Virus record (IMG/VR): IMGVR_UViG_3300025853_000066
Direction: 5' to 3' (one strand)
DNA: 20,000 bases
Source: an uncultured virus (IMG/VR IMGVR_UViG_3300025853_000066)
Taxonomy: Duplodnaviria; Heunggongvirae; Uroviricota; Caudoviricetes
In this document: in pieces, positions 1-20,000 of the stretch
Position numbering within the stretch: the first letter of the stretch is position 1
Layout of the letters: the number at the start of each line of letters is the position of its first letter
The notes under the pieces: model-generated
Seen by the model: the letters and a program-made list of their open reading frames with translations, nothing else
Database searches by the model: none
Told to the model about the DNA's origin: nothing
Position numbers and translations under genes: made by a program

Positions 1-2
1 TT

Positions 3-2261
3 TCTGAAGGTGATGAAGAAGAGGAAGAAGAGTTTGTTAATCCTTATGAAACAGATCACTATGCAAACTTAGCTGAAGATCTAGATAAAGATAAACTAGC
101 TGAAATTTCATCTGACCTTTTAAATAAATTTGAAAACGATAAGTCCTCTCGAAAAGATTGGGAAGATCAATATTCAAAAGGACTAAAAATGTTAGGTGTT
201 ATTTCAGAAGAAAGAGATGATCCATTCCCTGGTGCTTCTGGAGTTCATAATCCTTTAATGGCGGAAGCTGCAACTCAATTCCAAGCGAGAGCAATTTCTG
301 AAATGTTTCCACCCGGCGGCCCTGTAAAAACACAAATTATTGGAAAAGTTACAGAAGAAAGAGAGATGCAGGCTCAAAGAGTTCAAGAATTTATGAACTA
401 TCAAATCACTCAGTTAATGCCCGATTACTTTAGCGAACTAGATCAGATGTTATTTAACTTATCTCTAGCAGGATCAGCGTTTAAAAAAGTTTATTATGAC
501 ACTGCTTCAGATCAAGTAAGTGCTAAATTCATTCCTGCGGAAGATTTAGTCGTTTCCTACAGTACAACTGAATTAGATACTTCTCCTCGATATACTCAAA
601 TTATGAAATTAACGACTAATGATGTTAAAAAATACATGAAAACGGGTTTTTATCGTGACATTAAATTAACTTCAGCTTCAAATGATGATGAAGAAAGTCA
701 AGTTCAACAGACTTTAGATGAATTAGACGGAATTAACCCTGGTAATAGTGATCAAACTAGACAAGTTTTAGAGTTTCATGTTAACTATAACTTAGGAAAT
801 GATGAAGATGACTTAGAGTTACCTTACATTATTACAGTAGATCGCTCTTCACAGCAAATTTTAGCGATTAGACGCAATTGGAAAGAAGATGATAAGCTAC
901 AAAACAAGCGAGTTTACTTTATTCACTATAAATATTTACCAGGTTTAGGCTTTTACGGCTTCGGTTTAATACACATGATCGGTGGATTACAGCATGCAAG
1001 CACGGGTGCACTCAGAGCGTTACTTGATAGTGCTGCATTTGCAAATTTAAATGGTGGATTTAAAGCGAAAGGTGCTCGAATTGAAGGTGGAGACATTACA
1101 GTATCACCTGGTGAGTGGGTTGAAGTCGAAGCTTATGGCGATGACTTAAGAAAATCGTTTATTCCACTTCCATTTAAAGAGCCATCACCTACTTTAATGC
1201 AATTATTAGGAATTTTAACTGAATCTGGACGTAGATTTACTTCAATTGCTGATGCTATGGTCGGAGATGCAGCTTCATCTGCTCCTGTCGGAAGTATTGT
1301 AGCACAAATTGAGCAAGGATCAAAAGTATTTAGTGCGATTCATAAAAGATTACACATGGCGCAGGGAAAAGAACTTAAATTAATCGGTGAATTAAACGGA
1401 GAATTCCTAGATAACGAATATCCTTACGAAATTATCGGCGATGAGAAGATGGTTAGACGAAAAGATTTCGATGGACGTGTCGATATTATCCCTGTATCTG
1501 ATCCAAATATTTTTTCAGCGGCACAAAGAATCGCTATGGCGCAAACCGAACTTCAACTAGCTCAATCTGCTCCTCAAATTATCGATGTGCGTAAAGCCTA
1601 TGAACGATTAGTGCGTGCTTTGAATATACCAGAGCCTGAAGAACTATTACTTGAAGAAATGGAGCCAAAAAGAATGGATCCTGTCTCTGAAAATATGGCG
1701 GTATTGAATCAAACTCCGATAAAAGCGTTTATGGATCAAAATCACACTGCTCACTTAGCAGTTCATCAACAATTTTTAGCTGATCCACGATTTGGTGGAA
1801 ATACTCAAGCACAACAAGCTATCTTAGGTCCTATGTTAGCACACATGGCGGAACACTTAGCGTATCAATATAAAATGACTATGCAAAGTTTAGGACAACA
1901 AGCAGGAATGCCGATACAAATTCCTAATATAGACTTTAAAGACAGAGATAGTGAACAGGAAGAACTATCTCCAGAAGCAGAAAACGCTTTAGCGCAGTTT
2001 GAAGCACAAACAGCTCAACTTCTAGCTCAAAGTCAACCTCCGAGTGAAGAACAAGTTAAACAGCAACAACAGAACGCTAAAGATCAAGCTGAACTTCAGC
2101 TTAAAGCGAAAGAAATGCAGATAAGAGAAGCTAGGTTTGTAGAAGGCGTAAAGAAAGATGAAAAAGTTCAAGATAGACTTGAAAGAGAATCAAAATTAAA
2201 AGCACTAGATACAGCTATGAAAATGGCGGAAAGGAAAGATGCTGCAAAAAAAGAGTCTTAG
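3..2261 (+). CDS. Phage portal protein (5'-truncated; true start lies upstream of the window)
   Basis: The frame of the 189..2261 ORF is open back to position 3 (SEGDEEEEEEFVNPYETDHYANLAEDL...SSRKDWEDQYSKGLKMLG). Portal-like motifs: HNPLMAEAATQFQA, LAGSAFKKVYYD, YKYLPGLGFYGFGL, FSAIHKRLH. Q/E-rich helical C-terminal extension like the P22 portal barrel; first gene of the head module. Confidence 0.88.
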   Translation, partial: SEGDEEEEEEFVNPYETDHYANLAEDLDKDKLAEISSDLLNKFENDKSSRKDWEDQYSKGLKMLGVISEERDDPFPGASGVHNPLMAEAATQFQARAISEMFPPGGPVKTQIIGKVTEEREMQAQRVQEFMNYQITQLMPDYFSELDQMLFNLSLAGSAFKKVYYDTASDQVSAKFIPAEDLVVSYSTTELDTSPRYTQIMKLTTNDVKKYMKTGFYRDIKLTSASNDDEESQVQQTLDELDGINPGNSDQTRQVLEFHVNYNLGNDEDDLELPYIITVDRSSQQILAIRRNWKEDDKLQNKRVYFIHYKYLPGLGFYGFGLIHMIGGLQHASTGALRALLDSAAFANLNGGFKAKGARIEGGDITVSPGEWVEVEAYGDDLRKSFIPLPFKEPSPTLMQLLGILTESGRRFTSIADAMVGDAASSAPVGSIVAQIEQGSKVFSAIHKRLHMAQGKELKLIGELNGEFLDNEYPYEIIGDEKMVRRKDFDGRVDIIPVSDPNIFSAAQRIAMAQTELQLAQSAPQIIDVRKAYERLVRALNIPEPEELLLEEMEPKRMDPVSENMAVLNQTPIKAFMDQNHTAHLAVHQQFLADPRFGGNTQAQQAILGPMLAHMAEHLAYQYKMTMQSLGQQAGMPIQIPNIDFKDRDSEQEELSPEAENALAQFEAQTAQLLAQSQPPSEEQVKQQQQNAKDQAELQLKAKEMQIREARFVEGVKKDEKVQDRLERESKLKALDTAMKMAERKDAAKKES

Positions 2262-2460
2262 GCCAACCGGAGAAGAAATAAGACAAGCTAAAAAATTTCT
2301 TCAAAATAAAAAAATAAAAACTCAAGTAATAAAACCTAACTTATTTGCGATGGCTTCAAAAGAAGTAAATAAAAATTATGATCAAACACTACAATCTATT
2401 TTAGAGGTACTAAATGCTAAAACTAACGGAAGCAATTCTAGAGGAAATAAAAAAACTTAG
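2239..2460 (+). CDS. Small basic hypothetical protein
   Basis: 73 aa ORF overlapping the portal end, with AGGA upstream of the ATG; fills the gap in a co-directional operon. Confidence 0.55.
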   Translation: MLQKKSLRPTGEEIRQAKKFLQNKKIKTQVIKPNLFAMASKEVNKNYDQTLQSILEVLNAKTNGSNSRGNKKT

Positions 2461-2617
2461 AAGAGATTTATCTGAACGAACTGTTAATCCAGGATTTGAT
2501 ACTCACGAACAATATATCAAAACTATTGGAATAGTTCATGGTTTAGATAGAGCCAGAGATATTATTAAAGATATTTCTGAACGATACATGAAAGGAGATA
2601 TACTCGAAGATGAGTAA
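2414..2617 (+). CDS. Small helical hypothetical protein (head module)
   Basis: 67 aa; GAGG RBS upstream; contains YIKTIGIVHGLDRARDII, typical of the small ORF found between portal and GroES-like genes in such phages. Confidence 0.7.
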   Translation: MLKLTEAILEEIKKLRRDLSERTVNPGFDTHEQYIKTIGIVHGLDRARDIIKDISERYMKGDILEDE

Positions 2618-2987
2618 TATTATCATGAATAATGATTGGCACACCGATAGTGATGTCGCTGATCCAAAAGAACTACCAATCCCGTGTGGATTTCGAATAC
2701 TCATTCGACCAATCGCACCGATTAAAAAAACGAAAGGTGGAATTATCTTAACTGATAAAGCTGTAGAAGATCAAGCTTATCTTAATAGCAAAGGAAGAGT
2801 TCTTGCTATGGGAGATGAATGTTACGATAAAAGCCAAAAACCGTGGTGTACAATTGGCGACTATGTTGTATATGGTAGATATGCAGGAAGTAAGATTGAC
2901 GTAGGTGGCGTTAAGATGCTCTTGTTAAATGATGATGAGATATTAGCAGTTTTACCAAACCCTGATATCTTAACAACTAAAGTATAA
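2610..2987 (+). CDS. groES: Phage-encoded co-chaperonin GroES (Cpn10-like)
   Basis: Cpn10 motifs in order: PCGFRILIRP, mobile loop KKTKGGIILTD, GRVLAMG, GDYVVYGRYAGSKI, LLNDDEILAV. AGGAG upstream. Confidence 0.9.
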   Translation: MSNIIMNNDWHTDSDVADPKELPIPCGFRILIRPIAPIKKTKGGIILTDKAVEDQAYLNSKGRVLAMGDECYDKSQKPWCTIGDYVVYGRYAGSKIDVGGVKMLLLNDDEILAVLPNPDILTTKV

Positions 2988-2990
2988 ACA

Positions 2991-3007
2991 CGTGGCGCAC
3001 AACCACG
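2991..3007 (+). promoter_or_regulatory. Small GC-rich hairpin in the leader of the putative scaffold gene
   Basis: CGTGG (2991-2995), 7-nt loop, CCACG (3003-3007) in a 41-nt intergenic gap, 8 nt before the GGGAGG RBS (3016-3021). No U-tract follows. Confidence 0.35.
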
Positions 3008-3028
3008 CAATACATGGGAGGTTAAACC

Positions 3029-3982
3029 ATGATAGACGAAGAACTAAAGGAAGTCGAGGTAACTCTTGACGAGGAAAAAGAAGAACAAACAAATCAAAAT
3101 CCAATTGAAGAAGCAATCAATGCGCAACAGTTGGATAATGAAGGAGATTCTTCTAAGAATGCAGAATCAGAAAAGCCTGAATTAGAAGTTGAACTTTCTA
3201 ATCTTAGATCTGAATTAGAAGAAATTAAAAAAGAGCCTTACTCGGAAAGAGTAAAAAAACGTATCGCAAAAGAAGTTGCTAAGACTAGAGCGGCAGCTGA
3301 AAAAGCAAAAATGCTTGAAGATCGTTTAGCTCGTATTGAAGCTTCTATGGCAGAAAAAGAAAAAGAAGAAAAAGAAGTTCAATATAAAACGGTAGCACAA
3401 CAATTACGAGAAGCTATTGAATCAGGTGAAACTGATAAACAGGTAGAATTAATGGAAGCAATGTCAGATTTAAGACAAAGAAAATCTAACGTTCAACCTG
3501 AGAAACCAGTTGAAAATACTAATAATGTTGAAGATAGAATTAATTCTCTTCCAGAATTAGCAAAAGATTGGATTGCTAGAAACTCTGGCTGGTGGAATAA
3601 ACCAGAGCATAGAGATGCTACAACTTTATCTTTTGGTATTGATAATCAATTAGTAGAAGAAGGATATGACGTAAATGATCCGGAATATTATCAAGAACTC
3701 GATAAAAGAATGTCAAAGTATTTTCCTGACTTAATAAATCCGCAACAAACAGCAGATAAAAACACTTCACAAGATGATAAAAAGGTTGTATCTTCAGAAC
3801 AGAAGAGAGTGCAATCGCCAGTTGCAGGTGTTTCTCGATCTACATCGGGTTCTGCTAAGAGCGTTAAGCTATCTGCTGATGATCTAGCAAATGCTAGAAA
3901 ATTTGGAATAGATATTAGCGATCCAGCGGCACTGAAAAGATACGCAAGGGAACTTGCTAGTCTTTCAATACAGGACAAATAG
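3029..3982 (+). CDS. Putative capsid scaffolding protein
   Basis: Strong GGGAGG RBS; acidic N-terminus, long coiled-coil, and short C-terminal helical segment (VKLSADDLANARKFGI...ALKRYARELA). Lies between portal and capsid genes. Confidence 0.7.
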   Translation: MIDEELKEVEVTLDEEKEEQTNQNPIEEAINAQQLDNEGDSSKNAESEKPELEVELSNLRSELEEIKKEPYSERVKKRIAKEVAKTRAAAEKAKMLEDRLARIEASMAEKEKEEKEVQYKTVAQQLREAIESGETDKQVELMEAMSDLRQRKSNVQPEKPVENTNNVEDRINSLPELAKDWIARNSGWWNKPEHRDATTLSFGIDNQLVEEGYDVNDPEYYQELDKRMSKYFPDLINPQQTADKNTSQDDKKVVSSEQKRVQSPVAGVSRSTSGSAKSVKLSADDLANARKFGIDISDPAALKRYARELASLSIQDK

Positions 3983-3997
3983 AAAAGGAGCCTGATA

Positions 3998-4429
3998 ATG
4001 ACAACTAAAGAAACACGAGATGAGCTTTCTCGTAAAAAAGCTTGGAGACCGCCATCATTGTTAGAGGCGCCACCAGCGAGGCCAGGATATAAGCAACGTT
4101 GGGTAGCGACTAGCATTTTAGGTCAAGATAACCCAACTAATTGGGCGAAACGAATGAGAGAAGGTTGGCAACCAAGAGATCCAAAGACAGTGTCTAAGGA
4201 TTTCGCAGTGGCTACCATTGAACATGGAAAGTTCGCCGGTTACATTGGCGTTGAAGGAATGGTTCTCTGTGAAATGCCAGAGGAATTGATTTCGCAGCGT
4301 AATGAATATTATGCAAATAAAACACGAAATCAAGAACTTGCAGTCGAGCATGACTTACATAGATCAGAACAACCAGGTAATCCTATCCAACGAGAACATC
4401 GATCTAAAACGACAGTAGGTGGTGAGTAA
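3998..4429 (+). CDS. Conserved head-module hypothetical protein
   Basis: AAGGAG RBS; motifs WRPPSLL, YKQRWV, MREGW, GMVLCEMPEE, of the kind seen upstream of capsid genes in related phages. Function unknown. Confidence 0.75.
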   Translation: MTTKETRDELSRKKAWRPPSLLEAPPARPGYKQRWVATSILGQDNPTNWAKRMREGWQPRDPKTVSKDFAVATIEHGKFAGYIGVEGMVLCEMPEELISQRNEYYANKTRNQELAVEHDLHRSEQPGNPIQREHRSKTTVGGE

Positions 4430-4461
4430 GGCAATGGCAATTTTAAGGAGGTAAATATAAA

Positions 4462-5031
4462 ATGGCTAACGCAGACACACCAAACGGTTTTGTACCTAAA
4501 AGACACTTAACCGGTGGCGTAATCAGAGCCAATGAATACCTAATTGCAAATGGCAAAGCTGCAAATTTCTTTTCTGGCGATATCGTAGATCTCGGATCAG
4601 ATGGATATTTAGACACTTTCGCTAATACTGAAAAAGCAATTGGAGTATTTTACGGCGCTGAATATGTCGATGAAAGTACAGGTGACGTGAAGTTTGTAAA
4701 AAAATGGACTTCCGGTACCACAGTAAAAGCTAACACAACAGTGAAAGCTTATGTTTATGACGACCCAATGATTACTTACACAGTACAGGCCGGTAACGGT
4801 TCTATTGCTCAAGCTAACATTGGTGAGACAGCAAACGTTCTATTAACAGCAGGTAATTCTACTTACGGTTATTCACAACACGAGTTGGATAACGATACTC
4901 TAGCAACAACTTCACTTGTTCTTAGAGTTCTAAGAAAAGTAGATGAGCCTAATAATGATTTCGGTGAGAATGCTAAAGTTGAAGTAGTTATCAACCAGCA
5001 CAGATTATCGACTCAAGGCGCAGGAGTATAA
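4462..5031 (+). CDS. Putative capsid decoration/cement or minor head protein
   Basis: TAAGGAGG RBS; beta-rich Gly/Thr/Asn composition with FxGDIV, GVFYG and VYDDP motifs; immediately upstream of the major capsid gene. Confidence 0.6.
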   Translation: MANADTPNGFVPKRHLTGGVIRANEYLIANGKAANFFSGDIVDLGSDGYLDTFANTEKAIGVFYGAEYVDESTGDVKFVKKWTSGTTVKANTTVKAYVYDDPMITYTVQAGNGSIAQANIGETANVLLTAGNSTYGYSQHELDNDTLATTSLVLRVLRKVDEPNNDFGENAKVEVVINQHRLSTQGAGV

Positions 5032-5037
5032 TAAGTT

Positions 5038-5946
5038 ATGGCATTAAATAGATCTTTATTTACAAAACAGCTTAACTTAGGCCTCAACACTATTTTTGGT
5101 ATGGAATATGACCGTTACCCAGAACAGTGGAGAGAAATATTCTCTGTTGAGCAATCACAAAAGGCTTTTGAAGAAGATGTACAGATGATTGGTTTCGGTG
5201 CAGCTCCTACTAAAGCAGAAGGCGCAGCTATCTCTTACGAATCAGGAAGAGAAGGTATTGTAGCAAGATATACCCACGAGACAATCGCATTAGCATTTTC
5301 AATTACTGAGGAAGCTGAAGAAGATGGTCTTTACGGTTCACTTGGTGCAAAGTACGCTAGAGCTTTAGCAAGATCAATGCAGCACACAAAAGAAATCAAA
5401 GGTGCTAACATCTTAAACAACGGCTTTAACACAGTAGTCGGTGGTGACGGAGTAAGCATGCTTAATGCATCTCACCCACTTGGCGGTGGCGGAACAGCTT
5501 CAAACATTCTCGCAACTGCAGCTGACTTATCAGAAACATCTCTAGAGACAATGTTAATTCAGATTTCTGAAATGACAGACGATAGAGGTATTCCTGTTGC
5601 AGCTACAGGTCAGAAGCTAATCGTTCCACCTGAGTTAATGTTTATTGCTGAAAGAATCATTAACAGTAACTTAAGACCAGGTACAGCTGACAATGATATT
5701 AACGCTATGAAATCAATGGGAATGATCCCTGGTGGCGTAGCAGTTAATCAGCGTCTAACTGACCCTGATGCGTTCTTCTTAATGACTGACGTGCCAGATG
5801 GCATGAAGCATTTCGTAAGACGTTCACTTAAAAAAGCTGTTGAAGGTGATTTTGAGACAGGAAACTTACGCTACAAAGTATCAGAAAGATATTCATTCGG
5901 TTTCACCGATTGGAGAGGTATCTTCGGTACTCCAGGCGCAGCCTAA
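5038..5946 (+). CDS. Major capsid protein (HK97-like fold)
   Basis: 302 aa with AGGAG RBS; motifs KAEGAAISY, YTHETIALAFSITEEAEED, KLIVPPEL, LTDPDAFFL, GDFETGNLRYKVSERYSFGFTDWRGIFG; followed by a hairpin. Confidence 0.9.
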   Translation: MALNRSLFTKQLNLGLNTIFGMEYDRYPEQWREIFSVEQSQKAFEEDVQMIGFGAAPTKAEGAAISYESGREGIVARYTHETIALAFSITEEAEEDGLYGSLGAKYARALARSMQHTKEIKGANILNNGFNTVVGGDGVSMLNASHPLGGGGTASNILATAADLSETSLETMLIQISEMTDDRGIPVAATGQKLIVPPELMFIAERIINSNLRPGTADNDINAMKSMGMIPGGVAVNQRLTDPDAFFLMTDVPDGMKHFVRRSLKKAVEGDFETGNLRYKVSERYSFGFTDWRGIFGTPGAA

Positions 5947-5959
5947 TAATTAAAAAACT

Positions 5960-5989
5960 GAGAGAGGGTGTTATCGCCCTCTCTTTCTC
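5960..5989 (+). terminator. Intrinsic terminator-like hairpin after the capsid gene
   Basis: AGAGAGGGTG (5961-5970), TTAT loop, CGCCCTCTCT (5975-5984); 10 bp with one G-U pair. Weak TTCT tail on +; the upstream A6 run gives a U-tract on the - strand. Confidence 0.7.
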
Positions 5990-5998
5990 AACATAACA

Positions 5999-6064
5999 AG
6001 TTACATAAACTGAGTTGAGCAGACGGTATAGAGATTATGTAACTCGGTCTATACACCAAGGAGG
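5999..6064 (+). promoter_or_regulatory. Candidate structured RNA (H-type pseudoknot) abutting an RBS
   Basis: P1: AGTTACATAA (5999-6008) pairs perfectly with TTATGTAACT (6035-6044). P2: loop GTATAGA (6026-6032) pairs perfectly with TCTATAC (6048-6054). AAGGAGG at 6058-6064. Confidence 0.65.
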
Positions 6065-6069
6065 TTAAT

Positions 6070-6297
6070 ATGGCTAACACTACTTTTTCAGGACCAGTTA
6101 TTTCAAATAACGGTTTTACAGCTACCGCAATTCTTTTTGCAGATTTGCCAACAGCTTCAGAAAATACAGGTCGTATCCTATTTGTATCAGATGCATTAAA
6201 AGCTTCTGAAACTACAGGTAACGGTACAGGGAACTTAGTTTTCTCTGACGGTTCGAACTGGATTAGAGTAGATACTGGCGCTACTGCTGGTGACTAA
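6070..6297 (+). CDS. Small putative virion protein
   Basis: AAGGAGG RBS; MANTTFSGPV start, LPTAS...GRILFVSD and VFSDGSNW motifs typical of small fibre/head-appendage domains. Confidence 0.75.
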   Translation: MANTTFSGPVISNNGFTATAILFADLPTASENTGRILFVSDALKASETTGNGTGNLVFSDGSNWIRVDTGATAGD

Positions 6298-6300
6298 TTA

Positions 6301-6330
6301 ATATAGGGCCTGTTAAAGGCCCTATTTATT
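6301..6330 (+). terminator. Intrinsic terminator-like hairpin
   Basis: ATAGGGCC (6303-6310), TGTTAAA, GGCCCTAT (6318-6325), followed by TTATT, right after the 6297 stop. Confidence 0.7.
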
Positions 6331-6348
6331 GTATATAGTTGCGATATC

Positions 6349-6816
6349 ATGTCAAGTTATATAGATCAATTTATTTACGATCCAAATAGAGATACTCAAA
6401 GAACATTTGAAGAAGTTCAAGCAGAAATGAAAAGCAATAAAGCTTATTCAACTAAAGAAGAAGAAGTACTAGATGTAGATTTAGAAAATGAAGAAACTAA
6501 AAGTGATGATAAAAAAGTTGATGAAGCATTAGAAAAAGCTGAGAAAAAAACTGATGAAGCAGTATCTCAATTATCAAAATATGCAGATGCTTACAAAAAA
6601 ATAGCTTCTTCTTCATCTGCTCAAAAACCAATTACAGGTCAAAATTTAATGGGAACACCTAGTTCAATGGGAGCATTTGGACCAATGAGTGCAGTACAAC
6701 AATCTACTAGTCCTTATTTTGCAAGTCAAGGAGTATTATCAACTGCCAAAATGAAAGAACTTGATTCTAAAATAGCAACATTAAGAAAAATTTTACAAGG
6801 AGGTGTCAATGTCTAG
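6349..6816 (+). CDS. Hypothetical protein (acidic/coiled N-half, Ser/Gln/Met-rich C-half)
   Basis: 155 aa ORF filling the gap; no clear SD and no recognisable motif. Confidence 0.65.
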   Translation: MSSYIDQFIYDPNRDTQRTFEEVQAEMKSNKAYSTKEEEVLDVDLENEETKSDDKKVDEALEKAEKKTDEAVSQLSKYADAYKKIASSSSAQKPITGQNLMGTPSSMGAFGPMSAVQQSTSPYFASQGVLSTAKMKELDSKIATLRKILQGGVNV

Positions 6817-7096
6817 TTCAGATATTTTCGCTAAAAGCACTACGACAACAGGAAGTGATGTTACTTTATTTGCTGGCCCAATAAGAATAAAAGGATTTAT
6901 TGTAACTCCTACAGGCACAGCAGGTACTGTTACTTTTAAAGATGGTAGTACTACACTATTCGCATTAAGCACGGCAGCATCAGCAGCATCTGGTCCAGTT
7001 CAGATTTCATTACCATCTGAAGGTATTAAATGTTCAACTAATGCTACTGTAAATTTAACTGCAGGTGTATCAGCGATAACAGTATTTATGGCGTAA
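6809..7096 (+). CDS. Small beta-rich putative virion protein
   Basis: Start moved from GTG 6803 to ATG 6809 because GGAGG at 6799-6803 is the RBS. Thr/Gly/Ala-rich (GPIRIKGF, GTVTFKDG, LPSEGIKC). Confidence 0.7.
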   Translation: MSSSDIFAKSTTTTGSDVTLFAGPIRIKGFIVTPTGTAGTVTFKDGSTTLFALSTAASAASGPVQISLPSEGIKCSTNATVNLTAGVSAITVFMA

Positions 7097-7779
7097 TGGC
7101 TACATCAGGTACAGCAACTTTTAACTTAACGGTTAATGATGCGATTCAAGAAGCAATGGATCGTATTGGAGGAGAACCCGTTTTAGGTTATGATATACGT
7201 TCAGCGAAACGTAGTCTTAATGTTATGTTTGCTGATTGGGCAAATCGTGGTGTTAATCAGTGGACACTTGAAAAGAAAACTTTAAGTTTAACTTCTGGCA
7301 CAGTTACTTACACTTTAGATACAGACACTGTCGATATCGTAGATATGTATGTAACGAGAGATAGTACTGATTATAGCGTAGAAAGAATTAGTTTAACTGA
7401 TTATAACGCTTACCCTAATAAAGCAACGGTAGGAAGAGCAACTCAATTTTATTTACAAAAAGATAGAACACCTGAATTATATATTTATCCAGCACCCGAT
7501 AATTCTACTGATGTTATTTCTTATTGGAGAATAAGAAAAATAGAAGATATTACAGCTTTAAGTTCAAGTGGAAATGAACAAGATATTGATATTCCTTTTC
7601 GATTTTACGAATGTATGGTTGCAGGTTTAGCTTATTATATGGGAATGAAAAGAGCAGGTGTAGATTTAAATAAACTATCATATTTAAAAGCTGAATATGA
7701 AACTGCATTTACGAGAGCGAAAGATGCAGATTTAAATGAAACATTTAGAATAGTTCCAGGTTACCGAAGTGGCTTTTAA
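7096..7779 (+). CDS. Putative head-tail adaptor / neck (tail tubular-type) protein
   Basis: MATSGTATFNL, SAKRSLNVMFADWANRGVNQW, LYIYPAPD, DIPFRFYECMVAGLAYY. Size and position fit a head-completion protein; TAATG coupling. Confidence 0.65.
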   Translation: MATSGTATFNLTVNDAIQEAMDRIGGEPVLGYDIRSAKRSLNVMFADWANRGVNQWTLEKKTLSLTSGTVTYTLDTDTVDIVDMYVTRDSTDYSVERISLTDYNAYPNKATVGRATQFYLQKDRTPELYIYPAPDNSTDVISYWRIRKIEDITALSSSGNEQDIDIPFRFYECMVAGLAYYMGMKRAGVDLNKLSYLKAEYETAFTRAKDADLNETFRIVPGYRSGF

Positions 7780-8143
7780 CAAACGTGGACCTAGAAAAGC
7801 ACCTTCTTTTCCTTTCGCTAAAGGAAAATATGCTCGAGCAATTTCAGATCGTTCAGGATTAGAATATCCTTATTTAGAAATGGTTCGTGAATGGAACGGA
7901 CTTTTAGTTCATACTAGCGAATATGAATCTAAACAACCACAACTCGATCCAATAGTTTTTAGTGATCCAGAAGCACTAAAGAATGCCAGACCTCAGGCTC
8001 CTCTTTCAGCTACAGGAGGCGTACCTAATCAATTATCAGTAATCTATCCGGGCACTTTCGGAGACACAGGACAGGAAGTAGGAGTAGCTACCGGAAACCA
8101 AATTGGATTGGAGTTAGGAAATGTCTCAGTCGTCATCAGCTAA
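7769..8143 (+). CDS. Conserved neck-region hypothetical protein
   Basis: GTG start overlapping the upstream stop; motif GKYARAISDRSGLEYPY...EWNGLLVH..EYESKQPQL...DPEALKNARP. Confidence 0.7.
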   Translation: MAFNKRGPRKAPSFPFAKGKYARAISDRSGLEYPYLEMVREWNGLLVHTSEYESKQPQLDPIVFSDPEALKNARPQAPLSATGGVPNQLSVIYPGTFGDTGQEVGVATGNQIGLELGNVSVVIS

Positions 8144-8906
8144 AGATGCATATATAATGCTTTGTACACCATGTTATGGTGGTATGATGCATGAAGCTTA
8201 TTTTCACAGTGTCGTAAAATTATTTCAAGAAGCAAGAGATAAAGAATTTAAAATTCATTTAAACACTATGGGAAACGAAAGTTTAATTACAAGAGGAAGA
8301 AACACGATGGTATCTCAATTTATGGATAATGAACATTGTACTCATTTATTATTTGTAGATTCCGATATCGCTTTCTATCCTGAATTAGTTACTAAATTAT
8401 TAGAATACGATAAAGATGTTGTAACAGCGATTTATCCTCGAAAGACTATTGAATGGAAAAATTTAGAATACTACGTTAAAAAAGGAGATCTAAAAACTAT
8501 GGAGCAAAAGTTATTAGGATATAACTTAAACTTTCCTGATCCCTTAAATATAGACGTACAAGACGGATTTGTAGAAGTATTAGATGCCGCTACAGGATTT
8601 ATGCTTATTAAAAAAGACGTATTTGTAAAAATGAGAGAAGCGTATCCTGAATTAAAATATACTTCCGATCAGATTATTAATAATAATAAATATTCTAGTG
8701 ATTGGTGCTATGCTTTTTTCGATTGTATGATTGATCCTAAAAGTAATCGATATTTAAGTGAAGATTATACATTCTGTCGTAGATGGCAGCAAATAGGTGG
8801 AAAAATATACGCTGAAATAACATATCCATTAACTCATTACGGAACTTACGGTTTTAGAGGAAATGTATCGCATAAATTTGCAAAAAAAGATAGTATAGAC
8901 GCATAA
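8121..8906 (+). CDS. GT-A fold glycosyltransferase-like protein
   Basis: TPCYGG, ESLITRGRN, DxD in HLLFVDSDI, ATGFMLIKKDVF, YLSEDYTFCRRW and terminal LTHYG: the motif order of nucleotide-sugar transferases (GT2-like). Confidence 0.8.
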   Translation: MSQSSSAKDAYIMLCTPCYGGMMHEAYFHSVVKLFQEARDKEFKIHLNTMGNESLITRGRNTMVSQFMDNEHCTHLLFVDSDIAFYPELVTKLLEYDKDVVTAIYPRKTIEWKNLEYYVKKGDLKTMEQKLLGYNLNFPDPLNIDVQDGFVEVLDAATGFMLIKKDVFVKMREAYPELKYTSDQIINNNKYSSDWCYAFFDCMIDPKSNRYLSEDYTFCRRWQQIGGKIYAEITYPLTHYGTYGFRGNVSHKFAKKDSIDA

Positions 8907-9559
8907 TGGCAACAACTTACGCAGATTTAAAGACAGATATCCAGACTTGGATGCAAAATACAGGAACGGATTTTACTAATCAATTAGATACGTTTATTAA
9001 TAATACGGAACAGCGATTATTAAGAGAAATTGATCCTGAAGCATTTGTCTTTAATAAATTTACTAATTTAACAAGCGGTAATCGTTTTTTAGCTAATCCT
9101 AGCGATCTTTTAATTATAAAAAATCTTTTAATAGAAAACGGTAGTGATAGAATTTTTCTTGAAATGAAAACAGATGAATTTATTTATGAGTATTGGCCGG
9201 ACGATAGTCAAACAGGAGTTCCTAAATATTTCGCTAATTATGATGATGATTCAACTTTACTTGCGCCTACTCCAGATTCAAATTATCGAGTAGAAATGCA
9301 GTATGTTGGAAGAATTGAAACTCTTTCTACAACCAATACAACTAACTGGTTAACAGAAAACGCTGATGACGCACTACTTTACGGTTGTTTATCGGAAGCT
9401 TCTATTTTTACAAAGAATATGGAAGATTATGCGTTATATGATAAAAGATATCAGGAAATCGTAGCTGGATTGAATAATCAATCAAGAAGGCGCAGACGAA
9501 CTGACTACAAATTCCCTGCTAGCCCTGCTGGCACGGATACCTTGACAGGAAGCCAATAA
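8906..9559 (+). CDS. Putative neck/tail-tube adaptor protein
   Basis: MATTYADLKTDIQ, TGVPKYFA, LAPTPDSNY, NWLTENADDALLYGCLSEA: typical of podovirus-type head-tail connectors. TAATG coupling. Confidence 0.6.
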   Translation: MATTYADLKTDIQTWMQNTGTDFTNQLDTFINNTEQRLLREIDPEAFVFNKFTNLTSGNRFLANPSDLLIIKNLLIENGSDRIFLEMKTDEFIYEYWPDDSQTGVPKYFANYDDDSTLLAPTPDSNYRVEMQYVGRIETLSTTNTTNWLTENADDALLYGCLSEASIFTKNMEDYALYDKRYQEIVAGLNNQSRRRRRTDYKFPASPAGTDTLTGSQ

Positions 9560-9571
9560 GGAGGTAATACT

Positions 9572-9991
9572 ATGGCAATATCGCAAGCACTCTGTACTGT
9601 ATTTAAGCAGGATTTAATGGACGCAGGACAAGATCTGACTTCAGCAACATTAAAGATAGCTTTATATACTAGTTCAGCAACTTTAGACGGAACAACAACC
9701 GCCTATTCTACATCTAATGAAGTAACCGGAACAGGTTACACTGCGGGTGGAGAAACATTAACAAACGTAGTCGTTGCAACAGACGGAACGACAGCTTATC
9801 TCGATTGTGATAACGTATCATGGTCAAGTGCTACAATTACAGCAAGAGGAGCGTTAATTTATAATAACTCTAACTCTAATTCAGCTATTTGTGTACTCGA
9901 TTTTACAACTGATAAGTCATCTTCAAATGGAACATTTGAGATACAGTTTCCAGCACCTGGTGCTAGTACTGCGTTAATTAGAATTGCTTAA
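9572..9991 (+). CDS. Putative tail/virion structural protein
   Basis: AAGGAGG RBS; LKIALYTSSATL, NEVTGTGYTAGG, ITARGALIYN, VLDF..DKSS..GTF.IQFP. Confidence 0.7.
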   Translation: MAISQALCTVFKQDLMDAGQDLTSATLKIALYTSSATLDGTTTAYSTSNEVTGTGYTAGGETLTNVVVATDGTTAYLDCDNVSWSSATITARGALIYNNSNSNSAICVLDFTTDKSSSNGTFEIQFPAPGASTALIRIA

Positions 9992-10371
9992 TGGCGTTTG
10001 TATTAAACGATAGAGTAAAGGAAGAAACAACTACAACTGGTACAGGTACCATTTCTTTAGATGGCGCAGTTGATGGTTTCGAATCTTTTGTATCAGGAAT
10101 AGGCAACAGTAATAATACTTACTATGCAATAGTAGGAGGTTCTGAATGGGAAGTAGGAATCGGAACAGTTACTGATGCTACTCCTGATACTTTATCGAGA
10201 GATACAATATTAACTAGTTCTAATTCAGATAATGCTGTTAATTTTAGTGCTGGTACGAAATCTGTATTTTGTACTTTACCTGCTTCAAAAACAGTATACA
10301 TTGATAGTGATGGCAACACTGTAGGAGCGGCCTCCGAAGCATTTGCTATTACAATGGCGGCAAGTTTATAA
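9991..10371 (+). CDS. Putative tail-fibre base/attachment protein
   Basis: DRVKEETTTTGTGT, EWEVGIGT, LSRDTIL.SSNS...VNFSAGTKSVFCTLPA are typical fibre N-terminal motifs; ends in hydrophobic FAITMAASL. Confidence 0.65.
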   Translation: MAFVLNDRVKEETTTTGTGTISLDGAVDGFESFVSGIGNSNNTYYAIVGGSEWEVGIGTVTDATPDTLSRDTILTSSNSDNAVNFSAGTKSVFCTLPASKTVYIDSDGNTVGAASEAFAITMAASL

Positions 10372-10700
10372 TGGCTAATAATTTTACATTTAATGGGGCA
10401 AGCTTAACAGATGCTACCCTTACAACTATTTTTACTACAACTAATAAAAAAGTAATTGTAGGATTATTATGTTCTAATACAGGTAGTGCTGCAATTAACG
10501 TTTCCGTTAAAATTGACCCTGACGGAACAGGTGCTAGTGAACGATTCTTAGTTAAAAATGCAGCTGTACCGCAAAATTCTTCTTTAGAGATAATATCAGG
10601 AAAAGTTGTTTTACCAGCTTCTGGTAAAATAAAAGCACAAAGTTCAGCATCTGGAGGAGATTGCGATATTAATGTTTCTTCAATAGATGGTGTTAGCTAA
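10371..10700 (+). CDS. Small beta-sandwich virion protein
   Basis: 109 aa, MANNF start, VIVGLLCSN, FLVKNAAVP..SSLEII.GKVVL; TAATG-coupled on both sides. Confidence 0.65.
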   Translation: MANNFTFNGASLTDATLTTIFTTTNKKVIVGLLCSNTGSAAINVSVKIDPDGTGASERFLVKNAAVPQNSSLEIISGKVVLPASGKIKAQSSASGGDCDINVSSIDGVS

Positions 10701-11143
10701 TGGCTTATATCGGTGCAGCTCCTCGTAATAATTTTGCAAGTTTAACCAGTCAACAGATTACTGGTGATGGTGGTTCTGTTTATACTTTAGATCGTCAAGT
10801 CACTGTACCCGAAGATTTGGCTTTGTTCGTCAATGAGGTGAGGCAGAATCCGAACACTTATACAATTTCCAATAGTGGACTTCAATTAAACTTAGGGGGA
10901 AATATCTCTGCGAGTGATACTTGTTATGTGGTCTACTTACAACAAACTTTAGAATCAGTTGGCCCGACACCAAGCACCGTGCAAGGCACAGCGTGTGCTC
11001 CTCAATTCTTTCAAAACAATCAACAGACTTTTAATGATTTAACTTTACCTGCCAATAGAAATTGCTCACTGGTAGGAACAATAACTGTAGCAGCAGGTAA
11101 CACTATTACTATTCCTGCTACCTCAACCTTGGTGATCATATGA
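10700..11143 (+). CDS. Tail adaptor-like protein, MxYIG paralogue 1
   Basis: MAYIG start, LFVNEVRQNP..YTI core (baseplate-wedge-like repeat), C-terminal beta-repeat VGTITVAAGNTITIPATSTLVII. Confidence 0.6.
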   Translation: MAYIGAAPRNNFASLTSQQITGDGGSVYTLDRQVTVPEDLALFVNEVRQNPNTYTISNSGLQLNLGGNISASDTCYVVYLQQTLESVGPTPSTVQGTACAPQFFQNNQQTFNDLTLPANRNCSLVGTITVAAGNTITIPATSTLVII

Positions 11144-11712
11144 CCAGTATTTTAGAAGTAGAACAACTCGATACGTTAAGCAGTAATGCTTCGAGTACCT
11201 TGACGATTGGTGGAACGAATACCACGACAATTGCTTTTGGTCCCAATGTAACTACGACACCGAGTAGTCTTGCGAATACCCCTGCTTTCAAAGTAGATAA
11301 AACAAGCACTCAATCTATAAGTGATGGTGTTTGGACAAAAGTAACTTTTACTAATGAGTATTATGATACAGATAATGCATTTGCTGATTCAAAATTTACA
11401 GTTCCTTCTGCTAAAGCAGGTAAATATTTTTTTTCTGCTATGTTAAGATGTACGGCTGATAATGGAACAGCAGAATATTACAGTTTAGCTTTTTATAAAA
11501 ATGGCAATAGAGAATCAATTACCAATCAATTACAAACAGCGGACAATCAATTAAGAAATTCACATATATTTGCTTCTGCAACTTTTAATTTATCAGTAGG
11601 ACAATACATAGAGGTTTATGCAAATTTTGGAGCAAACAATCCCGTTGTTGGAGGTAGTGCGTCTCAAGATATTGCTTCTTTTTTTACAGGATTTAAATTA
11701 ATAGGAGTATAA
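11140..11712 (+). CDS. Tail-associated C1q/TNF-like domain protein 1
   Basis: TPAF, KVTFTNEYYDTDNAF, KFTVP..AGKYFFSA, LSVGQYIEVY, FFTGFKLIG match the gC1q jelly-roll pattern. ATGA overlap. Confidence 0.7.
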   Translation: MTSILEVEQLDTLSSNASSTLTIGGTNTTTIAFGPNVTTTPSSLANTPAFKVDKTSTQSISDGVWTKVTFTNEYYDTDNAFADSKFTVPSAKAGKYFFSAMLRCTADNGTAEYYSLAFYKNGNRESITNQLQTADNQLRNSHIFASATFNLSVGQYIEVYANFGANNPVVGGSASQDIASFFTGFKLIGV

Positions 11713-12230
11713 TGAGCAACATCTTAGTCAACACCATTAAAGACACAGGCAATAATACGTTGCTCAGTAGTGACGGTTCAGGGTCCGTGACTCTTGGTTC
11801 AGGGTTCCCTCAGAATACTCCTAGTTTTAGAGCTTACGCTAGTTCGAACTTTACTACTGCAAATGGTACAAGAACTATTGTTCCTTTTGACAGTGTAACA
11901 TTTGATACAGGAAATTATTTTAACACATCGACTTATCGGTACACACCATTAGTTGCTGGTTATTATAATTTTTTTGCTACAGTTAAAGCTAATTCTGCTA
12001 CAGATGCAGAAAATTTCGTTATCTATATTAGAAAAAATGAAACAGAAATTATGGAAGTCACAAGTCCTCAATTATATTATAATTCTGTCAATGGTTCTAT
12101 TATCACACATTTAGATGGTGTTGATGATTTTGTAGATGTATATGTCAGACAAGATAGTGGTGGTAATTTAGAATATAACGGATTAGATAAAAAAGTTTAT
12201 TTTCAAGGGTTTAGATTAATAGGAGCATAA
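11712..12230 (+). CDS. Tail-associated C1q/TNF-like domain protein 2
   Basis: TPSF, VPFDSVTFDTGNYFN, RYTPLVAGYYNFFA, DFVDVYV, FQGFRLIG. Confidence 0.72.
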   Translation: MSNILVNTIKDTGNNTLLSSDGSGSVTLGSGFPQNTPSFRAYASSNFTTANGTRTIVPFDSVTFDTGNYFNTSTYRYTPLVAGYYNFFATVKANSATDAENFVIYIRKNETEIMEVTSPQLYYNSVNGSIITHLDGVDDFVDVYVRQDSGGNLEYNGLDKKVYFQGFRLIGA

Positions 12231-12797
12231 ATGACAAGCAAGATCAAAGTAAACATACTCGCTGACGGTGGAGATAACTCAATCATCACCTCCGATGGTG
12301 CGGGAAGCTTTACTCCTGCTTCAGGATTAGCGACAGGTGTTCTTGCGATGACTCCTGCTTTTCATGCTTTTTTAAGTTCTACTCAAAGTTTATCAGATGA
12401 TACTACAACAAAAGTTCAATGTAATAGTGAATTATATGATACCGATAATTGTTATGACAATTCTACTAACTATCGTTTTACACCAACAGTAGCAGGAAAA
12501 TATTTTGTTTACGGAAGTTGGATGAGTGATAATAGTACCGCCTCTACTCTTCAATATGGTAATGCAAGAATACGAAAGAACGGCTCTGATATACTTTTTC
12601 AAGTTTTAGATTTTAGAAATAATTATGCTGGATATAGTAACACCTTTGCTGTATCTGGCGTTGTAGATTTTAATGGAACTACCGATTATGTAGAGTTGTA
12701 TGCTACTATAAAAATTTCTTCAGGAACGACTGGAATTGGTGGTAATGCAACACATAGTAGAACCGCTTTTGGAGCATACAGGATTATAGGAGCATAG
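12231..12797 (+). CDS. Tail-associated C1q/TNF-like domain protein 3
   Basis: TPAF, ELYDTDNCYD, RFTPTVAGKYFVY, DYVELY, FGAYRIIG. Confidence 0.72.
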   Translation: MTSKIKVNILADGGDNSIITSDGAGSFTPASGLATGVLAMTPAFHAFLSSTQSLSDDTTTKVQCNSELYDTDNCYDNSTNYRFTPTVAGKYFVYGSWMSDNSTASTLQYGNARIRKNGSDILFQVLDFRNNYAGYSNTFAVSGVVDFNGTTDYVELYATIKISSGTTGIGGNATHSRTAFGAYRIIGA

Positions 12798-12800
12798 ACC

Positions 12801-13895
12801 ATGGCACTCACAACATTACCCACCGCAGCATTCGCCACAGGATCCGTGGGCACTTCACAATTAGCGGATGGTGCAGTGACCACCGAGAAGTTAGTAGCGG
12901 ATGTCAACTTCCGTAACCTCATCATCAATGGTGATATGTCTATTGCACAGAGGTCAACCAGCACATCAAGTTACAGTGGAATATCATACAGCACGGTAGA
13001 TAGATTCAAAACAGTTTTTGAATATGGCACCTACACAGTTAGCCAAGAATCTTTGTCTAGTGGTGCCGCCTACAACGCAGGATTTAGAACAGCATTCAAG
13101 GCTTTAGTCACTTCAACAGCATCTCCAGGAGCAGCAGGAGAACAAGTAACATTTGAGCAAAGAATAGAAGGACTAATGTGCCAAGCACTTAAAAAAGGCA
13201 CATCAAATGCTGAAAGTTTAACTTTATCATTTTGGGTAAGGTCATCTAAAACTGGCACTAATCTACAAGTAAATTTAAGAGATAATGATAATGATAGAAT
13301 CATTGGTGCCACATATGATATTAACACAGCAAACACATGGGAAAAGAAAACTTTTACATTCGCTGGAGACACTTCGGGAGCGTTAGACAACGATAATGGT
13401 CAATCTCTTATATTAGAATGGTGGTTAGATGGTGGTTCAAATTATTCTGGAGGATCAGTGCCTACCTCATGGCAAGCTAGAAATAATACTGATAGAAATG
13501 TAACAAACTTTGATTTGGCAGGTGGTACAGACGATTGGTGGATCACAGGAGTCCAACTCGAAGTCGGTACATCTGCTAGTAACTTTGAGTTCTTACCTTA
13601 TGATGTGAATTTACAGAGGTGTCAAAGATATTTTGAATTTGCTGAAGGTGGATATCAAGGTCCTGTTTATGGAACTGCAACTGACATGAGAGTAAGTGTT
13701 CCTTTCAAAGTTACAAAAAGAGCCAATCCAACTCTTACTAAAATTAGTGGTAATGAAAATTGTTGTAGTTCAGTTACAGTAGTAGTAGCTTCTATAGACG
13801 AAACACTAGGTGCTAGAGTTCAAGGTACAAATGTTTTTTCAGCAGGTGCAGGTAAATATTGGAATGTCAAATTTAGTGCAGACTCGGAGTTATAA
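12801..13895 (+). CDS. Tail fibre/receptor-binding protein with putative carbohydrate-binding domain, paralogue A
   Basis: Short fibre repeat (LADGAVTTEKL), NLIINGDMSIAQR, DRF, TLSFWV, WEKKTFTF.GDT, TGVQLEVG, LQRCQRYF, then a separate C-terminal beta domain (F.VTKRANPT). Confidence 0.7.
   Translation: MALTTLPTAAFATGSVGTSQLADGAVTTEKLVADVNFRNLIINGDMSIAQRSTSTSSYSGISYSTVDRFKTVFEYGTYTVSQESLSSGAAYNAGFRTAFKALVTSTASPGAAGEQVTFEQRIEGLMCQALKKGTSNAESLTLSFWVRSSKTGTNLQVNLRDNDNDRIIGATYDINTANTWEKKTFTFAGDTSGALDNDNGQSLILEWWLDGGSNYSGGSVPTSWQARNNTDRNVTNFDLAGGTDDWWITGVQLEVGTSASNFEFLPYDVNLQRCQRYFEFAEGGYQGPVYGTATDMRVSVPFKVTKRANPTLTKISGNENCCSSVTVVVASIDETLGARVQGTNVFSAGAGKYWNVKFSADSEL
13594..13624 (+). repeat. 31-nt exact direct repeat, copy 1
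   Basis: TACCTTATGATGTGAATTTACAGAGGTGTCA, identical to 19928-19958. Confidence 0.92.
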
Positions 13896-13898
13896 AAA

Positions 13899-14099
13899 AT
13901 GATTACACAAGCAATATATGAAAAAGAAATAATTACACATAAAGACGGAACAGAAGAAGTAATCACTTTAGGAATTAGAGCTATTATAGACGAAGTAGAA
14001 ATGATAGTTCCAATTTCTAATGATAACAGACACTATCAAGAAATACTCAAATGGGTAGCTGAAGGAAACACAATTACAGATAATGGAGGCGGTGAATAA
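13899..14099 (+). CDS. Small putative fibre chaperone/partner protein
   Basis: 66 aa with VPISNDNRHYQEILKWVAEGNTI, the type of ORF that follows such fibre genes. Confidence 0.6.
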   Translation: MITQAIYEKEIITHKDGTEEVITLGIRAIIDEVEMIVPISNDNRHYQEILKWVAEGNTITDNGGGE

Positions 14100-14555
14100 A
14101 TGCCCTACATCGGACAAGAACCCTTAACAGGACAATATATTATCTTAGATGATATATCTTCAAGTTTTGACGGAAGCACCGTTACTTTTAATTTAACGAA
14201 TGGCACGGAGCCTGTGTACCCTCAAACAGAACAAAATCTAATTGTGAGTATTTCAGGTATTTATCAATACCCTCGAGATGCTTATATGATCTCTTCTAAT
14301 CAAATTACCTTTACGTCCGCACCGCTAGCCACGGACACTTTTTCAGGAGTCGTGCTCGGAGATGTCTTATCAATCGGTAGTCCTACCAATAATAGTGTCA
14401 CTTCCGAATCTCTAGGATCACAGTTTTATACCATTAACCGACAATCGGTCGTCAACGTGACCGTGGAGGCTGATGAGAATGGTATGGTCGCAGGACCTTT
14501 TTCAGTAACAGGAACAATTACAATTGAAAGTGGTGCCACTTTCGTTATATTATAA
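14100..14555 (+). CDS. Tail adaptor-like protein, MxYIG paralogue 2
   Basis: MPYIG start, LDDISSSFDG..VTFNL, LIVSISGIYQYP..AY.I...QITFTSAP, C-terminal AGPFSVTGTITIESGATFVIL. GGAGG RBS. Confidence 0.65.
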   Translation: MPYIGQEPLTGQYIILDDISSSFDGSTVTFNLTNGTEPVYPQTEQNLIVSISGIYQYPRDAYMISSNQITFTSAPLATDTFSGVVLGDVLSIGSPTNNSVTSESLGSQFYTINRQSVVNVTVEADENGMVAGPFSVTGTITIESGATFVIL

Positions 14556-14561
14556 GCAACC

Positions 14562-14948
14562 ATGAGTATCCTTAAAGTTGATTCAATGCAGTGTGTTTCG
14601 ACCGACACGTCGATTAGTATGAATAATGCTGTCTATTTTCCCACAGGCACCTTAACTGATGGTGCTACGATTAATTGGAATGTCTTTGATAATCCAACTT
14701 GTCAAGTAACTTTGGGAGGGAATCGTACTTTAGCAGCACCGACTAATATGGTGGACGGTGGTTTTTATTCTATTCTCATCATTCAAGATGGCACCGGTTC
14801 ACGAACCCTGACGTTCAATTCTGTCTACAAGTTCAACGGAGCAACAGCTCCTACGTTGACAACTACAGCAGGGGGAAAAGATTTATTAATTTTTAGAAGT
14901 GATGGTACGAATATGCTCGAAGCAGGAAGAAGTATAGGAATCGCCTAA
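14562..14948 (+). CDS. Tail fibre-associated protein
   Basis: MSILKVDS start; LTDGATINWN, VTLGGNRTLAAPTN, IIQDGTGSRTL, APTLTTTAG..D...F.SDGTN. Confidence 0.65.
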   Translation: MSILKVDSMQCVSTDTSISMNNAVYFPTGTLTDGATINWNVFDNPTCQVTLGGNRTLAAPTNMVDGGFYSILIIQDGTGSRTLTFNSVYKFNGATAPTLTTTAGGKDLLIFRSDGTNMLEAGRSIGIA

Positions 14949-15556
14949 TGTTTGCTTTAGTAGAAAATAATCAGTTTATTAAAATCGTTAATTCCAATAA
15001 AGGAATTACGATTGGTGAGAATCAATATCCCAAATCTATTTTTACTTTATGGAGTAACAATGAAAGAGAAGCAATCGGTATCTACGAGGTACAGGTGGAT
15101 AACACCAATAAAAAAGACGAAGCCTATTACATTAATACAGATGTTTCTTATAGCTTTAGCAACGGTGCTGTTGTGGGAGTGTATGGAACAGCTACTCCTA
15201 AACCTTTAGATGATGTTCTCTTTGTTGAAGGTGATGAAATACCAGATGACAAAGCAGTAGGAGATATTAAACAATACGGATTAAAAGAATTAGAGATTGC
15301 CAAGATTAAAGCACAAGCAGGTGGACTACTTGCACCGACCGATTGGTATGTTATTCGCTACCAAGAAGATAACACCAAAACAATTCCAACAGATGTTGCT
15401 ACTTACCGAAGTGAAGTGAGAGCAAAGTCAGATGAAATGGAAAGTATGATTAATGCTTGTGGTACAGTCGAAGATTTAAAAACTTTATTTACTTGGACTG
15501 AAGATGAAAACGGAGTGGTCTCTCGACCTCTAGTAAGTTTCCCCGAGGAGTTATAA
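14948..15556 (+). CDS. Putative tail-fibre assembly chaperone-like protein
   Basis: C-terminal LLAPTDWYVIR...IP..VATYRSEVR resembles the 'L..(S/T)DW' tail assembly chaperone motif. TAATG coupling. Confidence 0.55.
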   Translation: MFALVENNQFIKIVNSNKGITIGENQYPKSIFTLWSNNEREAIGIYEVQVDNTNKKDEAYYINTDVSYSFSNGAVVGVYGTATPKPLDDVLFVEGDEIPDDKAVGDIKQYGLKELEIAKIKAQAGGLLAPTDWYVIRYQEDNTKTIPTDVATYRSEVRAKSDEMESMINACGTVEDLKTLFTWTEDENGVVSRPLVSFPEEL

Positions 15557-15557
15557 G

Positions 15558-17927
15558 ATGCCTTTCGCAGGAGTAGGCGGAACATCGATTCGAGGGGGAT
15601 ATGCAATAGATAATTCCGTCAGATTAAACGATAACGATTCAGCAGGTTTTTCACGAACAAATCAATCTTCACCAACTGATGCAAAAATATTTACTTGGTC
15701 AGGTTGGGTTAAAAGAGGAAATATAGATACATCATCAGCACTTTTTAATGGAGCTAGTGGAAATAATGTAAGTAGTTTTTATTTTAGAGGAAGTGGTTCA
15801 CAAAATTACATTAGACTTGTAGAAACATCTGATAATTTTGTTTCTTATGATACTTTAATTGATACGCAGATGCTTTTTCGTGATATCGGTGCTTGGTATC
15901 ATGTTGTATTAAAATATGATTCTACTAATGGAACTGCTAATGACAGAGCAATAATTTATGTTAATGGTGTTCAAGTAGATTTAACAATTTCAAATACTGT
16001 AGATAGTAATTATACATCACCTTTAAATGAAGGCAGTTATTCTAATTATTTAGGAAGAGCTAGTGGTGGTAATTATTTAGACGGCTATCTAGCAGAAGTC
16101 AATTTCATAGACGGACAAGCATTATCCCCTACTGACTTCGGTGAATTTGATGAAGATAGTGGTATATGGAAGCCGATTGAATACACAGGAACTTATGGCA
16201 CGAATGGTTTTTATTTAGATTTTGAAAATAGTGGTAGTTTAGGTGCTGACCAATCGGGTAATGGTAATAACTTTACTCCTACGAATATAGTATCTACTGA
16301 CCAAATGATAGACACACCTACAAGAAATTTCTGTACTATGAATCCTTTAGACAGATTAAATATTGGTGGTGCAAATTCAGAACAAGTCACATCTGAAGGA
16401 AATTTAAAAAGCACAGGAACAGGTAGTGAAGGTCGTTCTATTGGTAGTACCTTTGCGATTACTCCTAATGGTATTTCTAAAGCGTATGCCGAATGGTATT
16501 CAGTTTCAGGCAGTACATCTAAAGATTTATTTTATTCTAATAATATTAATGGATATATAGCTAATGATGATGCTACTGCAGGAAATATCGTAATGATGGC
16601 AGTGGATTGTGTTGCAGGTAAATATTGGTTTGGTAATAACGGAACTTGGGATGCTAGTGGTGACCCTGCTAATGGAACAAATCCAACAGGAACTTTTACT
16701 GCAAATTCAGAAGTCCAATTTGGTCATAGATGTTATGATTCAAGTAGGTCACAAGTAGTTAATTTTGGGCAAGATAGCACTTTTGCAGGTAATACAACTA
16801 GACAAAATAATACCGATTCTAATGGTGAGGGTGACTTTTATTATGCTCCACCAACAGGGTTTTTAAGTTTAAATAGTTCAAATTTAAGTACACAAGCATC
16901 CCCTACGATTGATGACGGAAGTCAGTATTTTAATACTGTTTTATATACAGGTACAGGAAGTGATTTATCTATAACAGGTGTTGGATTTCAACCCGATTGG
17001 ACTTGGATTAAATCAAGAAGTAATGCAAACAATCATAATGTATTTGATAGTTCAAGAGGACAAACAAAAAGATTATATCCAAATTTAACTGATGCCGAAG
17101 ATACAGTAAGTGGATTTACTTTAGATAGTGACGGATTTAGTACAGGTACAAGTTCTATTGGCGATATCAATGTTAATGGAGCAACTTACGTATCATGGAA
17201 CTGGAAAGCAAACGCAGGGAGTACATCATCTAACACAGACGGAAGTATCACCTCAACAGTTCAAGCGAATACTACTGCAGGATTTAGTATTGTGACTTGG
17301 ACAGAAACGACTGCAAATTCTCAAACAATAGGTCATGGATTAGGAAAAACACCTGCTATGATTATTACTAAGTTAAGAGATGATAATGTATTAAACCCTG
17401 CTTGGTACACTTTTCATCAAAGTATAGGTAAGGGCGAGAGAGTTATGTTAGATTCAACATCTGGTGATGTGACTTCTGGTTTTTTCAACGGAACATTAGA
17501 TAGTAGTGTATTCCATGTAAGTTATGGTGATGCTTATGATAATAAATCAGTAGTCGCCTACTGTTTCGCAGAAATAGAAGGATATAGCAAGTTCGGTAAG
17601 TATACTGGGAATGGAAGCAGTGACGGAACATTCGTCTATACAGGGTTTAAACCTGCTTTTACTTTAATTAAAAGAACAGATGCTGTTCAAGCATGGGTAT
17701 TACATGATTCAGCTAGAGCAGGATATATAAATCCAACTGATAATTATGTTTATGCAAATGCAACAAATGTAGAAGCAGAAGATATAGACCTCGATTACTT
17801 ATCAAATGGATTTAAAATAAGATCAACTTTTAATGATACTAACGCATCGGGTGGCACTTACATCTACATGGCATTTGCCGAAAATCCCTTTGTTTCATCA
17901 ACAGGAATACCAGTGGTAGCAAGATAA
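15558..17927 (+). CDS. Large tail/receptor-binding protein with ConA-like lectin (LamG) and SPRY-like segments
   Basis: FTWSGWVKRG, AWYHVVL.YD, IIYVNGVQ, YLDGYLAEV.FIDG (LamG-like); YAEW...MAVD...GKYWFG.NGTW (SPRY-like); repeated YTG.G...GVGFQPDWTWIKSR / YTGFKPAF.LIKR units; ends YIYMAFAE.P. Confidence 0.75.
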   Translation: MPFAGVGGTSIRGGYAIDNSVRLNDNDSAGFSRTNQSSPTDAKIFTWSGWVKRGNIDTSSALFNGASGNNVSSFYFRGSGSQNYIRLVETSDNFVSYDTLIDTQMLFRDIGAWYHVVLKYDSTNGTANDRAIIYVNGVQVDLTISNTVDSNYTSPLNEGSYSNYLGRASGGNYLDGYLAEVNFIDGQALSPTDFGEFDEDSGIWKPIEYTGTYGTNGFYLDFENSGSLGADQSGNGNNFTPTNIVSTDQMIDTPTRNFCTMNPLDRLNIGGANSEQVTSEGNLKSTGTGSEGRSIGSTFAITPNGISKAYAEWYSVSGSTSKDLFYSNNINGYIANDDATAGNIVMMAVDCVAGKYWFGNNGTWDASGDPANGTNPTGTFTANSEVQFGHRCYDSSRSQVVNFGQDSTFAGNTTRQNNTDSNGEGDFYYAPPTGFLSLNSSNLSTQASPTIDDGSQYFNTVLYTGTGSDLSITGVGFQPDWTWIKSRSNANNHNVFDSSRGQTKRLYPNLTDAEDTVSGFTLDSDGFSTGTSSIGDINVNGATYVSWNWKANAGSTSSNTDGSITSTVQANTTAGFSIVTWTETTANSQTIGHGLGKTPAMIITKLRDDNVLNPAWYTFHQSIGKGERVMLDSTSGDVTSGFFNGTLDSSVFHVSYGDAYDNKSVVAYCFAEIEGYSKFGKYTGNGSSDGTFVYTGFKPAFTLIKRTDAVQAWVLHDSARAGYINPTDNYVYANATNVEAEDIDLDYLSNGFKIRSTFNDTNASGGTYIYMAFAENPFVSSTGIPVVAR

Positions 17928-17962
17928 TGAAAAATAGTGTAAAAAATATAAAGGAGTAAAAC

Positions 17963-18298
17963 ATGGCACAACTAAGTACAAAAATTAAGAAGTATCTAGC
18001 TGATAATGGCGTGAGTTCGGTTGATTTCACCACTGACGTTTTATTACAAGATGATTCTAATGGTCAAGGTCCCTACATCGCACAGTGGAACGTTGACAGT
18101 GTTGCCGAGCCTACTGCTGATCAACTCAATGCTTTCGAAGCGGCAGCCACGACTGAAGAGTCTAACGCTCAAGTCGTTGCCACTCGTAAAGCATTATATG
18201 GTTCTATCGAATCCCAAATCGAAAATATTATCGAGAACGGATTAGATGCGGAAATCACTAGAGTGAATCAGATCAAGGCTGACAACCCCAAGAGTTAA
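17963..18298 (+). CDS. XkdW-like small tail-associated protein
   Basis: AAGGAG RBS; VLLQDDSNGQGPYIAQWNV...EPT..QL resembles the XkdW family; helical C-terminus ending IKADNPK. Confidence 0.55.
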   Translation: MAQLSTKIKKYLADNGVSSVDFTTDVLLQDDSNGQGPYIAQWNVDSVAEPTADQLNAFEAAATTEESNAQVVATRKALYGSIESQIENIIENGLDAEITRVNQIKADNPKS

Positions 18299-18308
18299 GG
18301 AGTAATCA

Positions 18309-18905
18309 TTGTCCACGATCAAGGTAAATTCTATTGAGAACAGAAACGGTTCAAGCATTACTATTGGTAAAACAGGAACCACTGTTGATTTTGCCGCTGG
18401 AACCACTGTTGATTTTTCCACAAATAGTCCAACCCTTACAGGTGTTGCGACTACTAATGGTATTACTTCAGCGGAGCAATGGAGGTTGTCGACAAGTTTC
18501 ACTGGTAATGCCGATCCAATTACAAATTTAGAAAGAGCAGATAATACAAAATCAGGTAGTGTTGGTACAAGTATTACAGAAAGTTCTGGTGTTTTCACAT
18601 TACCAACAGGAATTTGGAAGATAGAACTTATTTCTCAAATTTATGGAAGTGGGGGCACAGATGCTCAAGTAAATTGTCAAATAAAGGTTGATGAAACAAA
18701 TAGTGGAACTTTTACTGAATACGCTAATGGTTTAATTAATTTAGTTAATAATTCTTGGACAACTGGTTATATCTCCATAATGTTAGATGTTACTGATAGT
18801 AATGTAAAAGTAAGATTTGCTATTGCTGGTAATGCTGGTGAAGTGGGGGGAAATAGCTCTCAAACATTTACACATATGAATTTTATTAGATTAGGAGATA
18901 CATAA
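18309..18905 (+). CDS. Tail fibre tip-like protein (short shaft plus divergent jelly-roll head)
   Basis: TTG start with AAGGAG (18297-18302); MSTIKVNSI start; ESSGVFTLP.GIWKI and FIRLGDT end parallel the C1q-like ORFs. Confidence 0.62.
   Translation: MSTIKVNSIENRNGSSITIGKTGTTVDFAAGTTVDFSTNSPTLTGVATTNGITSAEQWRLSTSFTGNADPITNLERADNTKSGSVGTSITESSGVFTLPTGIWKIELISQIYGSGGTDAQVNCQIKVDETNSGTFTEYANGLINLVNNSWTTGYISIMLDVTDSNVKVRFAIAGNAGEVGGNSSQTFTHMNFIRLGDT
18375..18416 (+). repeat. In-frame tandem duplication, 24-nt period
   Basis: GGAACCACTGTTGATTTT at 18375-18392 and 18399-18416, encoding GTTVDF twice. Confidence 0.9.
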
Positions 18906-19183
18906 TGCGACCAACACACATTGAAGATTATTTAGTATCTTTACACACAGGACAATGGTTTGGGTGGAGTGATGCAAAAAACAAAGTTTATGCAAACCTC
19001 ATTATTCACGATAGTTCAAAAACAAAACCAACAGAACAAGAATGTATTGACGGATTGGCTCAGTTACAAGCTGACTATGACCAAGCTATTACTGATAAAG
19101 AAGCAAGAAAAGCATCAGCCAAATCAAAGCTAGAAGCACTCGGTTTAACCACCGAAGAGATTAAAGAGGCGTTTGGAATCTAA
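18905..19183 (+). CDS. Small putative fibre chaperone/partner protein
   Basis: 92 aa; YANLIIHD..KTKPTEQE, C-terminal KASAKSKLEALGLT.EEI. TAGGAG RBS and TAATG coupling. Confidence 0.62.
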   Translation: MRPTHIEDYLVSLHTGQWFGWSDAKNKVYANLIIHDSSKTKPTEQECIDGLAQLQADYDQAITDKEARKASAKSKLEALGLTTEEIKEAFGI

Positions 19184-20000
19184 TGGCCATCACCCGCTTA
19201 GGACCGAACCAAGATATCACCGCTGCGAAGATTGCGGGACAGATCAATTTTAAGAATTTGATTATCAACGGGGATATGTCCATACATCAAAGAGGTAGTG
19301 CTGTTACCTCTACGAATGGTTTTGGAGTAGATAGATTTCAATACAACGATTCAAATAATTATGATCAAAGAGTATTTACATTTAATCAAGACACAGATGT
19401 ACCTACTGGTCAAGGTTTTGGAAAATCAATGAAAATAAATGTAACAACGCCAGAAACAACAATAGCATCAGATGAATATGCTAGGGTTTTTACTAGACTA
19501 GAAGGTCAAAATTTACAGCAATTAAAATTTGGAACATCTAGTGCAGAAAGCGTTACTCTATCTTTTTGGTTAAAAACAAATGTTACTGGGAATTTTGCAG
19601 TATCTTTATTATTAGATGATGACTCTAGAATTATAGGAAATACTTACTCAGCTACTTCATCTGGCGTTTGGGAAAAAATCACTATTACATTTGCGGGAGA
19701 TACAACAGGAGTTATTGATAACGACAATGGCTCTGGTATGAGAGTGATGTTTATTACAGATGCGGGAAGTGATTTTACATCAAGCGATAATACTTCTTGG
19801 GGTTCTTACTCAAATGCAAAGTTAGGATATGGACAAACTGCTTCTGTCTTTGGAACAACAAGTGGTTATTGGAATGTTACAGGCGTTCAACTCGAAGCAG
19901 ATACATCCGCCTCGGATTTCGAATTTATACCTTATGATGTGAATTTACAGAGGTGTCAGAGGTATTATCAAATATTTGGTTCTACTGCACCTACTTCGTG
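19183..20000 (+). CDS. Tail fibre/receptor-binding protein, paralogue B (3'-truncated; absent from ORF track)
   Basis: ATG at 19183 (TAATG overlap), open to the window end: MAITRLGPNQDITAAKIAGQINFKNLIINGDMSIHQR...VDRF...KFGTSSAESVTLSFW...WEKITITFAGDT...TGVQLEADTSASDFEFIPYDVNLQRCQRYY. Clear paralogue of 12801..13895. Confidence 0.85.
   Translation, partial: MAITRLGPNQDITAAKIAGQINFKNLIINGDMSIHQRGSAVTSTNGFGVDRFQYNDSNNYDQRVFTFNQDTDVPTGQGFGKSMKINVTTPETTIASDEYARVFTRLEGQNLQQLKFGTSSAESVTLSFWLKTNVTGNFAVSLLLDDDSRIIGNTYSATSSGVWEKITITFAGDTTGVIDNDNGSGMRVMFITDAGSDFTSSDNTSWGSYSNAKLGYGQTASVFGTTSGYWNVTGVQLEADTSASDFEFIPYDVNLQRCQRYYQIFGSTAPTS
19928..19958 (+). repeat. 31-nt exact direct repeat, copy 2
   Basis: TACCTTATGATGTGAATTTACAGAGGTGTCA, identical to 13594-13624. 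Confidence 0.92.

Follow-up and report, generated by a model that had tools for sequence, protein, structure and literature searches.

What occupies the short non-coding interval between the major capsid gene and the next ribosome-binding site of an uncultured marine tailed phage, and what might it do there? The question arises in a stretch of 20,000 nt (hereafter the window, numbered from its first base) of the IMG/VR record IMGVR_UViG_3300025853_000066, a virus record of 38,360 bases which is estimated to be 63% complete and in which the element discussed below is present once. The reading favored here, with a probability of roughly 0.6, is that positions 5987–6069 form the cis-acting 5' leader of the mRNA of a 75-aa gene, a knot built on a three-way junction which represents a subtype of the superfamily around the Rfam family RF03012 (Mu-gpT-DE) and which sets the translation, and probably the survival, of this message.

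The surrounding genes correspond to a phage head-to-tail module with a portal, a Mu gpT-like major capsid protein, an SU10-type adaptor and fibres. The major capsid gene (5038–5946, + strand), the upstream neighbor of the element, matches the PHROG major head protein and, in Pfam, Phage_capsid_4 (E 9e-14) and PF10124, Mu-like_gpT (E 4.7e-8). The nearest GenBank phages by capsid identity (58–62%) are the Roseobacter phages CRP-901 and CRP-902 and the Pelagibacter phage HTVC023P. A megablast search of 5000–7000 against GenBank phages returned zero matches, and the relatives of the window were drawn from IMG/VR. The capsid stop codon is followed by a hairpin (5960–5985, GAGAGAGGG / CCCTCTCTT) which has a weak U tail on the + strand and is listed by the terminator scan for the − strand only; no + strand promoter-like site within 5950–6000 is found among the sites listed. 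The 75-aa gene (6070–6297, + strand; product MANTTFSGPV...) is followed by an intrinsic terminator (6303–6325, + strand), the top + strand terminator-like site of the scan. Elsewhere in the window, the ORF 8121–8906, located within the block of virion genes, shows a weak PHROG match to a glycosyltransferase (E 2e-7) and to a family of unknown function. Three consecutive ORFs (11140–12797; 190, 172, and 188 aa) share near-identical ends of 30–34 nt including the next ribosome-binding site (repeat families D5 and D14) and look like tandem paralogues, and a 104-nt direct repeat (D1, 76% identical) lies in two fibre-like genes (13534–13637 and 19868–19971).

A preliminary description of the locus had drawn a perfect H-type pseudoknot in the interval, and the pairings that it named are present base for base. 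The sequence AGTTACATAA (5999–6008) is the perfect reverse complement of TTATGTAACT (6035–6044), GTATAGA (6026–6032) is that of TCTATAC (6048–6054), the mini-hairpin CTG (6010–6012) / CAG (6020–6022) is confirmed, and AAGGAGG begins at 6058, 3 nt past the second helix, followed by the ATG at 6070. The accompanying argument that two such interleaved helices are unlikely by chance is weak. The element is the sole perfect + strand pseudoknot that a script finds in the window with S1 of at least 9 and S2 of at least 7; at least one equal perfect pseudoknot, however, occurs in 25 of 300 (8%) dinucleotide-preserving shuffles of the 20-kb window. The nested fold of 5990–6075 is likewise ordinary (z = −0.99; 33 of 200 shuffles fold as well), so that the sequence by itself is no more than suggestive. 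An alternative hairpin between 6046–6052 and the AUG region, seen in the minimum free energy fold, was dropped because the spacer between the Shine-Dalgarno sequence and the AUG is variable among relatives, as judged by eye. Rfam searches gave no match at gathering scores over the whole window and chance hits only at E<=10 over 5900–6400, RF03012 not being among them. The riboswitch and ribozyme classes, covered by all Rfam 15 covariance models, yielded sub-threshold chance hits, the best being Ref66 with 21 bits against a gathering score of 92.

The evidence for a selected structure comes from relatives sharing the same layout, here termed subtype A. These were collected from IMG/VR contigs by a search in which six of the seven positions in the 5' strand of the second helix (P2) were left free, which yielded at least 120 contigs. 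The resulting alignment of 77 distinct leaders, the window's included (A3), replaced an 18-sequence alignment (A1) whose selection had that strand fixed. A further metagenome scan with the pattern made one N longer after CAGACGG gave nine loci, seven of them subtype A members with an extra G and two of them chance hits. Across the 77 sequences, the long stem (P1) has both partners changed at 8 of 11 pairs, with 90.6% of cells paired, and is predicted independently by RNAalifold. The 10-bp stem of the preliminary description survives in its inner part: its outermost pair, 5999–6044, is unpaired in 49 of 59 scorable sequences and thus not conserved, which leaves 6000–6008 with 6035–6043 as the conserved P1. 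An additional helix which had been overlooked (P0) is paired in 98.6% of cells and carries compensatory changes at five of six pairs, with variants such as CTAGC/GCTAG, ACAAGC/GCTTGT, CTAAC/GTTAG, and CTTGC/GCAAG. P2 behaves differently, since none of its seven pairs shows a compensatory change in subtype A: 71 of the 77 sequences are identical, four carry a C to U change giving G-U, and two have a terminal mismatch. For the structure as a whole, 95.2% of 1786 cells are paired and 13 pairs are compensatory, as opposed to 15–44% pairing in slid controls, and its covariation score was reached in 0 of 500 column shuffles. One-sided changes in P1 mostly lead to G-U pairs, i.e., A-C mismatches on the other strand, and this fits an RNA of the sense strand only. 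The structure 5987–6069 is therefore under selection, with P0 and P1 established by covariation, and the proposal of an RNA element proves correct in that a genuine sense-strand structure directly precedes the post-capsid ribosome-binding site.

Regarding its geometry, the element differs from the H-type pseudoknot originally drawn. It is better described as a three-way junction in which two hairpin loops pair with the 5' and the 3' flank, respectively, with at least one helix more than had been assumed. Three helices, P1, PX, and PY, are joined by three single unpaired A's, each set in a G-A-C strand, which consists of the last base of one helix, the unpaired A and the first base of the next. 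Read along the + strand of the window, the P0 5' strand CTCAAC (5987–5992) is followed by the P1 5' strand GTTACATAA (6000–6008) and the first junction A (6009, an invariant column), whose strand reads A-A-C here, the closing pair being A-U. The PX hairpin (6010–6022) has the stem CTG/CAG, invariant in subtype A, and the 7-nt loop AGTTGAG, of which GTTGAG (6014–6019) is the 3' strand of P0. The central junction A (6023) is invariant and leads into PY (6024–6033), where the closing pair C6024–G6033 surrounds the 8-nt loop GGTATAGA; PY is invariant in 75 of 77 sequences and its loop contains the P2 5' strand GTATAGA. The third junction A (6034, again an invariant column) lies in a G-A-C strand that reads G-A-T in the window, and the P1 3' strand TTATGTAAC (6035–6043), assigned through the covariation of P1, closes the junction. 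The loop enclosed by P1 thus reads ACTGAGTTGAGCAGACGGTATAGAGA, matching the plan of an outer helix followed by G-AC, a hairpin, GAC, and GA-C. Downstream, a P3 mini-hairpin is proposed (6046–6057, GG 6046–47 with CC 6056–57) whose loop would hold the P2 3' strand TCTATAC. The Shine-Dalgarno sequence AAGGAGG (6058–6064) follows; its last GG can alternatively pair with CC 6056–57 (ACC/GGT).

The proposal of P3 stems from the spacing of the helices. In subtype A, the linker between P1 and the P2 3' strand measures 2–6 nt, which by pseudoknot geometry is probably too short to span a stem of 9–10 bp in a coaxial H-type knot, and a classical pseudoknot of this kind with a P1 of 9–10 bp looks sterically impossible. 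The short linker, the GG (6046–47) and CC (6056–57) that are invariant throughout subtype A, and the stems found at the same position in HTVC023P and in subtypes D and E together led to a kissing-loop arrangement of P2 and P3, which would remove the linker problem. The P2 3' segment would probably sit in the loop of the 2-bp hairpin P3, making P2 a loop-loop kiss, and the column of PY (1 bp), P2 (7), and P3 (2) would equal P1 in length. With the PX loop paired to the 5' flank and the PY loop to the bases immediately preceding the Shine-Dalgarno sequence, the start of the leader and the upstream border of the ribosome-binding site would be held together in a single compact knot. As an alternative to this kissing-loop fold, the element may switch between two states, P1 on the one hand and a nested combination of P0 and P2 on the other, which are of comparable stability (−6.8 kcal/mol for P1 alone and −10.4 kcal/mol for P0+P2).

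The same plan recurs far beyond subtype A. A survey of the 140 nt preceding 80 homologues of the small gene gave 69 distinct leaders, 66 of which parse into the junction plan by a parser that itself required the pattern; L097 and L123 do not parse, and L048 is mis-parsed. The plan comprises the outer helix P1 with a loop that starts AC after the closing G, the PX hairpin, the central GAC, a short PY loop closed by C-G, and GA before the closing C. Helix sequences are wholly different between subtypes, while the architecture is the same and the downstream genes are homologous. Even the short PX stem varies, reading CUG/CAG in some subtypes, CAG/CUG in B, D, E, and L144, and CAAC/GTTG in L119. 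The simplest relatives, adjoining capsid genes 79–100% identical to that of the window, are plain three-way junctions with the Shine-Dalgarno sequence in the PY loop; the remaining leaders add two pairings, P0 between the PX loop and the 5' flank and P2 between the PY loop and the 3' flank. The longest Watson-Crick run between a PY loop and its own 3' flank is 5–7 (mean 6.2), as opposed to 3.7 with foreign flanks, and in a partner-swap test the observed sum was reached in 0 of 100000 permutations. Shuffles of individual flanks have little power, with p mostly 0.002–0.3 for P2 and 0.07–1.0 for P0.

Covariation of P2, the helix behind the pseudoknot claim, is absent from subtype A and appears in the equivalent helix of the sister subtypes D, E, and B. 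Subtype D was collected with a pattern that left the PY loop free (67 distinct sequences after two chance hits were dropped) and shows compensatory changes at seven of nine P1 pairs and three of six P2 pairs, with 402 of 402 P2 cells paired. Here, the P2 3' strand lies in the loop of a hairpin whose 3-bp stem, P3 (CUC/GAG), is 100% paired, with one compensatory case. Among the 11 sequences of subtype E, compensatory pairs number one of seven in P2, four of nine in P1, and two of five in P0. The P3 position reads CC...GG in HTVC023P, CUC/GAG or CUU/AAG in D, and CCU/AGG in E, and the stems there are 3–4 bp long in D and E. P2 in the window's own subtype is accordingly proposed solely by analogy with its sisters, and P3 in the window is likewise a predicted helix. 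A mixed alignment (A5) was not counted, as subtypes D and D' align in different registers. In D and D' (L126, L143), the 5' partner of the PX loop, CGGG/CCGGG, can often pair with a second copy of CCCG/CCCGG in the 5' flank; this copy is missing in several members, and an alternative pairing is possible. Three of the subtypes are represented by at least 120 IMG/VR contigs each.

One of the sister subtypes is already catalogued. Subtype B corresponds to RF03012, since the leaders of L085, L092, L099, and L103 (the latter a twin of the L104 leader) score 57–75 bits against a gathering threshold of 49, and the copy just before gp56 of CRP-901 scores 72 bits; the subtype A relatives L090 and L157, and likewise HTVC023P, gave no RF03012 match. 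The Mu-gpT-DE motif reportedly originates from the 2017 survey of marine metagenomes by Weinberg et al. The main text of that survey does not mention Mu-gpT-DE, and a preprint and its journal version place it among RNAs with extra covarying pairs. Rfam types the family as “Gene; sRNA” and marks just two helices, P1 and the inner hairpin, with no pseudoknot, yet the consensus runs through AGGAG to the AUG, ending ...GACAGGAGAUuaACAUG. In 107 distinct subtype B sequences, the PY loop covaries with the start region of the following ORF: AGCCA is found with AUGGCU, UUGCCA with AUGGCAA, and UCGCCA with AUGGCGA. In all ten AUGGG sequences the loop has ACC(C/U) in place of GCCA; the other sequences, with AUGGC, have GCC there except for two probable chance hits, and about 20 sequences keep a mere 4-bp match. 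The Shine-Dalgarno sequence lies within the P1 3' strand and the AUG within P2. This covariation with the start codon region identifies RF03012 as the leader of an mRNA, with a pseudoknot to the start codon that Rfam does not annotate.

The likeness between RF03012 and the window extends from gene context to the core of the fold. Both elements follow a Mu gpT-like capsid gene and immediately precede the Shine-Dalgarno sequence and AUG of a homologous small gene, the proteins of the RF03012-like loci L104 and L107 being 72% identical to that of the window. In both, the loop of P1 opens with G-AC, has GAC at its center and closes with GA-C; the inner hairpin follows the first GAC, and the PY loop pairs with the sequence of the ribosome-binding site. 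They differ in that RF03012 lacks P0, whereas PX of the window is cut to 3 bp with a loop that pairs with the 5' flank. Furthermore, the PY loop of the window pairs 16–22 nt upstream of the AUG and that of RF03012 with the AUG and codon 2, and P1 of the window is free of the Shine-Dalgarno sequence which forms the P1 3' strand in RF03012. The element in the window is therefore a divergent, uncatalogued subtype of the superfamily that includes RF03012; the novelty claimed at the outset applies to the sequence, which is unmatched in Rfam, and not to the class as a whole.

The genomic position of the element ties it to the small gene. A capsid homologue lies upstream of this gene in 69 of 80 loci, and the distance from the capsid end to the small gene is 104–208 nt in 54 loci, 387 nt in one, and 595–842 nt in 14. 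In these 14 loci, the leader remains immediately adjacent to the small gene despite an intervening gene, and in L098 no capsid gene occurs within 1500 nt. Versions of the leader are found in three cultured phages, namely HTVC023P before gp41 (A-like; L648, 2190–2275), HTVC027P before gp62 (subtype C; L650, 2330–2450), and CRP-901 before gp56 (subtype B; L649, 2194–2246), of which Rfam finds the CRP-901 copy only. The leader of HTVC027P is separated from the capsid gene gp59 by gp60 and gp61. That the leader stays with the small gene even when apart from the capsid gene, together with the pairing of the RF03012 loop with the start codon, argues for a role as mRNA leader.

In most phages, the fold appears to start at about position +1 of a short transcription unit of its own, consisting of promoter, leader, gene and terminator. 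This is suggested by a terminator T-run upstream in 76 of 77 subtype A members and a −10-like hexamer 4–10 nt before P0 in 44 of 77, as well as by a TATAAT 7 nt before P0 in HTVC023P. The window is the exception, as P0 abuts the capsid hairpin and is preceded by neither a terminator T-run nor a promoter-like spacer, which suggests that the leader is internal to a read-through capsid transcript. The capsid gene and hairpin of the window are 95–100% identical to those of L001, L003, and L010. Identity stops right after ...CCCTCTCTTTC, past which these loci have a different, simpler leader and a 151-aa gene; the next gene of the window (6349–6816) is 40% identical to its counterpart in L005. The sequence comparison points to a module swap at the capsid hairpin which may also have removed the leader's own promoter. 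For HTVC027P, Table S3 of PMC12753301 gives 28,568 TPM for gp62 at the last time point, consistent with a late, abundant mRNA, and the values taken from this source for its neighbors are 74,585 for the capsid gene, 11,866 for gp60, 36,186 for the 40-codon gp61, and 9,428 for gp63. In these values the rise already occurs at gp61, before the leader, and is thus no proof of a promoter at the leader.

The product of the 75-aa gene has 192 homologues, and of the 120 listed none is named or assigned a Pfam domain; its start resembles that of the conserved ORF associated with RF03012 (MAxTTFxGP...). The AlphaFold (AF2) model has a pLDDT of 88; its BFVD matches (E 2e-5 to 7e-4) are to N-terminal domains in predicted tail fibres and tailspikes of phages, while a fold search of the PDB gave nothing at E<=0.001. 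On the basis of this model, the fold is similar to the N-terminal domain by which such proteins are anchored to the virion. It is acidic, with seven D/E versus three K/R. The 75-aa and the 151-aa post-capsid proteins, otherwise unrelated, have in common their first ten residues, M-x-x-T-T-F-S-G-P-V/I. Since the third codon positions of this shared start vary, conservation acts at the level of protein, and the ten residues may be a docking peptide.

Taken together, the cis-regulatory role proposed in the preliminary description is the best reading of the element. The coupling of the PY loop to the edge of the Shine-Dalgarno sequence, to this sequence itself or to the AUG across subtypes argues for control of translation initiation, and an additional protection of the 5' end is suggested by the fact that the first bases of the transcript are paired. 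The knot would thus set the translation efficiency of a late mRNA, probably also its lifetime. An effect on translation is less obvious in the window, where the Shine-Dalgarno sequence and the AUG lie outside P1 (which ends at 6043), outside the PY-loop pairing and outside any conserved helix, unlike in subtypes B, C, D, and E.

The part of this reading which concerns mRNA survival could in principle be the whole function, with the knot stalling the 5'-end-dependent RNases E or J and thereby stabilizing the downstream mRNA, in the manner of 5' stem-loop stabilizers or, topologically, of viral exoribonuclease-resistant RNAs. Across all subtypes, no more than a few nucleotides separate the first helix strand from the inferred transcript start, and the homologue mRNA in HTVC027P has three times the abundance of that of the next gene in the values cited above, with the reservation that the step begins at gp61, ahead of the leader. 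Flaviviral xrRNAs are three-way junctions locked by pseudoknots to a 5' segment and from a hairpin loop to the 3' flank, a layout shared by the junction of the window with its one 5' pseudoknot and its hairpin loop paired to the 3' flank. They differ in that they act in eukaryotic hosts, have Xrn1 as their target and accommodate the 5' partner in the junction, whereas that of the window pairs within the PX loop; the window moreover shows no sequence or Rfam similarity to them, nor did any other such family match. As the element is not at a 5' end in the window, and as the tight coupling of the PY loop to the Shine-Dalgarno sequence or AUG in sister subtypes favors translation over decay alone, nuclease blocking as the sole role is considered unlikely.

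Somewhat less likely still is a switch responding to a ligand or protein, i.e., a riboswitch-like element or translational operator in which binding to a pocket of the junction or loops turns translation on or off, either by shifting the balance between P1 and P0+P2 or by stabilizing the kiss. The junction nucleotides and both P2 strands are invariant in the 77 sequences while P0 and P1 drift, a degree of conservation that exceeds the needs of pairing, and the comparable energies of P1 and P0+P2 would suit two alternative states; the simplest relatives, however, are plain three-way junctions without alternative pairing. Pseudoknots at the ribosome-binding site are the usual format of small riboswitches such as SAM-II/V, preQ1-II/III, and the glutamine-II “Downstream-peptide” RNAs. 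With these, the element has in common a size of about 60–80 nt, a pseudoknot that adjoins or includes the Shine-Dalgarno sequence, invariant junction nucleotides and an origin in marine phage or metagenome DNA. It differs by its three-way junction with two loop-flank helices, by the lack of a match to any riboswitch family in Rfam, and by a downstream gene whose function suggests no candidate ligand. The operators of T4 gene 32, of S4 in the E. coli alpha operon and of S15 (rpsO) also are pseudoknotted folds directly upstream of or overlapping the ribosome-binding site of the regulated gene, and T4 gene 32 is a further case of a late or abundant phage mRNA with a structured 5' leader. These operators are bound by their own nucleic-acid-binding products, whereas the product here is a small, acidic, fibre-anchor-like protein and a poor candidate for an RNA binder, which makes classical autoregulation unlikely.

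The idea that the element is a self-cleaving or RNase-processed site which parts the capsid message from the downstream message is very unlikely. Its location between a highly expressed gene and the next one would be apt, and so would the compact multi-pseudoknot fold with invariant junction nucleotides. No ribozyme family matched, though, the upstream T-runs and −10-like hexamers of most subtype A members leave no need for cleavage there, and the element lies away from the capsid gene in 14 loci. Scarcely more credit, and if anything a little less, is due to an independent gene for a trans-acting small RNA, which is what the Rfam label of RF03012 implies, given that the Rfam consensus itself extends to the AUG, changes in the loop track codon 2 of the downstream ORF and no terminator separates element and ORF. 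Chance complementarity without function, for which the shuffled windows and the ordinary folding energy of the nested fold could be cited, has next to nothing left in its favor in view of the covariation in 77 relatives and the recurrence of the architecture in at least five sequence-unrelated subtypes.

With the 5' leader of the small gene as the preferred reading, an orphan Rfam “sRNA” becomes part of a far more extensive family of mRNA leaders, most of which is missed by the Rfam model RF03012. The architecture of this family is defined by a three-way junction and by loop-flank pairings that reach the Shine-Dalgarno sequence or the AUG. The versions in three cultured phages make the function of these leaders directly testable. 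It is a bolder and rather doubtful suggestion that the threefold G-A-C junction with its loop-flank kisses constitutes a new functional class of RNA in marine phages, an xrRNA counterpart or a new switch, of which RF03012 would be merely one of at least five subtypes. If so, the element would be either the version of an xrRNA in the bacterial world, protecting a late mRNA of high abundance, or a new switch of the riboswitch or protein-sensing type, through which production of a capsid-accessory protein would depend on the state of the infected cell.
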